Source: Minisyncoccota bacterium
GTDB lineage: Bacteria > Patescibacteriota > Minisyncoccia > Minisyncoccales > RBG-13-42-11
Direction of reading: 5' to 3'
DNA length: 32,469 nt
Assembly (NCBI GenBank): GCA_028687495.1
Contig: JAQUAA010000002.1
Span: forward strand, 1-32,469
In this document: in pieces, positions 1 to 32,469 of the stretch
Position numbering within the stretch: the stretch's first letter is position 1
Layout: each line of letters opens with the position of its first letter
Translations under genes and position numbers: made by a program
The notes under the pieces: generated by a model
Seen by the model: the letters and a program-made list of their open reading frames with translations, nothing else
The model's database searches: none
Told to the model about the DNA's origin: nothing

Positions 1-1502
1 TGGGCCCTTTCCGATTCGAAACGGGCGTCTTCAATCTGTTTTTTGAGATTTTTAATTTTACCGATGACTTCCCTCTCCGTCTGCCACCTCATTTCAATCT
101 CTTTGGCTTTTTCTTTAAGATCAGCCAGCTGCCTGGAGATCACCGCCTGTTTCTTAGCGTTTTTCTTCAGTGCCTGCTTTTCAATTTCCAATTTTTGAAT
201 CTCTTTTTTAAGCTGTTCCAAATCCACGGGTTCGGACTCAATTTCCAACCTTAAAGAACTCATGGCTTCATCCATCAAATCCACTGCTTTGTCAGGCAGG
301 AATCTGTCGGTAATGTATCTTGCCGCCAATTCAGCAGCGGCTACCAAGGCAGAATCCTTGATTTTCACGCCGTGATGAAGCTCGTATTTTTCTTTTATTC
401 CCCTTAAAATGGCAACCGTATCTTCAATCGTCGGTTCTGAAACATAAATCGGCTGGAATCTTCTTTCCAAGGCCGGATCTTTTTCAACGTATTTCTGGTA
501 TTCCTTCAAGGTCGTGGCTCCGATCGCCCTCAATTCTCCCCTGGCCAAAGCTGGCTTCAGCAAGTTGGAAGCGTCGATTGCGCCCTCGGCTGCTCCAGCC
601 CCCACTAAAGTGTGCAGTTCATCGATAAATAAAAGGTATCGGCCGCCGCCGCGGTTAATTTCTTTCAGCAAGGCTTTTACCCTGTCTTCAAACTCGCCGC
701 GATATTTCGTTCCGGCAACCAAAGCTCCCAAATCCAGGGCAATGATTTCCTTGTCTTTCAAGCTTTCCGGAACCTGGCCGGAAACGATTTTCTGAGCCAG
801 CCCCTCGACAACGGCTGTTTTGCCTACTCCTGCCTCGCCTATTAAAACCGGGTTGTTTTTCGTCCTCCGGGATAAAACCTGCATCAACCTTCTGATTTCG
901 TTTTCCCGGCCGATAACCGGATCAAGTTTTCCCTGGATGGCCAGCTGGGTCAGATTTCTGGCGTATCTTTCGATAACCTGATATTTAGATTCTGGTTCAG
1001 GATCGGTGATTCTTTGTCCGCCTCTTATTTGAGCTAAAGTTTTAAGGGCAGTTTCATAATCCAATTTGCCGAATTCCAAAGAAGTGACGCCGCCGCCAGG
1101 CCCCAGGAAATTCGTTTTGTCCAAGATTTCCTTGGCCTTCGTTTCAGTGTCTAATAAAGCTAAGAATAAATGTTCAACCGAAATGTATTCATCGCCCATT
1201 TTTACCGCTTCCTGGCGGGCTCTTTCAAGGACTCTGGCCATATCCTGCGTCAAATACAATTGGCCGAACGCCTGAGGAGCGGCGATTGCCGGAATTCTGT
1301 CCAGACTGATCTTTGTTTTTTTCTTCAGCCCTTCGACATCCGCGCCAAGCCGTGAAAGCAAATTCAAAACCACGCTTTCTTCCTGAGAGATCAAAGCGTA
1401 TAAAAGATGCAAAGCGTCTATCTGCTGTTGGCTCCTTTCCTGGGCAAAATTCTGGGCCGACAATATCGCCTCTTGGGCTTTATGAGTAAAATTGCCGTTC
1501 AT
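1..1502 (-). CDS. clpB: ClpB-type AAA+ disaggregase, N-terminal ~500 aa (3' end runs off the left edge)
   Basis: Absent from the ORF track because it is open at the window edge. Hand translation of the minus strand from ATG 1502-1500 gives [43 protein letters not shown] (Clp N repeat). It continues through [22 protein letters not shown] (Walker A) and [16 protein letters not shown] (Walker B) to a heptad-rich coiled coil ([20 protein letters not shown]) typical of the ClpB middle domain. Plus-strand ORFs 514-795, 1066-1275 and 1170-1355 are shadow ORFs of this gene. Confidence 0.9.
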
Positions 1503-1521
1503 AATCTTAATTTTAGACAGC

Positions 1522-1557
1522 AAAATAAAAAAATCAAGTCCCGCCGAGGCAGGACTT
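1522..1557 (-). terminator. Rho-independent terminator between the tRNA-like gene and clpB
   Basis: The minus-strand RNA forms AAGUCCUGCC-UC-GGCGGGACUU (1536-1557), 9-10 bp. One pair is G.U on the minus strand and would be A.C on the plus strand. The hairpin is followed by UUGAUUUUUUUAUUUU (1522-1535). Confidence 0.65.
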
Positions 1558-1571
1558 ATTTGTGGTTTGGG

Positions 1572-1644
1572 TGCGGGGAGAGGGGTTCGAACCCTCGGCC
1601 TTCTGGATGTTCGCCAGACGCTCTACCGACTGAGCTACCCCCGT
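1572..1644 (-). tRNA. tRNA-like gene, 73 nt, nominal anticodon AAC (Val?) with non-canonical G33 and an A1xC72 mismatch; isotype not safely assignable by eye
   Basis: Hand fold of the minus strand: ACGGGGG TA GCTC AGTCGGTA GAGC G TCTGG CGAACAT CCAGA AGGCC GAGGG TTCGAAC CCCTC TCCCCGC A. The D arm and T arm are canonical. No CCA is encoded (CCC follows). Confidence 0.75.
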
Positions 1645-1671
1645 CACGCCTGTAATAAAAAGGACTATAAC

Positions 1672-1696
1672 AAAAAACCTGGCGGTACTTAGCCAG
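1672..1696 (-). terminator. Weak hairpin plus U6, candidate terminator of the htrA transcript
   Basis: Minus-strand CUGGC (1692-1696) pairs with GCCAG (1679-1683) across an 8-nt loop. G-UUUUUU follows (1672-1677). The stem is only 5 bp. Confidence 0.45.
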
Positions 1697-1727
1697 ATCA
1701 GTTGTTTTTTTTATTTTAATATATGCA

Positions 1728-1811
1728 TTATTCAACGAACCTAACCTGGCGCCGCTTGGCGACGAGGACTAACGATAGGACTAAGATTAGGTTTAATTGA
1801 ATTTGCTTCAT
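1728..1811 (-). CDS. Candidate 27-aa hydrophobic/basic small ORF (low confidence; may instead be an RNA hairpin or repeat element)
   Basis: Hand translation gives ATG(1811)...TAA(1728): MKQIQLNLILVLSLVLVAKRRQVRFVE. There is no SD. It lies between the htrA stop and the hairpin+U6 at 1672-1696. It overlaps a GC-rich hairpin and the direct repeat AGGACTAA (1765-1772, 1777-1784). Confidence 0.25.
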   Translation of the reverse strand: MKQIQLNLILVLSLVLVAKRRQVRFVE

Positions 1812-1853
1812 ATATTGTTTTTATTACGACGGGACAGCTTCCTTTTTGTTACA

Positions 1854-3152
1854 CTATTCTGTTCTTTCGCCCAAAGTCACCTGGATGAGTTTTTCTTCCT
1901 TATCCCTCAATATTTTCAAAACCACCTTGTCTCCGGCATCGTATTTTTGAATGACTTTAGACAAAGAATTATCAGTGGTGATTTTTTCGCCGTTAAATTC
2001 CAAGATTATATCGTTTTCTTTCAAACCAGCTTTTTCAGCAGCCGAGCCAGAGGCAACGGCTTCTTCTCCGTTTTCGCCCTTGGTGACCCAGGCGCCGTAA
2101 CTGACAGACAAATTATTATCTTGTTGAATTTTTTCCGTAATTAAAACATACCTGACTCCCAAATAAGGGTAAACAATTTTTCCCGTAGCCTTGATCTGTT
2201 CAATGTCTCTTTTGGCCTTATTGATGGGAATGGCAAAACCGATGTTTTGGGCGCCCTGGACTATGGCGGTATTAATGCCGATGACTTCTCCTTTCAGATT
2301 CAAAAGCGGCCCGCCAGAATTTCCCTGGTTAATGGCAGCATCAGTCTGGATAACATCTTCAATGGTTTCCGACAAGCCGCCTCCCGAAGCAGTAATGCTT
2401 CTTCCCAGGCCCGAAACCACCCCCACTGAAACCGTATTCCTGAATTCTCCCAAGGCATTGCCAATGGCAATGACCGTCTGGCCGATTTGCAGGGCGTCCG
2501 AATCCCCCAGTTTTACTACCGGAAAATTCGTCAAACTGAAATTTCCCTGGCTGTTTACCGATTTTTCCTGATTGATTTTAATCACTGCCAAATCCTGAAC
2601 CGGATCGCGGGCCAAAACTTCGGCGGGATAATTTTTTCCGTCATTGGTCAAAACGCTGTATTCCGCCTCGGTGTCCAGAACCACGTGCTTGTTGGTCAAA
2701 ATCATGCCGTCCTCGGAAACGATAAAGCCAGTTCCTCCGCCGACTTCCTGCTTTTCGGTTCCCTGCTGGCGATAGCCGGGAATTTGGAATTCTTGGCCGA
2801 ATTCCGGAAAGGGATTGTAATAGTATTGTTCAATAATGGGAACCTCCTTGGTAATGACGATGCTGACTACTGCCGGAGAAAAAGTTTTTACGGCACTAAT
2901 TATCGCTTCTTCCTGGCTCGTCTGGGGAACGTATTGCGGAGTGGAAGTTGAATTGTTCTCGATCAGTTTTTGTATTTCCGGAAGCTTTATCTTCAATCCA
3001 GATAGAACTCCGCCGGTAAAACCGAAAATCGAGGAAACTAAAACGGTCAGAATGACGATCCAGAAAATCTGATTTTTCCAGAATTTCGGGAAATTAAAAG
3101 AAGATTTTTTGATTTTTGGCCATTCAAATTTTGGCAATTCGTAGAGATCCAT
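1854..3152 (-). CDS. htrA: HtrA/DegP-family periplasmic serine protease with N-terminal membrane anchor and one C-terminal PDZ domain
   Basis: Triad motifs are present: TNKHVV (His), DLAVIKI (Asp), GNSGGPLLN (Ser). The N-terminal hydrophobic segment is IFWIVILTVLVSSIFGF. The C-terminal segment (GAWV...AAEKAGLKENDIILEFNG) is PDZ-like. Confidence 0.9.
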   Translation of the reverse strand: MDLYELPKFEWPKIKKSSFNFPKFWKNQIFWIVILTVLVSSIFGFTGGVLSGLKIKLPEIQKLIENNSTSTPQYVPQTSQEEAIISAVKTFSPAVVSIVITKEVPIIEQYYYNPFPEFGQEFQIPGYRQQGTEKQEVGGGTGFIVSEDGMILTNKHVVLDTEAEYSVLTNDGKNYPAEVLARDPVQDLAVIKINQEKSVNSQGNFSLTNFPVVKLGDSDALQIGQTVIAIGNALGEFRNTVSVGVVSGLGRSITASGGGLSETIEDVIQTDAAINQGNSGGPLLNLKGEVIGINTAIVQGAQNIGFAIPINKAKRDIEQIKATGKIVYPYLGVRYVLITEKIQQDNNLSVSYGAWVTKGENGEEAVASGSAAEKAGLKENDIILEFNGEKITTDNSLSKVIQKYDAGDKVVLKILRDKEEKLIQVTLGERTE

Positions 3153-3173
3153 ATGTTATATTACGCATTATAT

Positions 3174-3887
3174 CTAATTTTTATTGTCTTTTGAATAGTG
3201 GTTGAAACGATAATTTAAGATATCCGACCTGACGGCTCTGCCCGAAAGCATATAAAAAAAACAGAGAATGTATTTTAAAAGGGTTTTGAAATAACCGTCC
3301 TTTTCGAATCTTCTGAGGATTATGTAAATCTTGGTTGATTTTATGATTCCGAATCTGCCGAATTTGGCCGCCTGTCTTACGAAATAGAGGTCTTCCGCCA
3401 ATTTAATATCTTCCTCAAAACCGCCGACTTTATCAAAGAATTTTTTTCTTATCAAAATGCCCATGGCGCCGTTCGGCAAAACATTCTGGGAAAGGTTTAT
3501 CATCCGGTTCCACAATAAATTGAACCCGGTTTTGACGACTTTCCTTTTTGTTTGGGGTATTAATGTATAAGAAGCTACATCGAGTTTTCTTTCCTCGAAC
3601 TCCTTTAATGATTTCTCCAAAAAATTTTCCGGCACTTTCAAATCGGCATCCAAAAAAAGCAGCAGGTCACCTCGGGCCTCTTTGGCTCCCTGATTTCTTC
3701 CTTTCGCCGGCAGTCCGCCAGCTACGATTTTACCGCCGAAATTTTTAGCGATTTGAGTTGTCCTGTCTTTGGAACCGGCATCAGCCACGATTATTTCGTA
3801 ATCGGTAAAATTCTGCTTTTCTATCGATTTTAGCAGTCGGGGAAGATATTTTTCTTCATTTAGAGTTGGAATTATGATGGAAAGCAT
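3174..3887 (-). CDS. Family-2 glycosyltransferase (GT-A fold)
   Basis: The N-terminus is IIIPTLNEEKYLPRLLKSIEKQNFTDYEIIVADAGSKDRT. It carries an LDAD (DxD-type) motif. Its start lies 1 nt after the upstream stop (TAA-T-ATG). Confidence 0.85.
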   Translation of the reverse strand: MLSIIIPTLNEEKYLPRLLKSIEKQNFTDYEIIVADAGSKDRTTQIAKNFGGKIVAGGLPAKGRNQGAKEARGDLLLFLDADLKVPENFLEKSLKEFEERKLDVASYTLIPQTKRKVVKTGFNLLWNRMINLSQNVLPNGAMGILIRKKFFDKVGGFEEDIKLAEDLYFVRQAAKFGRFGIIKSTKIYIILRRFEKDGYFKTLLKYILCFFYMLSGRAVRSDILNYRFNHYSKDNKN

Positions 3888-3888
3888 A

Positions 3889-4881
3889 TTAAAATAGTTT
3901 TTTAGCTTCTTGCCAAATTTCAGGTTTCCCTTCTTTTTCCTTCAACCAATACATCCATTCAGCGCCCCAGAGATAGAATTCTTTCAAGCCGGTTCTTTTG
4001 GCAAATTCAATGTTTTTTTTGAACTGCTCCAAATTCATTGTCTTCTCTTGTTCTTCAAGAGAAGAATGATAAAGCAATGCTGGTCCCCAAGGCTCTGCCT
4101 GAAGTTCCACGCAGATTACTTCCTTATTGAAAATAGTCTTGATAATCTGGGCTTTTCTCGAGTAAAAAGTCGGGGGAAAGGGATAATTTAAATACCTTCC
4201 CAGTTGATGGACCCAAACCTTTCTGTACATCGTCGTCCCCACAATATCGCCCAGCGAGGCGGCCGAAAACCAGAATGAACCTTCCCCGCTATCAGATATT
4301 AGAATTTTTCTGTTTTGTTGGTCAAGTGACTTAACTTTGGCTATCTCTTTTTTCAGAAAATCTTTATCCGTCCAAGGACAATCGCCGAAAGGAAAAAACG
4401 GCTCATTCTCCACCTGCCACATTGAAATTACCTCGGAATCTGCATATCTTGAAACGATTTTTTCGATTAAATTAAGAATTTTTTCTTGCTGCTGTTCCTT
4501 ACCAAGACCTTTTGCCCAGCCGGGAATGTGACATTCCGGCCAACGGGGAGTTTTCATGCCGATGACCAAAAGAATTTCAGCTCCTTTGTCTTGGGCTGTT
4601 TGCATCTGCCAGTCCAAATCTTCGAAATTATAAATCCCCTCTTCTTTCTCGATTAAATCCCAGTAAGTAGCCAGTTTTATGTTCTTTGCTCCCATATCCT
4701 CAATCAAAGCGGAATAAGTTTCCTTCCAATCCAATCCCAAAAGCTCCGTGTGTTTTTGCGAAAAATTGACCCCCCATTTGATTTCTTTTGTCTGGGAAGG
4801 AATTCCCAAGAAAAGATAGCCCGCAAAAATTAGAAATAATGCCAGAAATACAAATAGGATCATTTTTATTTTATTCTTCAT
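3889..4881 (-). CDS. Membrane-anchored GH-A clan (TIM-barrel, GH5/GH42-like) glycoside-hydrolase-fold protein
   Basis: An N-terminal TM segment (MILFVFLALFLIFAGYLFL) is present. WQVENEPF is an NEP acid/base motif. ELQAEPWG is a candidate nucleophile Glu. Family assignment is not possible by eye. Confidence 0.6.
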   Translation of the reverse strand: MKNKIKMILFVFLALFLIFAGYLFLGIPSQTKEIKWGVNFSQKHTELLGLDWKETYSALIEDMGAKNIKLATYWDLIEKEEGIYNFEDLDWQMQTAQDKGAEILLVIGMKTPRWPECHIPGWAKGLGKEQQQEKILNLIEKIVSRYADSEVISMWQVENEPFFPFGDCPWTDKDFLKKEIAKVKSLDQQNRKILISDSGEGSFWFSAASLGDIVGTTMYRKVWVHQLGRYLNYPFPPTFYSRKAQIIKTIFNKEVICVELQAEPWGPALLYHSSLEEQEKTMNLEQFKKNIEFAKRTGLKEFYLWGAEWMYWLKEKEGKPEIWQEAKKLF

Positions 4882-4883
4882 TT

Positions 4884-5792
4884 TTATTTAAAAGCGATTA
4901 AAACCAACCCCAGACCAATTAAGATTATGGCAGAAATCTTTTGAAAAATTATTTCTTTTGAAATCTCTTCTTTTATAATCTGGGGGAACTTTAAAGAAAG
5001 AAAAAGAGAGAAAATAAATAAAAATACGTATTGAATACCGTTCAGAGCATGAATAACGGAAATATAAACCAGGGGAGCCAGAAAAATTGCAAAGTTCTGC
5101 AAGATAGCGGCCCCACCGCCCGCCGCCTGATTGATCAAAAAAACAAAGGTGCTTTTCTTGTCGATTTTTTCTCTTTTTTTGAAAATTTCTTTTCTAATCT
5201 CAGGAAAAATGATGAAAAAAATAAGAGCCATCAAGAACCCGCCGATGCTTCTCCAAATAAAACCATTCCAAAAAGGCTGGTCCAAATAAACGTATTTGGT
5301 CAAAACAAATGCCAGGGACAAGAAAAAAGCGGTGAAGAGAGACAATCCGAAGCTCCTTAAATTTATCATTTTTTCCTTTTGGAGATTGATTAAAATGCTT
5401 CCCAAAACCAAAAGAACAAAAGCGATCATCTCCTGGCATGATAAAACTTCTTTGCCACCGGAAGAAATATATATTAATCCGGCGGTGAACAAAGGAGTTA
5501 GGCCGCCAACAGCCGGCACCACCCTTGAGGCCTCGAAGATCCGCAGTGTTCTGTAAAGCCAAAAGAGACCAAAAATAAAAGATGAGCCGGCCGATAAAGC
5601 CAAAATGATTTGCGATTTTTCCGGTATATAAAAACCGATGAAAGGAGCCAAAACCAAAGCCAAAAGACCCAAAGTCCCCACATAAAAAACGTAAACCTTG
5701 GGATTGGGCAGGGCTTTGGTTAGAAGATATTTATCCACCAAAAAAACAATTGCCAGAATAAAATAAGCTAAGATTGTGATCGTCAGCCACAT
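4884..5792 (-). CDS. Polytopic membrane protein, EamA/DMT-like (about 10 TM segments)
   Basis: The whole 302-aa sequence is made of repeated hydrophobic helices. There are two similar halves, each ending in a basic loop. It overlaps the upstream GT-B gene by 10 nt. Confidence 0.6.
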   Translation of the reverse strand: MWLTITILAYFILAIVFLVDKYLLTKALPNPKVYVFYVGTLGLLALVLAPFIGFYIPEKSQIILALSAGSSFIFGLFWLYRTLRIFEASRVVPAVGGLTPLFTAGLIYISSGGKEVLSCQEMIAFVLLVLGSILINLQKEKMINLRSFGLSLFTAFFLSLAFVLTKYVYLDQPFWNGFIWRSIGGFLMALIFFIIFPEIRKEIFKKREKIDKKSTFVFLINQAAGGGAAILQNFAIFLAPLVYISVIHALNGIQYVFLFIFSLFLSLKFPQIIKEEISKEIIFQKISAIILIGLGLVLIAFK

Positions 5793-7069
5793 TGTTTTTC
5801 CACTATTTCTTTAATTTTCAACGTTCCCAATTTTTCTCCCTCGATGAAACCCTGCAAAGCGGCTTCGGCGAAGCGGCCTGACTCAAGGAAATCAAAAAAC
5901 CATTGGCTGGTATAAAGCGGATTTTCCTGTGTGATTCCAAATCCTGATTTCAGAAGCCATTTTCTGTTGAATTCTTCCTGTGAACCAATAGTCGGGGCTA
6001 TAATGATCGGTAACCCCAAGGCAGCATAAAAAGAAAGTTCCGAAGGTTTTGTCCATAAAACATCTGTCTTTTTCAGCGCCTCATTGAACCTTTCGAAATA
6101 AGTTTTTATGTCTTTTTCGAAAATTATTTCGATATTTTTGTTTTCTCCCAAACTGAGTTTTTTGAGATTTTGATCAAAATATTCTTTTATTTTTTCTTTG
6201 ATACCTGCCACTAAAATAATTCTGATTTTGCCGTCTTTTATTCTTTTTTTTAGGCTTTTGACCATTTTCATTCCAATCTCTTTTTGGGCGCCGGCTCCGC
6301 CGACAGCAAACATCAGTGTCAGGGGGTGATTAGACTCAGAAGGAAGATATCCCAAATGTTTTCTGATAAGGGGTTCGTAAAGACGGATGTATTTCTTTTT
6401 TGGATCGAGATTAACGAGACGGTTTTCCAGGTCCTTTTTCAAAATTTCCATTTTTTCGTCTCCGATAAGATTTTGAGGCAAGGGATAGCCCGTGAAAAAA
6501 ATATTCTCTTCTTTCACTCCGTAAAGTTTCAAGCGGCTCACCACCCATGAAGTCGGGGCGAAATATTTGATTTTGCTTCTTCTGGGATCAAACGGCGCCC
6601 AGGTTCTAGAAACATCGGCATCGCAAACGATACAGAAAATCTCGCCGGGATAATCAAAGTGTTCAGCCATAAAAGCCGAGGTGAAAAAAGTGCTTACCAC
6701 GGGCAAAGGATTCTCTTTTAATTTTTCTATCAAATGCCTCCCCCATCCCTTTTTAATCAAAGAAAACGTCTGTCTCAACTGAAAATTAGGTTCCGATAAA
6801 TCTCTTTTGGGATAAAAACTGAAAATCTTCTGAAACTGGTCGAAAAGAAAAAAACTAAATTCGCCGATCAGGGGAATTCTTTTTAATTTAGAGATTAGTT
6901 CGTAGCCGCGCCTCGTCCTCTCCCAAATCCGTTTATCTTTCTCCGGAATTCCCGAATAGTCATTAATGCAAATTATCTCTCCCGTAGGACTTAAATCTTT
7001 CAAGGGAAAAGCCGTTCTTTGGTGACCGTAACCCATATTAACACTTATTATCCAAGCCCTTTTTTCCAT
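5783..7069 (-). CDS. GT-B glycosyltransferase, MGDG-synthase/UgtP-like (GT28-like)
   Basis: The N-terminal ISVNMGYGHQRTA resembles the ANYGNGH motif of UgtP/MGDG synthases. The central CDADVSRTW...YFAPT...FTGYPLPQN matches the MTDF...HxxW...YxVAT...TGIPI layout. The C-terminal half is GGAGAQKE-type. Confidence 0.65.
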   Translation of the reverse strand: MEKRAWIISVNMGYGHQRTAFPLKDLSPTGEIICINDYSGIPEKDKRIWERTRRGYELISKLKRIPLIGEFSFFLFDQFQKIFSFYPKRDLSEPNFQLRQTFSLIKKGWGRHLIEKLKENPLPVVSTFFTSAFMAEHFDYPGEIFCIVCDADVSRTWAPFDPRRSKIKYFAPTSWVVSRLKLYGVKEENIFFTGYPLPQNLIGDEKMEILKKDLENRLVNLDPKKKYIRLYEPLIRKHLGYLPSESNHPLTLMFAVGGAGAQKEIGMKMVKSLKKRIKDGKIRIILVAGIKEKIKEYFDQNLKKLSLGENKNIEIIFEKDIKTYFERFNEALKKTDVLWTKPSELSFYAALGLPIIIAPTIGSQEEFNRKWLLKSGFGITQENPLYTSQWFFDFLESGRFAEAALQGFIEGEKLGTLKIKEIVEKQCG

Positions 7070-7130
7070 ATCTTTTTATATTTTACCACTAATAGCTTAA
7101 ATTTTTAATTTTTATTCAAGATGAAAGAAA

Positions 7131-7161
7131 GATATAAAAATGCCTCCAGTGAATGAGAGGC
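7131..7161 (-). terminator. Candidate intrinsic terminator after ftsZ
   Basis: Minus-strand GCCUC (7157-7161) pairs with GAGGC (7142-7146) across a 10-nt loop. AUUUUUAUAUC follows. The stem is short. Confidence 0.45.
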
Positions 7162-7200
7162 AAAAAAGGAAGAAAATCTTGGATTTTGACATTAAATAAT

Positions 7201-8130
7201 TTAAAATCCTGTAGCAATAACGGTTACCTTTATTTCCCCTTCTTTCAATTTCTCGTCCTGAACCGCTCCGAAAATTATCTTTGCTTCAGGATTTATTTCC
7301 CTGGTAATTACCTTGGCTACCTCATCGATCTCCGAAAGGGAAATATCTTTTCCGCCGGAAACATTGAACAAAATTCCCTTGGCTCCTTTTATGGAAATAT
7401 CCAGCAAGGGAGAATTTATTGCCGCCAAGGCCGCTTTTTCCGCCCTGCCTTCTCCCTGAGCCTTGCCCACACCAAAAAGAGCGGAACCGGCATTTTGCAT
7501 TATTGTTTTGATGTCGGCGAAATTAACGTTGATGATTCCCGGCAGCATGATTAAATCGGAAATTCCCTGAACCGCCTGCCTCAGCACGTCATCGCACACC
7601 CAAAAAGCATTTATGAGGGGCGTTTTGGGATCCAGAGTGGAAAGAAGCTTGTCGTTGGAAATGGAAATTAAAGTATCAACGTTTTCCTTTAGTCTTCTCT
7701 GCCCGTTTTCGGCCATTCTCATCCTGACCTGGCCCTCAAAAGAAAATGGTTTTGTCACCACGGCTAAGGTCAAAATGCCGAGCGTCTTGGCGACTTCGGC
7801 AATGACCGGCGCCGCTCCCGTTCCCGTGCCGCCACCCAAACCGCAGGTAATGAAAACCATATCCGATCCTTTTAAAATTTCGGAAATCTCCTGGCGGTTT
7901 TCTAAGGCTGATTTTTTCCCGATTTCGGGATTCATCCCAGTACCCAAGCCCTGAGTGATTCTCCTGCCGATTCTCAGTTTCAAATCAGCATTTGTTTTCA
8001 TCAAATCTTGGGCATCGGTGTTTACGGCGACCAGTTCGACTCCCCTTATGTCGCATCTGGCCATTCTGGAAATGGCGTTGGAACCTGAACCGCCGACTCC
8101 GATCACTTTAATTTTTGTCACAGTGTTCAT
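7201..8130 (-). CDS. ftsZ: Cell-division GTPase FtsZ (core domain only, 309 aa)
   Basis: KVIGVGGSGSNAISRM and the tubulin signature GLGGGTGTGAAPVIAE are present, as is NVNFADIKTIM. The protein ends at VTVIATGF, the end of the globular core. Confidence 0.95.
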   Translation of the reverse strand: MNTVTKIKVIGVGGSGSNAISRMARCDIRGVELVAVNTDAQDLMKTNADLKLRIGRRITQGLGTGMNPEIGKKSALENRQEISEILKGSDMVFITCGLGGGTGTGAAPVIAEVAKTLGILTLAVVTKPFSFEGQVRMRMAENGQRRLKENVDTLISISNDKLLSTLDPKTPLINAFWVCDDVLRQAVQGISDLIMLPGIINVNFADIKTIMQNAGSALFGVGKAQGEGRAEKAALAAINSPLLDISIKGAKGILFNVSGGKDISLSEIDEVAKVITREINPEAKIIFGAVQDEKLKEGEIKVTVIATGF

Positions 8131-8146
8131 GTTAAATAAGAATTAT

Positions 8147-9367
8147 TTATGGAATAAAAATTTTGAATATCTTTTTAATTTTATCGGCCAAGCCGCTGCC
8201 TGAAAAACCGCCCCCTTGCCAATTTCTTCCGCCTTCCGATTCGCTGCCCTTGAAAACCAGTCCGCAAACCGTGGCGTAATTGGGTTCGTCTTCCAGTTTC
8301 GGGAAATGAGAAATTTTACCCAATCGGCAGGGAAGCTTTAATTCTTTTTTTGCCAGATCGACGATTTTCGGTATTTTTGCTCCTCCGCCGGTCAAAACCA
8401 CTCCCGAAGGCAATAATCCTATCTTCCCGATTCTTTTCAGTTCTTTCTGACATTGGTCAAAAATTTCAGAAACGCGAGCCTCAACAATGCCGGCCAGTGT
8501 TTTTTGGGAAAAAGACAGAGGTTCTTCGCCTTCTATCTCAATTTTTTCTTTTTTATCATTACCCTTGAAAAGGCAGCACCCCCGCTCGATTTTTATTATT
8601 TCAGCCGTATCGATATCCGTTTTCAGACCGATGGCGATATCCGAGGTTATGTTGGCTGATCCTATGGGAAAAATAGCCAAATGAGTCAGATCCCCTTCTT
8701 CGAAAACGGCCAATTCCGATGTGCCTGCCCCGATTTCCAACAGAGCCACTCCCAATTCTTTTTGCCGTTGGGAAAGGACTATTGCAGAACTCGCTAGGGG
8801 TGAAGGAATGATATCCGCGATTTGAATATTCGCCTCCACAACCGCCTCAACCAAATTATTCTTGTAAGGCATAAAGCCGCTTAGAATCAAGACCTCCGTT
8901 TCCAATCTCCCGCCCTGTAAACCTTCAGCCACTTTTATTCCTCCCATGCCGTCAACGATGAATTCTCTCGGGTAGGTCTCCAGAATTTCGTTGTTGGAGG
9001 GCAGGGAAACCGCTCTGGCCGCTTCCTGCAAAACCCTGTCCACGTCTTCTTTGGAAACGCTTCTGTCCGCCCGGGAAACAGCGACCATCCCCCGGGAAGA
9101 AGTTGAAATTAAGTGGCAGCCGCCGATGTTAACAAAAACGGAGTGAATTTTTTGTCCGCTCTCCGTTCTTGCCTTATCAACCAGAATTTGAATTATCCTG
9201 GAAACCTTTTCGGTATCGGTCACCACTCCTCTCCTCACCCCCAAAGACGGTTCTTCCCCCAAAAACAAAATGTCGAATTTCTCTTCCCCTTTTTTCTTGG
9301 CGGCCACCAGCATTTTTATCGTACTCGTGCCTATATCCAAACCGGTAATGATTTTAGTTTTGGACAT
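8147..9367 (-). CDS. ftsA: Cell-division protein FtsA (actin-like ATPase) with C-terminal amphipathic helix
   Basis: Motifs seen: GLDIGTSTIKMLV, LEIGAGTSELAVF, VLTGGGAKIPKIVDLAKK. The C-terminal LADKIKKIFKIFIP is a membrane-targeting helix. The gene sits directly upstream of ftsZ. Confidence 0.92.
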   Translation of the reverse strand: MSKTKIITGLDIGTSTIKMLVAAKKKGEEKFDILFLGEEPSLGVRRGVVTDTEKVSRIIQILVDKARTESGQKIHSVFVNIGGCHLISTSSRGMVAVSRADRSVSKEDVDRVLQEAARAVSLPSNNEILETYPREFIVDGMGGIKVAEGLQGGRLETEVLILSGFMPYKNNLVEAVVEANIQIADIIPSPLASSAIVLSQRQKELGVALLEIGAGTSELAVFEEGDLTHLAIFPIGSANITSDIAIGLKTDIDTAEIIKIERGCCLFKGNDKKEKIEIEGEEPLSFSQKTLAGIVEARVSEIFDQCQKELKRIGKIGLLPSGVVLTGGGAKIPKIVDLAKKELKLPCRLGKISHFPKLEDEPNYATVCGLVFKGSESEGGRNWQGGGFSGSGLADKIKKIFKIFIP

Positions 9368-9764
9368 AAATTTTTTCCAAATAATATTTTTCTTTTTTTT
9401 CCATAACTTGCGCTTCTTTCCTGCTTTTTTCGTGGTCGTATCCGGAAAGATGAAGCAAACCGTGGATTAAAACTCGAGTCAGTTCTTTTTTGAAAGCGGT
9501 GCCGTATCTTCTGGCGTTTTTCCTGACCTCTTCAGGACAAATCGCTATTTCCCCCTCTTTCTTATTATACAAAAACGATAAAACGTCAGTCGGAAGATTC
9601 TTTTTCCTGTATTCTTTGTTTAATTTTTTAATTCTGTCTTTACTAAGAAAAACTATCGATAATTCAGTTTTGTTCTTTTTCTCTCCTTTCAAAACTTTTC
9701 TGCAGATCTTTTTTATGAAATTCCCATCAACCGAGTTGGTTGCCAAATTGTTGATTTCGATCAT
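9354..9764 (-). CDS. ybeY: rRNA maturation endoribonuclease YbeY
   Basis: The zinc motif HGLLHLSGYDH is present. It overlaps the ftsA start by 14 nt. Confidence 0.9.
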   Translation of the reverse strand: MIEINNLATNSVDGNFIKKICRKVLKGEKKNKTELSIVFLSKDRIKKLNKEYRKKNLPTDVLSFLYNKKEGEIAICPEEVRKNARRYGTAFKKELTRVLIHGLLHLSGYDHEKSRKEAQVMEKKEKYYLEKIYVQN

Positions 9765-10261
9765 GAAACCAGTAATTCCTTAACAATTTTGGAAACTAAA
9801 GTGCCCTCAGCCCTACCTTTGACTTTAGGCATTAATTCTGACATTACTCTTCCCATGTCCTTTATTTCCTTGGCCCCCACTTTGGCAATGGCTTCCTCTA
9901 CTATTTTTTTAACCTCTTCTTCCGGCAACTGCTCCGGCAGATATTTTCCCAAAATTTCCGCTTCTTTTTTTTCTTTATCGGCCAGCTCCTGTCTTCCTCC
10001 CCTTTCAAAAAGCTCAATTGATTCTTTCCTCTTCTTGATTTCCGAGGAAATGACGTCCATTACCTCTTCGTCCGTCAGCTGACACTCTTTATCTAATTCA
10101 ACCCCACCAGCATCTGGTTTCTCTTTTGAGATTTTATATCTTTTTTCCTTTTCCTTATTCAAAACAGCAGCTAAAAGCTGCCTTAATACCGAAGTTTCCA
10201 GCTCCTTTCTTCCTTTAAGAACTGCATTAAGATCTTGATGAATTCTCTCTTTCGAGTTCAT
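9761..10261 (-). CDS. yqeY: GatB/YqeY-domain protein
   Basis: A Lys/Glu-rich helical 166-aa protein. It carries LTDEEVMDVISSEIKKRKESIELFERGGRQELADKEKKEAEIL and MGRVMSELMPKVKGRAEG, typical of YqeY. Confidence 0.8.
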   Translation of the reverse strand: MNSKERIHQDLNAVLKGRKELETSVLRQLLAAVLNKEKEKRYKISKEKPDAGGVELDKECQLTDEEVMDVISSEIKKRKESIELFERGGRQELADKEKKEAEILGKYLPEQLPEEEVKKIVEEAIAKVGAKEIKDMGRVMSELMPKVKGRAEGTLVSKIVKELLVS

Positions 10262-10265
10262 GGAT

Positions 10266-10487
10266 TTATTTTCTCTCTAATCCTAATTTTTTTAATTTTT
10301 CGTATTCTTTTTTTAATTTTTCTCTTCTCAAGGCCGCTCTTTTGCTCATTTCGGGACTTTTGGAGCGTTTGAAAAAACGGTTTGCTCTTGCCCGAACCAA
10401 AACCCCGCTTTGCTGAACTTTTTTAGAAAAGCGGCGGATTAAGCCCTGAGAATTTTCTCTTTCTTGTTTTCTTGCTTCTACAGCCAT
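10266..10487 (-). CDS. rpsU: 30S ribosomal protein S21
   Basis: A 73-aa very basic protein containing LIRRFSKKVQQSGVL...RFFKRSKSPEMSKRAALRR. Among the start sites I inspected, this is one of the few with GGAGG upstream (AGGAGGAAAGGAATTAC-ATG). Confidence 0.8.
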   Translation of the reverse strand: MAVEARKQERENSQGLIRRFSKKVQQSGVLVRARANRFFKRSKSPEMSKRAALRREKLKKEYEKLKKLGLERK

Positions 10488-10813
10488 GGTAATTCCTTTC
10501 CTCCTATTAAATGTAAATGGAGATGATCGACCGTTTGACCCGCGTCTTTTCCGATATTAAAAGTCAATCGATAGCCGGTTTTATCAACCCCTTTTTCTCT
10601 GGCTATTTTTTGGGCGGTTAAAAACAATTCTCCGATCAGCGTTTTGTCCTTTAATTCCAGGTGATCTATCGAAGGAATGTGGATTTTCGGGATGATTAAA
10701 AGATGAACCGGAGCCACGGGATGAATGTCTTTGAAGGCGATAATTTTATCGTCTTCATAAACAACATCGGCCGGGATTTCCTTGCTGACAATTTTGCAAA
10801 AAATACACTCCAT
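10478..10813 (-). CDS. HIT-family (histidine triad) nucleotide hydrolase
   Basis: The HLHLHLIGG histidine-triad motif is present. The N-terminal CIFCKI is typical of HinT-like proteins. Confidence 0.85.
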   Translation of the reverse strand: MECIFCKIVSKEIPADVVYEDDKIIAFKDIHPVAPVHLLIIPKIHIPSIDHLELKDKTLIGELFLTAQKIAREKGVDKTGYRLTFNIGKDAGQTVDHLHLHLIGGKELPWL

Positions 10814-10823
10814 AAAACAAGCT

Positions 10824-12125
10824 TTATCTTTTAAGTCTCTTTTCTATCTCTCTTACCGCTTTCTCCAATTTCACTATATCTTGTTTCCCGGTAATCATAT
10901 CCCTTATAATTATGGTTCCTTCCAAGGACTCTTTCTGGCCCAAGAGCAAAGTGTACTTTGCCCCGATTCTATCAGCCATTTTCAATTGGGCTTTTAGCGA
11001 ATCTCTTCCGAAAGATTCCCCTACCTGAATTCTGGCTCTCCTGAATTCTTCCAAAAGTTTTAAGCTTTTTCTCTTAGCCATCGTTCCTAGCTGAGCCAAG
11101 AAAACCGGCGGGTTGACCGCTTTTTGAACCTTCACCTCTTTGGTCTTCATCGCCGCAATCACTCTTTCTATTCCCATCGCCCCGCCAACGGCTTTGGTAT
11201 CTTCTCCGCCTAATAATTTAATTAAACCGTCGTATCTCCCGCCGCCGACTAAAGCGTCCCTTGAAAATGTCTCTTTATTTTCTGTTTTTTGAGAAGTTTC
11301 AAAGAAAATCTCGAAAGCCGTCTTGGTATAATAATCCAACCCTCTTACCAGATAAGGATTCAAACGGTAGGGTAATTCAATCTCGTCAAGAAATTCCAAA
11401 ACTCCCCTGAAGTGATGATGACATTCTTCACAAAGATGATCTATTATCTGGGGGGCCTGGCGAATTTCCCTTTGGCACTTTTCTTCTTTGCAATCCAGAA
11501 TTCTCAAGGGATTTTCTTTCAACCTTCGGCGGCAATCGGCGCAAAGAGCCCCTTCCCTTGACTTAAAATAATTCATCAGCAGTTTTTTATAATAGGGACG
11601 GCATTGATTGTCGCCGATACTGTTTATTTCGACAACCAAATTTTTCAATTTAAGCTCCTGTAAAATATTGTAAAAAATCTGAATGACTTCTGCATCGATA
11701 ACCGCATTGCTCTCTCCGATGACCTCCAGATTGAACTGGTGGAACTGACGATAACGTCCCGCTTGCGGATGCTCATATCTGAAAACTGGACCGATCGAGT
11801 ACAATTTTACCGGCTGAGACCAGGTCTGCATGCCGTGTTCAATGTAGGACCTGATTACGCCTGGCGTAAATTCTGGCCTCAGGGTCAAATAATCCCCGCC
11901 CTTGGTCCTTAAGGTGAACATCTGTTTCTGGACGACGTCGGTCGTCAACCCCGTTCCTTTTTCATAAAGAGCGGTATCTTCCAAAATCGGCGTATCTATT
12001 TTTTTAAATCCGTAAAAATTAGCTATCGTTTCGCAAACATCGTAAATTTTTTGGAAATATTTTTGTTCCTCCGGTAAAATATCGTGCATTCCGGTGGGCA
12101 ATTGAAATTTTGGCTTCTTTGACAT
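10824..12125 (-). CDS. hisS: Histidyl-tRNA synthetase
   Basis: Class II motifs are present: LRPEFTPGVIR, FRYEHPQAGRYRQFHQ, GGGRYDGL. A C-terminal anticodon-binding domain is present (VFLAQLG...). Confidence 0.93.
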   Translation of the reverse strand: MSKKPKFQLPTGMHDILPEEQKYFQKIYDVCETIANFYGFKKIDTPILEDTALYEKGTGLTTDVVQKQMFTLRTKGGDYLTLRPEFTPGVIRSYIEHGMQTWSQPVKLYSIGPVFRYEHPQAGRYRQFHQFNLEVIGESNAVIDAEVIQIFYNILQELKLKNLVVEINSIGDNQCRPYYKKLLMNYFKSREGALCADCRRRLKENPLRILDCKEEKCQREIRQAPQIIDHLCEECHHHFRGVLEFLDEIELPYRLNPYLVRGLDYYTKTAFEIFFETSQKTENKETFSRDALVGGGRYDGLIKLLGGEDTKAVGGAMGIERVIAAMKTKEVKVQKAVNPPVFLAQLGTMAKRKSLKLLEEFRRARIQVGESFGRDSLKAQLKMADRIGAKYTLLLGQKESLEGTIIIRDMITGKQDIVKLEKAVREIEKRLKR

Positions 12126-12127
12126 AA

Positions 12128-12685
12128 TTAGTAACCTGAAGAATATTCCGGTACTTCGATTTTAGCCAGAGCGGCCAGAGGCCAAGCTCTTAACAGAGCC
12201 CTGCCGATGATGTCTTCTTTGGGAAGAGAACCCCAGCGCCTGGAATCGGATGAGGCCGCCCGGTTATCGCCTAAAACAAAATATTCGTTTTCGCCCAAGG
12301 TTATCCTGGTATCTCCCGGGGTGAAAACGGAAGGTGAAAGATATTCCGATTCCTGCAGGATTTTTCCGCCCTCTTCGTTATAAACCACGATCTGACCGTT
12401 CTCCACCTGAACCGTCTCGCCGGGAAGGCCGATGATTCTCTTGATGTATCTCTGAGAAGTATCGTTGGGGTATTTGAAAACTATCACCTCTCCCCTCTGA
12501 GGATCCCTTATTTTGTAGCTGATTTCATCGACAATCAAATAATCGCCGTTTTCAAAATTTGGCGTCATCGAATCGCCCTTAACGAAAAACGGCTGAAAGA
12601 CAATGGAACGAATGGGAAGCACGATAACCAAGGCGATGATTACTATTTTCGCGATTTCCCAGATAAAAACAAAGAATGACTTCAT
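12128..12685 (-). CDS. lepB: Signal peptidase I
   Basis: An N-terminal TM segment is present. GDSMTPNF carries the catalytic Ser, YIKRIIGLPGE the Lys box, and GDNRAASSDSR is also seen. Confidence 0.9.
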   Translation of the reverse strand: MKSFFVFIWEIAKIVIIALVIVLPIRSIVFQPFFVKGDSMTPNFENGDYLIVDEISYKIRDPQRGEVIVFKYPNDTSQRYIKRIIGLPGETVQVENGQIVVYNEEGGKILQESEYLSPSVFTPGDTRITLGENEYFVLGDNRAASSDSRRWGSLPKEDIIGRALLRAWPLAALAKIEVPEYSSGY

Positions 12686-12721
12686 AAAAAGAGATTTATC
12701 CCTTTGACTTTGACTTTAATA

Positions 12722-12749
12722 ATTATACTATTTTTACTTTAAGAATCAA
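12722..12749 (-). promoter_or_regulatory. Sigma70-type promoter for the lepB-hisS... operon (TTGATT-16-TATAAT)
   Basis: On the minus strand, TTGATT is at 12744-12749 and TATAAT at 12722-12727, with a 16-nt spacer. The predicted TSS is about 30 nt upstream of the lepB ATG. Confidence 0.5.
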
Positions 12750-12750
12750 G

Positions 12751-12759
12751 TGCTAAAAT
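12751..12759 (+). promoter_or_regulatory. Extended -10 (TGCTAAAAT) placed for a leaderless pth mRNA
   Basis: TG-C-TAAAAT ends 6 nt before the ATG at 12766. The canonical +1 therefore coincides with the A of the start codon. No SD is present. Confidence 0.4.
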
Positions 12760-12765
12760 GGATTA

Positions 12766-13272
12766 ATGATCCTAATTGTTGGACTGGGAAATCCCGGCGG
12801 AAAATACAGAGATACCCGTCATAATGTCGGCTCCGAGATAATCGACGAACTGAATCTTTTGAATTTGAGGAACGTCGTTCTGGCAAAGCCCAGAACCTTT
12901 ATGAATGAATCCGGCAAGGCAGTGAAAGAATTATTGAAGAAGCATCGATTGGAATCAGACGATCTTGTCGTCATCCACGACGATATCGACATTCCTTTGG
13001 GAAAAATCAGGATCGTTAAAAACCGCGGGGCAGCCGGCCACAAAGGAGTGGAATCGATAATCAAAGAAATAAACTCCCAAAATTTCATCAGATTAAGAAT
13101 CGGCATTAAACCGGAAAAAGGCAAACCAAAAAATCCTGAAAATTTCGTTCTTCAGAATTTCAATAAAAAAGAGGAGAAGATCTTAGAAGAGGTAATAAAA
13201 AAAACCGTCCAAGCAGTTGAAGTTTTCTTAAAGGAAGGTTTGGAAAGAGCGATGAATGAATTCAATAAATGA
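12766..13272 (+). CDS. pth: Peptidyl-tRNA hydrolase
   Basis: Motifs seen: LIVGLGNPGGKYRDTRHNVG, DDIDIPLGKIR, GHKGVESI. Confidence 0.93.
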   Translation: MILIVGLGNPGGKYRDTRHNVGSEIIDELNLLNLRNVVLAKPRTFMNESGKAVKELLKKHRLESDDLVVIHDDIDIPLGKIRIVKNRGAAGHKGVESIIKEINSQNFIRLRIGIKPEKGKPKNPENFVLQNFNKKEEKILEEVIKKTVQAVEVFLKEGLERAMNEFNK

Positions 13273-13273
13273 A

Positions 13274-13309
13274 GAAGCCGGGGAATGTTTGAACATTCTA
13301 CCCGGCTTC
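13274..13309. terminator. Long hairpin between convergent pth and the small ORF (probable terminator, mainly for the minus-strand unit)
   Basis: GAAGCCGGG (13274-13282) pairs perfectly with CCCGGCTTC (13301-13309). An inner helix GAATGT/ACATTC is also possible. On the minus strand it is followed by the U-rich UUCAUUUAUUG. No U-run follows on the plus strand. Confidence 0.5.
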
Positions 13310-13329
13310 GGCAGTAGAACAAAAGGATG

Positions 13330-13485
13330 TTACTCCTTTGATTCTTTGCCCTGCGCTTCGGCCCGGCGCTGCTCGGCCATCTCTTTATTGATTGACCTGC
13401 ATTTGCTGCAGTCTTTACTTACTGCCTCGCATAAACTTGCCGGACCGCCGCACCACTGAGCTAAAGGTGCTCCTTCTAACGGCAT
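13330..13485 (-). CDS. Unannotated 51-aa Cys-rich small protein (hypothetical)
   Basis: Hand translation gives MPLEGAPLAQWCGGPASLCEAVSKDCSKCRSINKEMAEQRRAEAQGKESKE followed by a stop. The ATG is at 13485-13483 and the TAA at 13332-13330. It is preceded by UAAGGAGGUGAUC (13488-13500), with 7 nt between GGAGG and AUG. It falls below the ORF-track length cutoff. Confidence 0.55.
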   Translation of the reverse strand: MPLEGAPLAQWCGGPASLCEAVSKDCSKCRSINKEMAEQRRAEAQGKESKE

Positions 13486-13688
13486 ATGATCACCTCCTTA
13501 AGTTTTATACTCCAGCCTACCTGCGAGCGCCGAAGATCTACGGCATAAAGCTTTGATCTGCGGCTGTCAGCTCTAAGTTTTAAAGGAGGGATAACTTAGA
13601 ATCCATCCTCGAGTAAATAACAAAGTTACCTACTCGATTAAGCTACTCGCAGATAGACTGGAAGATAAAACTTGACGACAAACTGAAT
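13486..13688 (-). promoter_or_regulatory. Structured ~200-nt 5' leader (riboswitch-like / cis-regulatory RNA candidate, class unknown)
   Basis: P1 is 16 bp (13646-13661 with 13512-13527). P2 is a 13-bp hairpin (13609-13637). P3 consists of interleaved helices (13601-13608/13585-13592 and 13593-13600/13572-13579). P4 pairs 13529-13538 with 13555-13564. All four wobble positions in P1 and P2 are G.U on the minus strand and A.C on the plus strand. Confidence 0.6.
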
Positions 13689-13701
13689 AATATATTATAC
13701 T
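13672..13701 (+). promoter_or_regulatory. Candidate mfd promoter TTGACG-18-TATACT, -10 ends 7 nt before the ATG
   Basis: TTGACG is at 13672-13677 and TATACT at 13696-13701. The ATG is at 13709 and there is no SD. Its -10 overlaps the -10 of the opposing promoter. Confidence 0.45.
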
Positions 13702-13721
13702 ACTTTAGATGGAATTGTCAA
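13694..13721 (-). promoter_or_regulatory. Near-consensus sigma70 promoter TTGACA-16-TATAAT driving the leader+sORF unit
   Basis: On the minus strand, TTGACA is at 13716-13721 (inside the first codons of mfd) and TATAAT at 13694-13699. The predicted TSS is around 13687. Confidence 0.6.
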
Positions 13722-15697
13722 GGAATTTAACCGACCGGATTCTAATCTGCAGCGTCACCCCCTACTTTTTGGAAAAGGGAAATTTTTGGTTTGAAGAAAA
13801 TTTCGATAAAATCTTGGAGGCACGAAAAACCCAATCTTTTTTCGAAGACAATACCCTGTATTTGACTAAAAACCAGAGTAATAATTTGTATCAGATTTTG
13901 AGGAAATTGGACGAGATGGGCTATGAGAAAGTTCTTCAGGTGCAGGATCCGGGTGAATTTTCTCAAAGAGGAGGAATAATAGACGTTTTCCCGATCAATT
14001 TAAACTATGCCATCCGTCTTGAATTTTTAGGAAACGAAATTGATAACATTGAAAGATTATCAGTTGAAATTAAAGACGAGAAAACAGCCAAAGACCTTCT
14101 TAAAAAGAAATTAAGATCACAGAAGTTGTTCTCCGATTTGAAAAGATTGAAATCCGGAGATTATCTGGTGCATTTGGACCACGGCATAGGAATATACCAG
14201 AAACAAGAAACTCTGAACAATGAGCAATATTACCTGCTGGAATACGACTCAGGAGATAAATTATACGTGCCCTTAGGACTCGAAAGAAAATTATCAAGGT
14301 ATATCGGCTTCATTGAACCGAAAATCAACCGCTTGGGATCAATGATTTGGCAGAGAACGAAAAGGAAAGTTAAGGAAGAAGCCGAAAAATTAGCCAAAGA
14401 ACTTTTGGAAATTTACGCCGCCAGAACAGTTGCCTCCCGTCCTCCCTATCTGTCGGAGGATGATGAAGTGGAATTCCAAGTGACGAACGGCTTTAAATAC
14501 GAAGAAACGCCGGATCAGCTTCAAGCACTGGAAGATATTAAAAAAGATCTGGGAAAAGAAGAACCCATGGACAGAATAGTTTGCGGGGATGTCGGTTTCG
14601 GCAAGACCGAGGTGGCCTTAAGAGTGATGGTAAAAGCGGTTAAATCTAGTTACCAAGCGGCCATGATTTGTCCGACTACGATTTTGGCCAACCAGCATTT
14701 CCAAAATTTCAAAGAGAGAATTAAAAATTTACCACTTAAAATCGCTCTTCTTTCCCGATTGCAGACGAAAAAAGAACAAAAAGAAATAATTGAAAATCTA
14801 AAGAGGGGCAAAATTGATATTCTTATTGGAACTCACCGAGTTTTATCGAATGACGTTGTTTTTAAGAATTTGGGTCTCTTGGTTATTGACGACGAACAAA
14901 GATTCGGAGTAAAACAAAAAGAGAAACTGAAAAAAATAAGAAGTTCTCTCGATATTTTATCCCTTTCTGCCACCCCAATACCTAGAACCCTGTATCTGTC
15001 TCTCTCTTCCCTAAAATCAATTAGTTTAATCCAAACTCCGCCAGTAGGACGCTTGAAAGTCCAAACCCATATTCTGCCCTGGTCGGAAAAGGTGGTTAAA
15101 AAAGCCATTGAAGCTGAAATCAGACGAGGAGGCCAGATTTATTATCTGCACAATCGCGTAGAAACAATAATAACTATAAGAAATTTTCTGGAAAAACTTA
15201 TTCCCAATATCAAAATTGGGGTTGCCCATGGCAGATTGAAAGAAAAAGAATTGGTTAAAGTAATGAGCGATTTTCAAAATAAAAAAATTGACGTTTTGGT
15301 TGCCACAACGATTATTGAAAACGGCTTGGATCTGCCGAACGTCAACACCTTAATCGTGGCCGACTCAACAAGATTGGGCTTGTCTGAAGCGTATCAAATC
15401 AGGGGCAGAATCGGCAGATCCTATACTCAGGCTTTTGCTTTCTTTCTTTACGGCGGCCATCTTTCGGAAAAAGCAAAAATGAGACTAGCTGCTCTGAAAG
15501 AAGCCGAGGAATTGGGTTCTGGTTACAGAATTGCCTTGCGGGATCTGGAAATACGCGGCGCCGGCAATATTTTAGGAAAAGAACAATCGGGAAGCATTAA
15601 CCGAGTCGGATTGAATCTCTATTGCCAAATGCTTTCTGAAGCGGTAGAAAAATTAAAAACTGGTCGAAGAGAAGATTCTCTTTTTCACTTTCACTAA
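13709..15697 (+). CDS. mfd: Transcription-repair coupling factor, short form (662 aa: partial UvrB-homology remnant + RNAP-interaction domain + SF2 translocase; no D1a/D2/D3/D7)
   Basis: GEFSQRGGIIDVFP...RLEFLGNEIDNIERL is D1b-like. GDYLVHLDHGIGIYQ is CarD/TRCF RID. GDVGFGKTEVALR is Walker A, VIDDEQRFG is DEEQ-type, and SATPIPRTL and RGRIGRS are also present. The protein ends shortly after LKTGRRE. Confidence 0.85.
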   Translation: MELSRNLTDRILICSVTPYFLEKGNFWFEENFDKILEARKTQSFFEDNTLYLTKNQSNNLYQILRKLDEMGYEKVLQVQDPGEFSQRGGIIDVFPINLNYAIRLEFLGNEIDNIERLSVEIKDEKTAKDLLKKKLRSQKLFSDLKRLKSGDYLVHLDHGIGIYQKQETLNNEQYYLLEYDSGDKLYVPLGLERKLSRYIGFIEPKINRLGSMIWQRTKRKVKEEAEKLAKELLEIYAARTVASRPPYLSEDDEVEFQVTNGFKYEETPDQLQALEDIKKDLGKEEPMDRIVCGDVGFGKTEVALRVMVKAVKSSYQAAMICPTTILANQHFQNFKERIKNLPLKIALLSRLQTKKEQKEIIENLKRGKIDILIGTHRVLSNDVVFKNLGLLVIDDEQRFGVKQKEKLKKIRSSLDILSLSATPIPRTLYLSLSSLKSISLIQTPPVGRLKVQTHILPWSEKVVKKAIEAEIRRGGQIYYLHNRVETIITIRNFLEKLIPNIKIGVAHGRLKEKELVKVMSDFQNKKIDVLVATTIIENGLDLPNVNTLIVADSTRLGLSEAYQIRGRIGRSYTQAFAFFLYGGHLSEKAKMRLAALKEAEELGSGYRIALRDLEIRGAGNILGKEQSGSINRVGLNLYCQMLSEAVEKLKTGRREDSLFHFH

Positions 15698-15727
15698 CGT
15701 TCAGTAAGTGATAAACTTTAAAAACAT

Positions 15728-17800
15728 ATGCAATTGGTAATAGTTGAAAGTCCAACTAAATCAAAAACCATTTCTAAGTTCTTAGGACCTGAATACAAGG
15801 TTCTTTCTTCGTATGGGCACATCAGGGATTTACCGGCGAGCGAAATCGGCATAGATATCGAAAATGACTTCAAACCAAAATACATCGTCATCCCCAAGGC
15901 GAAAAAAAACGTGAATGAATTGAAAAAAGAAACTGAAAAAGCGGAATCAGTCATCCTGGCTACCGATGAAGATCGCGAAGGGGAAGCCATTGCCTACCAT
16001 CTGGCTTTTCTTCTGAACCTTAACGGGGAAAAGGAATATCGGAGAATCGTCTTCCATGAAATCACCGGATCAGCGATAAAAGACGCTCTGCAAAATCCCA
16101 GAAAAATTGACTTAAACTTGGTTGATTCCCAACAGGCAAGAAGAGTGCTTGATAGAATAGTCGGCTACAAATTATCCCCCTTCCTCTGGAAAAAAGTTGC
16201 TAGGGGTCTTTCCGCCGGCAGGGTTCAGTCAGTTGCCGTCAGATTGGTCGCTGAAAGAGAAAAAGAAATCCAAAATTTTGTTCCTCAGGAATACTGGACA
16301 ATTGAGGCATTATTTGAAAAACAAAAAGCAAAGAACAAAGAACAGAAATTTGGCGCTCTATTGATAAAGAAAGGTGAAAAGGTTTTAGATAAACTGGAGA
16401 TCAAAAAGGAAAAAGAGGCAGCTAAAATCGTCAAGGATTTGCAAGGCGCCGAATATAAGATAATTAACGTTGAACAAAAGGAATTAAAAAGAAATCCCCT
16501 GCCTCCTTTTACCACCAGCACTCTCCAGCAGACAGCCTGGCATAAATTTAGGTTTCCGGCGAGATTAACCATGAGCATTGCCCAAAATCTTTACGAACGG
16601 GGCTTCATTACCTATCACCGGACCGACTCTTTGAATCTTTCCGATTTATCCTTATTCGCCGCGAAAAAATTTATTGTCAAAAATTACGGTGAAAATTATT
16701 GGGCAGGCTATTTAAGAAGATATAAAGCCAAAGGGAAAGTCCAGGAAGCTCATGAAGCAATAAGGCCCAGTTATCCTGACAAAACGCCGGAGTCCTTAAA
16801 ATTAGAACAAAATCAATTTAAATTATACGACCTGATTTGGAGGAGATTCGTTGCTTGTCAGATGGCACAGGCTGTTTTTGACGCAAAGACAATAGATATT
16901 CAGGCTGGGAGCTATATTTTCCGAGCCAACGGACAACTTTTGAAATTCGACGGTTTCTTGAAAGTTTACCCGATAAAATACGAGGAAACCGAGTTGCCTT
17001 CATTGGAAATAAATGAAATTTTGGAATTGATTAAGTTAATCCCGTTCCAGCATTTTACTCAGCCACCGGCAAGGTACACGGAAGCCACTTTAATCAAGGC
17101 GCTTGAAGAAAACGGCATAGGCCGTCCTTCAACCTATGCGCCGATTTTATATACTGTTCAAGAAAGAAACTATATAGAGAAAGATGAAAACAGAAGATTC
17201 AGGCCGACGCAAATCGGAACCGTGGTGAACGACCTTTTGGTAAAGCATTTCCCGGAGGTTGTCGACATTAAATTCACGGCTGAAATGGAAGAAGATTTGG
17301 ACAAGATCGCCCAGGGTTCCAGAAAATGGGTGCCCGTAATCAGGGAATTTTATAAGCCTTTTGAAATGAATCTTAAAAATAAATACAAGGAAATTTCCAA
17401 AAAAGACATTACCGAAAAACCGACCAAAAAAATCTGTCCCAAATGCGGCGCTCCTTTATTGATCCGTCTCGGAAAATACGGCGAATTTTACGCCTGTTCC
17501 AGCTTCCCGAAATGCCGATATACCGAATCCCTGGAAAAGAACGCTTTGGGAGTAAAATGTCCGAAATGTAAAAAAGGAGAAGTCGTGGAAAAAAGAACTA
17601 AAAGAAGAAAAATATTTTATGGCTGCAATACTTATCCCAAATGCGATTTCGCTTTGTGGGACAAACCCACGGGTGAAACTTGTCCGAAATGCAAATCGCT
17701 CCTAATAAAGACTAAAAGAGGACAGATTAAATGTTCGAACAAAGAATGCGATTTTGTGTTGAAAAAGGAAAAAAATTCTGATAACATAAACCAGAAATAA
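15728..17800 (+). CDS. topA: DNA topoisomerase I (type IA) with three C-terminal zinc ribbons
   Basis: The Toprim domain is seen (VIVESPTKSKTISKFLG, ATDEDREGEAIA). The catalytic region is ITYHRTDS. Ribbon motifs are CPKCGAPL...C..FPKC, CPKCKKGE...C..YPKC and CPKCKS...C.NKEC. Confidence 0.95.
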   Translation: MQLVIVESPTKSKTISKFLGPEYKVLSSYGHIRDLPASEIGIDIENDFKPKYIVIPKAKKNVNELKKETEKAESVILATDEDREGEAIAYHLAFLLNLNGEKEYRRIVFHEITGSAIKDALQNPRKIDLNLVDSQQARRVLDRIVGYKLSPFLWKKVARGLSAGRVQSVAVRLVAEREKEIQNFVPQEYWTIEALFEKQKAKNKEQKFGALLIKKGEKVLDKLEIKKEKEAAKIVKDLQGAEYKIINVEQKELKRNPLPPFTTSTLQQTAWHKFRFPARLTMSIAQNLYERGFITYHRTDSLNLSDLSLFAAKKFIVKNYGENYWAGYLRRYKAKGKVQEAHEAIRPSYPDKTPESLKLEQNQFKLYDLIWRRFVACQMAQAVFDAKTIDIQAGSYIFRANGQLLKFDGFLKVYPIKYEETELPSLEINEILELIKLIPFQHFTQPPARYTEATLIKALEENGIGRPSTYAPILYTVQERNYIEKDENRRFRPTQIGTVVNDLLVKHFPEVVDIKFTAEMEEDLDKIAQGSRKWVPVIREFYKPFEMNLKNKYKEISKKDITEKPTKKICPKCGAPLLIRLGKYGEFYACSSFPKCRYTESLEKNALGVKCPKCKKGEVVEKRTKRRKIFYGCNTYPKCDFALWDKPTGETCPKCKSLLIKTKRGQIKCSNKECDFVLKKEKNSDNINQK

Positions 17801-17883
17801 GGGCGAGTGGTGGAATGGCAGACACGTAGCACTCAAAATGCTATGAGAGTAATCTCATGAGAGTTCGACTCTCTCCTCGCCCA
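17801..17883 (+). tRNA. tRNA-Leu (anticodon CAA), class II with long variable arm
   Basis: Hand fold: GGGCGAG TG GTGG AATGGCAGA CAC G TAGCA CTCAAAA TGCTA, then the variable arm TGAGA-GTAA-TCTCA, then GAGAG TTCGACT CTCTC CTCGCCC A. No CCA is encoded. It starts on the nucleotide after the topA stop codon. Confidence 0.9.
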
Positions 17884-17892
17884 CTCCAACTT

Positions 17893-18147
17893 ATGAATCC
17901 GTTGAACAATCTTAAAGAAACAAAAAAAGCCGTGAAAGAAAAAATGCTTACCTTGATTTTGGCTGGATTCGGATTAGTAGCTGCTTTGGCCTGGAACGAC
18001 GCTATCCAAACCTTGTTCAGAGTTCTCTTCCCAAAAAGCGATGGAATAATTGGAAAGTTTGTTTATGCGTTATTGGTAACTTTTATCGTTGTTTTTATTA
18101 CTCTGCAGTTGAGAAAAATTTCTGGAGAAGACAACCAAAAAAATTAA
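17893..18147 (+). CDS. Small two-TM membrane protein (hypothetical, 84 aa)
   Basis: The track ORF starts at 17857, inside the tRNA. The first ATG beyond the tRNA is 17893 (MNPLNNLKETKK...). Two hydrophobic helices are present: LTLILAGFGLVAALAW and FVYALLVTFIVVFITL. Confidence 0.7.
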   Translation: MNPLNNLKETKKAVKEKMLTLILAGFGLVAALAWNDAIQTLFRVLFPKSDGIIGKFVYALLVTFIVVFITLQLRKISGEDNQKN

Positions 18148-18737
18148 CCTCTTAAGATTTTAGGTTTTTCTCCGGTAAAATCGATAACCCTAGAGAGTTT
18201 TAATGGTTTTAAGTTTCCCGCGTCAATAACCAGATCGGGCTGATTTTTTTTGTTTTGGAACTGATTCAAAACGTCCTTGATTTTATTTGAAGCAAGTTCC
18301 CCTGAAATATTAGCTGAGGTTTGAGTAAGAGGACGACTGAAATTATCCAATAAATCGTTCAATAATTTATAATCTGGAACCCTTAAACCGATTTTCCCAA
18401 ACTCACAAACAATACCTTTGGGAAATTTCTTTTTTGCTTTGAAAACCGCTATTAATTTACCCGGCCAATTTTTCTTTAAAATTTTTTCTTGTTTTCCGTT
18501 AATTATGGCCAATTTTTTTGCCGTTTTTAAGTTTTTAACAAAGATTGAAAGCGGTTTTTGAAAACTTCTTTTTTTAATTTTAAAAATTCTTCTTATGGCA
18601 GAATCGTTTTTTGCATCGCAAATTAATCCGTAAACCGTATCCGTCGGACAAACTAAAACTTTTCCTTTTTTTAGAGAAATTATCGCTATTTTTATCACTT
18701 CTCTTAAATTTTTCTGATTTGTTTTAATAATTCTCAT
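18144..18737 (-). CDS. tsaC: L-threonylcarbamoyladenylate synthase, YrdC/TsaC type (t6A pathway)
   Basis: VLVCPTDTVYGLICDA and TQTSANISGE are YrdC-domain motifs. At 197 aa it has no Sua5 C-terminal domain. Confidence 0.85.
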   Translation of the reverse strand: MRIIKTNQKNLREVIKIAIISLKKGKVLVCPTDTVYGLICDAKNDSAIRRIFKIKKRSFQKPLSIFVKNLKTAKKLAIINGKQEKILKKNWPGKLIAVFKAKKKFPKGIVCEFGKIGLRVPDYKLLNDLLDNFSRPLTQTSANISGELASNKIKDVLNQFQNKKNQPDLVIDAGNLKPLKLSRVIDFTGEKPKILRG

Positions 18738-18770
18738 TTTTTAAGTATATCATAATAAAAATTCATTGAT

Positions 18771-18809
18771 AAAAAAGTGGAGCCCTGCGCTATAAAGCAT
18801 GCAGGGCTC
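18771..18809 (-). terminator. Rho-independent terminator at the 3' end of the orphan RNA locus (just upstream of tsaC)
   Basis: Minus-strand GAGCCCUGC (18801-18809) pairs perfectly with GCAGGGCUC (18780-18788), 9 bp with a 12-nt loop. CAC-UUUUUU follows (18771-18779). Confidence 0.65.
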
Positions 18810-19023
18810 ACGAGGCGATGTAGATAACAATCCACATTGAGAGTAAGCTTAAACAGCTCCTCCCCTTGATGTTTCGTATTCAGTTGTAGTAACTCAAGGA
18901 AACTTAAGGGGAAAACGGATGATTACCGTACCTCCTTCCTATGAATTTTGTCACCTGAATAGTTCAAGCAAATAACATCACCTCCTTTCAATGGAAAACG
19001 GGTAAAAAGAGCGGAAGCAGGAC
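18810..19023 (-). ncRNA. Candidate ~210-nt non-coding RNA (or attenuator leader of tsaC), class unknown
   Basis: The region is bracketed by two minus-strand terminators. Hairpin AUGUGGAU-UGUU-AUCUACAU (18818-18837) has a G.U that would be A.C on the plus strand. A long-range helix pairs UAUUCAG (18955-18961) with CUGAAUA (18877-18883) and CUUGA (18964-18968) with UCAAG (18865-18869). Three GGAGG motifs are present. No ORF with an acceptable start follows any of them. Confidence 0.35.
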
Positions 19024-19053
19024 GAAAAAATCCTACTGTGATTATAGTAGGAT
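19024..19053 (-). terminator. Rho-independent terminator of the nucleotidyltransferase gene
   Basis: Minus-strand AUCCUACU (19046-19053) pairs perfectly with AGUAGGAU (19030-19037), 8 bp with an 8-nt loop. It runs directly into UUUUUU: the last stem U at 19030 plus 19025-19029. Confidence 0.65.
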
Positions 19054-19086
19054 ATAAAAATAAAAATTTACTGTCAAGTGGATAAC

Positions 19087-20346
19087 TTAACTCTTTTTCT
19101 CAAATTTGAATTGAGTAAATAATTGCGTATTGTCTTCGATATTTTCAAAAACTAAAGTACCCGGGCCGATCGTACAACCCGACCCGATTAAAACTCCCGG
19201 CATGCTTCCAGAATGAATTCCGAAACGAGAATTGTCGCCAACCACCATTCCTAAATATGTCAACCCGGTATCTATTTTTTTACCCTTGACGAGTGATTTT
19301 ATATTCTGCCTATCGATTCTTCTGTTGGCGGTAATAAAACCTGCGCCAAAACGGCAATTTTTTCCAATCACCGAATCGCCGAAATACCCGGAGTGAAAAT
19401 GCGTTCCCTCCTGGACCAAACAATCTTTAATTTCAGTAAATGAACCGGTCAGAACGTCTTTTTCCAGATTGACCGGTCCCCTGAAAACATTGCTGGCTCC
19501 GATTTTGCAATTATCTCCGATGAAACAAGGACCGTTGATCACCGTATTGTCGCCGATTGTCACGTTATCACCGATGAAAACGTTACCCTTGATGACAACG
19601 TTCTTGCCCATTTGGGCACTGGGAGAAATATAATTTTCAAAATCTTTTGATTTAATTCTCAAAATTTCCAGGAGTTCCCAGGAATATTTCAAGGAAGGTA
19701 TATCTTTTTCCAGAATAATTACTCCAGTCGATTTTTCTTTGATATAAAGATTAAGCGCATCGACAAAGTCCTCCGGATGGTGTTTTTTAATTTTCTGATA
19801 ATAGTCGAAGAAATCCGGCTGCAAGAAATAAGCGCCGAGAACTTTTATGTTCGAAGGTTCCTTTCCCTGCTCGGGATTTTCAACTATTTCAACCGCTCTG
19901 TTGTTTTCCATTCTCAGAATGCCGTATTCCCACGGCGTATGGGTTTGGACGCCAGTCAAAACGGCTTCGGCTCCGGTCTTATTAACCAAGTTTAAAATAC
20001 TGTCAACGATTTCGCCGGCAACGAATTTGTAGGGCCAGAAAACAAAAAATGGTTCTTTGATGTATTGTCTGGCTTGGAAGATGGCGTTGCCCGTTCCCTG
20101 AGGGCTTTCTTGGACAACGAAAGAAAGTTTAACGCCCAGGTCCCCAACCATGGAAAGTAGTTCATCCTTCAGAAGAGAGTTCGGGCTTATAACCAAAACT
20201 ATATCCTTTATCCCTTTTTCGGATATGCTTTTTATCGTCCAATAAACCAAAGAACGCCCTGAAATTTTAATCTGGGATTTATGCTGTTTATTGTTCAGCG
20301 GCCAAAAACGCGATGACTCGCCGGCAGCTATTATTATTGCTTGCAT
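19087..20346 (-). CDS. Bifunctional-type sugar-1-phosphate nucleotidyltransferase with C-terminal left-handed beta-helix acyltransferase domain (GlmU-like, archaeal-type architecture)
   Basis: The N-terminus IIIAAGESSRFWPL is a GxGxR NTP-transferase motif. The C-terminus carries hexapeptide repeats (IKGNVFIGDNVTIGDNTVINGPCFIGDNCKIG...). Substrate is not determinable by eye. Confidence 0.75.
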   Translation of the reverse strand: MQAIIIAAGESSRFWPLNNKQHKSQIKISGRSLVYWTIKSISEKGIKDIVLVISPNSLLKDELLSMVGDLGVKLSFVVQESPQGTGNAIFQARQYIKEPFFVFWPYKFVAGEIVDSILNLVNKTGAEAVLTGVQTHTPWEYGILRMENNRAVEIVENPEQGKEPSNIKVLGAYFLQPDFFDYYQKIKKHHPEDFVDALNLYIKEKSTGVIILEKDIPSLKYSWELLEILRIKSKDFENYISPSAQMGKNVVIKGNVFIGDNVTIGDNTVINGPCFIGDNCKIGASNVFRGPVNLEKDVLTGSFTEIKDCLVQEGTHFHSGYFGDSVIGKNCRFGAGFITANRRIDRQNIKSLVKGKKIDTGLTYLGMVVGDNSRFGIHSGSMPGVLIGSGCTIGPGTLVFENIEDNTQLFTQFKFEKKS

Positions 20347-20350
20347 AAGT

Positions 20351-21328
20351 TTAAATATTGATAATTCTCCTTAAAACCGGGATAAGTTTTTCTTTATCAA
20401 ATTTTATCTCTCCCGTACTTAAAAGCAAATCTTCCCCGATGAATTTTTCATCCAAATTTTCGTCAATTTTCGGCGGCTCAAGTACGAATTCATCTTTCAT
20501 TTCTACCATGTATTTATCTACTCTCTCTTTGGACGGAATATTATTATTGTAGATCACTAAATCCAAGGAAATGCCGTATTCCTCCATTTTTTCGGCAAAA
20601 TCTTTCAGGGAATAATTTTGGGTTTCTCCTAATTTTGTCATCGCGGGACAAATAAAAATTTTCTTTGCTTTAGATTTACTTATTGCCTCTTTCATTCCTT
20701 CTGCCAAAAAACACGGGATCAAACTTGAATAAAGATCACCCGGACCAATTATGATGAAATCAGCGGTTTCAATTTCTTCTACTGCTTTTTGATACGCCTT
20801 ACCCGAAGGATTTAAATAAACTCTTTTTATTTTCAAATTGCGGTTATGTTTTTGGCCGAGATCGATTTCGTCTTCTCCCTCAGCCAAACTGCCGTCCTCC
20901 AATTCAGCTATAACCTGCACCTGGTTTAAAGTAGCTGGCAAAGCCTTACCTTTTACTTTCAGGAATTGGCTGGTAATCTCTAATGCTTTTTCGAAATCAC
21001 CCAAAAGATATTCCAGTCCGCCGATAAAAACATTGGCAAAATTATGACCGAAATGCCGTGGAGAAATTTCCAGATCTTTGGCAAATCTAAAATTCCAGAG
21101 TTTTTTCTTCCATTCTTCGGCCTCGGATAGCGCCAAAAGGTGTCTTCTGATATCTCCTGGCGGTAAAATATTGAATTCTTTTCTCAGGGCTCCGGTTGAA
21201 CCGCCGTTGTCAACCATCGAGGTAATGGCAACCAAATCCAATTCAAAACCTTTCAACGGTTCTAAGATCAACTTTGCTATGCCGCTACCTCCCCCAAAAC
21301 AAACGATCTTTTCTTTGTCTTTTGACAT
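20351..21328 (-). CDS. yvcK: YvcK/GlmR (UPF0052, CofD-like) family protein
   Basis: Motifs seen: VCFGGGSGIAKL, VDNGGSTGALR, IIGPGDLYSSLIP. Confidence 0.85.
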   Translation of the reverse strand: MSKDKEKIVCFGGGSGIAKLILEPLKGFELDLVAITSMVDNGGSTGALRKEFNILPPGDIRRHLLALSEAEEWKKKLWNFRFAKDLEISPRHFGHNFANVFIGGLEYLLGDFEKALEITSQFLKVKGKALPATLNQVQVIAELEDGSLAEGEDEIDLGQKHNRNLKIKRVYLNPSGKAYQKAVEEIETADFIIIGPGDLYSSLIPCFLAEGMKEAISKSKAKKIFICPAMTKLGETQNYSLKDFAEKMEEYGISLDLVIYNNNIPSKERVDKYMVEMKDEFVLEPPKIDENLDEKFIGEDLLLSTGEIKFDKEKLIPVLRRIINI

Positions 21329-21340
21329 AAATCAATTTTT

Positions 21341-21369
21341 ATATTAGATTAAAATTGAATCCGAGTCAA
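21341..21369 (-). promoter_or_regulatory. Candidate promoter TTGACT-17-TAATAT for yvcK operon
   Basis: On the minus strand, TTGACT is at 21364-21369 and TAATAT at 21341-21346. The predicted +1 is about 6 nt upstream of the ATG at 21328. No SD is present. Confidence 0.45.
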
Positions 21370-21374
21370 AATTT

Positions 21375-22640
21375 ATGGCTGATAGATTTTTAATCAAAGG
21401 CGGGGTCCCACTTTCTGGAGAAGTGGAAATTTCAGGATATAAAAATGCAGCTGGCGCTATCTTAGCAGCTGTTTTGCTTTCCAAAGAAGCTTCTATTATT
21501 GACAACCTTCCCCAGGTGACCGATGTTTTGGATCAAATTGAAATTCTGAACAAAATGGGAGCCACAATCGAATGGCAGAATCAAAAAAAGGTTAAAATCA
21601 ATCCCGCCAATATAAATCCGGAGAACATTCCCACCGATCTTTTTGAAAAGATGAGGGTTTCGGTTTTACTGGTTGGTCCCCTTCTGGCCCGATTCAGAAA
21701 ATTCAAAATACCCCATCCCGGCGGAGATAAAATCGGTTTAAGACCGATTTCCACCCATCTTGAAGCTCTAAAAGAATTTGGAATAAAGGTAGAAGAAAAA
21801 GATGGTTTTTATAATTTCGAAGCGCCGGGAAATCTTGAAGGAAAAAAGGTTGTTTTAGAGGAATTTTCGGTCTCAGCCACCGAAATTCTGATGATGTTGG
21901 CCGCTCTTTCCGAAGGAAAAACAACAATTGAGCTGGCGGCAGCCGAACCTCAAGTTCAGGATTTGGGAAATTTCCTTAAAAAAATGGGATTGAACATCGA
22001 GGGAATCGGAACCCATACCATCACGATTGAAGGCAAGCGCGAATTGAACGGAACGGAATTTTCAATTTGCCCCGATCTTTTGGAGGCCGGGACTTTCGTT
22101 GTCGCCTTCGCTTTAACCAAGGGCCAAGGTAAGATAAAAAACGTGAATCCTCAGCATTTGACGATGTTTTTGAAAAAAATGAAAGAAATCGGAGTAAATC
22201 TTGAAATATTACAGAATGAAATTCTAATCTATCCTCCTTCGTCGGTAAACTTTAAACCAACGAAAATCCAGGTTTTACCTTATCCCGGCTTTCCCACCGA
22301 TTTACAGCCTCAGACATCGGTTTTATTGACGCAAGCCCAAGGGAAATCTCTGATTCACGATCCCTTATACGAAAACCGTTTCCAGCATTTGCATGAACTC
22401 AGAAAAATGGGCGCCGACATTGAAATTACTGACCCCCACCGGGCTTTGATTTTCGGGAAAACAGAGTTAACCGGAAATAAAATAAGCGCCTTGGATATCA
22501 GGTCGGGCGCTTCCTTAATTTTGGCGGGATTAATAGCCCGCGGAGAAACTCAGATCGGAGATATTCCTCAACTCGAAAGGGGTTACGAAAAATTTGACGA
22601 AAAACTGAAAAAACTCGGCGCTCAGATTGAAAGAATTTAA
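21375..22640 (+). CDS. murA: UDP-N-acetylglucosamine 1-carboxyvinyltransferase (Asp at the catalytic Cys115-equivalent position)
   Basis: Motifs seen: FLIKGGVPLSGEVEISGYKNAA, HPGGDKIGLRPI and the C-terminal LDIRSGASLILAGLIA. Residue 118 is GAT (21726-21728). Confidence 0.95.
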   Translation: MADRFLIKGGVPLSGEVEISGYKNAAGAILAAVLLSKEASIIDNLPQVTDVLDQIEILNKMGATIEWQNQKKVKINPANINPENIPTDLFEKMRVSVLLVGPLLARFRKFKIPHPGGDKIGLRPISTHLEALKEFGIKVEEKDGFYNFEAPGNLEGKKVVLEEFSVSATEILMMLAALSEGKTTIELAAAEPQVQDLGNFLKKMGLNIEGIGTHTITIEGKRELNGTEFSICPDLLEAGTFVVAFALTKGQGKIKNVNPQHLTMFLKKMKEIGVNLEILQNEILIYPPSSVNFKPTKIQVLPYPGFPTDLQPQTSVLLTQAQGKSLIHDPLYENRFQHLHELRKMGADIEITDPHRALIFGKTELTGNKISALDIRSGASLILAGLIARGETQIGDIPQLERGYEKFDEKLKKLGAQIERI

Positions 22641-23218
22641 TCCCTGGCCAATTCAAAAGCTTTGACGTTTAATTCCAGATATTTTTCTGGGATTATTTTT
22701 TTAATTGCGTTCAAAATTGCCACAGGTCTAATGGGAATCAATTTTCTGAACGTCGCCCAGCTTATCAGATAAATCCCGGCGACAACGCTATTCCCCAATT
22801 TTTCCTGGCAGATTTTATCTGCCGGGATTATGTTTATGTTTTTGCTTATTTTCTTCAAACTATCGGAAATTTCTTTTTCATTAAGATTCTTTACCAGGGG
22901 AATAATCTGAATAAACTGATTTATCAAGAAATCGGTCTTGGAGCCGGCGTAATAGCTCGCCTTAAGAGCTTCCTGCATTTCCAATCCTAAAATTAAATTC
23001 GCCTGGGCAGAGGAAACAATGGGTGAATAGATTTTTTTACCGAACCTTATGTGAACCTCAACCGAACCTCCTCTCTGGGATAAACCGTGGAGTTCTGACG
23101 TTCTCACTTCGTAACCTTCGTCAGCGGCAGCCTGGGCGATAATCTGCAAAAGAGTAATTAATCCCTGCCCGCCAACCCCCGAAATTACCATATTAAATTG
23201 ATCTGTTTTTGGTGGCAT
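22637..23218 (-). CDS. iorB: 2-oxoacid:ferredoxin oxidoreductase gamma-type subunit (IorB-like)
   Basis: MVISGVGGQGLITLLQIIAQAA is the POR catalytic-domain signature. Its start lies 1 nt after the iorA-like stop. Confidence 0.75.
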   Translation of the reverse strand: MPPKTDQFNMVISGVGGQGLITLLQIIAQAAADEGYEVRTSELHGLSQRGGSVEVHIRFGKKIYSPIVSSAQANLILGLEMQEALKASYYAGSKTDFLINQFIQIIPLVKNLNEKEISDSLKKISKNINIIPADKICQEKLGNSVVAGIYLISWATFRKLIPIRPVAILNAIKKIIPEKYLELNVKAFELARD

Positions 23219-23219
23219 A

Positions 23220-24851
23220 TTACTTTTTGACTACAAACTTACAAGGTCTTCTGGAAATAATCACGGAAACCTCGGGTTTCTCCAGAAATTCCTTTATGGT
23301 TTTTACGAATTCTTCCTGGTTAATGGGATCTATGACTTTTAAGTTTTTTACCCCGCAGGCCTGAACAATATTCTCTATCTTTATGCCGTTGGGCGTTACC
23401 GGAGCTCCGGGATGGGGCTGATGCCCGGTCATGGCTGTCGTCTGATTGTCCAAAATAATAACCAAAGGATTGGATCTGTTATTAACCGCATTGATCAGGG
23501 CGGGAATGCCGGCATGGAAAAAAGAGGAATCTCCGACAAAAGTAATCAGTTTCTGGCCAGTGGCTTTTTTAATTCCGTGAGCGATTCCCACGGAAGACCC
23601 CATACAGGAAAGATAATCCTGCAGATTAACGGGCGAATTGCCAAAAAGCATGTAACAGCCGATTTCTCCTCCGAAAATGACCTTATTCACATCAACCGCC
23701 TTTTTTATGGCCGAAACAACGAACCAGTAAGGACAGCCCGGGCAAAGCTGGGGAGATCTTTTCGGAACTGGGATATTTAATTTGGGATGATATTGAATAT
23801 TTAATTTTTTGTTAGCGAATTTGGCCAGGGCCTGCGTAACGATTTCCGGTCTCAATTCTCCTGTTGCGGGCAACAATTCCTTGCCGATTATCTCCAAATT
23901 ACAGTTTGCTTCTTTCGCCAACCTGGCCACTTCTTTTTCCAGATACGGTTCTAATTCTTCGACAACCAAAATGCGTTTTAGTTTTTTAATGAAGTTTTTG
24001 ATTTTCTTTTCCGCTAAGGGATAGAAAAAATCAAGTTTCAAAACCGGTAAATCGATATTTAATTCCCCCAATGCCTCCATTACATATAAATAGGAGATTC
24101 CCGAAGTGATAATGCCAATTTTCTGATTAGTTGGGGCAGACTTCAACAAACTCTCTGAAAACTCCCGTATCTTTTCGATTTTATCCAGAAGTTCTTTTTT
24201 CATTTCCAAAACTCTTGGTGGCAGGGTAACGAATCTCTTCACATCTTTAACAAATTCGCCTTTTTGAGTCTTATCTTTTGAAGTTTTAATTTCTCCGAGA
24301 ATCACCGGCATTTTTTGGTGAGCCACCCTAGTGGTTGTCCTGATTATTACAGGAATATTGAATCTCTCTGAAATTTGAAAACCCAATTTCACAAAATCTT
24401 TACACTCCTGCGGATCAGCCGGCTCCAAGACCGGAATATGAGCGGCTTCTACTATGAAGCGGGAATTTTCTTCGGACTGGGCCGAACTGTGACAAGAGGG
24501 ATCATCGGCGACGATAATGACGGTCGGTCCTTTGCTACCAGTATAAACAAAAGGAAATAAAGCGTCTAAGGCGACGTTCAGGCCGAAATTTTTCATTGCC
24601 ACCAATGTTTTTAAACCTGAAAAACTAGCCCCGATTCCAGCTTCAAGAGCCACTTTTTCGTTCGTGGAAAACTCGAAATAAACTCCGGCTTTCGGAGCAA
24701 TCTTAAAAAAAGTATTTCCGATTTCCGATGCCGGCGTTCCAGGATATGTAGAAACAAAATTAACGCCTTCCTCTAAGGCGCCTCGAACAATAGCTTCGTT
24801 CCCCAGGAGAATTATTTTTTCCCCGGGTTTTTGTAAGAGAAGTTCTTCCAT
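23220..24851 (-). CDS. iorA: Indolepyruvate/2-oxoacid:ferredoxin oxidoreductase alpha-type subunit (TPP-binding), no ferredoxin-like dicluster domain
   Basis: Motifs seen: GNEAIVRGALEEGVNFVSTYPGTPASEI, QLCPGCPYW and the TPP motif GDSSFFHAG...NQTTAMTG. I moved the start to MEELLLQKPGE (24851) because the track start (24914) overlaps the glmS 3' end by 50 nt. Confidence 0.75.
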   Translation of the reverse strand: MEELLLQKPGEKIILLGNEAIVRGALEEGVNFVSTYPGTPASEIGNTFFKIAPKAGVYFEFSTNEKVALEAGIGASFSGLKTLVAMKNFGLNVALDALFPFVYTGSKGPTVIIVADDPSCHSSAQSEENSRFIVEAAHIPVLEPADPQECKDFVKLGFQISERFNIPVIIRTTTRVAHQKMPVILGEIKTSKDKTQKGEFVKDVKRFVTLPPRVLEMKKELLDKIEKIREFSESLLKSAPTNQKIGIITSGISYLYVMEALGELNIDLPVLKLDFFYPLAEKKIKNFIKKLKRILVVEELEPYLEKEVARLAKEANCNLEIIGKELLPATGELRPEIVTQALAKFANKKLNIQYHPKLNIPVPKRSPQLCPGCPYWFVVSAIKKAVDVNKVIFGGEIGCYMLFGNSPVNLQDYLSCMGSSVGIAHGIKKATGQKLITFVGDSSFFHAGIPALINAVNNRSNPLVIILDNQTTAMTGHQPHPGAPVTPNGIKIENIVQACGVKNLKVIDPINQEEFVKTIKEFLEKPEVSVIISRRPCKFVVKK

Positions 24852-24864
24852 TGCACTATTTATT

Positions 24865-26688
24865 TTACTCGACCGTGACGGACTTGGCAAGGTTTCTAGG
24901 CTTATCAACGTCATGGCCGAGTAAAACCGCCGTGTAATAGGCGAAAAGATGCAAAGGGATGACTGAAAGAATTGGCGTCAGCATTTCCAAGGTCTTGGGA
25001 ATATAAATCACATCGTCAACAATTTTCTTTATGTCTTCATTCCCCTGAGTAGCAATGGCTAAAACCTTTCCCCTCCTGGCTTTCACTTCTTGAATATTGG
25101 AAACCATTTTCTCATAGACCGAATCGGAAGGCAAAATCGCCACTGTCGGGAAAGTTTCATCAATCAATGCAATTGGCCCGTGTTTTAACTCTCCGGCGCC
25201 GACTCCTTCGGCATGCAAATAGGAAATTTCCTTGAGTTTCAAAGCGCCCTCCAGGGCAATGGGATAATTGTATTTTCTTCCGATGAACCAGAAGTTGTTG
25301 AAATCCTTATAATTTTTAGCTAATTTTTCGATTTCAGGAGCTGATTTTAAAGTTTCTTTTGCCAACTCGGGAAGTTTTGCCAATTCCTGGACGATTCTCT
25401 TCCCCATCACCAGCGCCATTTCTCTCTGTCTTCCCAAATAAACGGCGAACATCGCTAAGGTCGCCAGTTGCCCCAAAAACGCCTTGGTCGAGGCTACGGC
25501 AATTTCCGGTCCGGATCTCGTGTAGACACCGGCATCGGTTTCCCTGGCCTGAGTACTGCCCACAACATTAGTAATGCCTATGGTCAAAATCCCCTTTTGT
25601 TTCATCTCTTTTAAAGCAGCTAGGGTGTCGGCTGTTTCTCCTGACTGGGATATGAAAATAGCCGCCGTGTTCTTGTCTACAATTGGTTTGCGATAACGAA
25701 ATTCTGAAGCAGTATCAACTTCAGTGGGAATGCCGGCGTACTCCTCCAACATATATTCTCCGACTCTGGCAGCGTAGCTCGCCGTACCGCAGGCAACCAA
25801 AATTAATCTGTTAATTTTCCTTAGTTTTTCCTGAATTCCATCCAGTCCTCCCAATTTGACCCTGCCCTCTTCAATTATCAATCTTCCCCTGAGAGCGTTT
25901 TCAATGGTCTCGGGCTCTTCCATTATTTCTTTCAGCATGAAGTGAGGAAAACCGCCTTTCTGAGCTTCTTCCAATTTCCATTCGATCTCTTCCGGTTTTT
26001 TCTCTTTAAGAATAAAGAAGTTTTCCGGCGTCAGAGTGGCTATTTCCCCGTCGTCGAGATAAATTACCTTTTTAGTATGGGCAATCACAGCCGAAGGATC
26101 GGAAGCAATTAAATATTCGTTTTCTCCCAAACCCAAAAGCAAAGGACTGCCGAGTCTTGCGGCGACAATCTTCTTGGGATCTTCTCTTGAAATCACGGCT
26201 ATGCCGTAAGTTCCCCTAACCAAAGACAGGGCCCTTCTTACGGCTTCCTCAAGATTTCCTTTGAAGAATTTTTCAACCAAGTGGCTGAGTACCTCCGTAT
26301 CGGTTTCGGAACTGAATTTATGGCCTTCTTTGATCAATTGTTCCTTCAGCTCCTTATAGTTTTCAATAATGCCGTTATGAACTAAATAGATGTTCTTTCG
26401 GCAGTCGCAATGGGGATGGGCGTTGCAATCGGTCACTCCGCCGTGAGTCGCCCAGCGAGTATGTAAAATAACCGGATTATCAAAAACGGAATTATTATTT
26501 ATCTTTTCCTCCAGTTTATTGATTCTTCCCACTGCTTTTTGGCAAAAAATATCTTTTTTATTCGCGTCCCAAATGGCAAAACCGGCAGAGTCATAACCTC
26601 TGTATTCCAATCTTTTGAGAGCTTCTACGCCCAATCTCAGAGAATTGGGGTTTCCATCTTTAGATATATAACCTACAATCCCGCACAT
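24865..26688 (-). CDS. glmS: Glutamine--fructose-6-phosphate aminotransferase
   Basis: MCGIVGY requires Cys as residue 2 (Ntn amidotransferase), so the start is 26688, not 26700. Two SIS domains are present, and the protein ends in the typical C-terminal NLAKSVTVE. Confidence 0.95.
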   Translation of the reverse strand: MCGIVGYISKDGNPNSLRLGVEALKRLEYRGYDSAGFAIWDANKKDIFCQKAVGRINKLEEKINNNSVFDNPVILHTRWATHGGVTDCNAHPHCDCRKNIYLVHNGIIENYKELKEQLIKEGHKFSSETDTEVLSHLVEKFFKGNLEEAVRRALSLVRGTYGIAVISREDPKKIVAARLGSPLLLGLGENEYLIASDPSAVIAHTKKVIYLDDGEIATLTPENFFILKEKKPEEIEWKLEEAQKGGFPHFMLKEIMEEPETIENALRGRLIIEEGRVKLGGLDGIQEKLRKINRLILVACGTASYAARVGEYMLEEYAGIPTEVDTASEFRYRKPIVDKNTAAIFISQSGETADTLAALKEMKQKGILTIGITNVVGSTQARETDAGVYTRSGPEIAVASTKAFLGQLATLAMFAVYLGRQREMALVMGKRIVQELAKLPELAKETLKSAPEIEKLAKNYKDFNNFWFIGRKYNYPIALEGALKLKEISYLHAEGVGAGELKHGPIALIDETFPTVAILPSDSVYEKMVSNIQEVKARRGKVLAIATQGNEDIKKIVDDVIYIPKTLEMLTPILSVIPLHLFAYYTAVLLGHDVDKPRNLAKSVTVE

Positions 26689-26689
26689 T

Positions 26690-29131
26690 TTAGATGACAA
26701 TATTTATGAGTTTTCCCGGGACGAAAATTATTTTTTTGATTTCTTTTCCCTCTGTCCATTTTATAACATTTTTCTGAGAAATTGCAAGGGTTTTGGCTTC
26801 TTCTTCCGGAATGTCGGCAGCAACCTCAATCTTATCCCTGACCTTACCGTTTATCTGAACGATTAAAGTGATTGTCTCGTCTTTGATAAATTTTGGATCA
26901 TATTCCGGCCACTTTTCCTCAAAAATGCTTTTAGAATGCCCTAATTTTCGCCAAAGTTCCTCGGCGGTATGGGGAATGAAAGGAGAAAGAAGAATTATAA
27001 TTTTTTCAAGGTCTTTTATTTCAATTTGGTTATAATTTGTATATTTCCCCAACTGATCTTTTCCTTCTCTGCTGAAAAAATTCAACAATTCCATAAGGGA
27101 ACTGACAACTGTATTAAAATTACAATTTTCAATATCATCACTTACTTTTTTTATGGTCTTATTGAGAACAACTACTCCCTCTTTTGTAGTTTTAATATTC
27201 TTTGGCTGGATTTCTTTTATTGTCTCAACATAATCCCATGCTCTTTCTAAAAACCTAAAACATCCTTTTAATCCATTAGTACTCCAGGCAATCGCCTGAT
27301 CAAAAGGACCCATAAACATCTCGTAAAGCCGCAGGGTATCGGCGCCGAATTCCTTGACGATATCGTCGGGATTTATGACGTTGCCGAAAGATTTCGACAT
27401 TTTCCTGCCGTCCTCGGCCAAAACTATACCGTGAGAAGTTCTTCTTTTGTAGGGCTCTGGTGTCGGGGCAACCCCGATGTCGAAAAGGAATTTATAGATA
27501 AATCTGGAATACAAAAGATGCAAAGTGGTATGCTCGAAACCGCCGTTGTACCAATCGACCGGCAGCCAGTATTTCAATTTATTTTTATCAGCCAGAGCCT
27601 TATCGTTATCCGGATCGGTATAACGCATATAATACCAGTTGGAACCGGCCCAGTTGGGCATCGTATCCGTTTCTCTTTTTGCAGGCCCGCCGCATTTCGG
27701 ACATTTGACATTCACCCACTCCGAAATTACAGATAAGGGCGACTCGCCCGTTCCGGTCGGCTGATATTTTTCCACGTAAGGAAGTTCAACCGGCAAATCC
27801 TTTTCCGAGACAGGCACTGCTCCGCATTTTGAACAATGAATGATAGGTATGGGCTCCCCCCAGTAATGCTGCCTGGAAAAAACCCAATCTCTCAATTTGT
27901 ACTGAACCGTTTTTTTGCCTGAATCTTTTTTCTCCAGCCATCGGGTGATTTTTTCAATGGCGTCTTGCGAGTATAAATTATTGAATTCCCCGGAGTTGAT
28001 TAAGGTGCCGTAATCGACAAAAGCGTCTTTGGAAACATCGCCGCCAGAAACCACCTCTCTTATTTCCAAGCCGTATTTCTCGGCAAAATCATAATCCCGG
28101 TAATCGTGGGCGGGCACCACCATCACCGCTCCTCCGCCATAGGTAGCCACCACATAATCCCCGATCCAAACCGGCACTTTTTCATTATTAGCGGGATTCA
28201 AACAATATGAGCCGGTAAAGACGCCTGTCTTTTCCTTTTCCAACTGTTCTCTTTCAAAATCGCTTTTCTTTCTGGCCTCGCTAACGTATTTTTCTACTTT
28301 TTCTTTGTTTTCTTTCTTAATTAAGTTTTTAGCCAAGGGATGTTCGGGAGCCAGAACTACGGCCGTGACTCCGAAAAGAGTGTCTGCCCTCGTGGTGAAA
28401 ACTTTGATTTTTTCTTTTGAATCTTCTATTTTGAAATCAATTTCCGTACCGTAACTCTTACCGATCCAGTTTATCTGCTGTAATTTAACTTTTTCCGGAT
28501 AATTAAGATCTTTTAAGTCTTCTATTAATCTGTCGGCATAGGCTGTAATTTTTATCATCCATTGCTTTAAAACTTTCTTTTCTACCGCAGTGCCGCATCT
28601 TTCGCATGATCCCGCAACCACTTCTTCGTTCGCCAGACCGATTTTACAGGAAGGGCAGAAATTTATCGGAATTTCCGCTTGGTAAGCCAGTCCTTTTTCA
28701 AAGAGTTTGAGAAAAATCCACTGAGTCCATTTATAATATCGGGGGTCGGTGGTATTGATTTCTTTCGACCAGTCGAAAGAAAGACCCAAGCTTTTCAGTT
28801 GTTCTTTATAGTTGGCGACATTTTTAGCGGTGGCCAAGGAAGGATGGACGCCGGTTTTTATCGCATAATTTTCCGTCGGCAAACCGAAAGCATCCCAGCC
28901 GATCGGGAATAAAACATTAAATCCTTCCATCCTCCTTTTCCTGGCCACGGCATCCAAAGCCGCATAAGATCTCACGTGACCGACATGAAGACCGGCGCCC
29001 GAAGGATAGGGAAATTCAATCAAAACGTAGCTTTTTGGCTTTTTGGAAAAATCTTCCGCCCGATAAAAACCTTCTTTCTCCCAATAATTCTGCCATTTCT
29101 TTTCGATTTCCTGAGGATTGTATTTATCCAT
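26690..29131 (-). CDS. leuS: Leucyl-tRNA synthetase
   Basis: PYPSGAGLHVGHVRSY is the HIGH motif and KMSKSFGN the KMSKS motif. A CP1 editing region and Cys-rich zinc motifs are present. Confidence 0.95.
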   Translation of the reverse strand: MDKYNPQEIEKKWQNYWEKEGFYRAEDFSKKPKSYVLIEFPYPSGAGLHVGHVRSYAALDAVARKRRMEGFNVLFPIGWDAFGLPTENYAIKTGVHPSLATAKNVANYKEQLKSLGLSFDWSKEINTTDPRYYKWTQWIFLKLFEKGLAYQAEIPINFCPSCKIGLANEEVVAGSCERCGTAVEKKVLKQWMIKITAYADRLIEDLKDLNYPEKVKLQQINWIGKSYGTEIDFKIEDSKEKIKVFTTRADTLFGVTAVVLAPEHPLAKNLIKKENKEKVEKYVSEARKKSDFEREQLEKEKTGVFTGSYCLNPANNEKVPVWIGDYVVATYGGGAVMVVPAHDYRDYDFAEKYGLEIREVVSGGDVSKDAFVDYGTLINSGEFNNLYSQDAIEKITRWLEKKDSGKKTVQYKLRDWVFSRQHYWGEPIPIIHCSKCGAVPVSEKDLPVELPYVEKYQPTGTGESPLSVISEWVNVKCPKCGGPAKRETDTMPNWAGSNWYYMRYTDPDNDKALADKNKLKYWLPVDWYNGGFEHTTLHLLYSRFIYKFLFDIGVAPTPEPYKRRTSHGIVLAEDGRKMSKSFGNVINPDDIVKEFGADTLRLYEMFMGPFDQAIAWSTNGLKGCFRFLERAWDYVETIKEIQPKNIKTTKEGVVVLNKTIKKVSDDIENCNFNTVVSSLMELLNFFSREGKDQLGKYTNYNQIEIKDLEKIIILLSPFIPHTAEELWRKLGHSKSIFEEKWPEYDPKFIKDETITLIVQINGKVRDKIEVAADIPEEEAKTLAISQKNVIKWTEGKEIKKIIFVPGKLINIVI

Positions 29132-29951
29132 GTAAGTTGAATAATTTCACGGCATTTTTGACCGTAATATCAGATATTTCTTCATAGCTCAATTTTTTGA
29201 TTTTAGCAATTTTCTCAGCAACGTATTTAACATATGAAGGCTCGTTCCTGCCCTCCATCGGAGGCGGCGTCAAATAAGGACAGTCTGTTTCAATCAAAAT
29301 TCTTTCCAACGGCGTCTTGGCTATCACTTCGTCCAAATTTAACTTAAAAATTATGCCATTGAACCCTAAGGATAATCCATTTGCCAAATATCTCTGAGCC
29401 TCATCCCAATTGCCGCTAAAGCAATGGATAACGCCTCTGGGTTTTTCATTCTGCGACTCCAAAATATCTGTTAAATCATCATGAGCCACCCGACAATGAA
29501 ATATTACTGGTAAATTCAAATCCTCAGCCAATTTCAACTGCTTAACGAACGTTTCTCTTTGGCGATTTTTGAATTCGTCCAGCTTTGTCTTGGTTTTCGG
29601 CTTATACCAATAATCAAAACCGATCTCTCCGACGGCGACTACTTTTTTTGATCGAGCCAATTCTTTGTACTTTTCGTAGTCAAACTCTTCTTCTCTCGTC
29701 TCAAATTCTATTTCCTCTTTATCTATTTTTGTTTTAAAAATGCCGTTTGATAAATGAATGGGATGAACTCCAATGGCAGCATAAACTCCCCGTGAGTACT
29801 TTTCAGCAATCTCCACTGCCCTTTTTGAGGTGGAATATTGGGAACCGACGTTAATAATCCAGACGTTGTTTTCCAAAGAACGGCTGATAACCTTATCGGC
29901 GTCGTTCTTGTAAGCTGAGAAATTTACATGAGCGTGGGTATCAATAAGCAT
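29124..29951 (-). CDS. tatD: TatD-family metal-dependent DNase/hydrolase
   Basis: Motifs seen: MLIDTHAHVNF, VAVGEIGFDY, IHCFSG, ETDCPYL. Confidence 0.9.
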   Translation of the reverse strand: MLIDTHAHVNFSAYKNDADKVISRSLENNVWIINVGSQYSTSKRAVEIAEKYSRGVYAAIGVHPIHLSNGIFKTKIDKEEIEFETREEEFDYEKYKELARSKKVVAVGEIGFDYWYKPKTKTKLDEFKNRQRETFVKQLKLAEDLNLPVIFHCRVAHDDLTDILESQNEKPRGVIHCFSGNWDEAQRYLANGLSLGFNGIIFKLNLDEVIAKTPLERILIETDCPYLTPPPMEGRNEPSYVKYVAEKIAKIKKLSYEEISDITVKNAVKLFNLHG

Positions 29952-31363
29952 TAGAGTCGAGGAAACAATGGCTCGCTTTTTTGAATTTTTATTTGTTTTA
30001 GTATTTTTTCCGAAGTTTCTGGCAAGAATGGTCTTATCAATCCGGCAATTTCATTAAGGGCGAATAACAAATTACCTATAACCTCTTTTTGATTTTCTTT
30101 CACCTCCCATGGCCGTTCTTCCTCGATATATCTGTCGCAAGCGCCTATTAATCCCCAAATGGAAACCAAGGCCTCATTGAATTTGGGTACTTCCAAGGAT
30201 TTCTTCAAATTATTTTTTACTTTTTCCGTTTCCTTCTCGAATTTTTCCTTTACTGGTTTTATATTCTTAGCGAGCGTAAGTACTCTCGCCGTTAAATTGC
30301 CCAGTCCCTTAGCCAAATCGGCATTGTATCTTTCTTCAAATTTCTCGTAACTGAAGTCGCCGTCCTCAGCCGAAGGAATTTCTCTCAGTAAAAAGTATCT
30401 GACGCTATCGGTGCCGTATTTTTTCACCAATTCGAAGGGATCGACGACATTCCCAAGGCTTTTGGACATCTTCTGACCGCCAGAAGTCAGATAACCATGA
30501 ATGAAAATGTTTTTCGGCAGTTCCAGTTTCAACGATAAAAGTATGCCCAGCCAGATTACGGCATGAAATCTTAAAATATCCTTTCCGATAAATTGGATAT
30601 CTGGAGGCCAGTAATCTTTGAATTTCTCTCCATTGGGATAGCCTAGAGCCGAAAGATAATTAGCGAGGGCATCTGCCCAGACATAAATAGTTTGCGAATC
30701 ATCATCGGGCACGGGTATGCCCCATTTCAAATCTTTCCGCGGTCTCGAAAAACTTACATCTTCCAAACCCTGTCTGATAAAACTCAGTATTTCGTTTTTC
30801 CTTTCCGCCGGAGTTATCTTAACCTCATTTTTCTCGATTTTCTCTTCTATCTCTTCCGAATATTTAGAAAGCTTGAAAAAGTAATTCTCTTCTTCTATCA
30901 TTTCCGGTTCTTTCTGGTGAATCTTGCATTTTCCTTCAATTAAATCTTTTTTGGTGATAAAAGCTTCGCAACCCACGCAATATAAACCCTGGTATTTCTT
31001 TTTGTAGATATCGCCGTTTTCCCTTAATTTTAACCAGATATCCTGAACCACCGGCCAGTGTCTCGTCTTATCGGTCGTTCTGATGAAATCATCGTTAGAT
31101 AAATTTAGGACATCCTTCAGTTTTTTAAATTGACTTGAAATTTCATCAGTAAATTCTTCCAGTTTCTTTTTGGCATTTTCCGCCGCTTTCACCACTTTTT
31201 GGCCGTGTTCGTCGGTCCCCGTCAAAAAGAAAACGTCTTTACCAGAAAAACGCTGATAACGGGCTATGGTATCGGCCTGAATAAGCTCCAAGGCAAACCC
31301 TATATGGGGAGAAGCATTGGTATAAGCAATGCTCGTAGTTATGTAGAATTTATTTTTCGGCAT
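29951..31363 (-). CDS. metG: Methionyl-tRNA synthetase (short form, no C-terminal tRNA-binding domain)
   Basis: FYITTSIAYTNASPHIGFALE is the HIGH region and KMSKSLGN the KMSKS motif. The start is probably MPKNKFYITT (31363). The track start at 31441 would overlap rsmI by 17 nt and add a non-conserved 26-aa extension. Confidence 0.88.
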   Translation of the reverse strand: MPKNKFYITTSIAYTNASPHIGFALELIQADTIARYQRFSGKDVFFLTGTDEHGQKVVKAAENAKKKLEEFTDEISSQFKKLKDVLNLSNDDFIRTTDKTRHWPVVQDIWLKLRENGDIYKKKYQGLYCVGCEAFITKKDLIEGKCKIHQKEPEMIEEENYFFKLSKYSEEIEEKIEKNEVKITPAERKNEILSFIRQGLEDVSFSRPRKDLKWGIPVPDDDSQTIYVWADALANYLSALGYPNGEKFKDYWPPDIQFIGKDILRFHAVIWLGILLSLKLELPKNIFIHGYLTSGGQKMSKSLGNVVDPFELVKKYGTDSVRYFLLREIPSAEDGDFSYEKFEERYNADLAKGLGNLTARVLTLAKNIKPVKEKFEKETEKVKNNLKKSLEVPKFNEALVSIWGLIGACDRYIEEERPWEVKENQKEVIGNLLFALNEIAGLIRPFLPETSEKILKQIKIQKSEPLFPRL

Positions 31364-31424
31364 AAAAACAAAAGAGGAGTTAAATCTCCCCTTCATATTA
31401 TCATAAATTCGGCTTGATTGAAAC

Positions 31425-32093
31425 TTATTTTTTACCTTCAATTACGACCACGAATTCGCCTTTTACGACGTCTTTTTCAATTCGTTGCATCACCTCGCTC
31501 ACTTTACCGCGGTAGACCGTCTCGAATTTTTTAGTCAATTCCCGGCAAACCACTATTTTTCTGTTTAAGCAATTGCTCAATTCGCTTAAAGTTTTGATAA
31601 TTCTATAGGGTGATTCATAGAAAATAACCGGGTATTTCGAATCGATGATTTCCTCAAAGAATTTTTTTCTTTTATTTTTCACCGGCGGGAAACCCAAGAA
31701 TAAAAATTTATCCATCGGAAAACCGGAGATTGAAGCAACCGCTGCCGCTGCCGAAGGTCCGGGAATGGAAGTTATTGTTATCTTGTCGTCCTGTTGAATT
31801 GCTGATTCTATCAGTTTGTTGCCAGGATCTGAGATTCCGGGCGTTCCGGCGTCTGAAACCAAGGCTAAATTTTTTCCCTGTTTCAGTAAATCCATAATGT
31901 AATCAATTTTCTGAAATTTTGAATGCTGGTGATAGCTCAGCACGGAAGTTTTTATCTGATAGCGATCCAGCAGTTTCCCCGTCGTCCTCGTATCTTCGCA
32001 CAAAATTAAATCAACCTCCTTTAATACTTCTAAAGCTCGGAGGCTGATGTCTTTAAGATTGCCGATTGGGGTCGCAACGATGTATAAAGCCAT
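31425..32093 (-). CDS. rsmI: 16S rRNA (cytidine1402-2'-O)-methyltransferase
   Basis: LYIVATPIGNLKDISLRALEVLKEVDLILCEDTR and SDAGTPGISDPG are present. Confidence 0.9.
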   Translation of the reverse strand: MALYIVATPIGNLKDISLRALEVLKEVDLILCEDTRTTGKLLDRYQIKTSVLSYHQHSKFQKIDYIMDLLKQGKNLALVSDAGTPGISDPGNKLIESAIQQDDKITITSIPGPSAAAAVASISGFPMDKFLFLGFPPVKNKRKKFFEEIIDSKYPVIFYESPYRIIKTLSELSNCLNRKIVVCRELTKKFETVYRGKVSEVMQRIEKDVVKGEFVVVIEGKK

Positions 32094-32099
32094 TTTTAT

Positions 32100-32469
32100 C
32101 TAGGTGACAATTGTTCTCTCCTGGGAAACGTATTCCTTTTTTCTCTTTAATAAATCCCTGATGAATTCAAATAAAATTCCTGTCAAGGGAATGGCCAAAA
32201 CTGCTCCCAGTATTCCTAAAAGCTTGGCCCCTACCGACAAAGAAATTAAAACCATGACCGGCGGCAAGCCGACGAATTTCCTGGTCAGAATGGGAGCAAT
32301 AATATTTCCTTCAACTTGCTGAATTAAAAAGAAAGCGATTAAAACGAAAAACGCTTTTAGCCATGAATCCAGGGCGACGAAAAGAAAAGCAACGGCTCCA
32401 ACGATAACCGGTCCCAAAACGGGAATAAAATTTAAGACGCCAGCCAAAAGAGACAAACTTAACGCATAT
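32100..32469 (-). CDS. AI-2E/PerM (UPF0118) family permease, C-terminal part (5' end beyond the right edge)
   Basis: NFIPVLGPVIVG...LIQQVEGNIIAPILTRKFVGLPPV is the family signature. The reading frame stays open to the window edge. Confidence 0.8.
   Translation of the reverse strand, partial: YALSLSLLAGVLNFIPVLGPVIVGAVAFLFVALDSWLKAFFVLIAFFLIQQVEGNIIAPILTRKFVGLPPVMVLISLSVGAKLLGILGAVLAIPLTGILFEFIRDLLKRKKEYVSQERTIVT

Follow-up and report, generated by a model that had tools for sequence, protein, structure and literature searches.

The window, that is the whole stretch of 32,469 nucleotides analysed here, carries on its minus strand, between the divergent mfd gene and the convergent pth gene, a promoter, a structured RNA, a Shine–Dalgarno (SD)-like site, an open reading frame (ORF) of 51 codons, and a terminator-like hairpin. 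The promoter of this RNA/ORF transcript (TTGACA-16-TATAAT, 13694–13721) agrees with the consensus at 12 of 12 positions, its −35 box lies within the first codons of mfd, and the same promoter precedes the RNA in relatives of several families. It is positioned 185 nt upstream of the ORF, for which no promoter of its own was found; the interval between promoter and ORF folds extremely well, and a terminator between P1, the closing helix of the RNA, and the SD site was not found. The terminator-like element (13262–13309) consists of a hairpin (13309–13274) with a U-rich tail. The hairpin begins 20 nt after the ORF stop codon, as had been noted when only the letters of the window were read, and with its flanks it folds with −34.7 kcal/mol (z = −6.6). 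Its fold is conserved with compensatory changes in the loci L021 and L027, it faces the 3′ end of pth, whose stop codon is at 13272, and a scan for consensus terminators did not list it. Over its entire length of 421 nt, the transcript has a much more stable predicted fold than shuffled sequences (z = −9.1). We propose that the ORF is transcribed as the 3′ part of one transcript that would start at the consensus promoter, contain the structured RNA in its 5′ 170 nt, and end at the hairpin shared with the convergent pth.

Judged by its conservation, the ORF (13330–13485, minus strand, with the ATG at 13485 and the TAA stop codon at 13332–13330) is a genuine gene for a small protein. When 1.84 billion cluster representatives were searched with a profile, 36 protein clusters were obtained at E ≤ 1e-3, mostly of 44–68 aa, and in the alignment of 35 sequences Cys12, Cys19, Cys26, and Cys29 are invariant (family spacing C-x6-C-x5/6-C-x2-C), with Met1, Leu8, and Ala37 being nearly invariant. 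The signature of this Cys4 family comprises an MPL..A.L start, the four Cys, and a charged C-terminal helix, and conservation spans the whole length, not a core alone. In close relatives, likewise between mfd and pth, the 51-codon frame is 90% and 80% identical, and farther copies belong to a second genus of the family (G003) and to families beyond it (G056, G144/L153). A frame broken amid conserved nucleotides, which the sequence-only reading had named as the mark of a non-coding stretch, was not encountered: the frame and the four Cys are intact in all homologues, the substitutions are mostly synonymous and include a TGC-to-TGT change in the Cys29 codon, and dN/dS is 0.15–0.22 (Nei–Gojobori, five comparisons), as expected for a coding sequence. 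Other claims of that reading did not hold. It had regarded the ORF as unannotated, and an identical 51-aa protein is already on record in NCBI nr. It had also seen third codon positions much richer in G/C than those of the neighbouring genes, which was attributed to a distinct origin or expression regime or to an RNA-structure constraint. However, G/C contents at the three codon positions are 0.54, 0.52, and 0.54, about 0.53 throughout, with third-position values of 0.40–0.53 in neighbouring genes, and in more distant homologues synonymous changes are spread over the entire ORF, which argues against a structural constraint on it.

The statement that the protein belongs to no recognised family, and is neither a rubredoxin nor a ribosomal protein, agrees with our searches, as no Pfam family matched (best score 11.5 bits against a cut-off of 27, none at E ≤ 0.05) and only one CxxC is present. 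The Cys4 family is unnamed and new, and so far it has been seen in Patescibacteria/Paceibacterota. AlphaFold2 predicts three helices (8–12, 16–21, and 26–46) with moderate confidence (mean pLDDT 71.6); Foldseek gave no match to this model in the PDB, weak matches to generic UBA-like three-helix folds were obtained in a wide fold search (Z ≤ 4.3) and in a structure atlas (TM about 0.65), and a protein-atlas feature search gave no usable match. Most probably, the four Cys form a single Zn(Cys)4 site that would staple the small three-helix fold, and the 51-residue product with its charged tail is expected to be cytoplasmic. Small Cys4 zinc proteins include zinc ribbons, rubredoxin, and the ribosomal proteins bL36 (Cys4) and bL31 (in its zinc forms). 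The new family resembles them in size and in its four invariant Cys, one CxxC included, but differs in having a single CxxC, the spacing C-x6-C-x5/6-C-x2-C, and a predicted all-helical fold instead of a beta knuckle. An identification as rubredoxin or zinc ribbon was rejected, since these require two knuckles of the CxxC or CPxCG type. In one distant family member (L127:1399-1500), the first 45 nt or so of the conserved N-terminal coding region (HWLWELCRAP...) are partly duplicated in tandem upstream of the gene.

The structured RNA upstream of the ORF, for which we built the covariance model R1, extends from 13504 to 13673 on the minus strand and consists of the closing helix P1, an optional hairpin A, a hairpin B, and a variable hairpin C. 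The model scores 120.5 bits on this strand against 44 bits on the opposite one, and matches elsewhere are likewise always far better on the RNA's own strand. RNAs of this type have 130–175 nt, occur once per genome, and were detected in 50 of the 151 genomes of the order as well as in 14 further genomes elsewhere in the class. In the alignment of 18 sequences, 92.7% of the cells are paired (about 40% in slid controls) and 20 pairs show compensatory double changes, which none of 500 shuffles matched; such changes are abundant in the long closing helix and in a variable hairpin. The RNA is flanked by the divergent mfd in 30 of 42 loci and by the convergent pth in 40 of 42. When the DNA of relatives was searched, it was the leader interval and not the ORF that matched, with the similarity stopping at the end of the leader. 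By these comparative criteria, the leader is an autonomous RNA that is conserved throughout the class. Rfam 15 contains no match to leader or ORF at the gathering thresholds and nothing credible at E ≤ 10, and a literature search for this RNA, or for any RNA with a CCUCC loop in CPR bacteria, returned nothing. RNase P RNA and tmRNA were rejected as identities because both are located elsewhere in the genome, and the 6S and SRP RNA models do not match. An SRP RNA is in any case not expected, because Ffh and FtsY are undetectable in the whole family. As an observation of its own, small SRP RNA and the SRP54-type GTPase domain of Ffh and FtsY (PF00448, above cut-off) were each found in 0 of 26 family genomes, and large SRP RNA and the Ffh M domain (PF02978) were each absent from the window's own genome, the one genome in which they were sought; all control genomes gave matches in these searches. 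The signal-recognition-particle pathway thus seems to be missing from the window genome and 25 other genomes of the family.

What follows the RNA is variable. The Cys4 gene stands directly behind it in at least five lineages, namely the window's own, G003, G056, G144/L153, and L126, whereas other loci have Zn-ribbon-like small proteins, small membrane peptides, or GGDEF proteins between the RNA and pth. A GGDEF-type protein with a conserved N-terminus (...AFRNPE..LTGA.TRREF) is found behind the RNA in at least seven lineages (L003, L008, L015, L078, L080, L092, and L104), a small 'LPEGF..FVYL' protein in L011, L079, and L096, and small membrane peptides recur in many others. No ORF of at least 30 aa was called behind the RNA in 6 of 54 loci; the RNA of G013 is immediately followed by an intrinsic terminator. 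Conversely, the genomic contexts of the Cys4 homologues vary, and some family members occur without the RNA (L125, L127, and one contig in which the gene is adjacent to grpE). From the variable cargo, the stand-alone RNAs, and the Cys4 members without RNA, it follows that the ORF is an exchangeable coding tail of an autonomous RNA, and on comparative grounds the transcript looks like a stable RNA of the dual-function type whose coding tail can be replaced. GGAGG precedes 20 of 48 ORFs behind the RNA, compared to a genome background of 9% under the same start rule, a count in which related genomes are not independent samples, but the cargos are mutually unrelated.

The SD-like site of the ORF is the 13-mer UAAGGAGGUGAUC (13488–13500), which begins 3 nt downstream of P1. 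Read on the minus strand, the start region is TAAGGAGGTGATC (13500–13488), AT, and ATG, with the GGAGG core (13497–13493) being spaced 7 nt from the start codon. Being the exact complement of the canonical E. coli-type 16S tail GAUCACCUCCUUA in 13 of 13 positions, it is the 13-nt SD with ideal spacing that the sequence-only reading had described. The 13-mer occurs once in the 546-kb genome (about 0.02 copies expected), and the 11-mer AAGGAGGTGAT occurs 8 times (about 0.26 expected). An AAGGAG-type motif is kept upstream of the orthologues in L021, L027, G003, G056, L126, and L153, and initiation at the ORF would rely on this SD-like element that is conserved across orthologues. In agreement with the earlier claim that only rpsU and this ORF are led by GGAGG, the sole plausible GGAGG-led starts in the window are those of this ORF and of an S21-like ORF at 10487. 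The latter (10267–10487, minus strand, 73 aa) has AGGAGG 11–12 nt before its ATG; it is S21-like as judged from its amino acids, and a six-frame search with the Pfam S21 model did not detect it. It recalls the Bacteroidia, where rpsU keeps its SD, with the difference that here the anti-SD itself appears to have been lost.

This loss is indicated by 16S tails of relatives, as the 16S gene of the window genome is absent from the assembly and the state of its tail has to be read from six family members. These six tails, from five genera, are GGAUCACUACAUUU or GGAUCAUCACAUUU, and all six are without CCUCC, the family-type tail being GGAUCACUACAUUUCU. In the order, 33 of 36 tails have no CCUCC, two keep CCUCC, and one has UCUCC. 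The tails were taken from the loci L028–L065, and GGAUCA is kept in all of them, a motif that was also required by the search pattern. Loss of the anti-SD has been published for about half of the Parcubacteria (Tsurumaki et al., 2022, RNA 28:1041, PMC9297842). Since the family 16S has no CCUCC, full SD:anti-SD pairing with the ribosome is unlikely, and the ORF's "perfect anti-16S" site probably cannot pair completely with its own 16S, as extrapolated from these relatives. The term "anti-16S" therefore remains correct for the canonical tail and is incorrect for the six family tails. The duplex of the 13-mer with the canonical tail has a predicted energy of −22.6 kcal/mol, as compared to −10.4 kcal/mol with the family's tail, formed via GUGAUC:GAUCAC, and the GUGAUC half of the site is the only one that would pair with the GGAUCAC still present. 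No enrichment upstream of starts was seen for UGUAG/GUAGU, which would be a "new SD" matching the altered tail. Upstream regions in the window genome mostly contain −10-like motifs and not SD sites, as expected for leaderless messages.

The conserved CCUCC closest to the SD is part of the same transcript and lies in the RNA itself. Hairpin B (13571–13601, minus strand) has a stem formed by 13601–13593 with 13579–13571, and its loop AUCCCUCCUU (13592–13583) differs from the canonical 16S tail AUCACCUCCUU by the lack of one base and the exchange of another. The core of this loop recurs in 41 of 43 elements, whose stems comprise 29 different sequences. Pairing between the SD 13-mer and this loop is predicted at −13.0 kcal/mol; it comprises 7 bp followed by a U-C mismatch, and the canonical tail fits better. 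There is also an alternative pairing, as in the long form of the RNA GGAUGGAU (13608–13601) can pair with the AUCCCUCC loop (13583–13592) in 7 of 8 positions. This is the predicted minimum free energy structure of the window's long form, and GGATGGA does not vary among the nine long forms in alignment A1; the pairing possibly acts as a switch by which the anti-SD-like loop is concealed. When P1 is formed, the loop is at the far end of an approximately 28-bp helix as seen from the SD, and pairing in cis would therefore need refolding. Nevertheless, a role of the loop in cis is possible, as suggested by the SD enrichment behind the RNA, the invariant loop, and the alternative pairing with GGAUGGAU. 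The loop, or the alternative pairing that hides it, would modulate access to the SD and the start region in cis, which is the least certain step of our model.

Taken together, we consider it likely that the locus comprises a Cys4 gene that forms the tail of a conserved-RNA transcript, with an SD that probably has no full partner on the 16S rRNA and with a loop that may modulate initiation in cis. One could argue instead for an ordinary SD, that is, the unassembled 16S of this genome might, unlike that of its relatives, still end in a canonical anti-SD, and the ORF might just be a small gene with strong translation. The 13 of 13 fit and the eight copies of AAGGAGGTGAT would agree with this, as would the three of 36 tails in the order that retain CCUCC or UCUCC. 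Residual SD-led genes also exist genome-wide: GGAGG is found at −18..−3 in 25 of 532 long ORFs of the window genome (4.7%, background 0.8%), with a sharp peak at −10..−5 (20 of 513 genes), and GGAGG is mostly followed by U, in agreement with the canonical tail but not with the loop. Such a peak is also seen in G023 (7 of 359 genes), a genome with a 16S verified to have no anti-SD. However, the pattern AAGGAGG-N4-9-ATG occurs 24 times against 6 for a control pattern in the window genome, which resembles G011 (23 against 0) and G012 (31 against 9), both verified to be without anti-SD, and across 151 genomes it is 2.3-fold over the control. Furthermore, the tails of the relatives, six from five genera of the same family, all have no CCUCC, and most gene starts are preceded by −10-like motifs and not by SDs. 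We therefore regard an ordinary SD as unlikely.

It is also conceivable, albeit with a rather low probability, that in Paceibacteria without rRNA anti-SD the loop AUCCCUCCUU of this strongly transcribed RNA is a portable copy of the former 16S tail that reads or masks the remaining SD sites, at least in cis on the exchangeable small genes behind it and possibly in trans on the GGAGG-led genes. If this were true, a separate RNA would have taken over SD recognition from the ribosome; otherwise, the locus would still illustrate cleanly how a stable RNA can have exchangeable coding tails. Slightly more doubtful still is a reading in which the RNA is the missing reader in trans, with its CCUCC loop pairing with GGAGG-led mRNAs and thereby recruiting or repressing them. 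This reading is supported by the invariance of the 10-nt loop across the class, which points to numerous targets or to a single invariant partner, by the strong promoter, single copy, and stand-alone representatives of the RNA, and by the persistence of SD-led genes in genomes without anti-SD. On the other hand, the excess of SD-led genes hardly differs whether a genome has the RNA or not (20.9 and 19.1 per Mb, respectively, p = 0.38), and G011, G002, and G016, which are 99–100% complete, have no credible copy, G011 nevertheless having many SD-led genes. In addition, it is the canonical tail, and not the loop, that the flanks of the SD sites match, and a search of the 16S loci of relatives gave no sequence complementary to the loop. 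With the equal SD-led density, the many SD-led genes of the RNA-less G011, and the U after GGAGG, a global role in trans is unlikely; the modulation in cis described above is possible.

The peptide could furthermore be a RiPP-like or disulfide-rich precursor, or a type I toxin that is restrained by the structured leader. Its conserved Cys and its small size would fit, and the same slot elsewhere often encodes small hydrophobic SD-led peptides behind an anti-SD-like structured 5′ region, which recalls SD-sequestered toxin mRNAs. However, genes for modification, export/transport, or immunity were not found near the ORF, where hisS, lepB, pth, and mfd are the neighbours, and the variable genomic contexts of the homologues also give no support to the precursor role that had been speculated about. 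Neither a signal peptide nor a hydrophobic or membrane segment was found in the 51-aa sequence; the type I toxin reading was rejected for the window because the peptide is hydrophilic. Conservation spans the whole peptide, and the conserved partner is the RNA and not the peptide, so that the precursor or toxin reading is very improbable. That the GC-rich stretch is non-coding and represents the 3′ domain of a larger ncRNA has next to no probability and is largely refuted. The fold of the 421-nt transcript (z = −9.1) and a 35-nt stretch identical in the three closest sequences would be compatible with it, but the frame and four Cys are kept in 36 nucleotide-diverged clusters with the dN/dS values given above, DNA similarity ends with the leader and other genes fill the slot, and Cys4 family members exist elsewhere without the RNA.

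The favoured model of a conserved RNA with a Cys4 coding tail can be compared with several known systems. Dual-function sRNAs that encode small proteins are RNAIII/hld of Staphylococcus aureus, SR1/SR1P of Bacillus subtilis, and SgrS/SgrT of E. coli. The likeness lies in joining a conserved structured RNA domain to a small ORF equipped with an SD of its own, and in the ORF-free occurrence of the RNA in relatives; here, too, the RNA domain is conserved independently of the ORF, with structural covariation. The differences are that the coding part is exchangeable, that the host ribosome probably has no anti-SD, and that a regulatory role of our RNA is hypothetical. C-rich-loop sRNAs that pair with SD sites are exemplified by the UCCC loops of RNAIII, the Rsa RNAs, and RsaE/RoxS, and SD-sequestering leaders or pseudoknot riboswitches by preQ1-II and SAM-II. 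In common with these, a CCUCC-type hairpin loop is complementary to the GGAGG of a start site, with the predicted −13 kcal/mol, but in our case the loop consists of 10 invariant, 16S-tail-like nucleotides, no Rfam family is matched, the P1 geometry disfavours a simple pairing in cis, and the pairing is a prediction. The relatives of the window show the same loss as the anti-SD-less Parcubacteria subgroup (PMC9297842), and most genes of the window genome are without SD and look leaderless. The anti-SD passages of that paper mention neither leftover SD-led genes nor an RNA that presents an anti-SD-like loop, whereas at our locus a perfect canonical SD adjoins such an RNA.

The locus thus combines a perfect canonical SD, a lineage with anti-SD loss as indicated by relatives, and, on the transcript of the SD itself, the only conserved CCUCC-bearing RNA that we found. 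It gives a candidate reader for the residual conserved SD sites of anti-SD-less Parcubacteria, in the size of a 420-nt construct, and its micro-protein represents a new and well-defined four-Cys family in bacteria whose small proteins are almost unstudied. Another region of the window, 18771–19077 (minus strand), has no ORF, folds with z = −5.2, and contains the three SD-like motifs AAAGGAGGUGAU, GGAAGGAGGU, and GGGGAGGAG. It was considered as a conserved partner or sponge of the CCUCC-loop RNA and rejected, as it is conserved only in one relative (G001) and is therefore not a general partner. Elsewhere in the genome, the strongly SD-led genes (AAGGAGG or AGGAGGT at 4–12 nt) cluster on the contigs C14, C27, and C29, with seven of them within about 5 kb of C14, and this cluster may be a mobile or phage-derived island.

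Follow-up and report, generated by a model that had tools for sequence, protein, structure and literature searches.

The minus strand of a 32,469-nucleotide stretch of DNA from a Minisyncoccota bacterium (GCA_028687495.1 JAQUAA010000002.1:1-32469), analysed in full and termed here the window, encodes a small structured RNA (positions 13500-13673, with its promoter at 13694-13721) that belongs to a hitherto undescribed family from Parcubacteria. The RNA is kept both with and without an ORF behind it, and it is strand-specific, lineage-wide and held at a fixed chromosomal address. We consider it, with a probability of roughly 0.6, to be an undescribed structured RNA gene acting as a stand-alone sRNA whose function is independent of the downstream ORF. 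We rate the family as new, yet of a known sort, that of conserved bacterial sRNAs whose loop is complementary to the SD; what is unusual is its setting, which combines SD-poor genomes of the candidate phyla radiation (CPR) with a hyper-variable passenger slot.

A promoter-driven RNA gene between mfd and pth

The RNA is an independent gene, with a near-perfect sigma-70 promoter that is directed away from mfd and toward the convergent pth. An earlier note, made from the sequence of the window, had described this minus-strand promoter as near-consensus, and the site indeed agrees with the consensus at 12 of 12 positions: A -35 box TTGACA (13721-13716) is separated by a 16-nt spacer from a -10 box TATAAT (13699-13694), with the predicted start of transcription at approximately 13688-13686 (minus strand). 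Across the family, the agreement is 12/12 in 71 of 94 promoters and 11/12 in another 14 of the 94, with spacers of 16-17 nt. The -35 box overlaps the opening codons of mfd, a divergent gene that lies upstream of the RNA in 74 of the 95 distinct members and mostly starts 18-45 nt from it. On the other side, pth (12766-13272, plus strand, in the window) is convergent to the RNA in 91 of 95 members, and for both neighbors the remaining cases are mostly those with short flanks.

Between the predicted start and the first helix lies a short 5' leader (13674-13687, minus strand) including the string GUCAA (13676-13672), which recurs in most family members. A promoter-like site for mfd is present on the plus strand (TTGACG at 13672-13677, TATACT at 13696-13701, and an ATG at 13709), and mfd is probably leaderless if transcribed from this predicted site. 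The leader GUCAA is the complement of TTGAC, the -35 box of this putative mfd promoter, to which its recurrence may be linked.

A Y-shaped fold backed by covariation

The 203-nt minus-strand RNA has an MFE of -83.2 kcal/mol, compared to -48.8 +/- 4.0 kcal/mol for dinucleotide shuffles (z = -8.6, with none of 200 shuffles as good). The strongly structured minus-strand RNA that had been claimed at this position is thus real, and covariation in relatives supports it as well. The fold is a Y, in which a long stem P1 carries one arm composed of P1a, an optional P2 and P3, and a second arm formed by P4. All four helices proposed in the earlier note (P1 to P4) are present, although P1 spans about 28 bp and not 16, and P1a had gone unlisted. 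In the MFE fold, P1 pairs 13673-13645 with 13528-13500 with one interruption; its 5' strand (13645-13673, minus strand) reads AAGUUUUAU-C-UUCCAGUCUAUCUGCGAGU, for which the family consensus is ccuUcCgGuCUauCUGCGAG, and its 3' strand (13500-13528, GCUCGCAGGUAGGCUGGAG-U-AUAAAACUU) ends directly at an SD sequence. P1 is about 27-33 bp long across the family and may be there to stabilise the RNA or to allow its processing.

The remaining helices, all on the minus strand, are compact. P1a pairs AGCU at 13641-13644 with AGCU at 13569-13572 (13644-13641 with 13572-13569), and P2 is a hairpin at 13610-13636 of the form CGAGUAGGUAAC-UUU-GUUAUUUACUCG (13636-13625 with 13621-13610). The P3 hairpin (13572-13600) consists of the stem UCUAAGUU (13600-13593) with AACUUAGA (13579-13572), enclosing a 13-nt loop (13592-13580), and P4 (13529-13564) pairs GCCGCAGAUC with GAUCUUCGGC (13564-13555 with 13538-13529) and stacks directly onto the 3' strand of P1, with 0-1 nt between them. 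The junctions are short (0-6 nt) and variable, such that no conserved core resembling a ligand pocket is visible.

An alignment of homologues had been suggested as a check on these helices, and the relatives that we found show covariation in P1a, P2, P3 and P4, as well as in 8 of the 27 aligned pairs of P1. Pair counts were taken on a 93-sequence covariance-model alignment (A4), in which P1 is 91% paired, the 8 pairs being those with double changes, and carries G.U wobbles at fixed positions. Double changes affect all pairs of P3 (6/6; 99.3% paired) and of P4 (10/10; 92.5% paired), the latter being variable in sequence but preserved in structure. P1a covaries (GC 60 / AU 12 / GU 6; GC 87; CG 62 / UA 7) and occurs in longer variants in relatives (AGUUAC/GUAACU, GACC/GGUC), and P2, which is present in about two thirds of members and missing from the forms of 130-148 nt, covaries among 40 distinct P2 segments. 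Overall, 92.6% of cells in the alignment hold standard pairs, as opposed to 82.2% after column shuffling and 35-48% after sliding of the partners, and 480 cells are changed on both sides, as opposed to 180 in the control. The short forms, folded on their own, adopt this Y shape as well, at z values of -8.5 to -10.4.

The fold is also specific to its strand. Seven of the 70 MFE pairs are G.U on the minus strand, and the fixed G.U positions are kept in the family, in agreement with the strand bias of G.U pairs that had been pointed out earlier. Covariance-model scores are 71-135 bits on the forward (minus) strand and 32-63 bits on the reverse strand, and this deficit of 50-80 bits identifies the minus strand as the functional one.

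Of two interleaved P3 helices that had been put forward as a pseudoknot or as mutually exclusive hairpins, both can form in the window sequence, whose MFE prefers the GGAU/AUCC option, but only UCUAAGUU/AACUUAGA is kept in relatives, and the proposed loop partner GGAUGGAU is not. Whether as a pseudoknot or as an alternative helix, the pairing GGAUGGAU/AUCCCUCC was rejected on the grounds that this partner varies (GGUGAAGG, GGGUAAAAA, GGGACGAAAU) in an uncompensated manner and the loop is invariant. A pairing of loop CCCUCC with GGAGGG in the 3' strand of P1, which would be perfectly complementary in most members, was rejected as an evolutionary constraint because these 3' positions covary with the 5' strand of P1 and not with the loop; the clade of the window has GGAGUA in place of GGAGGG, and the motif is absent from two divergent loci, L017 and L018.

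An invariant loop resembling the 16S rRNA tail

The loop of P3 is the sole invariant unpaired motif of the RNA. It reads AUCCCUCCUU in the window (13583-13592, minus strand), (A)AUCCCUCCUU in alignment A4 and UCACCUCC in distant members, and it is unpaired in the consensus and in the MFE folds of the short forms. The loop is a near copy of AUCACCUCCUU, which we take to be the canonical E. coli-type 3' tail of 16S rRNA (the anti-SD); the window itself contains no 16S gene. Its CCUCCUU (13589-13583) is, as had been noticed earlier, exactly complementary to the downstream SD AAGGAGG (13499-13493). Extended complements of the loop are not enriched in the window (3 matches, with 5.4 expected).

Most family members were fetched with patterns demanding both CCTCCTT and the 3' strand of P1, and the apparent conservation of these two elements is therefore inflated. 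The loop nevertheless recurs in loci that were retrieved by other means: It is kept in L010, L013, L016 and L019, found by overall similarity without use of the loop, and in L302 and L306, found via their protein; it reads UUUCACCUCCUUA in L017 and CUCACCUCC in L018, both retrieved by synteny alone, and AAUCCCUCCUAA in L314, retrieved only by the pattern of the 5' strand of P1.

Distribution and novelty of the family

The closest relatives of the 51-aa ORF downstream of the RNA form 2 protein clusters, and the corresponding contigs (L001-L009) share promoter, RNA and ORF; compensatory changes are already evident in these RNAs, one lineage of which is devoid of P2. Homologues of Mfd assign the host to Patescibacteria/Parcubacteria. 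Searches with nhmmer recovered the RNA beside mfd, and without the Cys-rich ORF, in the 4 further species of L010, L013, L016 and L019. A covariance model built from 7 sequences was then run on the hits of two DNA-pattern scans. The genome scan retained at least 17 species-level genome matches, a looser pattern having returned mostly chance matches that the covariance model removed, and the metagenome scan provided at least 120 contigs, all strong matches to the model. In total, at least 135 loci with at least 95 distinct sequences carry the same RNA, and all loci listed belong, without exception, to Patescibacteria/Parcubacteria MAGs and metagenomes, with one copy of the RNA per locus among the 135. 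The family is larger than the matches listed. Its members come in forms of about 90 nt, about 140 nt (130-148 nt) and about 175 nt (170-184 nt), with L018 representing a 97-nt mini-form found via synteny.

Neither the element of the window nor that of 10 related loci matches Rfam 15 at gathering thresholds, and at E<=10 the element yielded only noise (MIR7533 at 12 bits and DUF805b at 10.6 bits, the thresholds being 230 and 35.6, respectively). TPP, SAM, FMN, purine, preQ1, glycine, lysine, cobalamin, T-box, yybP-ykoY, c-di-GMP, 6S, SRP and raiA are among the Rfam 15 families left unmatched, consistent with the earlier view that the RNA belongs to no recognised family. A suggested likeness of the string GAGUAG to yybP-ykoY did not survive comparison, as the string is not conserved (relatives have GAGUGG) and P2 is variable. 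A literal search for conserved P1 strings returned no paper on this RNA, and no relevant one emerged from keyword searches that covered SD usage, sRNAs with anti-SD-like motifs and the ncRNAs of these phyla. A mobile-element origin was rejected, with no match in phage or plasmid collections and a single copy per locus.

To our knowledge, regulatory RNAs have hardly been described in CPR bacteria, whose genomes are tiny. These bacteria now offer an RNA gene that is backed by covariation, driven by a consensus promoter and tied to one place in the chromosome, and the alignment and covariance model in hand amount to a new RNA family ready for use in annotation.

A variable passenger slot behind the RNA

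Any ORF located between the RNA and pth is a passenger that varies among members, is predicted to be co-transcribed from the promoter of the RNA and needs its own strong SD. Among the 95 distinct members, the RNA is followed by a GGDEF protein in 17 (Pfam E = 1e-31), by a 59-aa 'MWEVK' protein in 9, by a Cys-rich protein of the type found in the window in 8, by a small membrane protein in 8-9, by a zinc-ribbon-like protein in 3 and by singleton ORFs in about 20; these families, more than 25 in all, are mutually unrelated. In about 29-30 members there is no ORF, and the pth stop codon follows 1-44 nt past the RNA. A hairpin with a U-tract is present right after the RNA in 16 of 30 ORF-less loci, compared to 4 of 64 ORF-bearing loci (where it precedes the start codon); about 14 of these 30 loci have no visible terminator, and in L018, P1 followed by U6 constitutes the RNA's own predicted terminator. 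With its own predicted promoter and terminator, such an RNA would be released as a discrete small transcript. In the window, there is no terminator between RNA and ORF, which makes the RNA physically the 5' part of the ORF transcript. That transcript likely ends at a hairpin, GAAGCCGGG...CCCGGCUUC with a U-rich tail (13274-13309, minus strand), located against the pth stop codon; it was missed by a simple terminator scan because its loop exceeds 8 nt. The slot can also exist without the RNA: Four syntenic loci of Parcubacteria (L014, L023, L025 and L063) have a promoter and an SD-led small ORF, and the RNA is missing. As a fast-evolving site for small proteins, the slot should be useful for studies of small-gene turnover.

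The passenger in the window (13330-13485, minus strand) encodes 51 aa with four Cys (C-x6-C-x6-C-x2-C), has close homologues and is separate from the RNA. Although it has no match in Pfam, it belongs to a real small-protein family, since a profile search added about 20 relatives, which are 44-64 aa long and share four conserved Cys; a small-protein search of GTDB representative genomes gave 120 pattern matches, of which 0 were confirmed. Five distant homologues were checked for their location, of which two (L302 and L306) are encoded between mfd and pth, behind the RNA, and three (L303, L309 and L310) are located elsewhere, with the RNA missing. RNA and ORF are thus independent modules. The earlier idea of a riboswitch-like leader controlling the Cys-rich ORF gains no support from these data, as the downstream gene varies or is absent and the Cys-rich homologues occur without the RNA.

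The passenger ORF of the window is led by a very strong SD, AAGGAGGUGAUC (13488-13499, minus strand), a 12-nt complement of the canonical 16S 3' end. Such signals are otherwise rare: Only 1 of the 29 ORFs of at least 90 aa in the window has an SD, and that one is weak, and in the family loci a strong SD precedes 26 of 551 ORFs of at least 120 aa (5%), as opposed to 50 of the 64 ORFs behind the RNA, a count somewhat inflated by a loose purine motif demanded when these ORFs were picked. The SDs behind the RNA mostly read GGAGGUGA and fit the 16S tail better than they fit loop CCCUCC, and hence no co-evolution of SD and loop is visible. The few very strong SDs mostly belong to small accessory proteins, whose genes tend to gather right behind the RNA.

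Possible mode of action and alternative explanations

A stand-alone sRNA of this kind may work via its exposed, anti-SD-like P3 loop. Because the genomes are SD-poor, the set of potential SD targets is small, and the loop would base-pair with the rare strong SDs of the lineage, most likely in trans, and thereby damp their translation; it could possibly also pair with the SD on the RNA's own 3' extension. By analogy with C-rich or anti-SD-loop sRNAs of other bacteria, such SD masking is our best guess at a mechanism, and we put it forward tentatively. A broader version, in which the RNA exists specifically to mimic the 16S 3' tail and rules the minority pathway of SD-dependent translation, either by masking the few strong SDs or by titrating a factor that hides the anti-SD, strikes us as rather doubtful. 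If true, it would represent a new type of global regulator of translation mode in CPR bacteria. The RNA is a handle on how SD-poor bacteria treat their few SD-led messages.

The arrangement in the window also invites a reading of the RNA as a cis-regulatory leader, akin to a riboswitch or attenuator, that would sense a signal and control translation of the ORF or read-through into it by pairing of loop and SD or by competition between P1 and a hairpin further downstream. Consistent with such a leader, RNA and ORF are not separated by a terminator in the window and the SD abuts P1; an ORF starts 10-45 nt behind P1 in 64 of 95 members, mostly with no intervening terminator and far more often with a strong SD than other genes; and variants of the RNA that are distantly related are followed by the same Cys-rich and GGDEF families. 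Furthermore, a hairpin GGAGGGCAAAAA/UUUUUGCUCUU with a U-rich tail overlaps the 3' strand of P1 at some GGDEF and MWEVK loci, in the manner of an expression platform; most members have none. However, the downstream genes have no common function, about 30% of lineages are ORF-less yet keep the RNA with compensatory changes (often with a terminator directly after it), and the same ORF families and the same slot are also found without the RNA. Nor does the RNA possess a conserved, ligand-pocket-like core of unpaired junction nucleotides, and a P1 of 27-33 bp is far too stable for toggling by a ligand. The loop and the P1-adjacent SD moreover lie at opposite ends of P1: With the SD abutting the base of P1 and the loop on the far arm, this geometry implies that pairing in cis would require P1 to open. 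ORF-less members, unrelated cargo, a stable P1 and the position of the loop relative to the SD all disfavor sequestration of the SD in cis, and the SD-sequestering switch suggested in the earlier note, is further undermined by the lack of conservation of GGAUGGAU, the proposed pseudoknot partner. We regard control in cis as unlikely.

Another explanation holds that the RNA is a decoy for a protein, its P3 loop mimicking the 16S 3' tail and titrating a factor that binds this tail, such as a bS21-like protein, a maturation factor of the Era/KH type or an rRNA-tail nuclease; the RNA would then set the amount of free anti-SD in the ribosome pool. The likeness to the 16S tail extends beyond CCUCC, to AUC-CCUCCUU in the main family and to UCACCUCC(UUA) in L017 and L018, and the conserved G.U wobbles and the conserved sequence of P1 suggest a surface for protein recognition. 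The SD-poor genomes are also reminiscent of Bacteroidetes, in which ribosomal proteins sequester the anti-SD, as reported in PMC7797042. The motif is, however, displayed in a hairpin loop and not at a free 3' end, and synteny links no decoy partner to the RNA, since its neighbors are only mfd, pth and variable cargo. A decoy seems to us an improbable account of the RNA.

It is very unlikely that the signal stems from the plus strand or from the DNA itself, with inverted repeats separating pth from mfd as an insulator or terminator, or that the minus-strand transcript matters solely through cis-antisense or promoter interference against mfd. The element does sit exactly in the pth-mfd spacer, the promoter of the RNA overlaps the putative mfd promoter back to back, and the plus strand folds well too, if less so than the minus strand (-67.2 kcal/mol, z = -6.5). 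However, the fixed G.U pairs become A.C mismatches on the plus strand, the covariance model penalizes the reverse strand as described above, no U-tract is present behind the plus-strand hairpin, and a terminator requires neither the covariation of P3 and P4 nor an invariant loop.

An RNA of 140-180 nt with a very strong promoter and a long closing stem might also bring to mind an abundant, 6S-like regulator of RNA polymerase of about 180 nt, a notion that we find scarcely credible given that 6S is unmatched in Rfam even at E<=10, that the interior holds a three-way junction whose 3' side leaves 0-1 nt unpaired, and no two-sided bubble resembling an open promoter, and that the 97-nt mini-form falls below the length needed by 6S RNAs. 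A type I toxin-antitoxin leader was rejected because only one recurrent cargo family is a small membrane protein, the others being soluble, GGDEF or absent, and 6S, SRP, 5S, RNase P, tmRNA, Y RNA, self-cleaving ribozymes, retrons and integron attC sites were rejected by fold, size, missing partner genes or lack of a model match.

Comparison with known systems

The closest parallels are trans-acting sRNAs that display unpaired anti-SD or C-rich motifs in hairpin loops, as the rhizobial NfeR1 (alpha-r14 family) and the Firmicute RoxS/RsaE reportedly do. Like these, the Parcubacteria RNA is predicted to be a stand-alone, promoter-driven RNA with a C/U-rich, SD-complementary hairpin loop, and many of its members end in a Rho-independent terminator. 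In contrast to them, it presents a single motif on a Y fold with a closing stem of 27-33 bp, is confined to a fixed mfd/pth site, often runs into a passenger ORF and resides in an SD-poor host; there is no homology between the two groups at the level of sequence or covariance model.

With riboswitches and SD-sequestering leaders, the RNA of the window shares a structured 5' region, an SD-led ORF and an anti-SD-like sequence, but the family differs from riboswitches in that its downstream genes are unrelated or absent, its junctions form no core and its P1 is too long and stable. Its size range, strong promoter and long closing helix resemble those of 6S RNA, which, unlike the three-way junction and the 97-nt mini-form seen here, is built around a two-sided central bubble.

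In SD-poor Bacteroidetes, bS21, bS18 and bS6 sequester the anti-SD on the ribosome, as reported in PMC7797042. The hosts of the Parcubacteria RNA are alike in that their genomes are largely without SDs and have kept a few very strong ones, a pattern suggestive of some system handling the 3' tail of 16S rRNA. The system of Bacteroidetes is, however, protein-based and situated on the ribosome, whereas here a separate RNA bears the copy of the tail, and to connect the two systems is speculative.

As a lineage-restricted RNA that is defined by covariation, is syntenic with housekeeping genes and has an orphan function, the family finally joins the raiA motif RNA, OLE and ROOL. It is unrelated to these RNAs in fold and sequence, much smaller than OLE and ROOL, specific to Parcubacteria and, unlike all three, equipped with a recognisable mimic of the anti-SD.

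A variable gene slot downstream of the RNA

The interval between the 3' end of the anti-SD-loop RNA (the minus-strand structured RNA at 13500-13673, between mfd and pth) and pth is a slot for small genes with fast turnover across the family loci (e.g., L016, L019, L209, L200 and L079), where it holds more than 25 unrelated ORF families. Because the same few of these (GGDEF, MWEVK, Cys-rich and membrane/RRREKE) recur downstream of distantly related RNA variants, the pattern suggests cassette-like exchange of slot ORFs between lineages. In L002 (NCBI assembly GCA_964644145.1), a run of Ns at about 3220-3420 covers the pth region as well as the last part of the small ORF's terminator, and gene calls there consequently differ from those of sister contigs.

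In the window, the slot is occupied by a 51-aa Cys-rich ORF (13330-13485, minus strand), which forms an unannotated small-protein family with P0004-P0026 (consensus MPLxxAxLxxWCxGPAxxCxxVxxDCxKCxSxxK) and had no match in a Pfam search. Its four conserved cysteines are spaced C-x6-C-x6-C-x2-C, and the family may bind metal. At eight loci (L019, L214, L224, L228, L232, L238, L209 and L248), a conserved hairpin, GGAGGGCAAAAA/UUUUUGCUCUU, with a U-rich tail lies 0-25 nt past P1, the long closing stem of the RNA; built partly from the re-used 3' strand of P1, it could be either an attenuator or a relic of duplication.

Overlapping promoters and putative leaderless starts

The promoters of the RNA and, putatively, of mfd stand back to back at 13672-13721, on both strands, with overlapping -10 boxes: that of the RNA (13699-13694, minus) shares bases with a plus-strand TATACT (13696-13701). 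The expected TSS of this plus-strand promoter-like site would fall at the mfd ATG (13709), and an mfd transcript from it would be leaderless. Transcription of mfd may face competition from the strong promoter of the RNA. The genomes are SD-poor: a weak SD precedes 1 of the 29 window ORFs of at least 90 aa, and a strong one 26 of 551 ORFs of at least 120 aa in related family loci. Many start codons lie a few bases past TATAAT-like boxes, a position that points to leaderless mRNAs.

A second orphan transcription unit

Another minus-strand unit, at 18775-19075, combines a TTGACA/TATAAT-like promoter, a structured RNA of ~265 nt (MFE -89.8 kcal/mol, z -5.1) and, at its 3' end, a strong terminator (GAGCCCUGC...GCAGGGCUC plus U6). 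The unit contains no credible ORF, and its RNA, which had no match in an Rfam search, carries three SD-like motifs (AAGGAGGUGAU, GGAAGGAGGU and GGGGAGGAG). One homologue among the loci gathered, L182 7982-8349, keeps the first motif, followed by a mini-ORF of 3-6 codons. This second RNA could either partner with the anti-SD-loop RNA or be targeted by it.

Follow-up and report, generated by a model that had tools for sequence, protein, structure and literature searches.

A structured non-coding RNA carrying an invariant Shine-Dalgarno box in ultra-small (CPR/Parcubacteria) bacteria

On the minus strand of the window (the whole 32,469-nt stretch of Minisyncoccota DNA that was analyzed), the gap between a GlmU-like nucleotidyltransferase gene and tsaC contains, as sequence comparison among homologues shows, an independent gene that encodes a structured non-coding RNA ~270 nt long (19042-18771, predicted ends). 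This RNA, here called SD-box RNA, is a previously uncatalogued RNA gene of ultra-small (CPR/Parcubacteria) bacteria. Its sole invariant element is a full-length Shine-Dalgarno sequence (the SD box) that has no usable start codon, and the RNA is probably a regulator of another RNA or factor that still reads the SD box.

A perfect full-length SD box is still under selection in genomes of Parcubacteria in which the anti-SD has been lost; it occurs in front of a few genes and also, without any gene, inside a structured RNA in which the partner strand evolves under pairing only. The question of what reads SD boxes where the ribosome cannot read them is thus made testable, and a concrete candidate RNA pair is available, namely SD-box RNA and an sRNA with an anti-SD loop (anti-SD-loop sRNA) from the same genome. 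At minimum, the SD-box RNA represents a family of structured RNAs that covaries clearly and had not been catalogued.

Homologues and transcription unit

Homologues of SD-box RNA amount to 13 distinct sequences from at least eight genera of one family, including that of the genome of the window (G000). G001, G003 and L067 were located by synteny alone, L038, L044, L046 and L051 by pattern search, and G015, G018, G016, G008 and G021 with a covariance model. With MAFFT alone, alignments of 3-7 homologues came out structurally incorrect and gave no usable consensus; a covariance model built from G000 and L067 was used instead. The features of the locus are collected in Table 1.

Table 1. Predicted features of the SD-box RNA locus and its borders, in window coordinates and in order of transcription
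Feature	Position	Strand	Description
Promoter of RNA gene	19049..19077	-	predicted; -35 TTGACA 19077-19072, 17-nt spacer, -10 TATCCT 19054-19049
Intrinsic terminator of GlmU-like gene	19024..19053	-	upstream gene; hairpin 19053-19030, U run to 19025/19024
RNA start	near 19042	-	predicted, inferred position
5' hairpin	19016..19037	-	formed when the upstream terminator's 3' arm pairs anew with 19023-19016
SD box	18987-18976	-	AAGGAGGUGAUG, 12-mer; 5' strand of P1; 18988 added to match the purine tract of the initial annotation
P1 long-range helix	18987-18976 and 18820-18812	-	5' and 3' strands; conserved
Hairpin P2'	18951..18971	-	variable; directly 3' of the SD box
Hairpin P3	18911..18939	-	second SD-like tract against a U/C-rich strand
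Conserved motif	18877..18887	-	ACAAYUGAAUA; preceded by UUGA at 18897-18894
Hairpin Ha	18839..18865	-	third purine tract against a pyrimidine strand
Hairpin Hb	18818..18837	-	AUGNGGA...; abuts the P1 3' strand
P1 3' strand	18812..18820	-	CAUCGCCUC; anti-SD-like, directly before the terminator
Intrinsic terminator of SD-box RNA	18771..18809	-	9-bp G+C-rich stem 18809-18801/18788-18780, U6 at 18776-18771
tsaC promoter and start	18735..18752	-	extended -10 TGaTATACT 18752-18744, 6-nt gap, ATG 18737-18735

The minus-strand elements reported in the initial annotation were all recovered where it had placed them: both terminators, the hairpin at 18837-18818 and the three purine tracts (18977-18988, 18928-18939 and 18857-18867), together with the hexamers TTGACA (19077-19072) and TATAAT (19046-19041). 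No canonical promoter had been recognized at that time; what was found instead is a predicted promoter of the sigma-70 type, TTGACA-17-TATCCT (19077-19049), and the same layout occurs in the homologues, a regular expression for TTGACA-17-TAnnnT finding it in 12 of the 13 and inspection by eye finding it in the remaining one (G016). Because the 5' arm of the GlmU-like gene's terminator overlaps the -10 element of the RNA gene, an RNA begun at this predicted promoter would lack that arm. The same three-arm layout is seen at the terminator of the GlmU-like gene in G001, and in G003 there is no terminator between the GlmU-like gene and SD-box RNA. The RNA gene adjoins the 3' side of the GlmU-like gene in every case, and its own terminator (helix 10 of the consensus) is 99% paired, with four pairs changed on both sides.

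Fold and covariation

The minus strand folds with -89.8 kcal/mol (z = -5.3, with none of 200 shuffles as good), and the plus strand with -76.4 kcal/mol (z = -4.0). The consensus fold of SD-box RNA is a multi-hairpin domain in whose helices 90.6% of cells are paired, compared to 37-52% when the partner strands are slid against each other; 32 pairs are changed on both sides, compared to 4-10 in the slid controls, and none of 500 shuffles reaches the observed value.

At the 5' end, the hairpin of eight pairs is supported by the minimum free energy fold and by one-sided changes in three of the pairs (RNAalifold, G000 and G001). The SD box itself is engaged in P1, a long-range helix: in 11 of the 13 homologues the SD box finds its best partner in the 24 nt preceding the terminator (-7.5 to -15.6 kcal/mol). 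The 3' strand of P1 drifts freely while the pairing is kept, and most of its changes exchange C and U opposite G, or A and G opposite U (helices 2-3). For P2' compensatory pairs are observed (RNAalifold, G000 and L067), and 78% of its cells are paired (helix 4). In P3 (helix 5) 95% of cells are paired and six of nine pairs are changed on both sides; in Ha (helices 7 and 8) 97-100% are paired and all seven pairs are changed on both sides. When P3 was folded explicitly in ten homologues it was stable in nine, at -7.5 to -10.4 kcal/mol, and weak in G018 (-3.1 kcal/mol). Compensatory changes in Hb are found in six homologues (UGGA/UCUA, CGGA/UCCG, UGGA/UCCA, AGAG/CUUU and AAAG/CUUU).

The two local hairpins pointed out initially (18939-18911 and 18837-18818) are both conserved and covarying. 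L067, L046 and G003 do not keep the long-range helix proposed with them, UAUUCAG/CUGAAUA together with CUUGA/UCAAG. The conserved motif ACAAYUGAAUA may pair with UAUU just 3' of the SD box, and this is offered as a candidate pairing.

The SD box and its use in the genome

The 12-mer AAGGAGGUGAUG is identical in G000, G001, G003, L067 and G015, and carries one change each in G018 and G021. None of the five identical cases was found through the SD-box motif, although G015 was retrieved with the model from G000 and L067, which both bear the motif. Besides the SD box the RNA has one or two more GGAGG-type tracts, and each of these is paired with a pyrimidine strand in a covarying hairpin. The fact that the 12-mer is kept exactly while its partner strand drifts favors a sequence-specific role over a merely structural one.

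The 11-mer of the SD box, correctly noted earlier as common to SD-box RNA and positions 13489-13499, is present in eight copies in 546 kb, compared to ~0.2 expected (an estimate from base composition). Five of the eight copies are located 5-9 nt before real starts, and two of the genes concerned keep the box in G001. Judged from this conservation and use, the SD box is a selected signal in these genomes.

Candidate readers of the SD box

In nine family genomes representing eight genera, the SD-box RNA carriers G001, G003 and G016 among them, the 16S rRNA ends in GGAUCACUACAUUUCU or a close variant, with CUACA instead of CCUCC; the 16S gene of G000 is absent from its assembly, so that its loss of CCUCC is inferred from these relatives. 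Part of the Parcubacteria was already known to have no anti-SD in 16S rRNA, and SD helices have been assumed not to form there (PMC9297842). A search for CsrA (PF02599) gave no match in G000, with the controls responding. The initial annotation had proposed a stand-alone sRNA that titrates either the 16S 3' tail or a CsrA-like protein. Its first part stands, since the RNA gene has a conserved promoter and terminator, a covarying structure and no coding signal; both proposed partners fail, given a family 16S without CCUCC and the absence of CsrA.

The same two results make the anti-SD-loop sRNA the most likely reader of the box. This sRNA is encoded in the same genome (window ~13690-13500, minus strand), possesses an invariant, open loop AUCCCUCCUUU (the CCCUCCUUU loop), and occurs in the SD-box RNA carriers G000, G003, G015 and G018; no published description of it was found in literature searches. 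Loop and box pair over 8+3 bp around one bulged U, with -13.2 to -22.6 kcal/mol compared to -9.5 kcal/mol for the family 16S tail. The reading that we prefer is therefore a stand-alone SD-box RNA gene that acts through its boxes, with the anti-SD-loop sRNA as their likeliest reader; it is held tentatively, and we give it a little less than an even chance. In such a mechanism SD-box RNA would stand in, as mimic or decoy, for the lineage's small number of genuine SD-led mRNAs, it would bind and buffer the anti-SD-loop sRNA or else be bound by it, and its own helices would set the amount of available box. Several observations weigh against a decoy: the boxes are base-paired inside the RNA and not displayed as in typical sponge sites, the UGAU part of the box fits the canonical 16S tail better than the sRNA loop, and SD-box RNA is patchy among relatives. 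Moreover, as loop and box are both invariant, the RNA-RNA pairing has no covariation support. Long-sequence duplex predictions between the two sRNAs were uninformative. A second contact was also considered, in which 9 nt of complementarity link ACAACUGAAUA in G000 with the 5' end of the anti-SD-loop sRNA; this is probably due to chance (estimated p ~0.2), and the complementarity is not kept in G003, G015 and G018. That the SD/anti-SD interaction survives as an off-ribosome circuit in Parcubacteria without CCUCC appears unlikely; in such a circuit the sRNA loop would read the handful of perfect SD boxes still left, and SD-box RNA, its two or three masked boxes forming intramolecular SD/anti-SD-like helices, would buffer or switch the sRNA and might even enter the conserved SD-helix pocket of the ribosome as a preformed SD helix.

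Another reading is direct binding to the ribosome: the SD box, or the intramolecular SD/anti-SD-like helices P1, P3 and Ha, would dock on the 30S subunit as a STAB-SD-like stabilizer, as a standby or hibernation RNA, or as an imitation SD helix that the SD-helix pocket can still accommodate. A canonical 16S tail is matched perfectly by the box over 12-13 nt (-23 kcal/mol), and the occurrence of the same box at canonical spacing before five real genes means that something in initiation seems to read it. Furthermore, conservation of h26, the contact of the SD helix, is noted for Parcubacteria (PMC9297842). However, with CUACA in place of CCUCC in the nine family 16S sequences the pairing with the box drops to the -9.5 kcal/mol given above, GGAGG is found at the SD position in only ~5% of genes, and the transcript has no ORF to stabilize. 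We regard ribosome binding as improbable.

A protein could be titrated instead, if an RNA-binding protein that recognizes GGAGG-type sites on SD-led mRNAs were sequestered by the two or three sites of SD-box RNA, after the manner of CsrB but with a different protein. Most homologues do contain two or three GGAGG-type tracts per RNA, and the same motif is conserved before a small set of genes; yet the motifs lie in helical strands and not in loops, CsrA was not found in G000, and the locus has no linked gene for a candidate protein. This explanation is likewise doubtful.

Little probability is also assigned to the reading in which SD-box RNA is a structured RNA with an unrelated role, such as a scaffold or a module that serves the GlmU-like gene as 3' UTR or insulator, and owes its SD-likeness to helices formed from purine and pyrimidine strands. 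It would agree with the constant position of the RNA at the 3' end of the GlmU-like gene, with the missing separating terminator in G003 and with the reduced forms in G016, G008 and G021, which keep little beyond P1 and the terminator. It is at odds with an exact, invariant 12-mer facing a drifting partner strand, and with selection of the same 11-mer elsewhere in the genome.

Coding potential

In agreement with the earlier report of no ORF at the locus, no frame on the RNA strand exceeds 22 aa. In 12 of the 13 homologues a short frame (ML[FIL]...) starts from an AUG or GUG within the box, and in the G008/G021 pair this frame shows one conservative and one synonymous change, as would a mini-ORF or leader-peptide mRNA. 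However, the ORF starting inside the SD box ranges from 4 to 42 codons among homologues, substitutions are spread evenly over the codon positions without 3-periodicity, and indels are frequent, and for these reasons a coding reading was rejected. In addition, the spacing from SD to AUG is 2 nt in SD-box RNA compared to 5-9 nt at real starts, and the first codons of the box-started frame coincide with RNA helices; a peptide-encoding function is thus very improbable. Reading TGA as sense, judged by eye only, was dropped because G000 and G001 do not share the frames.

The tsaC upstream region

Attenuation of tsaC through the 18771-18809 terminator had been the second proposal of the initial annotation, and a cis-acting attenuator or riboswitch leader is suggested by the end of this terminator 33 nt before the tsaC ATG (18737) and by the resemblance of P1 to an aptamer closing helix beside a terminator. 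The sequence around the start leads to a different view. Throughout the genome, -10-like hexamers peak 6 nt before ATG (25 compared to a background of ~4; 10 of them with TGn), and tsaC, with an extended -10 of its own at exactly this distance, is accordingly best read as leaderless and not attenuated. The gene 3' of the RNA is tsaC in G000, G001, G003, L067 and G016, a sugar-kinase-like gene in G015 and G018 (assigned by eye from the N-terminus only, with a DGGG-type motif), and in G008 and G021 another gene with its own TTGACA-17-TATAAT promoter; a promoter for the downstream gene is present in every case, and the RNA remains with the GlmU-like gene. No strand complementary to a terminator arm, as required of an antiterminator, was seen by eye or in the predicted folds, and in relatives without the cassette tsaC abuts the upstream gene. 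A leader role for the RNA is therefore highly unlikely.

Comparison with known systems

A search against Rfam 15, which had been suggested as a check, gave no match in the region even at E <= 10 (best E = 1.2, far below the cut-off), and at the gathering threshold the window contains two tRNAs only. 6S RNA was rejected, as RF00013 has no match in G000 and the fold is a multi-hairpin domain and not a rod with a central bubble. SRP RNA was rejected as well: RF00169 and RF01854 gave no match, PF02978 and PF00448 are absent in G000, and none of the 26 family genomes has RF00169 or PF00448. The absence of SRP is known for Parcubacteria (PMC4508563).

Among described systems, several share some properties with SD-box RNA. 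STAB-SD, which reportedly is a 5' stabilizer with the sequence GAAAGGAGG in the leader of Bacillus cry3A, binds the 30S subunit through the 16S anti-SD and protects the downstream ORF. SD-box RNA resembles it in having a perfect SD with the same GAAAGGAGG core in the 5' part of the transcript and no start codon at working distance, and differs from it in that the family 16S has no CCUCC, no ORF follows, and a long-range helix holds the box. Decoy and sponge RNAs include CsrB/RsmZ for CsrA, 6S RNA for RNA polymerase, and base-pairing sponges of sRNAs; like them, SD-box RNA is an independently encoded non-coding RNA in which the signal recognized in real targets is repeated (two or three boxes), and it could sequester any reader of that signal. 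Its proposed reader is another sRNA. Unlike in CsrB/RsmZ, its GGAGG tracts are the 5' strands of P1, P3 and Ha and not loops, and CsrA was not found; unlike 6S RNA, it has no 6S-like rod and no RF00013 match. In type I toxin mRNAs (hok, aapA1) a long-distance interaction between the 5' and 3' regions hides the SD, much as the 5'-proximal SD box is sequestered here by a 3'-end strand beside the terminator; however, there is neither a conserved toxin ORF nor a hydrophobic peptide, and no gene for an antisense partner came to notice there. With terminator-type riboswitch and attenuator leaders SD-box RNA shares a domain of several helices whose closing helix lies directly beside an intrinsic terminator, and it differs from them in the absence of an Rfam match, in that no antiterminator was seen, and in a downstream gene that varies and has its own promoter. 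The anti-SD-loop sRNA is the same type of promoter-to-terminator unit as SD-box RNA with complementary sequence, and, as the opposite partner, displays CCUCCU in a loop.

Distribution among relatives

The whole cassette is precisely absent from the close relatives G014/L069, L073 and L064. No match to SD-box RNA was obtained in 147 genomes from ~80 other families of the order, and the covariance model detected no paralogues in G000. A match of the family-wide model in G006 was discarded as a false positive, as it consists of a similar terminator only. The distribution of SD-box RNA is thus patchy and confined to one family, with frequent loss. Separately, in G013, G024 and L065 the same site is occupied by diverged intergenic RNAs, not confidently alignable with SD-box RNA, that share the promoter, GGAGG tracts and the terminator.

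Transcription unit

The initial annotation described, in the 349-nt gap that separates a GlmU-like gene from tsaC/Sua5 on the minus strand of contig 21 (the window) of a 546-kb genome in 44 contigs (G000), an orphan RNA locus lying between two terminators, and this observation is confirmed. Both terminators (each a hairpin plus a U run), the hairpin now named Hb and the three GGAGG tracts are present where they had been placed, the longest ORF in the gap is at most 22 aa, and comparison with Rfam 15 gives no match to the region even at E<=10. The locus was also said to have no canonical promoter; however, one of the form TTGACA-17-TAnnnT is found, and the same layout lies at or just past the GlmU-like stop codon in 12 of 13 homologues by regular-expression check and, judged by eye, in G016. 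The start of the transcript, termed SD-box RNA, is predicted near 19042, in the loop of the terminator of the GlmU-like gene, so that its transcripts would carry no 5' arm of that terminator, whose 3' arm pairs anew with 19023-19016 in the folds. A G+C-rich terminator with compensatory changes closes every homologue (model-fitted alignment, helix 10), and a further promoter is always present 3' of it.

Of the two interpretations offered initially, an attenuation leader of tsaC is not supported by these comparisons, as tsaC has its own promoter and the gene following the RNA varies between homologues. In most tsaC-linked homologues (among them those of G000, G001, G003, L038, L044, L051 and L067) the extended -10 of tsaC (TGnTATAcT) stops 6 nt short of the ATG; in G016 it stops 9 nt short, and L046 shows no clear -10 ahead of tsaC. 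Since -10-like hexamers across G000 show a sharp peak at this same distance of 6 nt before the ATG (25 genes vs a background of ~4, ten of the 25 with the TGn extension), tsaC is most likely leaderless; leaderless mRNAs seem common in G000 (tsaC promoter window 18735-18752). A sugar-kinase-like gene follows SD-box RNA in G015 and G018, and a different gene, preceded by a complete TTGACA-17-TATAAT promoter, in G008 and G021; because the downstream gene differs in this way, the constant neighbour is the upstream GlmU-like gene and not tsaC. The other interpretation, a stand-alone sRNA, is supported by promoter, terminator and structure, but not in the partners proposed for it, and the locus is very probably a real, separately transcribed non-coding RNA gene.

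Features of the SD-box RNA locus and related sites (window coordinates unless a contig, C, of G000 is given)
Feature	Position	Strand	Remarks
GlmU-like gene	19087-20346	minus	NTP_transferase + hexapeptide, 419 aa
SD-box RNA promoter	19077-19049	minus	scan of G000
Upstream terminator	19053-19024	minus	hairpin plus U run
P1	18987-18976 with 18820-18812	minus	invariant 12-mer and strand just before terminator
P3	18939-18911	minus	second GGAGG tract masked by U/C-rich strand; inner stems differ by clade
Ha	18865-18839	minus	third purine tract masked in the same way
Hb	18837-18818	minus	covaries in six homologues
SD-box RNA terminator	18809-18771	minus	hairpin plus U run
tsaC/Sua5	18144-18737	minus	
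Anti-SD-loop sRNA promoter	13721-13694	minus	same window; sequence confirmed
Box-led gene	C3:3517		63-aa protein
Box-led gene	C7:7907		303-aa protein, sigma-like
Box-led gene	C21:13499		51-aa protein
Box-led gene	C27:13721		96-aa protein
Box-led gene	C29:23793		332-aa protein

Homologues and excluded identities

A DNA search of 40 relatives gave a single match, in G001, where the first 122 nt align at 81% identity. In most of the family tsaC is the neighbour of the GlmU-like gene, with a variable spacer between them, and the non-coding spacers of G001 and G003 (350-410 nt) have blocks in common with that of G000. Scanning metagenomes and species genomes for motifs added four loci (L038, L044, L046 and L051), and L067 was found through contigs of TsaC relatives without use of any RNA motif. 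A covariance model built from the G000 and L067 sequences recovered all earlier homologues and also matched G015 and G018, together with reduced forms in G016, G008 and G021; a match in G006 was rejected as false. By this model SD-box RNA is single-copy in G000, and whole-genome E-values identify four clear carriers in the family. It was not found in 147 genomes from ~80 other families of the order under strict filters, a result not equivalent to absence. SD-box RNA is a new, family-restricted structured RNA.

A coding reading was rejected: the frame from the AUG inside the conserved Shine-Dalgarno 12-mer (the box) has 4, 5, 6, 7, 8, 11, 32 or 42 codons among homologues, substitutions in close pairs fall evenly over the three codon positions, indels are frequent, and this AUG lies 2 nt from GGAGG, vs 5-9 nt at real starts behind the same box. 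SRP RNA was likewise excluded as an identity, since SRP RNA, Ffh and FtsY are missing from all 26 family genomes (G000 included), in which neither RF00169 nor PF00448, the SRP54-type GTPase domain covering both proteins, was found. RNase P RNA and tmRNA are present in G000; SRP RNA (RF00169, RF01854), 6S RNA and the Ffh M domain (PF02978) were not found there. Absence of Ffh and 4.5S RNA has been reported for Parcubacteria (PMC4508563), and no mention of FtsY was found in that paper.

Structure of the SD-box RNA

Folding of the predicted transcript yields -89.8 kcal/mol (z -5.3; none of 200 shuffles equals it), and the fold of the plus strand is 13 kcal/mol weaker, in agreement with the many G.U pairs of the minus-strand RNA. 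In a 12-sequence model-fitted alignment 90.6% of cells are paired, vs 37-52% with partners slid by 1-3 columns, and both-sided changes occur at 32 of 51 pairs, vs 4-10 in the slid controls; none of 500 shuffles matches these values. As such an alignment is biased towards its model, the helices were additionally examined one sequence at a time. For 11 of 13 homologues, no other strand pairs better with the 12-mer than the pre-terminator one (-7.5 to -15.6 kcal/mol), and differences in this 3' strand of P1 are mainly C/U facing G and A/G facing U (helices 2-3); in P1, one strand is frozen and the other bound by pairing alone. Because a short U/C-rich tract located by eye 10-25 nt 5' of the 12-mer gives an alternative local pairing, as in the G000 MFE structure, the box may switch partners. 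The reduced form in G016 consists of promoter, box, P1 and terminator only, to which those of G008 and G021 add a short P2.

In another genus (L096; G023 C3, ~35551), a 5' UTR has the order SD box, ~20 nt, CAACUGAAUAA, real SD, ATG, ahead of a gene for a signal-peptide protein; the two conserved motifs of SD-box RNA thus recur together in an mRNA leader.

The box and the 16S rRNA tail

Neither partner initially suggested for the GGAGG motifs was borne out: CsrA is not encoded in G000, and in nine family genomes the 16S ends without CCUCC. G000 itself has no assembled 16S, and tails were taken from these nine (eight genera; L077-L085), among them the carriers G001, G003 and G016; all end in GGAUCACUACAUUUCU or a close variant with no CCUCC following, CUACA standing in its place with a hairpin next. 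Where four of the loci were read further, a terminator instead of 23S lies 3' of the 16S; three of these four have no CCUCC anywhere in the fetched stretch, which covers ~0.4-1.5 kb 5' of the 16S end. Loss of the anti-SD has been published for a subgroup of Parcubacteria (PMC9297842). The rarity of GGAGG at the SD position, in only ~5% of G000 genes, agrees with such a loss in the family 16S. What defines SD-box RNA is a Shine-Dalgarno box that is both frozen and self-masked, in a lineage that lacks the anti-SD.

The 11-mer form of the box, AAGGAGGTGAT, has eight copies in G000 vs ~0.2 expected (our estimate from base composition), and five of the eight, each a perfect box, sit 5-9 nt before real starts; in G001 the box is kept for two of these genes, those of the 63-aa and 332-aa proteins. 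This copy excess, spacing and retention argue that the box is kept by selection as a signal, in genomes where the ribosome pairs poorly with it. Direct ribosome binding by SD-box RNA is one rival explanation of its function; predicted pairing of the box is -9.5 kcal/mol with the family 16S tail vs -23 with a canonical tail.

Two more copies of AAGGAGGTGATGCT in G000 have no usable start (C29:17677, minus; C33:9827, plus), one of them directly past a terminator and ~110 nt before a gene with its own SD; unmatched by the covariance model, these copies may mark additional leaders or sRNAs of the SD-box type.

Candidate partner

The anti-SD-loop sRNA, encoded on the minus strand at ~13.5 kb of the window, was also found in G003, G015 and G018; each of these genomes carries SD-box RNA, and each homologue has the loop AUCCCUCCU(U/A)(U/A). 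With the 12-mer this loop is predicted to form two helices, of 8 bp and 3 bp, separated by one bulged U (-13.2 to -22.6 kcal/mol); for the second and third tracts, pairing energies of -12 to -13 kcal/mol are predicted. These pairings would make the anti-SD-loop sRNA the strongest present candidate for reading the box, and SD-box RNA its natural decoy, buffer or target. A function of SD-box RNA as mimic or decoy, with this sRNA as its reader, is put forward tentatively, at slightly less than an even chance: intramolecular helices mask the boxes, SD-box RNA is far more restricted than its proposed partner, and the two RNAs do not covary, both sides being invariant. The remaining rivals are that some protein reads SD-box RNA, or that its role is structural and unrelated to the box.

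The 5' end of the anti-SD-loop sRNA, UAUUCAGUU (13682-13690), is also fully complementary in G000 to the conserved AACUGAAUA of SD-box RNA (18877-18885); this contact is not kept in G003, G015 and G018 and is probably due to chance.

Loss of the cassette

The whole cassette, including the promoter of tsaC, is precisely missing from G014 (L016) and L069 when compared with L067, and from L073 when compared with G001 (L002). The cassette-less junctions join the two genes at microhomologies of 3-4 nt (TAA, ATAG), a pattern that fits microhomology-mediated deletion. L064, with the most closely related TsaC (78% identity), likewise has the two genes side by side, and other genomes have an unrelated gene at the site. 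As the cassette is missing in close relatives, SD-box RNA has been lost repeatedly and is dispensable in some lineages.

L064 carries at 2265-2939 a LAGLIDADG-type ORF (faint Pfam match) beside a DUF5654 gene, absent from the same place in the window. Before tsaC in another relative (L066:1340-1500), a T-arm-like GGAGAGTTCGATTCTCTCC is found together with a terminator and may belong to a tRNA-like gene.
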